Source: a virus (taxonomy: Duplodnaviria; Caudoviricetes). Taken from it: DNA of 35,763 nucleotides. The notes under the pieces are model-generated. The model was not told the DNA's origin, did not search any database, and saw only the letters and a program-made list of their open reading frames with translations. Below are positions 1 through 35,763 of this stretch, in pieces. The DNA is taken from the IMG/VR virus record IMGVR_UViG_3300032239_000289, positions 1 through 35,763 of that record; one strand, given 5' to 3'. Numbering within the stretch: the first letter of the stretch is position 1; each line of letters opens with the position of its first letter. Made by a program: the position numbers and the translations under genes.

Positions 1-330
1 GCGCAACCCTGGACGTGAGTTCTCAGCGGGGCGCGTTACGTACCTTTACGACAAGCAGCATCTCTGGTATGCGTTACCGTCTGGTCGCATTTTGTGCTAC
101 CCGTTCGCTAAGTTTGAAGGTGACGAAATCACGTATGTGAAGGCCGCATGGAAGCCAGCAGCAGATGCCAAAGAATGGCCGAGAGCGCGCTTGTGGCGTG
201 GGCTTGCATGTGAGAACATAACGCAGGCAATCGCGCACGACTTGCTGCGCCATTCTTTACGCCAATTATCCGATACCGTCCTACACGTCCATGATGAAAT
301 CGTACTCGAGTCAAAAAATCCAGAAGCTGA
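1..330 (+). repeat. Terminal direct repeat, left copy
   Basis: Matches 35434-35763; first 117 bp identical, 10 substitutions after that. Confidence 0.98.
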
Positions 331-430
331 TGCAATCAAATTAAACGACGTGATGTGCACTGCGCCTGATTGGGCGCAAGGATTACCATTGAAGGCGGGC
401 GTTAAGATAATGAGCCGCTACGGAAAATAA
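2..430 (+). CDS. polA: DNA polymerase family A, C-terminal part (continues from 33911 across the junction)
   Basis: Motif C VLHVHDEIV and ENITQAIAHD; in frame with the ORF starting at 33911 through the terminal repeat. Confidence 0.95.
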   Translation, partial: RNPGREFSAGRVTYLYDKQHLWYALPSGRILCYPFAKFEGDEITYVKAAWKPAADAKEWPRARLWRGLACENITQAIAHDLLRHSLRQLSDTVLHVHDEIVLESKNPEADAIKLNDVMCTAPDWAQGLPLKAGVKIMSRYGK

Positions 431-456
431 AAAAGCCACCTAGCGGGGTGGCTTTT
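431..456. terminator. Rho-independent, potentially bidirectional terminator after the polymerase
   Basis: AAAAGCCACC-TAGCGG-GGTGGCTTTT inverted repeat with A/T runs on both sides. Confidence 0.7.
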
Positions 457-475
457 CTTACTACAGGAGACTGCG

Positions 476-2785
476 TTGGACTTTATTGAATTTTATACTA
501 AGTTAGCACCAGAGGGTGAAACCGCCGTTATTGTGCGCCAAAAGCCACAGCTGGCAAGCGGTGAGCTGCAGTACCACGCCGACGGCGCTATCAAGTGCAC
601 ATGGCCTGCGTACTTGCCTAGCCACAGCACACGCAAGGATCAAGCGTGGTACGGCAACACCGCGTCGTTCATTATTGACCGCTTCAAAGATGGCCGCGTG
701 TCGGCATCAATCGCTAACTGCGATTACGTGCTCGTCATGGTGCTTGATGACGTAGGCGATCCTGAGAAGGCACCCAACACCCCTCCGCTTGCACCTACGT
801 GGATCATGGAGACGTCGCCCAACTCGTTTCAGTGGGGTTACGCGTTTAGCGATCAGCCGACCAAGGGCGAGTACGCTGCAGCCATTGACGCGATCATCAA
901 GGCGGGTTACTGCGACCCAGGTGCGAATAATCCAGTGCGCAACTTCCGCCTGCCAGGCTCGGTCAATCTAAAGCCAGGCCGCGATCGGTTTGCGTCGCGT
1001 CTGGTCGAGTTCCACCCTGAGCGTGAGTACAGCCTGCCGGAGATATGCGAAGCGTTGGGCGTTCAACCGTCCGAGCCTGAGTCGTTTGCAGTGCGCCCGA
1101 TCCGGCTATCGGATGATGGCGCTGACGACGTGATGGCGTGGCTCTCGAGCCAGAACCTAGTGCTGTCTGCCCCTAATTCTCGCGGGTGGGCGGGCGTCAT
1201 CTGCCCTAACCACGCATCGCACAGCGACGGTAACCCCGAGGGTGGTTACAGCCCGTCAACGCGATCCTACCGCTGCCTGCATGGCCACTGCGTTGACATC
1301 GACTCGCATGTGTTCTTGGATTGGGTGGCTGAGAACGGTGGCCCAAAACACGCGCCAGGCTTACGTGAAGAGCTGCTCGCGTCTGTGATGGATCATACAT
1401 TAGCCAAGCTAACACCGACCGCCGCGTTTCCTGACAAGGGTGCCGAGGTGATCGCCGAGGTCGAAAAGAAGCAGCTCGACCGCGTTGAGAAGGCCGACTG
1501 GTACAGCCGCTTTGCGTACATTCAGACCGATGACGCTTACTTTGACATGCTAGAGCGCCGAGAGCTGGCGCGCAATACGTTCAACGCATTGTTTAGGCAT
1601 GTGACCTGTCATTCATTACATAAGCAGAAAACGCCGCGTCGTATCGAGGCGTCGATTTGCTTTGATGAGAACCGCCAGAAGCAGGGCGCGCTTGCCTTGG
1701 TCGGCATCACCTACGCCGCAGGCGAGTCGGTGCTCGTCTCACGCGAAGGGCAGGTGTACGGCAACCGCTGGCAGGATCGCAGGCCGAAGGCCGTCGCCGG
1801 TGACGTCACGCAATGGTTAGAGCACGTCGAGCGCATGCTGCCGGAGAAATTCGAGCGCGAGCATGTGTTAAACGTCATGGCGTACAAGCTGCAGCACCCA
1901 GAGCGCAAGATCAATCACGCCGTTTTGCATATTGGCCACCCTGGCAGTGGTAAGGACACCATGTGGGAGCCGCTTTTATGGGGTATCGGTGGCGCAACGC
2001 ATGAGAACGTCGCTATCGTGCGTAACGAGGAGATCATGAGCCAATGGGGTTATGCGTTCGAGTCCGAGGTGATGGTGTTCGAGGAGTTGCGCCAAAGCGA
2101 AGCGAAGGATCGCCGCGCGTTAGAAAACCACCTAAAGCCCATCATTGCAGCGCCGCCGGAGTTCCTGCAGGTCAACCGCAAGGGCTTACACCCATACAAA
2201 GCATTAAACCGGCTGTTCGTGCTCGCGTTTAGTAACGAGCGCGTGCCGCTTAGCCTGCCATCGGATGATCGTCGATGGATGGTCGTGTACTCGGATGCGC
2301 CCAAAATGACCGAGGCCGAGGGCGCGTCGATGTGGGCGTGGTACGAGGCCGGAGGCGCGTCGGCTGTCTGCGCATGGCTGTATCAGCGCGACGTCTCAGC
2401 GTTCAATCCTGGGGCCGCTCCGCCGTTGACCGAGGCCAAAATGATTATGGTCGAGCAGGGCAGGTCAACCGCCGAATCTTATCTGGTAGAGATGATGCAC
2501 TCACGTTTAAGCGAGTTTTCAGCCGGTGTCGTGGCGTCGCCGTTCTATGCGTTGTGCGACCGCTTATCGGGCGGCGCACCGTCGGGCACGCGCATACCGC
2601 AGGCTGCACTATTGCACGCATTGAAGGAAGCCGGCTGGGTCGATTGTGGGCGTGTTGGTACGCGTGAATTTCAGACCAAGAAGCATATATTCTGCGCGCC
2701 GGATATGACTGACGTGCCACGTTCAGAGCTTCGCGCTATGGTCGAGGACAAGCCGGCACCGTCAGCAGTTCGCCTGGTCAAATAG
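476..2785 (+). CDS. Primase-helicase (RepB/AEP-like primase N-terminus, Zn-binding middle, SF3/DUF5906-type helicase)
   Basis: MVLDD, ETSPNSFQWG and RNFRLPGS primase-type motifs; CPNHASH...CLHGHC; Walker A GHPGSGKDT; Walker B VMVFEE; FSN...DDRR; TTG start with AGGAG RBS. Confidence 0.9.
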   Translation: MDFIEFYTKLAPEGETAVIVRQKPQLASGELQYHADGAIKCTWPAYLPSHSTRKDQAWYGNTASFIIDRFKDGRVSASIANCDYVLVMVLDDVGDPEKAPNTPPLAPTWIMETSPNSFQWGYAFSDQPTKGEYAAAIDAIIKAGYCDPGANNPVRNFRLPGSVNLKPGRDRFASRLVEFHPEREYSLPEICEALGVQPSEPESFAVRPIRLSDDGADDVMAWLSSQNLVLSAPNSRGWAGVICPNHASHSDGNPEGGYSPSTRSYRCLHGHCVDIDSHVFLDWVAENGGPKHAPGLREELLASVMDHTLAKLTPTAAFPDKGAEVIAEVEKKQLDRVEKADWYSRFAYIQTDDAYFDMLERRELARNTFNALFRHVTCHSLHKQKTPRRIEASICFDENRQKQGALALVGITYAAGESVLVSREGQVYGNRWQDRRPKAVAGDVTQWLEHVERMLPEKFEREHVLNVMAYKLQHPERKINHAVLHIGHPGSGKDTMWEPLLWGIGGATHENVAIVRNEEIMSQWGYAFESEVMVFEELRQSEAKDRRALENHLKPIIAAPPEFLQVNRKGLHPYKALNRLFVLAFSNERVPLSLPSDDRRWMVVYSDAPKMTEAEGASMWAWYEAGGASAVCAWLYQRDVSAFNPGAAPPLTEAKMIMVEQGRSTAESYLVEMMHSRLSEFSAGVVASPFYALCDRLSGGAPSGTRIPQAALLHALKEAGWVDCGRVGTREFQTKKHIFCAPDMTDVPRSELRAMVEDKPAPSAVRLVK

Positions 2786-2821
2786 CGTAGCAAACGCGGT
2801 CATGCGCTTAGGCGCCTGCCC

Positions 2822-2854
2822 AAAAAAAAGGCCCGCCAGAGGAGGATGCGGGCC
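2822..2854 (-). terminator. Terminator of the minus-strand early cassette
   Basis: Minus strand GGCCCGC-ATCCTCCTCTG-GCGGGCC followed by T8. Confidence 0.85.
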
Positions 2855-2877
2855 AAAAACCACAGGGTAAAATCAGA

Positions 2878-2937
2878 TTATAAGCCGAGAAGTATTGCGA
2901 GCATAGCTGCTAGAATCAGTCCGAGAAGCGCGAACAT
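2878..2937 (-). CDS. 19-aa hydrophobic peptide MFALLGLILAAMLAILLGL
   Basis: ATG with GAGGGG RBS; TAA immediately before the terminator element; last ORF of the cassette; too short for the ORF track. Confidence 0.6.
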   Translation of the reverse strand: MFALLGLILAAMLAILLGL

Positions 2938-3173
2938 GCGGACCCCTCGATTTCCTTTATCACGTTATCACGTAGCAGGGCGACGACGTCAACGCCGCCC
3001 GCGTAGGCATGCACTAACCACGCACTGCCGTTATAGCCCACGCCACGATCCGGCGCGCTATATTCGAGAAAACATAGCAGGGTTCCCGTGTCGTACTCGT
3101 ACTCGTACACATGCAAATGTTGCGGCCACCAGGGCGAGTGCGTGTCAATAACAGAGTTCTTAAGCTTGCCCAT
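2916..3173 (-). CDS. Hypothetical protein (85 aa)
   Basis: ORF in a tightly coupled minus-strand cassette, G-rich RBS. Confidence 0.7.
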   Translation of the reverse strand: MGKLKNSVIDTHSPWWPQHLHVYEYEYDTGTLLCFLEYSAPDRGVGYNGSAWLVHAYAGGVDVVALLRDNVIKEIEGSACSRFSD

Positions 3174-3378
3174 TGATGCCCCCCATTCGGTTCATTAGAT
3201 ATTCAGTTGACGTCACAGCGCCCGCGTTGACTAGTTGCGCCGCGTTATATTCGGCGTAGTGCTGGCGCCCGTAACCTGGCCGCACGTAGCAATTTAGCTT
3301 TTGATAGTGTGGCAGGTACGTGACGCCGTTCAAGCGGTACACAATGAAGCTAGCCTTGTCTGTCATTTGATAATTCAT
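3160..3378 (-). CDS. Hypothetical protein (72 aa)
   Basis: ATGA overlap with the upstream gene, GAGGTG RBS. Confidence 0.7.
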   Translation of the reverse strand: MNYQMTDKASFIVYRLNGVTYLPHYQKLNCYVRPGYGRQHYAEYNAAQLVNAGAVTSTEYLMNRMGGINGQA

Positions 3379-3662
3379 GCTGTCACCTCATCCGGTAGTA
3401 TTTCAAATAATGGGATTGATGGATCATATTGCGGCGTACTTGTTTCACTTGCGCCGATATAATCTACCGCTTGCAGCATGTTCAACTTGTCAAAGGCCCG
3501 TATATAGGCCGCCGTTGACATGCTGTCGACCCATACTGGAAACTTTCGTATGTTCTTAGGTTTTGCCGGTTTATAGGGTTTTCTGGCCCGCTTAGTCAAT
3601 TCAAGCTGATCGCGGTCGAATTTAAGCTTGTACGTGGTGCCGTCAATAATTAAGGTTTGCAT
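3375..3662 (-). CDS. Hypothetical protein (95 aa)
   Basis: GGGGGA RBS; coupled to its neighbours. Confidence 0.75.
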   Translation of the reverse strand: MQTLIIDGTTYKLKFDRDQLELTKRARKPYKPAKPKNIRKFPVWVDSMSTAAYIRAFDKLNMLQAVDYIGASETSTPQYDPSIPLFEILPDEVTA

Positions 3663-3674
3663 AAAATCCCCCGT

Positions 3675-3998
3675 TTAAAATTGAACGTAAATAATAGCGC
3701 CCGCTTCGGTTACGCCGATAACGGTCGTTTCATCGTGCAGATAATCTAATACGTTAAGCAGTTCGTTTCCGTCATCTTCGAGGTCGATGGAATAATCGCG
3801 GGCAATATCCTCTGGCAATTGCTCGGATAATTCGCAGCAAAGGGCGATCACGTCGAGTTCATACTCCTCGCCTAAATCGCGCTCTTGGTCTTCTAGATAG
3901 TCGAATATTAGTCCGAGCGCGTCGTAACTGAATTGATCTTTGCGGCCTGCGCGCGCAAATGCGTCCCGAAAATCATAGAGTGATACAGTAGTTTTCAT
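3675..3998 (-). CDS. Acidic hypothetical phage protein (107 aa)
   Basis: GGAG RBS; Asp/Glu-rich; FSYDAL...ELDVIALCCE. Confidence 0.85.
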   Translation of the reverse strand: MKTTVSLYDFRDAFARAGRKDQFSYDALGLIFDYLEDQERDLGEEYELDVIALCCELSEQLPEDIARDYSIDLEDDGNELLNVLDYLHDETTVIGVTEAGAIIYVQF

Positions 3999-4000
3999 GG

Positions 4001-4261
4001 TTAGTTTTCTCCGTAAACGATAGCGAAAATCGGTTCGTGCGTTTTCTTGTCAACAATAACCACATTGTGCCCGTCGTCTTCTATGTCGCCTAATTCAGGG
4101 TTACGGATAAAGCCCGCTTCGCACATTGCCGACAAAATGTCACTCGACGGCGCGTTTATATCTAATTCAACCTTGCCAGCGTTGAACCATTGATTCCACG
4201 TCCAAGAACATGGTTCGTCACTTGCCCACGCTTCGATTGATAATACTTGATAAGATTTCAT
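4001..4261 (-). CDS. Hypothetical protein (86 aa, MKSYQVLS...)
   Basis: Start moved to ATG 4261, which is preceded by GGAGG. Confidence 0.8.
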   Translation of the reverse strand: MKSYQVLSIEAWASDEPCSWTWNQWFNAGKVELDINAPSSDILSAMCEAGFIRNPELGDIEDDGHNVVIVDKKTHEPIFAIVYGEN

Positions 4262-4263
4262 AA

Positions 4264-4422
4264 TTAACCCCTCCAAGTAATTGAAACGATGAACGACAGC
4301 GCGCACGTCAGGCCGCCTAACATGCACTCGCCCGTATTGAACACGTTTTCAACCGCGCCAATAAATAGCAGCCCTAAGCCTGCGCCCGCTAATGCTGCAG
4401 TAATTAAATTAAGTTTTTGCAT
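4264..4422 (-). CDS. Small membrane protein (52 aa, MQKLNLITAALAGAGLGLLFIGAVENVFNTGECMLGGLTCALSFIVSITWRG)
   Basis: AAGGGA RBS; two hydrophobic segments; stop 2 nt before the next ATG; not in the ORF track. Confidence 0.7.
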   Translation of the reverse strand: MQKLNLITAALAGAGLGLLFIGAVENVFNTGECMLGGLTCALSFIVSITWRG

Positions 4423-4448
4423 TTTGATTTTCCCTTGTGGTTTTTATT

Positions 4449-4470
4449 GGCCCGCTTTCGCGGGCCTTTT
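4449..4470. promoter_or_regulatory. Intergenic stem-loop GGCCCGC-GAAA-GCGGGCC (minus-strand reading); terminator-like on the plus strand
   Basis: Perfect 7-bp stem; GNRA loop on the minus strand; T4 follows on the plus strand. Confidence 0.65.
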
Positions 4471-4473
4471 GGT

Positions 4474-4626
4474 TTAATTAAACGACAGGCCAGTAATACG
4501 AAAGCAGGCACCAATAGCAGTTTCAACGTCAATGGTGCCAAAAGGGTGAACAGCCAAAATAGTAACAGTCTGCAATTTGCCGTATACAGTAGTCTGAATT
4601 TTTTGACCGACAGTAGGTTTAGTCAT
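4474..4626 (-). CDS. Hypothetical protein (50 aa, MTKPTVGQKIQTTVYGKLQTVTILAVHPFGTIDVETAIGACFRITGLSFN)
   Basis: AGGGAG RBS; first gene of the cassette; not in the ORF track. Confidence 0.75.
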   Translation of the reverse strand: MTKPTVGQKIQTTVYGKLQTVTILAVHPFGTIDVETAIGACFRITGLSFN

Positions 4627-4746
4627 TTTTTCTCCCTGTTTTGTAAAAGTTTATTTTATACTGCAGATCGATTCTCTCACAAAATAATTAGTTATAAAAG
4701 CTTTTATTGTATAACCTATTAAATTAGTCAAGTAATTGTCGCCAAG

Positions 4747-4956
4747 TGTAGGTAGTTTGAGCGGGCGAAAGTGCCCGCATGAAAAAGCGCGCCGATACTG
4801 GACTTTTTCAGCTTGTGGGTAATTGTAGGTAGTTTTATTTACTGCTTTAAATTTTCCAATTTCATACAGTAGTCTATACAGTAGTTGCCTATTATTTAGG
4901 CAGCGCTTACAGCCAGCGATTTAAACTACCGCCCACAATTGCCTACATTGCCTACA
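4747..4956. repeat. Inverted iteron-like array, putative replication origin
   Basis: TGTRGGTA at 4747, 4814, 4824; reverse YGCCYACA at 4930, 4940, 4949; AT-rich centre. Confidence 0.55.
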
Positions 4957-5009
4957 TAGCTTTTTAATAACACTTGCATGCCCTGATCCGCGTACCCGAA
5001 CCAAAAAAA

Positions 5010-5071
5010 GTGAGTGCTCACTAACATGCAAAGTTAGTGCTCACTAACCTAGTTAGTTAGTGCTTACTAAC
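5010..5071. promoter_or_regulatory. Three tandem near-palindromic protein-binding sites GTKAGTGCTYACTAAC at 23-bp spacing (SlmA-site-like)
   Basis: Copies start at 5010, 5033 and 5056. Confidence 0.75.
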
Positions 5072-5195
5072 ACATAGCTTTTTGGCAATTTTCTTTGGGG
5101 GAGGGGGGTAAGGGCCGCCGCGAACGGCCCTCGAAAACGGAGGGTTCGCAAACAATTTTTTTTTATTTTTAAACTACCCGCAATGACCCCCACGC

Positions 5196-5223
5196 TTGCA
5201 AACTAAAAATTATTTGTTACTAT
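5196..5223 (+). promoter_or_regulatory. Putative sigma70 promoter of the packaging/structural operon
   Basis: TTGCAA-16 bp-TACTAT with extended -10 TGn; predicted +1 at ATG 5230. Confidence 0.5.
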
Positions 5224-5229
5224 GTGAGC

Positions 5230-5679
5230 ATGTTCAAATCAATCCCATTTTCTGTTCGTAAAGTAGAAGCGACTGAGGCGCGTCTTCAGGCGATCTATGA
5301 CGCTGCGGCTTTGGGCTTGAAGGGTGACTCGCTGGCGTTAGCTGCTGGCATGCGTCCAGAAGAATATCGACGGCTGTGTGAGTTTGATCCGATTGCGACG
5401 TTAGCCGAGCAGAAGGGTAGAGCAGACTCCGAAATGGAAGCTAGCAAGCATTTGCGTACAGCGGCCAGAGCAGGCGACGCTAAGGCAGCGTTGGCGATCC
5501 TGCAGCACAGCCACGGCTGGACAGCCAAGCAAGAGATCAGCATCGACGTCTATCAGAAGATCAGTATCACGCAGGCGTTAGAACAAGCCCAAAGCCGAGT
5601 CATCGACGGACTCATCACGGAACAACAACCCCAGACGTTACAAACTACACTGACACATGGCGCAACTGCCGATCTATGA
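5230..5679 (+). CDS. terS: Terminase small subunit (probable)
   Basis: Overlaps terL start; helical HTH-like N-terminus; AGDAKAALAILQH...W motif; alternative GTG start at 5224. Confidence 0.75.
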   Translation: MFKSIPFSVRKVEATEARLQAIYDAAALGLKGDSLALAAGMRPEEYRRLCEFDPIATLAEQKGRADSEMEASKHLRTAARAGDAKAALAILQHSHGWTAKQEISIDVYQKISITQALEQAQSRVIDGLITEQQPQTLQTTLTHGATADL

Positions 5680-7195
5680 TTCCGAGGGCGAGCAGCTCTT
5701 AATGACGCGGTTGTGGGCACCCACGATCGCGGACGATCCAGAAGCGTTCGTACTGTTTGCGTTTCCGTGGGGGCAACCCAACACACCGCTGGCTAAGTTC
5801 AAAGGCCCACGCACATGGCAGCGCAAGGTGCTGCGCAAGATAGCCACGCATCTAAAAAACAATCGCGGGCAAGTTGACATGGACGCCATGCGGGCGGCTG
5901 TCGCATCTGGCCGTGGTATTGGTAAGTCGGCGTTAGTTAGCTGGCTAATCCTGTGGATGCTGACCACTCGCATCGGGTCAAGCGTGATCGTGTCAGCTAA
6001 CAGCGAAGCTCAGTTGCGATCAGTGACTTGGGGTGAGTTGACCAAATGGCAGGCGATGGTCATTAACAACCACTGGTGGGAGATCAGCGCAACTAAGCTG
6101 GTGCCCGCTAAATGGGTGTCAGAGCTAGTCGAGCGCGACTTGAAGAAGGGTACCAGGTACTGGGGTGCTGAGGGTAAGCTGTGGTCGGAAGAAAATCCCG
6201 ACGCGTACGCCGGTGTGCACAACCATGACGGCATGATGCTGATCTTTGATGAGGCGTCTGGTATACCGGATGCGATCTGGTCGGTTGGTGCGGGCTTCTT
6301 CACCGAGCCGATATTGGATAGGTATTGGTTTGCGTTCAGTAACCCGCGACGCAACCAAGGCTACTTCTACGAATGCTTCCACGCTAAGCGTGCGTTTTGG
6401 CACACAGAGAACATCGACTCACGGGATGTCGAGGACACGGACAAGCAGATATATGAGCAGATCATTGCGGAATATGGCGAGGATTCGCCGCAGGCTAGGG
6501 TTGAGGTCTACGGTGAATTTCCATCGGCTGGCGAAGATCAGTTTATTGGTGCGCGTGCTGTCGACGAGGCCGCCGAGCGGCCAAAGTACAAGGATGAAAC
6601 GGCTCCGATTGTTATCGGAGTTGACCCAGCTCGAGGCGGCGCGGACGCCACCGTCATCGTCGTTAGACAAGGACGCGACTTGGTAGCGATCAAGCGGTAC
6701 CACGGCGAGGACACCATGACGACCGTTGGACGGGTGATCGATGCAATTGAAGAGTACCGGCCAGCACTAACAGTCATTGACGAAGGTGGATTGGGTTACG
6801 GAATACTTGACAGATTAAAAGAACAGCGATACAAGGTTCGTGGAGTAAACTTCGGTTGGAAGTCCAGCAAACCCGTCATGTGGGGTAACAAGCGTGCGGA
6901 GATGTGGGGCATGATGAAGGATTGGCTAAAGAGCGCCAGTATCCCGAACGACCGACAACTAAAAGCGGATTTGACCGGCCCGATGAAAAAGCCTGACTCG
7001 TCGGGTACGATCTATCTGGAAGGCAAGAAAGAGATGAAGTCTCGCGGTCTGGCCTCACCGGACGCAGCCGACGCACTAGCAGTGACGTTCGCGTTTCCGG
7101 TGGCTCATCGTGAGTCGAGTTATGACCGCGCAACGCGAGGTGCACCGCGTGCGTACCAACAGCAAACAGCCGCAACGGGATGGATGGGGAACTGA
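5657..7195 (+). CDS. terL: Terminase large subunit
   Basis: Walker A SGRGIGKS, Walker B MMLIFDEASG, FSNP coupling motif, nuclease GVDPARGGAD and SPDAADA. Confidence 0.96.
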   Translation: MAQLPIYDSEGEQLLMTRLWAPTIADDPEAFVLFAFPWGQPNTPLAKFKGPRTWQRKVLRKIATHLKNNRGQVDMDAMRAAVASGRGIGKSALVSWLILWMLTTRIGSSVIVSANSEAQLRSVTWGELTKWQAMVINNHWWEISATKLVPAKWVSELVERDLKKGTRYWGAEGKLWSEENPDAYAGVHNHDGMMLIFDEASGIPDAIWSVGAGFFTEPILDRYWFAFSNPRRNQGYFYECFHAKRAFWHTENIDSRDVEDTDKQIYEQIIAEYGEDSPQARVEVYGEFPSAGEDQFIGARAVDEAAERPKYKDETAPIVIGVDPARGGADATVIVVRQGRDLVAIKRYHGEDTMTTVGRVIDAIEEYRPALTVIDEGGLGYGILDRLKEQRYKVRGVNFGWKSSKPVMWGNKRAEMWGMMKDWLKSASIPNDRQLKADLTGPMKKPDSSGTIYLEGKKEMKSRGLASPDAADALAVTFAFPVAHRESSYDRATRGAPRAYQQQTAATGWMGN

Positions 7196-7196
7196 C

Positions 7197-7460
7197 ATGG
7201 CAACTAAAAAAGGCGTGTCGTTAAGCGTAGGACGAGGTGAAAAGCTGTCCGTCAGTAAAGGCGCGGGGCTGACTGCCAAAGGCCGCGAAAAGTACAACCG
7301 CGAGACAGGCAGCAATCTCAAGGCACCCGCACCGCATCCAAAAACAAAAGCCGACGAGGGTAGAAAGAAATCGTTCTGTGCTCGTATGGAAGGAGTTGTA
7401 CAACACGCTAAAGGCGACGCCGAGCGCGCTAAAGCATCACTTAAACGGTGGAAATGTTGA
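7197..7460 (+). CDS. Small basic protein (DUF6321-like, 87 aa)
   Basis: GLTAKGR...NLKAP...RKKSFCARM...SLKRWKC; ATG directly after the terL stop. Confidence 0.8.
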   Translation: MATKKGVSLSVGRGEKLSVSKGAGLTAKGREKYNRETGSNLKAPAPHPKTKADEGRKKSFCARMEGVVQHAKGDAERAKASLKRWKC

Positions 7461-7461
7461 T

Positions 7462-7713
7462 ATGGCACGCTCATCTAAAATAGCTAACGGCAAAACTGTG
7501 CATGCGTTTGGCGGCTTGCCGGACGCACGTATGGGTAAAGCAGATAAGATTCATAATGGCAAAGGTTCAGGGGGTAAAAATAGCAAAGCCATTACTAAAG
7601 TACACAATACAATTGGCGGCGTAGTTCACGCTGTTAGCCACAATTATGGCCATCACGGTGCTAAAGGACGCGAATTACACGGTGGTGGATTAGGCACTGA
7701 GGACGAAAATTAA
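7462..7713 (+). CDS. Small basic Gly/His-rich protein (83 aa)
   Basis: ATG 1 nt after the previous stop; GGTGG RBS. Confidence 0.7.
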   Translation: MARSSKIANGKTVHAFGGLPDARMGKADKIHNGKGSGGKNSKAITKVHNTIGGVVHAVSHNYGHHGAKGRELHGGGLGTEDEN

Positions 7714-7715
7714 TC

Positions 7716-7871
7716 ATGGCTACTAAACCAGGTCTGTACGCCAACATTCACGCTAAGCAAGAACGCATCAAAGCCGGTAGCGGCGAGAAGATGAGAAAGC
7801 CAGGCTCGCCTGGCGCTCCAACGAACAAAGACTTTAAGCAGTCTGCTAAGACAGCAAAGAAAGGTAAATGA
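7716..7871 (+). CDS. Small basic protein (51 aa, MATKPGLYANIHAKQERIKAGSGEKMRKPG...)
   Basis: GAGG RBS; fills the gap exactly; not in the ORF track. Confidence 0.85.
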   Translation: MATKPGLYANIHAKQERIKAGSGEKMRKPGSPGAPTNKDFKQSAKTAKKGK

Positions 7872-7872
7872 C

Positions 7873-8025
7873 ATGCCACTCGTTAAATCATCAAGTCAAA
7901 AAGCGTTTCGTTCTAACGTAAAAGCTGAGGTAAAATCCGGCAAACCTGTTAAACAGGCTGTTGCCATTGCTTACAGCGTTAAAAATGCAACACAACACAA
8001 GTCACCGTCGAAAGGCAAAAAATGA
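7873..8025 (+). CDS. Small basic protein (50 aa, MPLVKSSSQKAFRSNVKAEVKSGKPVKQAVAIAYS...)
   Basis: AAGGT RBS; ATGA overlap with the next gene; not in the ORF track. Confidence 0.85.
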   Translation: MPLVKSSSQKAFRSNVKAEVKSGKPVKQAVAIAYSVKNATQHKSPSKGKK

Positions 8026-8228
8026 GCAAACTGACGACCAAAGCCCGTAACGCAATGCCAAAATCTGAATTTGGTATGCCTGGCAGCCGCTCTTATCCGA
8101 TGCCCGATCGCGCGCATGCTGGCAACGCCAAAGCACGTGCAGCACAGCAAGTAAAGGCTGGCAATCTGTCAAAATCGGCAGAAAAGAAAATTGATGCCAA
8201 AGCCAACAAAATTTTGAAGAAAAAATAA
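8022..8228 (+). CDS. Small basic protein (68 aa)
   Basis: R..MPKSEFG.PG.R.YPMPDRAHA.NAKARA pattern; abuts the portal gene. Confidence 0.85.
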   Translation: MSKLTTKARNAMPKSEFGMPGSRSYPMPDRAHAGNAKARAAQQVKAGNLSKSAEKKIDAKANKILKKK

Positions 8229-10460
8229 ATGGACTATACCGGCATAAATAAAGCCGCAAAAGTAGCTGCCGTAGGGGGCAATCCTGCCTCCGACAAGACT
8301 CGTAAAGACAACAATGATGTCTTAGCGACGATGCGCTTCCGCCTGCAAATGGCGATTTCTGCGCTATCTGAATCGCGTGAAGACGAATTAGATGACTTAA
8401 AATTCTATGCGGGTTCGCCCGACAACCATTGGCAATGGCCCGCTGACGTACTAGCTACTCGCGGGGCTGTCCAAGGTCAAACAATCAACTCGCGCCCGAC
8501 GTTAACTATTAACAAGCTGCCGCAACATGTCCGACAAGTCACGAACGACCAAAGACAAAACCGTCCGAGCGGCAAAGTTATTCCTGCCGACGACAATGCA
8601 GACGTTGAAGTCGCCGAAATCTTCAACGGCATGGTCAGACACATCGAGTACATCTCGGATGCCGACGTTGCTTACGACACCGCCTGCGAAAACCAAGTAA
8701 GTTATGGCGAGGGGTACATCCGCGTCATTACCGAATACTGCAACGACGACTCGTTCGATCAAGACATCAAGATCATGCGGGTTCGCAACTCGTTCTCGGT
8801 CTACATGGATCCAACCATCCAAGACCCGTGCGGTGCCGATGCTAAGTGGTGTTTCATCACCGAAGACTTGCAACGTGACGAGTACGAACGCATGTTCCCC
8901 GATGCGTCACCGATATCCAGCATTGAATCAGCCGGTGTAGGCGACCAATCGCTAAACGTCTGGATTAACGAAGACACGGTGCGTATTGCTGAGTATTACT
9001 ACGTCGAATACGACAAGGCAACGCTGCATCTGTACCCTGGTAACGTCACTGCGTTCGCAGGTTCGTCCGAAGCTAAGCAATTAGAAGCTATGGGCGTCAA
9101 ACCTGTACGCAGCCGTGAGGTGGATGCTAAACGAGTCAAGTGGTGCAAAACAAATGGCTACGAAATGCTTGAAGAGCAGGATTGGATAGGCAAGTGGATA
9201 CCTGTCGTGCGTGTAATTGGCAACGAATTTGAGGTTGATGGGCGTATTTACATCTCTGGATTGGTCAGAAATGCCAAGGATGCCCAGCGTATGTACAACT
9301 ATTGGGTGTCTCAAGAGGCAGAAATGCTTGCTTTGGCTCCAAAAGCGCCATTTATTGGCTATGGCGGTCAGTTTGAGGGTTATGAAACCCAATGGAAGAC
9401 CGCAAACACGCAAAATTGGCCGTATTTAGAGGTAAATCCTGACGTAACTGACGGAAATGGCGCTGTTTTGCCGCTTCCACAGCGTGCAGCCCCTCCACTA
9501 CCCCAAACGGGCTTGATTCAAGCCAAAATGGGTGCTTCAGACGACATCAAATCGACTACTGGCCAGTACGATACTAGCTTAGGGGCGACATCTAATGAGC
9601 GTTCGGGCAAAGCGATTATGGCGCGAGAGCGTCAGTCTGATACTGGCACTTACCACTACGTGGATAATCTGGCGCGTGCTGTTAGGCATGTCACTCGCCA
9701 AATCGTGGACATGATCCCTAAGATTTACGACACACAACGTGTGGCTCGTATTATCGGTGTGGATGGCGACACCGACATGGTGAAGATTGACCCGACTCAG
9801 CCAGAACCAGTTAAAAAGATCGTTGACCATCAAGGCATCGAGATCGACAAGATTTACAACCCAAGCGTCGGTAAGTACGACGTCGTGGTAACTACTGGCC
9901 CAAGCTACATGACCAAGCGTCAAGAAGCATTGGATGCGATGGGCATGATCCTGCAAAGCAATCCGCAGCTCTGGCAAGTGGCCGGCGACCTGTTCATCAA
10001 GAACATGGATTGGCCAGGCGCTCAAGAAATGGCTCAACGCTTCGCGCGAGTTATTGATCCTAAAGTGCTGGGCGATGGATCGGATGATAGCCCCGAGCTG
10101 CAGCAAGCTAAGCAGCAGATACAAGCGATGGGTCAAGAGATGGAGCAGATGCACCAGATGCTGCAAAATGTTGGCAAGTCGATTGAAGCACAGGATATGG
10201 AGCGTAAGAACTTTGAAGCGCAAGTTAAGGCGTATCAAGCTGAAACTCAGCGCATCTCAGCCGTTCAAGCTAGCATGTCGCCTGAGCAGATTCAAGACAT
10301 CGTCATGGGCACCGTGCATGGCATGATTACTAGCGGTGACTTGGTAGGTGAAATGCCAGGGCGCGAGCAAAACGAACAGATGCCTGAACAGGCGGAATAT
10401 CAACAACAGCCGCAGCTACCGCAACAAGGCATGCTGCCACCTGAAGGAATGCAACAATGA
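8229..10460 (+). CDS. Portal protein, P22-like
   Basis: 743 aa; RPTLTINKL, GLVRNAKDAQRMYNY, NERSGKAI, GKYDVVVTTGPSYMTKRQE; Gln-rich coiled-coil C-terminus. Confidence 0.93.
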   Translation: MDYTGINKAAKVAAVGGNPASDKTRKDNNDVLATMRFRLQMAISALSESREDELDDLKFYAGSPDNHWQWPADVLATRGAVQGQTINSRPTLTINKLPQHVRQVTNDQRQNRPSGKVIPADDNADVEVAEIFNGMVRHIEYISDADVAYDTACENQVSYGEGYIRVITEYCNDDSFDQDIKIMRVRNSFSVYMDPTIQDPCGADAKWCFITEDLQRDEYERMFPDASPISSIESAGVGDQSLNVWINEDTVRIAEYYYVEYDKATLHLYPGNVTAFAGSSEAKQLEAMGVKPVRSREVDAKRVKWCKTNGYEMLEEQDWIGKWIPVVRVIGNEFEVDGRIYISGLVRNAKDAQRMYNYWVSQEAEMLALAPKAPFIGYGGQFEGYETQWKTANTQNWPYLEVNPDVTDGNGAVLPLPQRAAPPLPQTGLIQAKMGASDDIKSTTGQYDTSLGATSNERSGKAIMARERQSDTGTYHYVDNLARAVRHVTRQIVDMIPKIYDTQRVARIIGVDGDTDMVKIDPTQPEPVKKIVDHQGIEIDKIYNPSVGKYDVVVTTGPSYMTKRQEALDAMGMILQSNPQLWQVAGDLFIKNMDWPGAQEMAQRFARVIDPKVLGDGSDDSPELQQAKQQIQAMGQEMEQMHQMLQNVGKSIEAQDMERKNFEAQVKAYQAETQRISAVQASMSPEQIQDIVMGTVHGMITSGDLVGEMPGREQNEQMPEQAEYQQQPQLPQQGMLPPEGMQQ

Positions 10461-10819
10461 AAGCAGCGGATTTTGTAGGTCTGTTATTTCTAGCTAGGGA
10501 CGTTGCACATAGTGTGCATTTGAACACCCGCAGCTTTAGCAAACACACAGCGTTAAACATCTTCTACGACCGCATTATTGATGCGGCAGATGACTTTACA
10601 GAAGCTTATCAAGGCCGTCATGGTTTAATTGGCCCAATTACGTTGATGTCCGCTAAAAAAACAGGCAATATAATTGAGTTTTTAGAAGATTCGCTGCAAC
10701 AGATTGAAGACGCGCGTTATGAAGTGGTCGATAAAACCGACATGTCGTTGCAACAGTTGATAGACAATATCATCGAGATTTATCTTCGCACCCTATACAA
10801 ACTGAAATATCTTGCTTGA
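10457..10819 (+). CDS. Ferritin/Dps-like four-helix protein (DUF5856-like)
   Basis: HLNT..FSKHTAL...Y......DDFTEAYQG and terminal TLYKLKYL. Confidence 0.7.
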   Translation: MKAADFVGLLFLARDVAHSVHLNTRSFSKHTALNIFYDRIIDAADDFTEAYQGRHGLIGPITLMSAKKTGNIIEFLEDSLQQIEDARYEVVDKTDMSLQQLIDNIIEIYLRTLYKLKYLA

Positions 10820-10827
10820 GGTAAAAC

Positions 10828-11094
10828 ATGGCAAATTACACCTATATCACGGCTTCGGCCAACATTAAACCGGCTGCGGGCAAGTTAAAGGGCATTTTTG
10901 TCAGTGCAGCTTCCAGCACCCCGACTATTACTGTGTATGACTCGGCTGCAGCTACTACAACGACAACCATTTTAGGTGTGTTTACCCCAACTGCTGCGAC
11001 ATCATATTTGTTGCCTTTGGACGGCGCGTATGCTAAAAATGGCATATATGTTGTCATTGGTGGTACAGTCACGGCCACAGTGATTTACGAATAA
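10828..11094 (+). CDS. Small beta-rich protein, probably virion-associated
   Basis: GAGG RBS; Thr/Ala-rich; located in the head module. Confidence 0.8.
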   Translation: MANYTYITASANIKPAAGKLKGIFVSAASSTPTITVYDSAAATTTTTILGVFTPTAATSYLLPLDGAYAKNGIYVVIGGTVTATVIYE

Positions 11095-11106
11095 ATTTTG
11101 TATTGC

Positions 11107-11144
11107 CCGCACTGACGCGGTACGTCAGGGATTCTTTAGGAATC
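11107..11144 (+). promoter_or_regulatory. Candidate translational operator of the scaffold gene (pseudoknot plus RBS-sequestering hairpin)
   Basis: CCGC/GCGG and CTGAC/GTCAG crossing stems; GATTC/GAATC hairpin overlapping AGGA. Confidence 0.55.
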
Positions 11145-11148
11145 GACA

Positions 11149-11934
11149 ATGTCTGAAGAGATTCAAGATCAAGTAGCGGATTCACCCGCGCCAGAACAGG
11201 CACCGACGGCAGAGCCTGTAGCTGAAGAAACACAAGCGCCGGAGAATGAACAGCCGACCGAACAGCAGACCAAGACCTTCACACAAGAAGAATTGGATGC
11301 AATCGTAGGCAAAAGGCTTGCAAGAGAACAGCGTAAGTGGGAACGAGAGCAAACTCGTAGAGTGCAAGAAGCACCTGCGGGAATGACCGACATTCCTGCG
11401 CCAGAACATTTTGATTCCGTCGATGCGTATGCTGATGCGTTAGCAACGCGTAAAGCGGAAGAATTACTGGCTAAGCGTGAATTTGATCGGCAAAAAATGG
11501 ATATGCTTGAGGCATATCAGGATCGGGAAGAAGAAGCCCGAGGCAAGTATGAGGACTTTGAACAAGTCGCATACAACCCTAAGCTTCCAATCACATCCGT
11601 GATGGCGGAAACTATTCAAGCGTCGGATATAGGGCCAGACCTAGCATACTATCTGGGCACTAATCCACGCGAAGCTGACCGAATTTCTCGTTTAACGCCG
11701 TTTTTACAAGCTAAAGAAATTGGTAAATTAGAGGCCAAAATCTCTTCTGCACCAGTTTTAAAGAAAACGACAAGCGCCCCACCGCCTATAGCGCCAATTT
11801 CTGGCCGCGGCACTAGCGCACCAACGCATGACACGACAGACCCACGCTCTGTAAAGAGCATGAATACGTCTGAGTGGATTGAAGCGGAGCGTCAGCGTCA
11901 AAGGAAAAAGTGGGAAGCCCAACGTAACCGCTAA
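11149..11934 (+). CDS. Capsid scaffolding protein
   Basis: Acidic N-terminus, KTFTQEELDAIV, coiled coil, GPDLAYYL, APPPI; directly upstream of the coat gene. Confidence 0.88.
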   Translation: MSEEIQDQVADSPAPEQAPTAEPVAEETQAPENEQPTEQQTKTFTQEELDAIVGKRLAREQRKWEREQTRRVQEAPAGMTDIPAPEHFDSVDAYADALATRKAEELLAKREFDRQKMDMLEAYQDREEEARGKYEDFEQVAYNPKLPITSVMAETIQASDIGPDLAYYLGTNPREADRISRLTPFLQAKEIGKLEAKISSAPVLKKTTSAPPPIAPISGRGTSAPTHDTTDPRSVKSMNTSEWIEAERQRQRKKWEAQRNR

Positions 11935-11951
11935 CTTTTTTAAGGAATATC

Positions 11952-13154
11952 ATGGCAAACTCGATTCTAACCATCGACATGATTACCCGTAAAGCTCTCG
12001 AAATCCTCGAGAACAATCTGGTAATCTCCCGTAACGTAAACCGTCAATATGACGACTCTTTCGCTGTTGAAGGCGCTAAAATTGGTTCCACACTGCGTAT
12101 CCGTTTACCGGATCGTGCTTTGGTAACTGACGGTGCTGCCCTGCAAACTCAAGACGACAACGAACAGTACACAACTCTGACTGTAGCTAACCAAAAGCAC
12201 ATCGGCGTAAACTTCACTTCTGCTGAATTGACTATGCAGTTGGATGACTTTGCTGAGCGTGTTTTGAAACCACGTATTTCGCAATTGGCTTCGTCGATCG
12301 ACGCTGACGTTGCAAATGCGTACAAAAACATTTTTGCATCTGTTGGCACACCAGGTACTACACCTTCGACTTCATTGGTTCTGTTGCAAGCGCAACAAAA
12401 ACTGAACGAAGCCGCGGCTGTGATGTCACCACGCTACGCAACCGTTAACCCAGCCGCTAACGCTGGTTTGGTTGAAGGCATGAAAGGTCTGTTTAACCCA
12501 ACAGACACTATCAGCCGTCAATTCAAGAACGGTATGATGGGCGAAGGCGTATTGGGCTTTGACGAAATTAACATGTCTCAGTCGATCAAACAGCACACCA
12601 CAGGTAACTGGGGTACTTCGATCACTGTTACTTCGACAGTTACTTCACAAGGTCAATCGACTCTGCCGATCAGCTTTACTGGCTCAAGCAAAACTTGGAA
12701 CGTCGGTGACGTGTTTACTATTGCTGGCGTAAATGCAGTTAACCCACAGACTCGTGAGTCCACTGGTTCGTTGCAACAGTTTGTCGTAACTGCTGTTGCT
12801 ACTGGCTCTTCGACAGCTACTCTGTCAATTAGCCCAGCTCTGTACACTGCTGACCAAGCTCTGGCCACTATCGACGTGATGCCACAAGCTTCGGCTGTGG
12901 TCACTATGTTGGGTTCGTCTGCTACTCAGTACGCACAAAACTTGGTCTATCACAAAGATGCGATCACCCTTGCTACTGCTGACTTGCTGATGCCACAAGG
13001 CGTCGACATGGCTTCGCGCCAAGTCCACAACGGCATTTCGATGCGTATTGTTCGTCAATATGACATCAACAATGATCGTCTGCCTTGCCGTATTGACGTT
13101 CTGTACGGCTACAGCACAATTCGTCCGCAAATGGCTTGCCGTATCTGGGGCTAA
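11952..13154 (+). CDS. Major capsid protein, P22 coat (gp5)-like
   Basis: 400 aa; NVNRQYD..F...GAKIG.TLRIRLP and C-terminal CRIDVLYG. Confidence 0.93.
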   Translation: MANSILTIDMITRKALEILENNLVISRNVNRQYDDSFAVEGAKIGSTLRIRLPDRALVTDGAALQTQDDNEQYTTLTVANQKHIGVNFTSAELTMQLDDFAERVLKPRISQLASSIDADVANAYKNIFASVGTPGTTPSTSLVLLQAQQKLNEAAAVMSPRYATVNPAANAGLVEGMKGLFNPTDTISRQFKNGMMGEGVLGFDEINMSQSIKQHTTGNWGTSITVTSTVTSQGQSTLPISFTGSSKTWNVGDVFTIAGVNAVNPQTRESTGSLQQFVVTAVATGSSTATLSISPALYTADQALATIDVMPQASAVVTMLGSSATQYAQNLVYHKDAITLATADLLMPQGVDMASRQVHNGISMRIVRQYDINNDRLPCRIDVLYGYSTIRPQMACRIWG

Positions 13155-13160
13155 CTTTGG

Positions 13161-13178
13161 TGAGGGCTACGGCCCTCA
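13161..13178 (+). terminator. Stem-loop after the capsid gene
   Basis: TGAGGGC-TACG-GCCCTCA. Confidence 0.6.
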
Positions 13179-13207
13179 TTAACGACTCTTTTTAAAGGAA
13201 AATTATC

Positions 13208-13618
13208 ATGGCATTTCCAAATGGCGCAGGTGGCTATCAAGTTGGTGATGGCAATCTAAATGAAGTTGTATTAAGCGTTCAACCCGCTCCTTTATCGGTA
13301 GCGGCTACTGCTACGTTGACTGCAGCACAAGTTACTTCTGGCGTTTTGCTGGTTGGCGCAGGTGCTACTACAGCTCAAACGTATACTTTGCCTACCGCTT
13401 CTGCTATTGACGCAGTAGTTACTAGCGCAAAAGCAAACAGCACATTTGAACTGGTTCTGGTTAACACCGGCACTAGCTCAGGCACAGGTGCTTTAGCTTT
13501 GGGTACCGGTATTACTGATGGCGGCAACGCAACTGTAGCAGTAGCAATTACTGCTGCCGGTCGTTTCCTATTCCGTAAAACCGCGGATGGTGCTTATACT
13601 GTCTATCGCACAGCGTAA
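13208..13618 (+). CDS. Putative head decoration/cement protein
   Basis: Strong AAAGGA RBS; Ala/Thr/Gly-rich; follows the coat gene. Confidence 0.7.
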   Translation: MAFPNGAGGYQVGDGNLNEVVLSVQPAPLSVAATATLTAAQVTSGVLLVGAGATTAQTYTLPTASAIDAVVTSAKANSTFELVLVNTGTSSGTGALALGTGITDGGNATVAVAITAAGRFLFRKTADGAYTVYRTA

Positions 13619-13623
13619 TGAAT

Positions 13624-13645
13624 GGGGGCTTCGGCCCCTGTTTTT
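13624..13645 (+). terminator. UUCG stem-loop/terminator
   Basis: GGGGC-TTCG-GCCCC then TGTTTTT. Confidence 0.7.
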
Positions 13646-13657
13646 AAAGGAAAAATC

Positions 13658-14071
13658 ATGCCTAATACTCAAGCAGTTGGCGTGGCATACAGCGATCCCG
13701 AATTTACGACTTGTTATGCAAGTCAAGAAATCGGTTATTCTGCTGCTGCGCAAGGTACAGTGACTCAAGCGACTAGCAAATCAACAGCAGTTACGTTGAA
13801 TAAATCTGCTGGTCAAATAACTATGAATAACGCAGCATTGGCTGGTGGTGCAGTAGCGACATTTACGTTGACCAACAACTTAATTTCCGCTAATGACACT
13901 ATCGTCGTATGTATTTCTAGCGTAACTACTGGTAGCACGGCTGCAGCTTACACTACGTATGTTTGTAGTTTAACTACAAACTCTGCCGTAATTGCATTGC
14001 GTAATTTAAGCGGAACTTCGTATTCTGAAGCTGTCGTTATCAATTACTGCATTATTCACGGCGCAAGCTAA
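13658..14071 (+). CDS. Second putative head decoration protein
   Basis: Start moved to ATG 13658 (AAAGGA RBS); GTVTQATSKSTAVTLNK..GQITMNNAAL. Confidence 0.7.
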   Translation: MPNTQAVGVAYSDPEFTTCYASQEIGYSAAAQGTVTQATSKSTAVTLNKSAGQITMNNAALAGGAVATFTLTNNLISANDTIVVCISSVTTGSTAAAYTTYVCSLTTNSAVIALRNLSGTSYSEAVVINYCIIHGAS

Positions 14072-14076
14072 ACCAA

Positions 14077-14094
14077 ACGGGGCTTCGGCCCCGT
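14077..14094 (+). terminator. UUCG stem-loop
   Basis: ACGGGGC-TTCG-GCCCCGT. Confidence 0.6.
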
Positions 14095-14101
14095 CTACTC
14101 T

Positions 14102-14296
14102 ATGACTATATACCTACAACACCCTGTACACGGCACTAAAGTCGCTACGATGGAATTAGAAGCTGTAGCAGATGAACAAAACGGATGGGTGAGGTATACT
14201 CACGACACGCCTTCGGCTCCCGAAGAAGCGGCACCAGCTAACGAGCTGGAAGTTAAACGTCGTCGTAGCCGTCCAACTGTAGAGGCGGCAGCTTAA
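14102..14296 (+). CDS. Hypothetical protein (64 aa)
   Basis: IYLQHPVHGTKVA...E...DE.NGW; basic C-terminus. Confidence 0.8.
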   Translation: MTIYLQHPVHGTKVATMELEAVADEQNGWVRYTHDTPSAPEEAAPANELEVKRRRSRPTVEAAA

Positions 14297-14306
14297 AGGA
14301 GCCAGC

Positions 14307-15029
14307 ATGACCACCGCTTTCGACCAGATTAAAGCATCACTTAGGCTAATAGGCCAACTGGCCGAAGGTGAAGAACCGTCGGCACAAGCTGCACAAGACG
14401 CGTTAACCGCCATGAATCAAATGATTGATTCGTGGAACACAGAACGTCTGTCTATTTTCAACACGATTGACCAAACCTTTCTTTGGCCTGCAGGCGAAAT
14501 TCAACGCCATCTTGGCCCTACGGGCGCAAGCGCAGGAGGATTTGATGGCTTACGTCCTGTTTTGTTGGATGACGCGACTTACTTTCGCGACCCGCAAACT
14601 AACGTGTCGTTTGGTATTAAGTTCATCAATCAACAACAATATGACGGTATTGCGGTCAAAACGGTGACATCCACGTATCCACAAGTTATGTGGATTAATA
14701 TGGAGTACCCCAATATTCAGATGACGATTTACCCCAAGCCCACACGGGAATTGGAGTGGCACTTTATTAGCGTGCAAGAGTTAGATAAGCCCGCTACATT
14801 AAATACTGATTTAACTTTTCCGCCAGGTTATCTACGCGCGTTTAAATACAATCTAGCCTGCGAAATCGCCAATGAATTTGGCGTTGAGCCACCTCAGACT
14901 GTCCAGCGTATTGCAATGACGTCTAAGCGCAATCTGAAACGCATCAACAATCCTGACGATATCATGAGCATGCCTTACGCTCTGGTGGCCAATCGTCAAC
15001 GGTTTAACATCTATGCCGGTAACTACTAA
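14307..15029 (+). CDS. Head-tail adaptor, P22 gp4-like
   Basis: SLRLIG.L..GE.P......AL..MNQMIDSW and P.GY.RA..YNLA.EIA.EFG. Confidence 0.8.
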   Translation: MTTAFDQIKASLRLIGQLAEGEEPSAQAAQDALTAMNQMIDSWNTERLSIFNTIDQTFLWPAGEIQRHLGPTGASAGGFDGLRPVLLDDATYFRDPQTNVSFGIKFINQQQYDGIAVKTVTSTYPQVMWINMEYPNIQMTIYPKPTRELEWHFISVQELDKPATLNTDLTFPPGYLRAFKYNLACEIANEFGVEPPQTVQRIAMTSKRNLKRINNPDDIMSMPYALVANRQRFNIYAGNY

Positions 15030-15032
15030 ACC

Positions 15033-16466
15033 ATGCAGACGCCTATCCTTGGCCAATCGTATGTTGCTCGCAGCGTCAACGCTGCTGATAGCCGTATGGT
15101 CAACCTGTATCCAGAAGCTACGCCTGCCCCTGAAGGTAAGGACGCTGGCTTTCTAAATCGCGCGCCAGGCTTGCGTAAACTGGCAACCGTAGGTACTGGC
15201 CCTATTCGTGGCTTGTGGCAGTACGGCAATTATGGTTATGCCGTATCAGGCAGTAAGCTATACAGAATAGACACTTCATGGAATGCAACGCCGCTTGGCA
15301 ATGTCAGCGGCTCTGGTTCCGTATCGATGGTCGATAACGGCACACAACTATTCATCGCGGCTAATCCTGACGGGTATATTTACGATGCGTCTAGTTCAAC
15401 TTTTGCCAAGATTACGGACGTGGATTTTCCAGGCGCGGTAACTGTTGGATATTTGGATGGATATTTTGTATTTCAGCAGCCAAATTCTCAAAAGTTTTGG
15501 ACTTCTCAGCTATTAGACGGCACTCAAATTGATCCATTAAGTTTTGCCAGTGCTGAAGGCATGCCAGACAATCTGGTATCTCTTTTTGTTGACCACCGTG
15601 AAGTTTGGTTGTTTGGCACCCAATCCGTTGAAGTTTGGTACGACGCAGCTACCACGCCGTTTCCTTTGGCTCGCATTCAAGGTGCGGTTAATGAGATAGG
15701 TTGCGCGGCAACGTATTCGGTGGCCAAGATGGACAACTCGTTATTTTGGTTAGGAGCTGATGCTCGCGGTCAAGGTATCGTGTTTAGAGCTAACGGTTAT
15801 TCTGGCCAGCGCATTTCGACCCACGCGGTTGAGTACGCTATTCAGAGCTATGGCACCATTTCAGATGCTATCGGTTTTACATATCAGCAAGACGGTCATT
15901 CGTTTTATGTGTTGACGTTCCCGACAGCTCAAAAAACATGGGTATTTGATGCAGCTACTCAAGCATGGCATGAGCGTGCTGGGTTTGCTAATGGCCAATT
16001 CATACGTCATCGTGCTAACTGCCAGATGTTTTTTAACAATGAAATAGTGGTAGGCGACTTTCAAAACGGCAAAATTTACGCGTATGACTTAGACGTGTTT
16101 GCTGACGATACACTGCCGCAAAAATGGCTACGGTCATGGCGCGCATTGCCTACCAATCAAAACAATTTAAAACGTACTGCTCAGCACACGCTGCAATTAG
16201 ATTGCGAAACAGGTGTAGGTCTAAATATTGGTCAAGGCAATGACCCTAAAGTAGTTCTCCGTTGGTCTGACGATGGCGGTCATTCTTGGTCAAACGAACA
16301 TTGGGCGGGCATGGGCAAGATAGGAGCGTATGGGTTTCGTGCGTTCTGGCGTCGGTTAGGAATGACTGACAAGCTGCGTGACCGTGTGTACGAAGTATCT
16401 GGCACCGATCCAGTAAAGATCGCCATTATGGGTGCCGAATTAAATCTGACCGGCACTAATGCCTAA
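15033..16466 (+). CDS. Tail hub / packaged-DNA stabilization protein, P22 gp10-like
   Basis: 477 aa; MVNLYPE, FASAEG.PD, GCAATYS, YQQDGHSFYVLTFP, LRWSDDGGHSW. Confidence 0.9.
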   Translation: MQTPILGQSYVARSVNAADSRMVNLYPEATPAPEGKDAGFLNRAPGLRKLATVGTGPIRGLWQYGNYGYAVSGSKLYRIDTSWNATPLGNVSGSGSVSMVDNGTQLFIAANPDGYIYDASSSTFAKITDVDFPGAVTVGYLDGYFVFQQPNSQKFWTSQLLDGTQIDPLSFASAEGMPDNLVSLFVDHREVWLFGTQSVEVWYDAATTPFPLARIQGAVNEIGCAATYSVAKMDNSLFWLGADARGQGIVFRANGYSGQRISTHAVEYAIQSYGTISDAIGFTYQQDGHSFYVLTFPTAQKTWVFDAATQAWHERAGFANGQFIRHRANCQMFFNNEIVVGDFQNGKIYAYDLDVFADDTLPQKWLRSWRALPTNQNNLKRTAQHTLQLDCETGVGLNIGQGNDPKVVLRWSDDGGHSWSNEHWAGMGKIGAYGFRAFWRRLGMTDKLRDRVYEVSGTDPVKIAIMGAELNLTGTNA

Positions 16467-18951
16467 TACTGATAACGAACCGCAAATACCTAAGAACCAA
16501 TCCGAAATTGTTGATTCTCGGACGGGCATGGTTGCGCGTGATTGGTACCGCTTTTTTCTTAATCTACTTAATAAAGCTAACGCGGGCGGCGGTACTGGCT
16601 CAGGCACCGTAACGTCGGTCAACGTATCGGGTGGTTCAACCGGCTTAACGACGTCCGGCGGCCCTGTCACGACTTCGGGCACCATTACCCTAGCAGGCAC
16701 GTTAAACGTGGCTAACGGTGGCACAGGGGCAACTACAGCGGCTGCTGCGCTGACTAATCTTGGCGCGTATCCAGCATCTAATCCTAATGGTTACGGTACA
16801 GGCACTGTAACTAGCGTAGCGGCTACCGTACCATCGTTTTTGTCTGTTACGGGCAGTCCTGTTACTACGTCGGGCACGCTGGCTATTACGTATTCCGGCA
16901 CTGCATTGCCGGTAGCTAATGGCGGCACAGGCGCTGTAGATGCTTTATCGGCAAGGTCTAATTTAAGCGCCGCACAAAGTGGGGCCAATACCGACATTAC
17001 GTCGATTGCTTTGACTACTGGCACCATAACTACTACGCCATCGTCAAGTAACGACATAGTAAATAAGTCGTATGCCGATTCGATTGCAACAGGCATTAAC
17101 TTTCACGCAGCGTGTAATTACGCAACAACTGCTGCTTTAGCTGCCAACACTTACAACAATGGATCAAGCGGAGTAGGCGCTACGTTAACAGCGGTGGCTG
17201 CAGGTACACTAACAATTGACGGATATACTTTTGTCGTCGGTGACGTAGGCAAACGTATATTAGTAAAAAATGAAGTGACGGACGCTAATAACGGTGTCTA
17301 TACGCTGACACAAGCGGGCACAGCATTACTGCCGTACATTCTTACCCGCGCAACCGATTACGATACGAGCGGTTCTGGTACAAATGAAATTGACCAAGGC
17401 GACTTTTTACTCATACTGTCTGGCACTACAAACGCTAATACATCGTGGGTACAACAGACTGCGCTGCCAATCACGGTAGGTACAACTGCACTAGTCTTTT
17501 TGCAATTTGCGGCAGTCCAAACGTATACCGCAGGCACAGGGTTAACTTTAACTACTAATCAATTTTCAATTACTAACACAGGCACTGCAGGTACTTACGG
17601 TTCTGCATCGGCAGTGCCGGTGTTTGTTACCAACGCCCAAGGCCAAGTTACTAGCGTAACTAATACGGCTATAGCTATTGCGGGCAGCGCGGTGTCGGGC
17701 AACATATCGGGTAACGCAGCCAATGTGACCGGTACTGTAGCGGTAACTAATGGTGGTACAGGGCAAACTACCTATACAGACGGCCAACTATTAATTGGAA
17801 ATAGCACAGGTAATACGCTCACAAAATCCACGTTAAGTGCTGGCACAGGCATTTCAATAACTAACGCAGCCGGTTCAATTACGATCGCGTCGTCAGTTAC
17901 ACCAGTTACTAGCGTAACGGGCACATCGCCTGTCGTATCGTCAGGCGGCACAACGCCTGCCATTAGCTTGGCTACGGGTTATGGTGATACTCAGAATCCA
18001 TACGCCAGCAAAACGGCTAACTATGTATTAGCAGCGCCTAACGGTGCGGCGGGTGTTCCTACGTTTAGGGCGATAGTTGCTGCCGATATTCCGACACTTA
18101 ACCAAAACACGACAGGGCAAGCTGGTAGCGTAGCTAACTCTTTGACTGCCGGTACGGGTATATCTTATAGCGCAGGTACAACATATAACGGTTCAGCAGC
18201 CATTACGATTAACAACTCAGCGCCTATGGTATTCCCAGGGGCTGGTATTGCAAACTCAACCGGCTCGGCATGGGGCACGTCGTATTCGGCTACTGGCTCC
18301 GGTACGGTGGTGGCACTGGCCACATCGCCTAGCTTTACTACGCCGATTCTTGGTACACCAACGTCGGGAAATTTTAGTACCGGCACGTTTACGTGGCCAA
18401 CTTTTAACCAAAACACCACGGGCACCGCCAGTAATGTTACGGGCACGGTAGCTATTGCCAATGGTGGTACGGGTCAGACAGCCAAAACGGCAGCCTTTGA
18501 TGCTTTGTCGCCCACGACAACTAAGGGCGATTTAATCCTTAATAACGGCACAAATAACGTGCGGCAGGCGGTTGGTGCTGATGGATTGGTATTGCAGGCA
18601 GATTCAACTGCGGCTACAGGTGTTAAATGGGCGTCTACTGCTACTAACACTATCACCGTAAGTAACGATACAACTACGGCAACTAATGTATATCCTACGT
18701 TTGCGGCTGCAACGTCCGGCGCGGTATCTACGATTTATACGGGTAACACAAAATTACTGTACAAACCTAGCACGGGTGAATTAACATCTTCACATTTAGT
18801 AGCGGGAAATGGTATCTTCGTCAATAGTTTAACTATCGGCACTAGCTATACCATCCCGTCTGGTTATTCGGGCATGACCGCCGGTGTGGTAACGGTATCT
18901 AGCGGCGTAACGGTTACAGTTTCTACGGGGTCACGATGGGTGGTGGTTTAG
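16459..18951 (+). CDS. Long tail fibre/needle protein
   Basis: 830 aa, Thr/Gly-rich; repeated GTVTSV and VANGGTG motifs; RILVKNE...NGVY; C-terminal TGSRWVVV. Confidence 0.85.
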   Translation: MPNTDNEPQIPKNQSEIVDSRTGMVARDWYRFFLNLLNKANAGGGTGSGTVTSVNVSGGSTGLTTSGGPVTTSGTITLAGTLNVANGGTGATTAAAALTNLGAYPASNPNGYGTGTVTSVAATVPSFLSVTGSPVTTSGTLAITYSGTALPVANGGTGAVDALSARSNLSAAQSGANTDITSIALTTGTITTTPSSSNDIVNKSYADSIATGINFHAACNYATTAALAANTYNNGSSGVGATLTAVAAGTLTIDGYTFVVGDVGKRILVKNEVTDANNGVYTLTQAGTALLPYILTRATDYDTSGSGTNEIDQGDFLLILSGTTNANTSWVQQTALPITVGTTALVFLQFAAVQTYTAGTGLTLTTNQFSITNTGTAGTYGSASAVPVFVTNAQGQVTSVTNTAIAIAGSAVSGNISGNAANVTGTVAVTNGGTGQTTYTDGQLLIGNSTGNTLTKSTLSAGTGISITNAAGSITIASSVTPVTSVTGTSPVVSSGGTTPAISLATGYGDTQNPYASKTANYVLAAPNGAAGVPTFRAIVAADIPTLNQNTTGQAGSVANSLTAGTGISYSAGTTYNGSAAITINNSAPMVFPGAGIANSTGSAWGTSYSATGSGTVVALATSPSFTTPILGTPTSGNFSTGTFTWPTFNQNTTGTASNVTGTVAIANGGTGQTAKTAAFDALSPTTTKGDLILNNGTNNVRQAVGADGLVLQADSTAATGVKWASTATNTITVSNDTTTATNVYPTFAAATSGAVSTIYTGNTKLLYKPSTGELTSSHLVAGNGIFVNSLTIGTSYTIPSGYSGMTAGVVTVSSGVTVTVSTGSRWVVV

Positions 18952-18994
18952 AAAAAATACCTACGCTACAAAATTATTTGTTGTTGGGACAGCA

Positions 18995-19465
18995 ATGCCT
19001 ATAATGTCTATAGAATGGCAAGAGCAAAATCAAGCCAATAAACAAAAATGGTGCCTTGGTAACCAGAATGCAGTTAATTTTTTAAATTGTTTGTTTGATG
19101 CTGTAGAGCTTTGGGATGATTTGATTGACAAAGATGTTGATATCAAAGACAGCCATGTCAATGGAGTGTTTACTTCTTTAATGTTTTCGCTTCCATCAAA
19201 TCCTTGGTTTATGGCAAATTACACGTATTACCAACCGTTAATTATGGCAGCTATCAATGGGTTCCATGACGCCAACGAAATGGCAAAAAGCGACAAAAAG
19301 CATTTGCGAAATATTGCATTTCACATCCGCAATTTAGGAATTGAAATTCATATTGCTACTGCATTTTTGATTGGCGGATTTGAACATATGCGTAAAATGT
19401 CTCCTGAAATTCGAGAGTTTTACGCTTTTGAAACTTTTGATGAATGGGAATGCAATCATGCCTGA
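18995..19465 (+). CDS. Hypothetical helical protein with DDxxD motif
   Basis: 156 aa; WDDLIDKD, LPSNPWF; overlaps the next gene's start. Confidence 0.8.
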   Translation: MPIMSIEWQEQNQANKQKWCLGNQNAVNFLNCLFDAVELWDDLIDKDVDIKDSHVNGVFTSLMFSLPSNPWFMANYTYYQPLIMAAINGFHDANEMAKSDKKHLRNIAFHIRNLGIEIHIATAFLIGGFEHMRKMSPEIREFYAFETFDEWECNHA

Positions 19466-20150
19466 TCCAACAGCCGGTGCCATTATTGGCAGCTCTATAA
19501 TTGGTGGTATATCCGCTAATGAAGCCGCGAACACGCAAGCAGATGCTGCAAAATACTCCGCCAATTTACAAAACAAACAATATCAAGAAAATGTAACGCG
19601 TCAAAAACCTTTTTACGACGTAGGGGTTAATGCGCTTCCAGAATTGGTAGCTGCGTCAAAATACACGCCTTTTGATTACAACGCTTACCAAAACGATCCT
19701 GGTGTTGCGTTTAGGTTAAAAACCGGCATGGATGCGCTTAACCGTACTGCTGCGGCCCGTGGTGGCATGCTAAGTGGTAATGCGTTGCAAGGTGCAGTTC
19801 AATATGGCCAAGATTTAGGTTCACAAGAATACCAAAATGCGTTTAATCGCTATCAAGCTGAACGCCAAGCCCGACTTAACCCTTTACAATCATTAACTGG
19901 CATGGCTCAAACAACCGCCAATACATTAGGTGTTGCGGGGCAAAACATGGCGACAAATGTAGGCAACGATATACAAGCTGGAGCTAACGCCCGCGCATCT
20001 GGATATGTAGGTGGAGCTAATGCAATAAGCGGTGGTATTGGCCAATACTTGAATTACACCAACGCGCAAAACAACGCTAATTTTCAGAATCAGTTGTTGA
20101 GTAGGTACATGCAGCCAACTACAGGCGCGCCTACTAATTTCACTATTTAA
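19458..20150 (+). CDS. DNA ejection/transfer protein, gp7-like
   Basis: Start moved to ATG 19458; DPGVAFR...G...LNRTAAARGGMLSGNAL...YGQDLGSQEYQNAF. Confidence 0.8.
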   Translation: MPDPTAGAIIGSSIIGGISANEAANTQADAAKYSANLQNKQYQENVTRQKPFYDVGVNALPELVAASKYTPFDYNAYQNDPGVAFRLKTGMDALNRTAAARGGMLSGNALQGAVQYGQDLGSQEYQNAFNRYQAERQARLNPLQSLTGMAQTTANTLGVAGQNMATNVGNDIQAGANARASGYVGGANAISGGIGQYLNYTNAQNNANFQNQLLSRYMQPTTGAPTNFTI

Positions 20151-20158
20151 GGTGACGT

Positions 20159-21631
20159 ATGCCAATTGACCCTAACATCGCGCTTCAATACCGCGCGCCT
20201 CAAATAGACTTTTCGCAGATACAGCAGCCCGTCAATCAGATGGCGCAGGTGTATCAGCTTCAGCACGCTCAGCAACAAAATCAATTAGGCCAGATGCAAA
20301 TGGCTGAGTATGAACGCGCCAGAGAGTCTGAAAATCAATTGCGTAATTTGTTTGCTAACCAAGAAATAGATCGCACATCACCAGATTTTTTGCGTCAAAT
20401 TTATGCTATCTCCCCTAAACAGGGTATGGAAATAGAAAAGAATTTGCGTGAGGCAGAGGCTAAAAAAGTAGAGCGTCAATTGCACGAAACACAGATCGGA
20501 AAAATCACCGCCGAAACGGGAGAACTATCGCGTAAAGCAAGAGAAGAACAATATAATAGTGCTATTAAACACATCGCTAGTTTTGACACTCGCGATCAAA
20601 TTATTGCAGACATAAATCAGCAAGCAAAAGCAGGCAATTTGCCGATGATGCAAGCAACCCAATTGATTCAATCAATACCCGCAAACGACGCAGAAATACC
20701 AAAATGGCAGTTAAGAACTATGCGCGGCATTTTGTCGGCTAAAGATCAACTTGAGTTAGATAAGCCTATGGCCGTAGGTGGGTCATTATTAAGCCGCGAA
20801 GGTAAAGTTATTGCTACCGCGCCTATGACAGATTACCAAAAACGAGAATTAGATATACGAGGCGGCGAATTAAAAGTTAAACAGGACAGATTAAAGGAAG
20901 AATTAGCTACTGGCGCGCCGCTAACAAAAGACACATTAGATTTTGCTGCGCAAATGTATGTTCAAACAGGGCAAATGCCTCAAGTTGGCATGGGTAAAAA
21001 TGCACAAGCAATTCGTTCACAAATTCTTGAGCGCGGCGCGCAGTTAGCTATGGGAGGTGGTATTGGAGCTAGTGATGCGGCAGGCAATGTAATCGGAAAT
21101 AAAATTGATGTAACTACCAAAACAAAAGCAACTAAAGATTTTAGTACCGGCCAACAAGGTAAACAAGTCACCGCGTTTAATACCGCTATTGACCACTTGT
21201 CAACAATGGATAAGTTATCCGATGCGTTGCAAAATAACGATATTAAAGCAATTAATTTGCTTAGCAACACCATAGCGCGTCAAACAGGTCAAGCAGCACC
21301 CACTAATTTTGATGCTGCTAAACAAATTGTTACTTCTGAAGTTATTAAAGCTGTTGTTGCTAGCGGTGGTGGAGTAACAGAACGTCAAGAAGCAGAGCGT
21401 AATTTTGCTGCGGCTAATAGCCCTGCTCAGTTAAAAGGTGTGATTCAAACGTACAAAAAATTATTGGGTGGTCAGCTTAAGAGTTTAAATCTGCAGTATG
21501 AAAATACCACGGGCAAAAAAGATTTTGAGTCTAAATTAACGCCAGATGCAAAAGCGGAGTTAAAGTCTGTTACGGCGCAAACTGCGCCAGCAAACACTAA
21601 TATTGACAAGCTTCTTGATAAGTATAAATAG
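20159..21631 (+). CDS. DNA ejection protein (gp20-like position)
   Basis: 490 aa; Gln/Ala-rich, helical; follows the gp7-like gene. Confidence 0.65.
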   Translation: MPIDPNIALQYRAPQIDFSQIQQPVNQMAQVYQLQHAQQQNQLGQMQMAEYERARESENQLRNLFANQEIDRTSPDFLRQIYAISPKQGMEIEKNLREAEAKKVERQLHETQIGKITAETGELSRKAREEQYNSAIKHIASFDTRDQIIADINQQAKAGNLPMMQATQLIQSIPANDAEIPKWQLRTMRGILSAKDQLELDKPMAVGGSLLSREGKVIATAPMTDYQKRELDIRGGELKVKQDRLKEELATGAPLTKDTLDFAAQMYVQTGQMPQVGMGKNAQAIRSQILERGAQLAMGGGIGASDAAGNVIGNKIDVTTKTKATKDFSTGQQGKQVTAFNTAIDHLSTMDKLSDALQNNDIKAINLLSNTIARQTGQAAPTNFDAAKQIVTSEVIKAVVASGGGVTERQEAERNFAAANSPAQLKGVIQTYKKLLGGQLKSLNLQYENTTGKKDFESKLTPDAKAELKSVTAQTAPANTNIDKLLDKYK

Positions 21632-21633
21632 CT

Positions 21634-23994
21634 ATGGCGACTATCGAGCAACTCAACGCGGGATTAGTTAAAGCAGATGCGGCAGGAAACGCGGCAGATG
21701 CTAAAGCATTTGCGGATGAAATTCGGCGCATGCGGTCTATATCAAGCGAAGGAATGCCTGCGCCACGTAGAAGTTTTGCGGATACAGTGCAAGGCATTAC
21801 CGAAGTGCCTGGGGTTTTATTAACGGGCGCGGCGGGTACTTTAGCGGGCAACGTAATTGGCCCACTTACTAGTTTATACGAAGGGTCGTTTGGCACCCAA
21901 AAAGGTGTTAAACGCGCTGAAGATGTTGCAGGTAAAGTACAGCAAGCGCTTACGTATGCGCCGCGTACACAGACAGGGCGCGACATTTTAGGCAGCATAT
22001 CGGACGTTGTAAGCGCAAGTAAATTAGAAGGATTAAACCCTGCACTTGCTACAGAATTATCTGCGGCAACTGCACCTGTCATTACGCAAGCAAAAGGGGC
22101 AACCGCAGCGCGATCTTTAAAACGTGCTGCACAAACTCAAGAAGCAAACGTAGCCCGCAGTTTTGATAACGCGGCGCAAATTGATGCTGCTAATTTAGCC
22201 GCAAAACACGGGGTTGCGCTTAACCCCGCAGTATCTAACCCGACTAAAACTAATCGTATTAAATCAACAATCGCGGGGGCTACAAATTTAAACGAAAATT
22301 TATCTAAGATAAACGAAGTTAAGTTTACCAACCTAGTAAAAGAAGACATGGGGTTGCCGCCCAACACGGTGTTAAACGCTAAAGCATTTGAAGAAGCTAT
22401 TAACAAACAAAGTGGGCCATATACTAAAGTAAGTCAAATACCTAGATTAGCGCCAGATCAAAAAATAATAAGTGAAATTGAACAGTTACGTATAAATCGC
22501 CCCGCTATTGGGGGCGAAGCTAGTGCAGCAGCAGTTAACAGTTTAGTGGATGAAGCATTAGCCAAAGTGGCTGAAGGTCGTTCGGGCGCTGAAATTATTA
22601 CAGACATACGCAAGTTGCGTAAAGACGCCAATAGTGTTTATTCAACGCAACAAAAAAGCGGTGTGCCAGACCCTACGTTAGTAGCTAAAGCAGACGCAAA
22701 CATAGGTATAGCTAATGCGTTAGAAAATTTAATTGAAGCCAACGTAAACGACCCTAAAGTGTTAGGTGATTTACGGGCTGCGCGCGCTAAGATGGCTAGA
22801 ATTTACGATTACGAACGCGCTACTAACTTAGCTACTAATCGTATTGACCCACAAGTTTTAGCTAAAATGTTAGAGGAAGGTAAACCGATATCTGGTTTAG
22901 CGGCTGACATCGGTAAGATTGCCGCGGTGTTTCCTGACATTGCTCAAAGTGGTAAAGCCGGTATGCCCATGTGGGCACCTGAGCGTTTAACGCGTTCTGG
23001 CGCAGCAGGCACCATAGGTTATGCGCTTGGTTCTGCCGCAGGTATGCCTTTATTAGGTGCAGTAATGGGTGCGGGTACAGGTAACATATTGAGTGGATTT
23101 GCAGGTAAACGTATGGCCGCCCCTGCGTATCAACTAGCTAACGCTATACCTCAAGATTTTAGGCCGCCAGTTAATAGTTTGCGCCCAGCGCCGCCATCTA
23201 CTACGGCTAATTTACCTGTGCCATATGATTATCGTAATGCGTTACTTACGCCGGATCAAATTCCTAATTGGGTGTATGGCCAAAATGTACCTGAAGGCAA
23301 CATTAGAGTGGGTGTACCCACCACACCTGCGCTTGAAGCGCCTAGCCCCGAGTCTACCTTGCGTACTGTAGCTCAACAACGCGTATACGAATATCAAAAA
23401 CAAAAAGCTGCTGCCGAAACCGCCGCAGCTCAACAAACCGCACAAGAAGCGGCTAACCGTGTACCTGCGCGTAATGAAACCCTATTTGAGCTTGACCCAA
23501 TCACAGGTAAACTGCGCAGTGTTAGCCAAGGCATGAAAGGTGCTACGCCAGATGTGTTAGAGAGCACTGGCCATTCATTGGCGGGAGCAGCACAAAAAGT
23601 AGCGTCAGGACGACGTTTTGCTTTGTCGGCGGAAGAAAAGATTGCGTGGGATAAAACCAAAACTGATTTAACTGTACTTGATTCAGGTTTAGCTAAGCTG
23701 TCGGATAAAGCCATAGCTGAAAAAGCGATGGATCGGGCATGGGCTGAAGAGGCGATTGTTAAAGCACGGCAAAAAATTGCAGCATTTGACGAAATAGCTA
23801 AGCGGTCTAAAGATGCGCAACAAGTGCTACGAGCAAAAGCGGAAAGAGAACGATTAATGAATGCTTTGGAATTACTTGAGCCGCAACTTAGCCGCCCTCG
23901 CGCTACGTCAGTTGGCGAACAAGGGCCAAAAACACGCGAAGCTATCCGTAATCGTTTAGCCCCAAAAAATGAAAACAATTTGAGGAATGACTGA
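21634..23994 (+). CDS. Large DNA ejection protein (gp16-like position)
   Basis: 786 aa; Ala-rich, helical, with Gly-rich hydrophobic segments. Confidence 0.65.
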
Positions 23995-24878
23995 TGGCAT
24001 CGTTAACCCCAACACCCAAACAACAGTTTTTTGACAGCAACGGCAATCCGCTGGTGCTGGGCAAGGTGTACACCTACGCTGGTGGCACGACGACGCCGAT
24101 CACGACGTACACAAGCCAAGCAGCCGATACGGCTAACACCAACCCAATCATTCTTGATTCGCGTGGTATGGCTAACATCTGGTTGCAACCAACCATTGCG
24201 TATAAGTACGTTATTACCGACGCTAACGACGTGCTGCAATACACCACCGATAACATCTTGGTGCCAGTTGACACATTGTCGTTTGGATCGCCTCCAGCTA
24301 TTGGTAACGTAGCCCCTAATTCGGGTGCGTTCACTACGCTCTCAGCCACTAACGATGTGACCTTTACAGGTTATGGTTACGTTTTGATGCCTGCAGGTGC
24401 TACTACGGATCGTCCTGCTACGCCGTCTAACGGCATGATGCGGTACAACACGTCACTTAATCGTTTTGAAGGGTATAGCACTACTGGTTGGGGTACGTTG
24501 GGTGGTGGGGCAACGGGCGGCGGCACAAACCAGATTTTCTATGAAAACAACAAAACTATTACCGCTAGTTATACAATAACCACTAACAATAACGCCATGA
24601 GTACCGGCCCACTAACAACGGGCGATGCGTTTAGTGGCACAGGTTTTATTACCGCTACAACCATGACGATTTCGGCAGTTACTACGGGCGTATTGGCGGT
24701 AGGTTCGGTAATTAGCGGCAGTGGTGTGACGTCAGGCACAGTCATCACAGCCTTGGGCACAGGCACAGGTGGCACAGGCACGTACACGGTTAGCCCAACG
24801 CAGTCTGCGTCATCTACTACGCTAACATCGCCCGTTACGATTACGGTGCCTAATGGCTCACGTTTGGTAGTTTTATAA
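23994..24878 (+). CDS. Tail fibre/spike with virion-attachment N-terminal domain
   Basis: [24 protein letters not shown].......[11 protein letters not shown]; GMMRYNT....FEGY; C-terminal GSRLVVL. Confidence 0.85.
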
Positions 24879-24887
24879 GGATTAGTT

Positions 24888-25688
24888 ATGTCAACTACGA
24901 TTACTGCGGGTAATGCAACATCTGGTCTGGCGTTAAGCGCTGACAACACGGGGCAGTTGGAATTAAAAACAGGTACAGGCGCGGGCACTACGGCGTTAAC
25001 GCTATCAAGCTCACAAGTAGCTACGTTTGCAGGTGCAATTAATCTTGCAAACACATTGACTTTGGCAGCAGGAACCACTGCAATTGCGCCGTTAGTAATG
25101 GCAGCAGGCACGTCGTTAACCACGCCAGTAGCCGGTGCAGTCGAATTTGACGGTAGCACGTTTTTCACGACTGACGATGTAACTGACGGTCGCGGGTATA
25201 TGCCTTCAGTTCACTTTTTTAGATTGACGTCTGACGGCAGCGCAATCACAACAATTGCCAACTTCTTTGGCGCAACGTCTGGTATGTCATTAGACGCAAA
25301 TATTTTTTACGAAGTTGAAGCGTATTTGTATTTTACAAAAACCACCGCCGGTACTGCTACGTTTACTATGACGTTTAGTAACGCGCCGGTAAATAACAAT
25401 GCGTTTTATGTTGGAACCCCAGTTGGCGGTGTTGGTACGGCGGGTACAGCACAGACGGCAGCGTTAGTAAAATCTACCGCAACCGCTGGCGCGTTACCCG
25501 CTACGGGTTCGCTAACCACCGCAGTTAACCATGAGTATGTGTTGCAATCAATGTTTCAAGCTAATGCAACTACAGGCGGCACATTAAATCTTCAAGTAAC
25601 TTCAAGTGCTGGATCGATTACCCCGTTAACGGGCAGCTATTTTAAAATTACCCGTTTACCATCGGCTAACGTCGGTGCATTTGTTTAA
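24888..25688 (+). CDS. Tail fibre-associated protein
   Basis: AAGGA RBS; Thr/Ala/Gly-rich, beta-type. Confidence 0.75.
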   Translation: MSTTITAGNATSGLALSADNTGQLELKTGTGAGTTALTLSSSQVATFAGAINLANTLTLAAGTTAIAPLVMAAGTSLTTPVAGAVEFDGSTFFTTDDVTDGRGYMPSVHFFRLTSDGSAITTIANFFGATSGMSLDANIFYEVEAYLYFTKTTAGTATFTMTFSNAPVNNNAFYVGTPVGGVGTAGTAQTAALVKSTATAGALPATGSLTTAVNHEYVLQSMFQANATTGGTLNLQVTSSAGSITPLTGSYFKITRLPSANVGAFV

Positions 25689-25697
25689 GGATAAATC

Positions 25698-26327
25698 ATG
25701 AGTGTAGGACTCAAAGGAAATGCCGATGGATCGGGAGCCATTCAAGTTGGTGGCTCGGATGCCATTACGATCACAACAGGTTTAAATACGACGTTTGCGG
25801 GTACGGTTACTTCAGCTAGCACGATAGTGGCTGCCACAGGTACGCTATACCCACTTGTGTCGGGCACTGCTGTTGCATCTACGTCCGGTACGTCAATTGA
25901 CTTTACAAATATACCATCGTGGGTTAAACGAGTTACTGTAATGCTTAATGGTGTATCTACAAGTGGAACGTCAGTTACACAAATACAACTTGGAACTTCT
26001 GGTGGGGTTGTTAGTTCGGGCTACGATTCTCGAATTTATTCTTTTACAGGTGGCAGTCAAGGAACCTCAGTTACTTCTGGATTTGTTCTTGAAGCAACTG
26101 CCGCAGCAGCAGCTGCAAATGTACGAATAGGCGCTATTTATTTACTTAACATATCTGGTAATAATTGGGTGGCAACTGGGTCACAATCACAAATTACTAC
26201 CAATGGCGCTCAATCATGGATTAATGGTTCTATAGCTTTATCAAGTGCTTTAACAACGGTGCGTTTAACAACAGCTAACGGCACAGACACCTTTGACGCT
26301 GGTTCAATTAACATCTTTTACGAGTAA
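25698..26327 (+). CDS. Tail fibre tip-like protein, paralog 1
   Basis: SGTAVASTSGTSIDFT.IPSWVKR...GTDTFDAGSINI.YE. Confidence 0.8.
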   Translation: MSVGLKGNADGSGAIQVGGSDAITITTGLNTTFAGTVTSASTIVAATGTLYPLVSGTAVASTSGTSIDFTNIPSWVKRVTVMLNGVSTSGTSVTQIQLGTSGGVVSSGYDSRIYSFTGGSQGTSVTSGFVLEATAAAAAANVRIGAIYLLNISGNNWVATGSQSQITTNGAQSWINGSIALSSALTTVRLTTANGTDTFDAGSINIFYE

Positions 26328-26332
26328 TTATC

Positions 26333-26458
26333 ATGACACACAGAATCGTAGTCAACGTACAAACCGGCGAAGTGACCGAAGTGCCATTGACGCCAGAAGA
26401 GCAAGCGGCGTTCGACGCTGCACAAGCGCAGCAGCAAACTGAGGAACCGACATCATGA
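26333..26458 (+). CDS. Small tail-associated protein (41 aa, MTHRIVVNVQTGEVTEVPLTPEE...)
   Basis: Fills the gap between the paralogs; ATGA overlap with the next gene; not in the ORF track. Confidence 0.75.
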   Translation: MTHRIVVNVQTGEVTEVPLTPEEQAAFDAAQAQQQTEEPTS

Positions 26459-27087
26459 CAGTAACTATTGACGGCACTAATGGCATAACGACTCCATCGC
26501 CCGTAGTCGTTCAAGGGTCAACCTCAGGGTCAATTACATTAGCTGCTCCTGCTGTGGCGGGATCAAACACAGCTACGCTACCAGCAGGTACTGGCACTGT
26601 CGCGGTACAAGGCGCGTCTACCAATATTGTGTCGGGTACGGCTGTTGCGTCAACGTCGGGTACTTCAATTGACTTTACTAGCATACCGTCATGGGTTAAG
26701 CGTATTACTGTAATGCTATCCGGCGTTAGTACAAGCGGCTCGAGTAACTACCAAATTCAAATAGGTAGTGGATCTGTAACAACATCTGGGTATAACAGTA
26801 CCGCCACAAGAACTGCTAGTACAGTATTGCAAACAACAACGGCAACATCTGGTTTTTTAGTAAACGTAGTAAACGCAAATAACTCTGTATTTGGCGCGTA
26901 CGTAATATCTTTAGTATCAGGTTTTTCTTATGTGCAGCAAGGAAATGGTTCGGATGCAACAAATGCTGCAAACTATTTTTCTGCTGGTGGCGTAACGCTT
27001 GGCGGAACTCTTGACCGTGTTCGCATCACCACTGTCAACGGCACAGACACCTTCGACGCGGGTTCAATCAACATCCTTTACGAGTAA
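26455..27087 (+). CDS. Tail fibre tip-like protein, paralog 2
   Basis: GSTSGSITLAAPAVAG; same conserved blocks as 25698-26327. Confidence 0.8.
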   Translation: MTVTIDGTNGITTPSPVVVQGSTSGSITLAAPAVAGSNTATLPAGTGTVAVQGASTNIVSGTAVASTSGTSIDFTSIPSWVKRITVMLSGVSTSGSSNYQIQIGSGSVTTSGYNSTATRTASTVLQTTTATSGFLVNVVNANNSVFGAYVISLVSGFSYVQQGNGSDATNAANYFSAGGVTLGGTLDRVRITTVNGTDTFDAGSINILYE

Positions 27088-27088
27088 C

Positions 27089-27310
27089 ATGGACTCGCAA
27101 ATCCTTTTTAATATCGCTGTTGCAATCGCGGGCTTTTTTGGTGGGTGGATACTAAACAACATCCACCGCTCAATCGATCGTCTTGACACAGACGTTCGCG
27201 CTATGCCGCACACCTATGTTAGTCGTGAAGATTACAAAGACGACATGCGCGAAGTAAAGGATATGCTGAGTAAGATATTTGATCGGTTAGAGGATAAGCA
27301 AGACAAGTGA
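27089..27310 (+). CDS. Small membrane protein (one TM plus coiled coil), possible holin/lysis accessory
   Basis: Start moved to ATG 27089; ILFNIAVAIAGFFGGWIL then YVSREDY...KIFDRLEDK. Confidence 0.75.
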   Translation: MDSQILFNIAVAIAGFFGGWILNNIHRSIDRLDTDVRAMPHTYVSREDYKDDMREVKDMLSKIFDRLEDKQDK

Positions 27311-27311
27311 A

Positions 27312-28025
27312 GTGGATCCACTCACTCTTCTTGCGGCTGCAAACGCGGCTGTTGCAGCAGTTAAAAAAGGCTGCCAACTTTATAAAGACATAAAGAACGC
27401 AGCAGGTGATGTAAACGACGTACTAAAAGATTTAAAAGAGCAGTTTCACAAGGTAGTAGACCCAACTCCTGCACAGAAGATGCAGTACAACGCTGAAGTC
27501 CAGCGTGTGCAAGAGATAGCTAAGGCTGACCCCAACGATGTGTACACCGAGATCGGTAATCAGTTGGGTATTTTGATGGACGCGTATGACGCGCTAAGCA
27601 AAGCATTATTGCAAGAAGAACTGTCAGGTAAGAAAGTTTATAAAGGGGAAGAAAGCATTGGACGTCGCGCTTTACGCCGCATAATAATTACGGCAAGATT
27701 AGACGCGATGCTTGTTGAAATCAGAGAGACTATGGTCTATCAAGCCCCCAAAGAGTTAGGTTCTTTGTGGAGTAAGTTTGAGACGATGTGGGAACGGATC
27801 GTCGCTGAACAAGAAGCAGCAAATGCCGAAGAACTTAGACAGGCTCAGATTGCAAAATGGCGACGGGAGCATATAAAAAGAAAAATAAAGGAACAACTGA
27901 CGTCGGTAATCGCGGTGCTGTTCATAATGTTGTGGTTTCTATGGGTAATGATACTAATAAGGACGAGTCACACGTACCGTGGTCTTTACTCATCGCCGTG
28001 GTGGTCTTGTGTTTTGTGCTCGTAA
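27312..28025 (+). CDS. Membrane-anchored helical protein in the lysis region
   Basis: GTG start; MDPLTLLA...; TM segment near the C-terminus. Confidence 0.75.
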   Translation: MDPLTLLAAANAAVAAVKKGCQLYKDIKNAAGDVNDVLKDLKEQFHKVVDPTPAQKMQYNAEVQRVQEIAKADPNDVYTEIGNQLGILMDAYDALSKALLQEELSGKKVYKGEESIGRRALRRIIITARLDAMLVEIRETMVYQAPKELGSLWSKFETMWERIVAEQEAANAEELRQAQIAKWRREHIKRKIKEQLTSVIAVLFIMLWFLWVMILIRTSHTYRGLYSSPWWSCVLCS

Positions 28026-28150
28026 TAGCGTTACCGATCATGGGTATCATGTACATGGATATGAACAACGCAACAGCTAGAGCGATGGAAGAAACAAAAA
28101 AGATGCGTGAATTACGCGCAAAGATATTAATGGAAATGCAGGGGGAATAA
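27857..28150 (+). CDS. Single-TM plus coiled-coil protein overlapping the previous gene (start uncertain)
   Basis: SLLIAVVVLCFVLVIALPIMGIMYM then a charged helix; TAATG coupling to the next gene. Confidence 0.65.
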   Translation: MATGAYKKKNKGTTDVGNRGAVHNVVVSMGNDTNKDESHVPWSLLIAVVVLCFVLVIALPIMGIMYMDMNNATARAMEETKKMRELRAKILMEMQGE

Positions 28151-28665
28151 TGCTTACCTTAGCTTCGTCACTATTATCGTTTTTGATGTCTGGTTTGCCC
28201 AACTTCATTAAGCTATTCCAAGACCGCGCCGACAAGGCCCATGAAGTCAAACTGGCGCAGATGCAAACAGAGCGTGAGATGCAGTTGCTCGCCGCCGGTT
28301 ACGCTGCCCAACAAAAGATCGAAGAGATCAAGCTAGACGAGATCAAGACGCAAACAGAGGCAGACACCAAGATGTCTGTCATTGACGCCCAAAAGGCCGA
28401 AATGCAAGCCCTTTACAACCATGATATTGAAATTGGAAAAGGTGCAGCGCAGTGGGTCGTTAACATCCGTGCGGCCACCCGCAGTCTTCTGACGCTGGGC
28501 TTTTACTTGCTGTTAGTGTTGATCGATATCGGCATCTTTATCCACGGCATGACCCATGACGCCTCGTTTAACGATATGGCTAACCAGCTATGGGATGAAG
28601 ACACGCGCATCATGTTCGCCGCGATCATCACGTTCCACTTTGGCGGCAGAGCGTTTGGCAAATGA
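28150..28665 (+). CDS. Holin-like membrane protein (3-TM gene-transfer-agent holin-like)
   Basis: WVVNIRAATR..LT, TM segments, C-terminal FHFGGRAFGK; directly before the endolysin. Confidence 0.65.
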   Translation: MLTLASSLLSFLMSGLPNFIKLFQDRADKAHEVKLAQMQTEREMQLLAAGYAAQQKIEEIKLDEIKTQTEADTKMSVIDAQKAEMQALYNHDIEIGKGAAQWVVNIRAATRSLLTLGFYLLLVLIDIGIFIHGMTHDASFNDMANQLWDEDTRIMFAAIITFHFGGRAFGK

Positions 28666-29141
28666 TTAGTAAACAAGCTTTGGCGATGATTAAACACCAT
28701 GAAGGTGTTCGATTTAAGCCTTACCGTTGCCCCGCCAAGCTGTGGACGATTGGCGTGGGGCATGTGATGTACCCTGAGTAGGGTAAATTAAAGCTAGAAG
28801 ACCGTATGTCGGTTCAGCTAAGACCGTCTGATTCCCGCATATTTACCCCAGAGGAAGTTGATGCCATACTTGCTAAAGACCTTGAGCGTTTTGTACGAGG
28901 CGTTCTTACCTACTGTCCTAACGCTGGCGCTCGCCAAGGCTGGCTGGACGCTCTTGTCAGCTTCAGTTTTAACGTCGGGCTTGGAACTCTACAGCGCAGC
29001 ACACTCCGACAAAAGCATAATCGCGGTGATGTCGAAGGTGCTGCTGATGAGCTTCTAAAGTATTGCAAAGCTGGCGGCAAAGTCTTAAAAGGACTTGAAA
29101 ACCGCCGCAAAGACGAACGCGCGCTTTACATGTCTGCGTAA
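28662..29141 (+). pseudogene. GH24 lysozyme (endolysin), 159 codons, interrupted by one in-frame TAG at 28779-28781
   Basis: HHEG...YRCPAKLWTIGVGH (E14-x8-C23-x5-T29) before the stop; ALVSFSFNVG.G and GLENRRKDE after it, same frame. Confidence 0.9.
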
Positions 29142-29338
29142 ACAACCGTATCTTGCTTGACGATCTGCTCGATTCCTTGCGCGCAACGCATACGAAATTC
29201 AGCCCACTTGTTTTGATACGCAGGGTCTTCTGTTGGCGGTGTCCAACCATGCTTGGCACGCCAGCGGATGGTGACATCCGTCGTTGACGGGGTGTATACG
29301 TAATGATCGCTTGGGGACATGTTGTTATAAATCTTCAT
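29126..29338 (-). CDS. Hypothetical protein (70 aa)
   Basis: AGGAG RBS; converges on and overlaps the endolysin end. Confidence 0.7.
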   Translation of the reverse strand: MKIYNNMSPSDHYVYTPSTTDVTIRWRAKHGWTPPTEDPAYQNKWAEFRMRCAQGIEQIVKQDTVVYADM

Positions 29339-29573
29339 CATTTCTCCTATCTTCATTTTTACGTCGGGCGCTAACTAATTTCTTATTTGCTAACGCTACT
29401 TCTTCTTTAGTATAGATTGATTTTGGCAAAGGGGGTGGCAAAAGGCTTAACCATACCTCGTTGGTGTACGCTGTTGCCTTGCAATCGTCGCACTTTCGCA
29501 ACCGTCTGACGCCGCCTGGCTGCTTTTGAGTCCATGTTACGTAGGTCTTGCCGCCGCACTCCTTACATTTCAT
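29325..29573 (-). CDS. Zinc-ribbon protein (NrdR-N/Ogr-like)
   Basis: MKCKECG...VRRLRKCDDCK...YTNE. Confidence 0.75.
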   Translation of the reverse strand: MKCKECGGKTYVTWTQKQPGGVRRLRKCDDCKATAYTNEVWLSLLPPPLPKSIYTKEEVALANKKLVSARRKNEDRRNDEDL

Positions 29574-29758
29574 CTAGCCCCCGCCAGAATCTCGTCTCGC
29601 TCACGGGCGTCGCGCAGCTTACAGTAGCGTTGATGCAGGCGAGTCAGATGGCTAGCCCTGCGATGCGTGGCCAACTCGACCTCGATCATGCGCATGACTT
29701 GCTTCTCGGTCATCTCCGAAATTTGCTCGTTTAATTTTGTCCAGTTCAAGTGTTGCAT
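29570..29758 (-). CDS. Hypothetical protein (62 aa)
   Basis: Coupled on both sides; RLHQRY..LR..RER. Confidence 0.8.
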   Translation of the reverse strand: MQHLNWTKLNEQISEMTEKQVMRMIEVELATHRRASHLTRLHQRYCKLRDARERDEILAGAR

Positions 29759-29904
29759 TAGTCATCCTTTCTATGTTCAGCTTCTAATTCGCGCAGATCG
29801 TTAGCGACGTCTGAGACGCCGTGCCAATCACTGCGGGCGATCATGACGTGCAGGTAGTCAATCAAAATCTCACGTTGCGTTTCGTACTTGGTAAAATCAG
29901 TCAT
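29758..29904 (-). CDS. Hypothetical protein (48 aa, MTDFTKYETQREILIDYLHVMIARSDWHGVSDVANDLRELEAE...)
   Basis: GAGG RBS; overlapping start/stop codons on both sides; not in the ORF track. Confidence 0.8.
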   Translation of the reverse strand: MTDFTKYETQREILIDYLHVMIARSDWHGVSDVANDLRELEAEHRKDD

Positions 29905-30062
29905 ATCAGTGCCTCTCCATGTGTCTCAGGGGTTGGTTTAGGTTCCTTGTGTTTTGCCTTCGTTACTAACTTCCATCCTTCTTGCAAAAATCGTTGCGCT
30001 TCGTGTCTATCCCAAAATTTGCGGAATAGTTTGTTATCTTCGTCATAAACTTCGTATCTCAT
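29901..30062 (-). CDS. Hypothetical protein (53 aa, MRYEVYDEDNKLFRKF...)
   Basis: ATGA overlaps on both sides; GGAG RBS; not in the ORF track. Confidence 0.75.
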   Translation of the reverse strand: MRYEVYDEDNKLFRKFWDRHEAQRFLQEGWKLVTKAKHKEPKPTPETHGEALI

Positions 30063-31396
30063 TTCAGCTCCTCCATTGCGATGTCTGAGATGGCTCGTTT
30101 ATCGTGTAGAGCTGCCCAGATTTTTTCATCAATTGTCTTTTCCGCCATAAGGACATAGACCCACACGTCCTGCGTTTGTCCGGAACGGTGCAGTCGCCCA
30201 ACCGTTTGCTCGTACAATTCCAATGACCACGGCAGCGACAGAAATACCATATGCCGCCCTCCGAACTGTAGATTGAGGCCGTGGCCCGCGCTCTTCGGGT
30301 GAACGGCCAAAAGCTCAATCTGCCCCGCATTCCATCTCTCAATCGCGCGATCATCGTCCAGCGTAACCACCGACGGATATCGCCGTTTAAGTTCCGCCAG
30401 CTCCTCCTGAAACTGATAAACCAGTATCGTGTTCGCGCGCTGATTTTCATTGAGTAAATCCTCCAATAGCTCAAACTTATGGTCACCGAACCACACCGCC
30501 GTTTTAGACGCTGTAAATACCCCTGGCGTAGCACTAGCCACGCGATCGCTATCGTACACAAAGCCAGACGCCATCTGCTGCAGTTTCATCGTCACTGCTG
30601 CAGCGTTGGCTGCTAACACTTGAGCGGTCGGAAACTGCACCACGAAATCTTTTTTCATCTTTTCATACGGCAATCGGTCTTGCATCTGGCAACGCATCTC
30701 GACCACATGGCATGGCGGCAACTTGTCCTTGTATTCGCCTGGCTCCAGTACAAACGTCGCAGGCTTAATGCGCTGCATAATTAACTGTAGCGCGCCAGGG
30801 CGTGGCATCCACTCTCCGAAGTCGCGGTTCATACATACAAAGTATTGTTGCAAGAATGCACCCTTAGCCCGTCCTAGCAGTTTCTCGTCCACGATCTTGC
30901 ACTGGCCAAACACGTCTTCAAGCCCGTTAGACGTAAACGATCCGGTCAAACCCCAGCGAATCTTAAATTGGTCAATCACCTTGGCTAACGCTTTGAATCT
31001 GGCGCCCGATGGATTTTTAAGCTTGGTCAGCTCGTCAAACACCACGGCATCAAACGACGACAGGTTCTGCTCAGCTAGCCATTGAATGTTGTCGTAGTTA
31101 GTGACCACTATCATGGCAGTTGAGCGCAGCGCATCGGATCGTTGCTTAGGTGTGCCGACTGCCACGACTAACGACGACTTTGCGGCCCACTTGGGTTGCT
31201 CGATTGGCCAAACGTCCGTGCACACGCGCTTGGGTGCCAACACAAGGAACCGTCTAGCCTCGCCGTCGTTTAGCATGCACTTCATAGCGGTTAGCGTGAT
31301 GGCCGTCTTGCCTGCGCCAACAGGTGCCAAGATCATCGCCCGATCACGCTCGTACAAGAAGTCAGCAGCTTCGTCTTGATACGGCCTAAGCTGCAT
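30059..31396 (-). CDS. SNF2-like SF2 helicase
   Basis: LRPYQ, APVGAGKT, VVFDEL, GLTGS, SAGHGLNLQ, QTVGRLHRSGQ; start moved to ATG 31396. Confidence 0.93.
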   Translation of the reverse strand: MQLRPYQDEAADFLYERDRAMILAPVGAGKTAITLTAMKCMLNDGEARRFLVLAPKRVCTDVWPIEQPKWAAKSSLVVAVGTPKQRSDALRSTAMIVVTNYDNIQWLAEQNLSSFDAVVFDELTKLKNPSGARFKALAKVIDQFKIRWGLTGSFTSNGLEDVFGQCKIVDEKLLGRAKGAFLQQYFVCMNRDFGEWMPRPGALQLIMQRIKPATFVLEPGEYKDKLPPCHVVEMRCQMQDRLPYEKMKKDFVVQFPTAQVLAANAAAVTMKLQQMASGFVYDSDRVASATPGVFTASKTAVWFGDHKFELLEDLLNENQRANTILVYQFQEELAELKRRYPSVVTLDDDRAIERWNAGQIELLAVHPKSAGHGLNLQFGGRHMVFLSLPWSLELYEQTVGRLHRSGQTQDVWVYVLMAEKTIDEKIWAALHDKRAISDIAMEELK

Positions 31397-31646
31397 CGAT
31401 GCCTCTTGCGCGGATAGCGTCAGCACATTCACCTATGCGATGTGCATTAAATGGACCAGCATAATAGTCACACACCTTCGCACACGCTTCGCGCTCTGCA
31501 GCTGCGACTAAAGCTGCAAACTTTTCTACGGTTTCTATATCAACATCTCTATACCCATGATTTATTTTGAATTGGTCAGCGTTATACAAAAACATGCCAA
31601 CTTCTTTTGCCATGCGGATAATGTCTTCTGTATTCAATCCACTCAT
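31386..31646 (-). CDS. Hypothetical phage protein
   Basis: DIIRMAKE...FAALVAAAEREACAKVCD...CADAIRARG; AAGGAG RBS. Confidence 0.8.
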   Translation of the reverse strand: MSGLNTEDIIRMAKEVGMFLYNADQFKINHGYRDVDIETVEKFAALVAAAEREACAKVCDYYAGPFNAHRIGECADAIRARGIDAA

Positions 31647-31896
31647 CAATCTTCTCCTTTGAATTTAATAACGCGTACTTCTGATGCAAGTCCAACACTG
31701 TGTCTCGAAAGATCACTTGTAGCGGTGACAGCTTGCCGCGTGGTGCTTTCAATTCGACAAACCACGTTGAGCCGTCTGGCATACACGCTAAGCGATCACT
31801 AACCCCGCGTTGTGTGGGAGACTTAAACTTGTACGTTCTGCCGCCCGCATGCTCGACAGCCCAGACAAAATAGTTTTCGATTTCGGATTCACGCAT
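31582..31896 (-). CDS. VRR-NUC domain nuclease
   Basis: MRESEIE...KFKSP..RGVSDR.......WFVELK...GKLSPLQ; start moved to ATG 31896. Confidence 0.9.
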   Translation of the reverse strand: MRESEIENYFVWAVEHAGGRTYKFKSPTQRGVSDRLACMPDGSTWFVELKAPRGKLSPLQVIFRDTVLDLHQKYALLNSKEKIDEWIEYRRHYPHGKRSWHVFV

Positions 31897-31902
31897 GTCC
31901 GA

Positions 31903-31952
31903 AGCATAAAACATTAAAAAGTATTTGACAAGAGCTTTTATTGCGGTAAGAT
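31903..31952. promoter_or_regulatory. Overlapping divergent sigma70 promoters
   Basis: Minus: TTGTCA-17-TATGCT. Plus: TTGACA-16-TAAGAT. The -35 boxes overlap at 31925-31931. Confidence 0.65.
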
Positions 31953-31983
31953 GATGGCTCGAACACTTCAATAAAGGACTCTA

Positions 31984-33105
31984 ATGAATCACTCTAATGT
32001 TGTCGGCGGATCAACCGCTAAGCGCGTCATCAACTGCCCTGCGTCAGTCAAGCTAGTGCAGCGCATGCCACCACAGGCAGAATCCGAACATGCAGCACGC
32101 GGCACGCTCCTGCACAACGTCATTGCTGAGCTGCTGGAGTTTGATAAAAAGCCAGAGCAGTGCATCGGCGCATCATACAAAGACCAAACACTCACACAGG
32201 AGTTAATCGATGAGAAGATTATTCCCGCTTTACAGGCACTCGATGAGATTGATCCAGATAAAACGATGGAGTACATGGTCGAAACCCGCGTTGGTTTTGG
32301 GGACTTTCTTCCTGGTGTTTTCGGTAGCACTGATCTGCTTGGCCGCCGTGATAACCGTGCATTCGTTATCGACTGGAAATTTGGCGACGGGGTGATGGTT
32401 GATGCAGTAGAGAATCCGCAACTGATGTTCTATGCTGCGGCAGCCATGCGAACCGAAGCAGCTAAATGGATATTTGATGGCGTTGATGAGATTGAGTGCA
32501 TCATCGTGCAGCCACCACAGATACGCCGTTGGGTGACTACGCCTAAACGTATTGCTGAGTTCGAGCAAGAGCTACTTTATGCAGTGCGTCTGTCGGACTA
32601 TCCTGATCCACCGATGACAACGGGTGAGCATTGCCGTTGGTGCACTGCAAAACCGATCTGTCCAATGATGACGGGCGCAGCAGACCGTGCGTTAAAAGTA
32701 ACGCTTGCTAACCTGCCGGTTGAGCAAATCAAGATGCAGCTTGAGCAGGCCGATATGCTTGAGGATTACATTAAAAATTTACGTGCGTTAGCGTTTGAAA
32801 TGTTGGAGAATGGTCAACCCGTGCCAGGTTTCAAGTTAGTCGCTAAGCGTGGTACGCGTCAGTGGGCGAATGAAGATGAAGTGGACGCGTGGATCGATGT
32901 TAATAAGATTGATGACGCGTATGAAAGCAAACTTCGCTCGCCTGCGCAGATGGAAAAAGTGCTCAAGAAATTGGGCAAAGAATTGCCGTCGGAGTTAGTT
33001 GTATCGATTTCGTCGGGCAGTACGTTGGCACCGGAATCAGACCCGAGGCCAGCGGTGTTACAAATCGGGAAGCAGTTAACTGCGGCCCTCTCTAAACTTC
33101 AATAA
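31984..33105 (+). CDS. DUF2800 / Cas4-like PD-(D/E)XK nuclease
   Basis: CP.S...ARGT.LH, FGSTD, VIDWKFG, NPQLMFYA, GEHCRWC..K..C, VPGFKLV. Confidence 0.9.
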   Translation: MNHSNVVGGSTAKRVINCPASVKLVQRMPPQAESEHAARGTLLHNVIAELLEFDKKPEQCIGASYKDQTLTQELIDEKIIPALQALDEIDPDKTMEYMVETRVGFGDFLPGVFGSTDLLGRRDNRAFVIDWKFGDGVMVDAVENPQLMFYAAAAMRTEAAKWIFDGVDEIECIIVQPPQIRRWVTTPKRIAEFEQELLYAVRLSDYPDPPMTTGEHCRWCTAKPICPMMTGAADRALKVTLANLPVEQIKMQLEQADMLEDYIKNLRALAFEMLENGQPVPGFKLVAKRGTRQWANEDEVDAWIDVNKIDDAYESKLRSPAQMEKVLKKLGKELPSELVVSISSGSTLAPESDPRPAVLQIGKQLTAALSKLQ

Positions 33106-33115
33106 GGAAACAATA

Positions 33116-33757
33116 ATGTCCAGTATAGTAACCTTCAAAGGTGCAAACCTTCCTTCTGTAACTTCCCTGTCAACCGCGTTGCGCACGTTGGATACCGAAG
33201 TCGGCCCAACCGGCTCAGTCATCCTGAAAATGGATAAGACCGGCCATTGGGTGTTTGGTGCAGATCAAACCGAAGTCGATGACGATTCCACATGGGCGAT
33301 CAATCCTTTCTCATTCATTCACGGATTCATTGCGTGGGGCGATGGCGAGGTGTTGGGCGAGAAGATGGTATCTGTCACCGAGCCGTTGCCTGAGATGGAG
33401 TCCGCTCCACCGAATGCAAAGAACGGATGGCAGCCACAAGTAGGCATGTCGTTGAAGTGCGTCGATGGTGCCGACAAGGACATGGAAGCGCGTTACCCCG
33501 TGACGTCTGTTGGCGGTAAGCGTGCAGTTCAGCAATTGGCTGTTGCGATTGCTGAGCAGGTTGAGAAGGATCAGAGCAAGCCGGTGCCGGTTGTGCGTCT
33601 TGGTAAAGACCACTATCAGCACAAGTCATACGGTCGCATCTACACGCCGGTCTTTGAGATCGTCGAGTGGGTGAGTATTGATGGCGAGCGCGAAGAGCCA
33701 AAAGCAGAAGCAGCACCAGTTGTTGAAGCTGCTCCTGCACGTCGTCGTCGCGGATAA
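33116..33757 (+). CDS. Probable single-stranded DNA-binding protein
   Basis: Lies between the DUF2800 gene and the polymerase; YQHKSYGRIYTPVFEIVEW. Confidence 0.6.
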   Translation: MSSIVTFKGANLPSVTSLSTALRTLDTEVGPTGSVILKMDKTGHWVFGADQTEVDDDSTWAINPFSFIHGFIAWGDGEVLGEKMVSVTEPLPEMESAPPNAKNGWQPQVGMSLKCVDGADKDMEARYPVTSVGGKRAVQQLAVAIAEQVEKDQSKPVPVVRLGKDHYQHKSYGRIYTPVFEIVEWVSIDGEREEPKAEAAPVVEAAPARRRRG

Positions 33758-33768
33758 GTAAAAAGTCG

Positions 33769-33900
33769 GCATGGGCCTACGTAGCATCGACACATGCGCC
33801 GGATAATCGTAACCGGCATTAATATACCTACGGGGAAAAGCGGATGCTGGGATAGTGGAAGCGGAGATGATTTACTACTACCTGATGCAGCGAGTACCCC
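33769..33900 (+). ncRNA. Candidate structured RNA elements in the SSB-polymerase intergenic region
   Basis: Hairpins GCATG/CATGC and GCCGG/CCGGC; long hairpin 33832-33900 with GAA/AGTA internal loop. Confidence 0.4.
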
Positions 33901-33910
33901 ACCTAATTTT

Positions 33911-35763
33911 ATGAAAATACTCTGGATTGATTTCGAGACGCGCAGTCGCTGCGATTTATCCTCGCGTGGAGTTTATAACTATGCACAAGACGCCAGTACA
34001 GATGTACTTTGTATGTCATACGCCTTTGATGATGGTGAAGTTTTCACCTGGACTCCCGACCAACCATTTCCCGATGAAGTGGCTAAGCACGATGGGACGA
34101 TATGCGCCCATAACGCCGCGTTTGAGCGGCTCATTTTCTGGTATGTCTTACAAATTAACTTTGAACTCGAGCAGTTCTACTGCACCGCTGCCCAAGCGCG
34201 TGCTAACTGCTTACCTGGAAGCCTTGAAGACGTCGGACGTGCGCTCAGCAGCCAAATGCGCAAAGACCACCGAGGAAGCCAGCTTATCCGTGCACTTTCC
34301 ATCCCTCGCGCTGATGGATCGTTTAACGATTCGCCCGAGCTAATGGCTGAGATGATTGCGTACTGCGAGCAGGACGTACGCGCTATGCGTGCCGTATCAC
34401 AAGCCATGCGGCCACTGTCCGACGTTGAGCTAGCCGACTATCACACGAACGAGCGCATCAACGACCGTGGCGTGTTGCTTGACTTACCATTGGCCAAAGC
34501 CGCGATCAAGTACGCTGCTGCTGAGCTTGACGAGATCGAGACGCTAGTTGCTGAGCTGACCGAAGGCCAGATCAAGTCCGTGCGCAGCCCTAAGATGCGC
34601 CAATGGGTGATGGATCGCGTAGGGCCGCAGGCGTTGAAGATGATGGAAACAATCAAAGACGGCGAGTTGAAGTACAGTATCGACAAGTCAGTACGCGCCA
34701 ATTTACTAGTTTTTGCGGAGGAAAACCCCGATGAGATTCCGGCCCATGTTGCGGACGTCATTCAATGTGCAGATGATCTCTGGGCGTCAAGCGTTGCGAA
34801 GTTCAGCCGCCTTGCGGGCTTGGCAGACGAGGACGATCAACGAGTACGAGGTGCTTTTGTCTTCGCTGGAGGGAGTGCCACCGGAAGAGCTTCCTCCTAC
34901 GGTGCGCAAGTTCACAATTTTACGAGAAAATGTGCCAAAGAACCCGAGGATGCTAGGCATGCTATGGTCAGAGGCCACAGCATCGTTCCAAGATTTGGAA
35001 GACGCATTACAGATGTTCTCAGGGGAATGCTCCGGCCCGCACTGATACCGGCAGCCGGTCATTCGTTCGTTGTAGCCGATTGGTCGGCCATCGAGGCACG
35101 CGTCACCCCGTGGGCGTCAGCCGACCCGCAAGCCGAGTCGGTGCTAGACGTCTTCCGCGAAGGCCGCGACATCTACATACGCGAGGCCGCAGGCATCTAC
35201 CGCATACCGGAGTCCCAGATCGGGCCAGAATCCGAAGAGCGCCAGATCGGTAAGGTCGCAATCCTGTCCCTTGGCTTCGGCGGCTCGGTTGGCGCGTTCT
35301 CGGCGATGGGTCGCAATTACGGTATCGTTATGGCCGAGTCGGATTCGCGTCGGATCGTTGACGCGTGGCGTCGTGCAAACCCGTGGGCCGTGCGCTATTG
35401 GGAAAAGCTTGAGAACGCCTACCGTAGCGCGTTGCGCAACCCTGGACGTGAGTTCTCAGCGGGGCGCGTTACGTACCTTTACGACAAGCAGCATCTCTGG
35501 TATGCGTTACCGTCTGGTCGCATTTTGTGCTACCCGTTCGCTAAGTTTGAGGGTGACGAGATCACGTATGTGAAGGCCGCATGGAAGCCAGCAGCAGATG
35601 CCAAAGAATGGCCAAGAGCGCGCTTGTGGCGTGGGCTTGCATGTGAGAACATAACGCAGGCAATCGCGCACGATTTGCTGCGCCATTCCTTACGCCAATT
35701 ATCTGACACCGTCCTACATGTACATGATGAAATCGTACTCGAGTCAAAAAATCCCGAAGCTGA
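33911..35763 (+). CDS. polA: DNA polymerase family A with 3'-5' exonuclease (650 aa when joined to 1-430; runs off the window end)
   Basis: Own translation: IDFET (ExoI), HNAAFE (ExoII), YCEQD (ExoIII), INDRG, TGRASS, VADWSAIEARV (A), RQIGKVAILSLGFGG (B), VHDE (C); missed by the ORF track. Confidence 0.95.
   Translation, partial: MKILWIDFETRSRCDLSSRGVYNYAQDASTDVLCMSYAFDDGEVFTWTPDQPFPDEVAKHDGTICAHNAAFERLIFWYVLQINFELEQFYCTAAQARANCLPGSLEDVGRALSSQMRKDHRGSQLIRALSIPRADGSFNDSPELMAEMIAYCEQDVRAMRAVSQAMRPLSDVELADYHTNERINDRGVLLDLPLAKAAIKYAAAELDEIETLVAELTEGQIKSVRSPKMRQWVMDRVGPQALKMMETIKDGELKYSIDKSVRANLLVFAEENPDEIPAHVADVIQCADDLWASSVAKFSRLAGLADEDDQRVRGAFVFAGGSATGRASSYGAQVHNFTRKCAKEPEDARHAMVRGHSIVPRFGRRITDVLRGMLRPALIPAAGHSFVVADWSAIEARVTPWASADPQAESVLDVFREGRDIYIREAAGIYRIPESQIGPESEERQIGKVAILSLGFGGSVGAFSAMGRNYGIVMAESDSRRIVDAWRRANPWAVRYWEKLENAYRSALRNPGREFSAGRVTYLYDKQHLWYALPSGRILCYPFAKFEGDEITYVKAAWKPAADAKEWPRARLWRGLACENITQAIAHDLLRHSLRQLSDTVLHVHDEIVLESKNPEA
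35434..35763 (+). repeat. Terminal direct repeat, right copy
   Basis: Matches 1-330 (320/330 identical). Confidence 0.98.

Follow-up and report, generated by a model that had tools for sequence, protein, structure and literature searches.

In a group of uncultured phages with a P22-like portal, a cassette of small genes closes with a short, terminator-capped tail, and the exposed words of that tail differ between lineages and track the ribosome-binding site (RBS) words of the same lineage's cassette. Comparison of relatives establishes, at the level of sequence, the anatomy of this 3′ module, its conservation, and a lineage-matched complementarity to cassette RBSs that does not extend to late genes. 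Because the tail words are complementary to the RBSs of what are likely early genes, the tail likely acts as a small RNA (sRNA) that switches the operon off. We give about an even chance to the specific reading that the tail is a 3′-UTR autoregulatory sRNA resembling OppZ and CarZ that would shut off the cassette. The original prediction, made on a single genome, had proposed an RNA from the operon's 3′ end that pairs with the operon's own RBSs. That core idea gains family-wide comparative support, whereas the particulars of the genome that suggested it do not generalize.

The window, by which we mean the whole 35,763-nucleotide stretch analyzed, is a 35.8 kb virus record that encodes a P22-like portal and coat. 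Its first 300 bases recur at the record end; the two copies (1-300 and 35434-35733) are only 97% identical, which suggests strain mixing at the assembly join. Seven small minus-strand genes form the cassette, which lies between the primase and small terminase genes. A Pfam search of the seven yielded no match above cut-off, and one gene matches a PHROG of unknown function (phrog_9974). The cassette is likely an early operon, with "early" read from its layout and from a sigma70-like match at 4682-4653, a kind of match that occurs at a frequency near chance. No DNA match to the window was found among GenBank phages, and the nearest annotated relatives are DSL-LC05 (recorded under Gammaproteobacteria; terminase 73%) and a Manatee Spring genome. 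Hits of the phage to metagenome-assembled genomes fall in conflicting taxa. The features of the region are as follows.

476-2785, plus strand: primase gene, converging on the cassette tail
2822-2829, minus strand: U8 tail of the intrinsic terminator closing the cassette
2830-2854, minus strand: terminator hairpin, 7-bp GC stem and 11-nt loop AUCCUCCUCUG (anti-SD word)
2855-2877, minus strand: single-stranded 3′ UTR with the predicted seed (ACCCUGUGG) and a U-rich stretch before the stem; candidate sRNA body
2878-2937, minus strand: 19-aa hydrophobic ORF MFALLGLILAAMLAILLGL, last cassette gene
2916-3173, 3160-3378, 3375-3662, 3675-3998 and 4001-4261, minus strand: five small cassette genes
3675-3998, minus strand: phrog_9974 match (function unknown), the sole family match among the five
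4264-4422, minus strand: gene 2, encoding a hydrophobic protein of 52 aa without a known family; ranks first among the predicted targets
4425-4445, minus strand: gene 2 leader and RBS (AAAAACCACAAGGGAAAAUCA), 19/21 complementary to the tail
4449-4466, minus strand: internal hairpin preceding the gene 2 RBS, with a GC stem and a GAAA (GNRA) loop
4474-4626, minus strand: cassette gene 1, 50-aa product without a known family
4632-4639, minus strand: gene 1 RBS ACAGGGAG, with a 6-bp match to the tail's CCCUGU
4653-4682, minus strand: candidate cassette promoter, sigma70-like TTGTGA-18-TAAAAT, 9/12
5224-5679: small terminase gene (terS)

Both inverted copies from which the original prediction started are indeed in the sequence, at 2822-2875 and 4425-4470. 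Their arms (2855-2875 and 4425-4445) are complementary at 19 of 21 nt (90%), identical 7-bp stems adjoin both arms, and GGCCCGC-N-GCGGGCC occurs exactly twice in the window (2830-2854 and 4449-4466), with 0 expected from 100 shuffles. The local score of 16 was equalled by 2 of 2,000 dinucleotide shuffles of the UTR, and the same UTR reached at most 11.5 against the 99 other cassettes. A pairing of about 28 nt with the leader and RBS of gene 2 had been predicted. The complementarity itself is real, but 7 of those nucleotides are stem arms; both RNAs already hold these arms in hairpins of about -18 kcal/mol, so the arms are unlikely to join the duplex. A realistic duplex between the tail and the gene 2 leader spans about 20 bp with two 1-nt bulges, at -23.4 kcal/mol raw and -20.8 kcal/mol after opening costs, and the gene 2 leader is the best predicted pairing among the 39 start regions scored in the window. 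The second match, between the tail's CCCUGU and ACAGGG in the gene 1 RBS, spans 6 bp as originally described.

The long match is private to this genome. When 100 distinct tails were scored against their own cassettes, the window reached 16, the next tail 12.5, and the median was 8.5. The long inverted repeat was accordingly rejected as a conserved feature, and with it the picture of a cassette bracketed by a conserved inverted element. No other cassette of the 100 comes near the window's match. The CCUCCU displayed by the window's terminator loop is as originally described, but an anti-SD word appears in only 8 of 100 terminator loops, and this feature too was rejected as conserved. The 21-nt match probably arose when the gene 2 leader was recently copied in inverted orientation and the copy came to occupy the seed slot; in the nine closest relatives of gene 2, the tail type differs from that of the window. 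Recent inverted duplication offers a fair explanation of the extra length of the window match. Across the family, a terminator and an internal hairpin with a common 6-bp arm coexist in only 3 of 36 cassettes.

The inverted copies might also be DNA inversion sites that flip the cassette, and the window does carry an inverted repeat of 21 plus 7 bp. Against this, the cassette genes lie opposite the primase in every locus compared (51/51 for g2, 142/142 for g5 and 164/164 for g7, not deduplicated), the repeat is unconserved, and a recombinase was not seen among the listed ORFs. With no flipped cassette at any locus, we rejected an invertible cassette, an alternative left open by the original prediction and now virtually out of the question.

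What relatives do share is a compact module at the 3′ end of the cassette. The element directly follows a 19-codon ORF (2878-2937) that had been overlooked in the original prediction. We gathered 80 terminase loci, 44 of which also contained the primase end. An initial filter called the peptide in 39 of 45 loci including the window, one call being wrong, and a looser filter regained most of the others. Each of the 21 genomes examined, namely the window plus 20 of 27 others, contains a single peptide-plus-terminator module, which also occurs in 116 of 117 further g7 loci with enough flank, these contigs not being deduplicated. In DSL-LC05, the module was not seen in the 600 nt read at the cassette end. 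At the single g7 locus without a peptide call (L291), g7 is still followed by a terminator and by a structured tail that shows CUCUUUCCCUC in a loop. Within the peptide ORF, synonymous differences exceed non-synonymous ones and second codon positions vary least, so that a small hydrophobic peptide ORF under coding constraint, as found in type I loci, is present here. An SD sequence precedes this ORF in 93 of 100 cassettes. The peptide, which is too short for profile libraries, occurs in two forms, one uncharged and one with Lys/Arg. The second class (L129-L148, L094-L098, L154 and L155) has an internal Lys and a C-terminal Arg-Arg and occupies the same slot as the uncharged peptide. With these two variants in one position, the conserved peptide is an unannotated phage microprotein family.

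The tails run 35-100 nt to the end of the stem, are terminator-capped, and lie between the last stop codon and an intrinsic terminator, as do 3′-UTR-derived sRNAs. Among 100 cassettes, U tails comprise 5-10 T, with at least 7 T in 73. Of 100 distinct tails, 86 have a 4-mer of anti-SD sequence on the 5′ side of the terminator; there, and not in the terminator loop, the anti-RBS word is also located in all 35 strong cases among relatives. Among tails with a separate seed hairpin, CUCC is present in 31 of 32 loops. Across 18 such hairpins, hand-picked from the 32 so that their lengths agree, UCUCC in the loop never varies, both partners have changed in 3 of 6 pairs, and 94% of cells pair; the covariation score was reached by 0 of 500 shuffles, a comparison that relatedness can inflate. 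This alignment demonstrates selection on the exposed anti-SD loop word. Upstream of the terminator stem, at least 3 T occur within 7 nt in 77 of 100 tails. The Hfq module has been described as a U-rich stretch, a hairpin and a poly(U) tail (PMC5558911), and with respect to the module as outlined there, the U-rich stretch, hairpin and long U tail of most phage tails fit at the sequence level.

A nearly identical motif, CCC(C/T)TGTGGTTTTT followed by a GGCCCGC stem, is found in another phage group (L081, L083, L085, L087, L089 and L092), where the terminators that carry it follow another gene; a strong inverted partner was not found in the fetched DNA. No protein match to the window was found at any of the 13 loci retrieved by an exact-motif scan of viral contigs; six of these loci belong to that other group.

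Pairs of tail and RBS words illustrate the lineage-matched complementarity: GCUCCC/GGGAGC in clade A, CUCCCG/CGGGAG in clade B, UACCCU/AGGGUA in clade D, CCGGU/ACCGG in clade E, UCGGUU/AACCGA and CUCUCC/GGAGAG in clade F, CUUGCU/AGCAAG in clade G, and UCGCUCC/GGAGCGA in clade H. Tails were scored against own- and other-clade cassette RBSs with a perfect-helix model that includes stacking energies, a tail opening cost and a generic anti-SD probe. For 58 cassettes in 9 clades (62 minus 4 false peptide calls), the own-clade assignment ranked at 1-2 in 362,880 permutations in three scoring modes; the clades, some of them related and hence non-independent, were set by hand from tail and peptide after the tails had been seen, and the "first three genes" scope was chosen after viewing the data. 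Without the window, the clade trace was -21.5; shuffling the tails gave -1.9 ± 2.3, and windows farther downstream on the same strand gave -2.9 ± 3.8. The clade signal was stronger than that of every control: shuffled tails (25 sets), downstream windows (12), the reversed strand and the peptide ORF. By gene set, in 20 genomes with gene starts from our own heuristic, the signal resides in the cassette (p = 0.0009) and not in other same-strand (0.24) or opposite-strand (0.86) genes. Most matched helices begin 8-16 nt before an ATG.

Blind clusters drawn from primase distance (94 of 99 cassettes) retain the signal at all five cut-offs, and the D-versus-F pattern repeats in new loci (42 usable of 48 new tails). 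Among tree contrasts, which are nested and therefore non-independent, 15 of 16 at a distance of at least 0.18 favor the own cassette, compared with only 9 of 21 at shallower distances. Complementarity in relatives was found in lineage-matched form; the long form itself is unshared. This complementarity to the translation initiation regions of the own operon is weak in clade C and within clades.

Several observations count against pairing. Most relatives pair through only 5-8 bp, the long match being that of the window alone. Under a fuller duplex model, in which 34 of the 58 cassettes were scored, the own cassette was in the top tenth for 6 of 34, with a mean rank of 0.41. Covariation within clades was absent (p = 0.27, 0.81 and 0.27), and for two tails with a changed UCAGUU seed, a compensating RBS change was not found. 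Clade C, which comprises 18 of the 58 cassettes and carries a CAGUUGCC word, lacks an individual-level signal. In clade C loci such as L048, L059 and L066, the peptide stop is immediately followed by a CAGTTGCC word that does not vary; it is not anti-SD, and only 5-nt CAACT matches to it occur near some starts. Mismatches flanking own helices show no G-U enrichment (31 of 196, versus 45 reverse transitions).

Some of these observations would also be expected of a neutral by-product. Read in the opposite direction, a leader hairpin and its A-rich RBS become a hairpin and a U tract, and inverted duplication of an early leader could, on more than one occasion, have produced the terminator, leaving the anti-RBS words as hitchhikers that do not pair. 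The whole 3′ element of the window does resemble a flipped gene 2 leader, D-clade tails resemble flipped D-clade leaders, covariation is found between and not within clades, and a G-U bias is absent. In clades A, F, H and I, however, the word occupies a separate hairpin loop and is unchanged where the stems have undergone compensatory changes, a pattern not predicted by hitchhiking, and the arm common to terminator and internal hairpin is confined to the 3 of 36 cassettes noted above. We regard the neutral account as unlikely.

Alternatively, the tail could be an sRNA aimed mainly at host mRNAs, a general anti-SD damper of translation for which pairing with phage RBSs is secondary. Exposed CUCC words would pair with any GGAG site, and lambda PreS is described as targeting host mRNAs (bioRxiv 10.1101/2024.10.31.621285). 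The best Rfam hit at 2823-2875 is likewise to a Betaproteobacteria toxic small RNA family, RF02278, whose consensus begins with a pyrimidine-rich CUCCUCC. As that family is presented in its source, the RNAs are 57-92 nt long and terminator-capped, close in size to the tail, but free-standing and chromosomal, whereas the phage tail ends an operon (PMC4603805). Membership was rejected at 17.5 bits (E 2.8) against a gathering threshold of 50, with no hit in the loci of seven relatives. Moreover, the seeds follow the RBS words of the phage's own cassette and not those of late genes, whereas a host-directed RNA would be expected to spare phage early RBSs and not to match them. A primarily host-directed role is therefore improbable in our view.

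The strand from which the tail acts also needs consideration, since covariation at the DNA level cannot separate a complement from a mimic. The working RNA could be the plus strand, formed by read-through from the primase operon that crosses the cassette as far as the internal hairpin, and acting as a long antisense RNA that silences the cassette or as GGAG-loop RBS mimics that decoy an RNA-binding protein. Between primase and cassette, terminator calls on the plus strand are absent, whereas the hairpin at 4449-4466 reads as one (called through 4470), and folding is more stable for the plus strand in 55 of 58 tails. G-rich strands generally fold more stably, and neither folding energy nor G-U bias is informative for the choice of strand: among hairpin wobbles, 6 cells are G-U when read on the minus strand, and 5 are C-A there but would be U-G on the opposite strand. 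The U tail and the sense of the GNRA loop point to the minus strand, the internal hairpin occurs in only 36 of 100 cassettes, and a long antisense RNA needs no lineage-matched seed. The position of GGA in the plus-strand loops would not be expected to fit the CsrA consensus. By inspection, no plus-strand ORF is conserved behind the RBS-like plus-strand reading. A plus-strand effector is very unlikely on this evidence.

The internal copy is, by comparison across cassettes, a separate family-wide GNRA leader hairpin plus RBS. These GC-stem hairpins, with GAAA or GCAA loops, lie mostly 17-27 nt before a cassette ATG and are often preceded by AATCAAAC. They could serve as stabilizers of processed mRNA, as antitermination sites or as stops for plus-strand read-through.

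Type I toxin mRNAs such as hok and Ibs feature long-distance 5′-3′ anti-SD pairing. By analogy, the tail could act in cis in the manner of hok or AapA, folding onto the RBS of the peptide or onto a 5′ RBS and keeping a toxic peptide untranslated until 3′ trimming. AapA/IsoA mRNAs, as covered in the source, similarly combine a small hydrophobic peptide ORF with a structured 3′ end bearing an anti-SD word, and 5′-3′ anti-SD pairing is presented there as a hallmark of type I loci (PMC6733600). The 19-aa peptide, hydrophobic or amphipathic and preceded by an SD in most cassettes, fits this description. Occlusion of the toxin SD by a 3′-end anti-SD word does not: the peptide RBS pairs with the tail at a probability above 0.3 in 22 of 100 cassettes, and pairing with the peptide's own coding region is commoner. 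The upstream targets are multiple and 1-2.7 kb away. Unlike type I loci as characterized in that source, the predicted targets here are other genes of the operon, and an antitoxin RNA was not found. For OppZ, cis pairing was excluded experimentally, according to the account of that sRNA (PMC7398697). Cis control of a toxin is a highly unlikely explanation of the module.

The closest parallels to the preferred reading, an autoregulatory sRNA, are OppZ and CarZ, 3′-UTR-derived autoregulatory sRNAs of Vibrio cholerae (PMC7398697; PMC9438474). OppZ, as described, originates by processing of the oppABCDF 3′ end, binds at the junction of oppA and oppB, and requires release, not cis fold-back (PMC7398697). 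The likeness lies in an RNA of about 50 nt from the operon 3′ end whose target, predicted in the phage case, is a translation start within that operon; the junction between gene 1 and gene 2 of the operon, bound by OppZ, is likewise the predicted site for the phage tail. OppZ and CarZ derive from chromosomal operons for transport and metabolism, and those reports demonstrate their processing, Hfq use and repression. The phage cassette differs from the published pair in having several predicted targets, a seed that varies between lineages together with the RBS words, and, directly upstream of the tail, a conserved peptide ORF. Among the phage-encoded RNAs that tune infection by base pairing are lambda PreS/LPR1, LPR2 and 6S as well as StxS; these act on host genes or on other phage transcripts, and among the RNAs covered in that preprint none is described as silencing the RBSs of its parent early operon (bioRxiv 10.1101/2024.10.31.621285).

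In the mechanism that we propose, transcription would start near 4650 and run along the minus strand to the terminator at 2822, and the terminator-capped tail of 50-60 nt would be released as a small RNA, by cleavage or from an internal promoter. The released tail, possibly with the help of Hfq, would pair over the SD regions of upstream cassette genes, in the window mainly genes 2 and 1. Translation of the cassette genes would then be shut off once full-length transcripts build up. The circuit would amount to a timer based on delayed negative feedback, which would keep costly membrane peptides in check, if these are expressed early as their position suggests. A broader and more tentative version, which we consider possible but would not bet on, is that uncultured P22-portal phages, as a widespread family, time their early phase by a dual-output 3′ module that encodes a 19-aa membrane peptide and a multi-target sRNA. 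Its seed would co-evolve with the RBS "dialect" of the lineage, providing an RNA-only early-off switch that silences much of the early operon, spares late genes and needs no repressor protein.

No description of the peptide-plus-tail module was found in the open-access literature searched. A phage 3′-UTR sRNA that targets its own operon would be unexpected and, if true, would bring feedback of the OppZ/CarZ kind into phage development. How phages that lack an obvious repressor shut off their early genes is understood mostly from model phages. The matched seed and RBS variants over about nine lineages form a natural series for cross-pair tests that can be carried out without culturing the phage.

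Other features of these genomes were noted in passing. The AT-rich gap between the cassette promoter and terS contains TTGCCTA repeats at about 4876-4960, and three copies spaced by 23 bp and containing GTGCT(C/T)ACTAAC lie at 5002-5072; together, these are candidate origin or packaging/operator sites. In one relative (L048), a tRNA gene at 5903-5974 lies just upstream of terS. Farther along the window, two adjoining paralogous late genes at 25855-27087 share blocks of 79-83% DNA identity.

What the first reader, a model, noticed from the sequence alone, without database searches (positions are those of the whole stretch)
5010..5071. Three phased SlmA-binding-site-like boxes: possible protein-free hijack of host nucleoid occlusion
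Seen: GTGAGTGCTCAC-TAAC (5010), GTTAGTGCTCAC-TAAC (5033) and GTTAGTGCTTAC-TAAC (5056), exactly 23 bp apart in non-coding DNA between the putative origin and terS. The third extends to a 20-bp dyad, GTTAGTTAGTGCTTACTAAC. Known: the E. coli SlmA site core is GTGAGTACTCAC (copy 1 differs by one base); DNA-bound SlmA antagonises FtsZ, and such sites on multicopy DNA can inhibit division. I recognised no TetR-like gene in this genome. Inference: replicating phage DNA recruits host SlmA to block septation or protect phage DNA from the septum, a cis-acting DNA effector. I cannot tell whether this has been described for phages.
Basis: partly seen in the sequence, partly recalled or inferred. Interest (0 to 1): 0.85.

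Follow-up and report, generated by a model that had tools for sequence, protein, structure and literature searches.

The report
Phage docking array for host SlmA
Three short DNA palindromes just ahead of this phage's DNA-packaging genes match the published binding site of SlmA, a bacterial protein that blocks cell division over DNA, and recur in several unrelated phage groups, so the phage likely loads the host's SlmA onto its own DNA, which would delay host division without any phage protein.

Summary
The three boxes are real (5006-5071) and match the published 20-bp SlmA site. They form an optional cassette. Of 173 distinct terS-upstream regions in this family, 108 carry 1-9 copies and 65 carry none, even beside near-identical TerS. 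The 23-bp spacing is not conserved; the position beside a G-tract upstream of terminase is. Phage groups sharing almost no proteins carry the same single cluster, and no TetR gene was found in 45 viral records, so the binder is probably host-encoded. SlmA occurs in 74 of 101 Burkholderiales genomes with an unchanged DNA-reading helix. In 12 closed slmA-positive chromosomes the box is origin-biased (38 of 44 sites; control 38 of 67). Against: this phage's host is unproven; betaproteobacterial SlmA lacks R73; the E. coli plasmid block used about 4x SlmA; and a Rhizobium phage-plasmid carries 36 look-alike dyads where SlmA is not expected. Odds: SlmA binds about 0.7; division block about 0.4. The scan noted such arrays before on other DNA (14 findings); I found no paper describing them.

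The parts
5006..5025 (.). SlmA-type box 1 (20-bp register; 12-bp core 5010-5021)
   Evidence: 4 mismatches to the published 20-bp E. coli consensus, core 1 mismatch
5029..5048 (.). SlmA-type box 2 (core 5033-5044)
   Evidence: T at core position 3 on the left half, as in natural E. coli site SBS17
5052..5071 (.). SlmA-type box 3, the best dyad (8 of 10 pairs; highest family-matrix score, 30.1 of 33.0)
5097..5170 (+). G-tract, GGGCC and A/T-tract element; inferred packaging or genome-end signal, kept by carriers and non-carriers
   Evidence: G-runs at 5097 and 5103; G-tract in 93 of 100 multi-box loci and 47 of 65 box-free loci; no special fold, z -0.29; function inferred, not shown
5196..5223 (+). 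Promoter-like pair (TTGCAA, 16 nt, TACTAT) just before the terS ATG; likely leaderless
   Evidence: Read by eye, 8 of 12, below the scan threshold so not listed; a -10-like hexamer ends 5-9 nt before the start in 130 of 173 relatives, SD-like word in 3 of 173
5230..5679 (+). Putative small terminase (TerS)
   Evidence: Overlaps terL start; no Pfam, PHROG or NCBIfam hit; Atlas lists a terminase-small-subunit cluster at 0.95, rank 26; best fold match PaP3 small terminase, E 0.28, not significant
5657..7195 (+). Large terminase
   Evidence: phrog_2 E 7e-44; PF03237
4938..4955 (+). Two tandem ATTGCCTAC repeats marking the left edge of the variable slot; iteron-like, function untested
   Evidence: also in non-carriers
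4653..4682 (-). Promoter-like site heading the small leftward ORFs (2916-4626)
   Evidence: 9 of 12 consensus match

Best explanation
The three boxes match the published SlmA site and are likely docking sites for the host's SlmA, probably of a betaproteobacterium; as phage DNA multiplies it would carry many DNA-activated SlmA complexes through the cell, which would hold off FtsZ ring assembly and delay division with no phage protein. Shown: the boxes, their match, their conservation as an optional cassette beside a G-tract upstream of terminase, their spread over unrelated phage groups, the conserved SlmA helix and origin-biased sites in Burkholderiales. Inferred: the host (moderate), SlmA binding (about 0.7), four SlmA monomers per box (from E. 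coli), and the effect on division (about 0.55 if SlmA binds).
For: Site match: consensus and natural sites in PMC4423959 and position rules in PMC3020112; family logo has G1 0.99, T2 0.98, G5 0.81, pyrimidine at 6 0.99, G commonest at 3 (sites were picked with a pattern built from that consensus, so partly circular). Enrichment: about 1100 viral stretches versus 110 for the reversed pattern; 478 sites versus 0.4 in shuffles over 173 loci. Host-encoded binder: 0 of 45 viral records have TetR_N; the other carrier groups share 0-5 proteins with this family, and no window frame hits more than 4 of the 9 other genomes. Not TerS: carriers and non-carriers at 98.4-98.7% TerS identity, at least 13 gains or losses on the TerS tree, 6 forced by starred branches. 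Host side: slmA over cut-off in 74 of 101 genomes of G003's order; T33, T34, S44-R50, K55, F65, F98, N102 in 32 of 32; box origin-biased in 12 closed slmA-positive chromosomes, 38 of 44 in the origin half versus 38 of 67 for the reversed pattern (Mann-Whitney p 2e-5; closer in 10 of 12 genomes) and 10 of 21 in 3 genomes where slmA was not found. Four of six actinobacterial hits sit beside a TetR with the same TT..SEA(A/T)LY helix, so this helix goes with this box. Host hints: 2 of 3 family contigs in MAGs are in slmA-positive betaproteobacterial bins; a box-free subclade carries PqqA resembling Burkholderiales PqqA; PstS of the T5-like carrier is 69-77% identical to three slmA-positive genomes of that order versus 51% to Pantoea. 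Precedent: tandem sites on a multicopy plasmid block division in E. coli (PMC3573117). Variable copy number and spacing fit a dosage effect.
Against: No binding or phenotype data. The host of this phage is unknown; the third MAG contig is in a Chloroflexota bin without slmA, and co-binning is weak evidence. Burkholderiales chromosomes hold few boxes and no more than the reversed control in total (44 versus 67); my Enterobacterales positive control was only weakly origin-biased (23 of 39, p 0.17). R73, needed against FtsZ in E. coli, is Leu in 31 of 32. The plasmid block in PMC3573117 used SlmA at about 4x native level. Rhizobium phage B1VFA has 36 similar dyads and SSU5 10 in its first 50 kb, dispersed before genes; Alphaproteobacteria are not expected to have SlmA (recalled; Caulobacter control below cut-off), so the look alone does not prove SlmA. 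The last box ends within 10 nt of the G-tract in 79 of 106 loci, tighter than a dosage role needs. 65 of 173 relatives do without the array.
Confidence: 0.4

Rival explanations
1. Host SlmA binds but acts locally: as an architectural helper or switch at the packaging or genome-end signal, or as a distant activator of the terS promoter, like IHF at lambda cos (recalled) or SlmA at the V. cholerae chb promoter.
For: Last box ends 2-3 nt before the G-tract in 59 of 106 loci and no box lies downstream of it; box-plus-G-tract junction about 200 versus 6 for the control; a large terminase follows in 16 of 18 scanned non-family loci; SlmA activates Pchb from 167 bp upstream without needing its anti-FtsZ activity (10.1101/141812); box 3 centre is about 170 bp from the terS start here.
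Against: Distance to terS varies from 87 to 925 nt, whereas Pchb tolerates no shift; spacing is not helical; near-identical phages lack the array; in the T5-like carrier it is 5.3 kb from terS.
Confidence: 0.22
2. The binder is not SlmA: another host TetR with the same helix, or phage regulators that converged on a similar dyad, as seems likely for SSU5-like phage-plasmids; three dyads 23 bp apart also recall a lambda-type tripartite operator (recalled).
For: B1VFA and SSU5 dyads; actinobacterial TetR operators; many small window ORFs have no family; the record is 96% complete.
Against: B1VFA logo differs (A at position 3 in 94%; G in 2 of 72 half-sites versus 232 of 478 here) and is dispersed, not clustered; only lysozyme is shared between the window and those phage-plasmids; boxes do not overlap either promoter-like site; no protein tracks the array across groups.
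Confidence: 0.2
3. The array lies at the first-entering end of the virion DNA and captures SlmA (and DnaA in many relatives) to anchor, pause or shield the incoming DNA, as proposed for DnaA boxes in the T5 injection-stop region.
For: Perfect DnaA box in 48 of 108 carriers versus 2 of 65 non-carriers (kin not independent); array among small genes upstream of terS in a T5-like phage; T5 model (10.1101/866236 abstract); SlmA binds membranes (PMC7468209 abstract).
Against: Genome ends were not determined (only contigs available); this window has no DnaA box in 4500-5230; the T5 model is itself a proposal.
Confidence: 0.12
4. The boxes are the small terminase's own recognition sites.
For: Three repeats directly upstream of terS resemble lambda cosB R-sites (recalled); TerS has a helical N-terminal domain.
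Against: Absent beside 98.4-98.7% identical TerS; present beside unrelated terminases.
Confidence: 0.04

Closest known systems
Chromosomal SlmA-binding sites (SBS) of E. coli (PMC3020112, PMC4423959, PMC3116907)
   Same: 12-bp core and 20-bp extended dyad; position preferences; origin-biased chromosomal distribution now seen for the same box in Burkholderiales
   Different: On phage DNA, as one tight non-coding cluster of 1-9 copies, whereas E. coli sites are scattered and mainly in coding regions; binding not shown
pUC-2xSBS synthetic division block (PMC3573117)
   Same: Tandem SBS on multicopy DNA
   Different: Natural and conserved; host SlmA has R73L; the E. coli result used about 4x SlmA
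SlmA site in the V. cholerae chb promoter (10.1101/141812)
   Same: Intergenic site some 130-170 bp upstream of a start
   Different: Multiple copies, variable distance, optional
DnaA boxes of the T5 injection-stop region (10.1101/866236)
   Same: Host cell-cycle protein sites clustered in phage non-coding DNA near the terminase or genome-end region; DnaA boxes accompany the array in 48 of 108 carriers
   Different: Different protein; arrangement not fixed; genome ends unknown here
Dispersed dyads of SSU5-like phage-plasmids (SSU5, Rhizobium phage B1VFA; seen)
   Same: Overlapping 20-bp dyad
   Different: A at position 3, relaxed centre, many copies in front of genes, and a host not expected to have SlmA
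Phage division inhibitors such as lambda Kil (PMC11762379, listing only)
   Same: Proposed outcome, FtsZ inhibition
   Different: Those are proteins; this would be DNA only

Membership tests
SlmA-binding site (SBS) | 12-bp core with G1, T2, A4, G5 on both halves | tested here: met
   All three window cores keep these positions; 98 of 239 family sites at up to 4 mismatches and 39 of 47 sites in other groups keep all eight
SlmA-binding site (SBS) | Purine at position 3 | tested here: inconclusive
   Box 1 yes; boxes 2 and 3 have T on one half. PMC3020112 tested double changes; natural SBS17 also departs from the core
SlmA-binding site (SBS) | 20-bp extended dyad for two SlmA dimers | tested here: met
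   Box 3 8 of 10 pairs; boxes 1 and 2 have the right flank only; minimum spacing 19-20 bp
SlmA-binding site (SBS) | Host encodes SlmA with the same recognition helix | tested here: inconclusive
   Met for 74 of 101 candidate-order genomes; the actual host is not identified
SlmA-binding site (SBS) | Same motif origin-biased on host chromosomes | tested here: met
   38 of 44 versus 38 of 67 control in 12 slmA-positive chromosomes; total counts not above control
SlmA-binding site (SBS) | SlmA binds in vitro or in vivo | not testable with these tools
   Needs EMSA or ChIP
Nucleoid-occlusion effector DNA | Bound SlmA antagonises FtsZ (F65, R73, R101, N102) | tested here: inconclusive
   F65 and N102 32 of 32, R101K, L105M (tolerated in E. 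coli), R73L in 31 of 32
TerS recognition site | Co-conserved with TerS | tested here: not met
Phage repressor tripartite operator | Overlaps promoters, fixed spacing, cognate phage repressor | tested here: not met
   No overlap with promoter-like sites; spacing 19-80 bp; no repressor found, though an unknown fold cannot be excluded
SSU5-like phage-plasmid dyad | TAAGTA-N6-TACTTA dispersed before many genes | tested here: not met
   One cluster per genome and G or T common at position 3
matS (MatP site) | 13-bp GTGAC..GTCAC | tested here: not met
   0 of 173 loci; none in window 4500-5230

The most novel reading that the evidence does not exclude
Unrelated phages carry a swappable, protein-free host-takeover cassette beside their packaging signal: SlmA arrays to stop division, often with a DnaA box to soak up the replication initiator, replaced in other lineages by Fur-like boxes. 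Replicating phage DNA itself would be the effector. The pattern also implies that Betaproteobacteria run SlmA-type nucleoid occlusion with only a handful of origin-proximal sites, which one infecting genome could rival.
Probability: 0.3. Interest if true: 0.85.

Novelty: new variant of a known kind. Interest (0 to 1): 0.62.

Why it matters
Phage division blockers that I know of are proteins. A natural DNA-only block through host SlmA would be a new takeover route, invisible to gene annotation, and testable with a single plasmid. The array could also serve as a host marker for uncultured phages. As a side result, the origin bias of the box gives sequence evidence that betaproteobacterial SlmA reads the E. 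coli-type site; my one search on SlmA in Betaproteobacteria (5 listings) showed nothing on this.

Tried and rejected
Count-based enrichment in Burkholderiales chromosomes failed: 12-mer and 20-mer counts were at or below the reversed control; only position relative to dnaA was informative. A shared regulon was not found: the best chromosomal sites lie in or near different genes. No box near slmA except a moderate one (score 16) inside the upstream gene in 2 of 32 loci. Helical phasing rejected. NtrC-like sites noticed by eye were not confirmed by a strict scan, 0 of 173. Chi octamers: 4 of 65 non-carriers and 0 of 108 carriers, no clear signal. Host from cultured relatives: none close; best TerL 73% and 68% to two uncultured records that lack the array, 50% to Ralstonia phages. 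PstS homologue and cluster look-ups gave no organism names. No exact PqqA match in the 42 stretches read. Genome ends and expression: only contigs, no RNA holder listed. Fold search for TerS not significant. G-tract hairpin not better than shuffles; my search for a described G-rich packaging signal gave no listing that names one. Pseudomonas phage hairong has 1 weak match in 50 kb. No complex prediction was run: the question is protein-DNA.

Full report
Observation. In 20-bp register they span 5006-5025, 5029-5048 and 5052-5071, differ from the published E. coli 20-bp consensus at 4, 5 and 5 positions, and are the only matches to a degenerate 20-bp pattern in the window; 1 of 200 shuffles gave three matches anywhere. 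Contigs from two runs show the same letters, but may be the source of this DNA. The window is a 96%-complete virus record with P22-like portal and coat, primase, SNF2 helicase, DUF2800 exonuclease and polymerase fragments. The ORF at 5230 is taken as TerS from its position and weak hints only.

What the papers say. I read passages of PMC3020112 (12-bp core; G1, T2, A4, G5 critical), PMC3116907, PMC4423959 (20-bp consensus, natural sites, 4:1 complex), PMC3573117 (plasmid block at about 4x SlmA; section 7 on FtsZ-contact residues), 10.1101/141812 (SlmA as activator), PMC7761207 (nothing on Burkholderia SlmA) and 10.1101/2020.04.02.019802 (PqqA in a predicted Methylophilaceae phage). I saw only abstracts and outlines of 10.1101/866236 and PMC7468209. 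No supplements were opened. Searches listed no paper on SlmA sites in phage DNA; I saw only the top listings, and most subscription papers are not held.

Conservation in the family. After removing loci with under 600 nt upstream or short TerS matches, and duplicates, 173 distinct terS-upstream regions remained from 250: 65 have no box, 8 one, 100 two to nine; 478 sites against 0.4 in shuffles. Spacing is free (19-80 bp), but the last box ends within 10 nt of a G-tract in 79 of 106 loci and none lies beyond it; in this window the gap is 25 nt. The G-tract element persists in non-carriers. Presence is patchy: three carrier and non-carrier pairs have 98.4-98.7% identical TerS, and the label needs at least 13 changes on a 132-row TerS tree, with few columns and many open forks. 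The array is therefore an optional cassette and not a TerS site.

Spread across unrelated phages. The 16-mer occurs in about 1100 viral stretches against 110 for its reverse. Of 118 clustered loci classified (of 119 returned), 83 belong to this family and 35 did not hit its terminase; some of those 35 are short or truncated family members. The others sit before different terminases or, in a T5-like phage, 5.3 kb upstream of terS. In 18 fetched records plus the window, carriers mostly have one tight cluster and few or no strong sites elsewhere; the other groups share 0-5 proteins with this family, and no window frame hits more than 4 of 9 other genomes. None of 45 viral records, 24 of them at least 90% complete, has a TetR_N domain. 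The box-plus-G-tract junction occurs about 200 times against 6; among 20 non-family loci, 18 were scanned and 16 lead to a large terminase.

Host side. A clustered pattern found 10 loci in GTDB genomes: three contigs of this phage family (two in betaproteobacterial bins with slmA, one in a Chloroflexota bin without), one Pantoea locus and six actinobacterial loci. Four of the six lie beside a TetR whose helix resembles SlmA's. In the order of G003, which I take to be GTDB Burkholderiales since names are hidden, slmA is over cut-off in 74 of 101 genomes. In 32 such proteins the DNA-reading residues are invariant, F65, F98 and N102 too, while R73 is Leu in 31. Site counts on these chromosomes do not exceed the reversed control. 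Their positions do differ: in 12 closed slmA-positive chromosomes, with dnaA as origin proxy, 38 of 44 sites lie in the origin half (median 0.20) against 38 of 67 control sites (0.46), p 2e-5; three genomes where slmA was not found give 10 of 21. I chose these genomes because they appeared closed, left out G084 and G119 (largest contig not clearly whole), merged three overlapping matches and dropped one control site on a second replicon. Genomes are related, and my Enterobacterales control was only weakly biased (23 of 39). Further host hints are PqqA in a box-free subclade and PstS in the T5-like carrier. None of this fixes the host of this phage.

Results against. Rhizobium phage B1VFA carries 36 similar dyads and SSU5 10 in 50 kb, placed before genes, with no SlmA-like gene found in B1VFA. 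Their logo differs (A at position 3 in 94%) and they are dispersed, but they show that this look does not prove SlmA. The R73 change and the 4x SlmA level in the plasmid experiment weaken the division-block step. The tight link to the G-tract favours a local role, or else cassette exchange anchored on that shared element.

Other occupants of the slot. Using motifs recalled from memory, perfect DnaA boxes occur in 48 of 108 carriers and 2 of 65 non-carriers, Fur-like boxes in 0 of 108 and 7 of 65, LexA-like in 11 and 2, with shuffles at 0-3. Kin are not independent. This suggests a slot for host-protein docking sites.

Mechanism and verdict. Most likely the boxes bind host SlmA (about 0.7). Given binding, I favour activation of SlmA on amplified phage DNA and a delay of division, because copy number and spacing are free, the cassette is optional, and candidate hosts hold few strong sites of their own; overall 0.4. 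A local role at the packaging signal or terS promoter (0.22), a different binder (0.2), an entry role (0.12) and TerS (0.04) follow. It works like an SBS array; membership is supported by sequence and host-side tests but binding is untested. The scan reached a similar reading on other DNA (14 findings); these are AI notes, not independent evidence.

Noticed in passing
L769-L771 (MT770738, whole record) and L773 (SSU5 1-50000): SSU5-like phage-plasmids carry a dispersed TAAGTA-N6-TACTTA dyad before many genes (36 in B1VFA, 10 in 50 kb of SSU5) in hosts of different classes; binder unknown.
   Followed up: partly
L605:1355-1426 and ten related loci: A box-free subclade encodes PqqA directly upstream of terS, several with Fur-like boxes nearby.
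   Followed up: partly
Closed chromosomes G090, G071, G046, G059, G114, G118 and others: SlmA-type boxes are origin-proximal in slmA-positive Burkholderiales; one lies just upstream of dnaA in G090.
   Followed up: yes
L628, L712, L699, L626, L642, L714: Tandem 8-9-nt repeats fill the slot before the G-tract in several relatives; L699 has two E. coli Chi octamers.
   Followed up: partly
window:5097-5170: A G-tract, GGGCC and A/T-tract element upstream of terS is conserved in this family, and a similar G-tract precedes unrelated terminases; possible packaging or end signal.
   Followed up: partly
window:5196-5232: terS appears leaderless across the family (-10-like hexamer 5-9 nt before the start in 130 of 173; SD-like word in 3).
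   Followed up: partly
window:1-330 and 35434-35763; 33757-35763: The record's ends overlap by about 330 nt (a 12-mer context recurs at 15 and 35448), and the DNA polymerase region appears as short ORFs across the join, possibly frameshifted in assembly.
   Followed up: no
L209, L213, L214, L217: Actinobacterial TetRs with a SlmA-like helix have two such boxes directly upstream of their own gene.
   Followed up: partly
G172 (L472-L476): A 98-kb T5-like phage with PstS, PhoH and three boxes followed by a Fur-like sequence seen by eye.
   Followed up: partly
L708:4966-5595; L703:2921-3637: Family members encode a protein with weak similarity to the DnaA C-terminal domain and a sliding-clamp-like protein.
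   Followed up: no
window:10457-10819: Dps-like DUF5856 gene right after the portal, conserved in the family.
   Followed up: no
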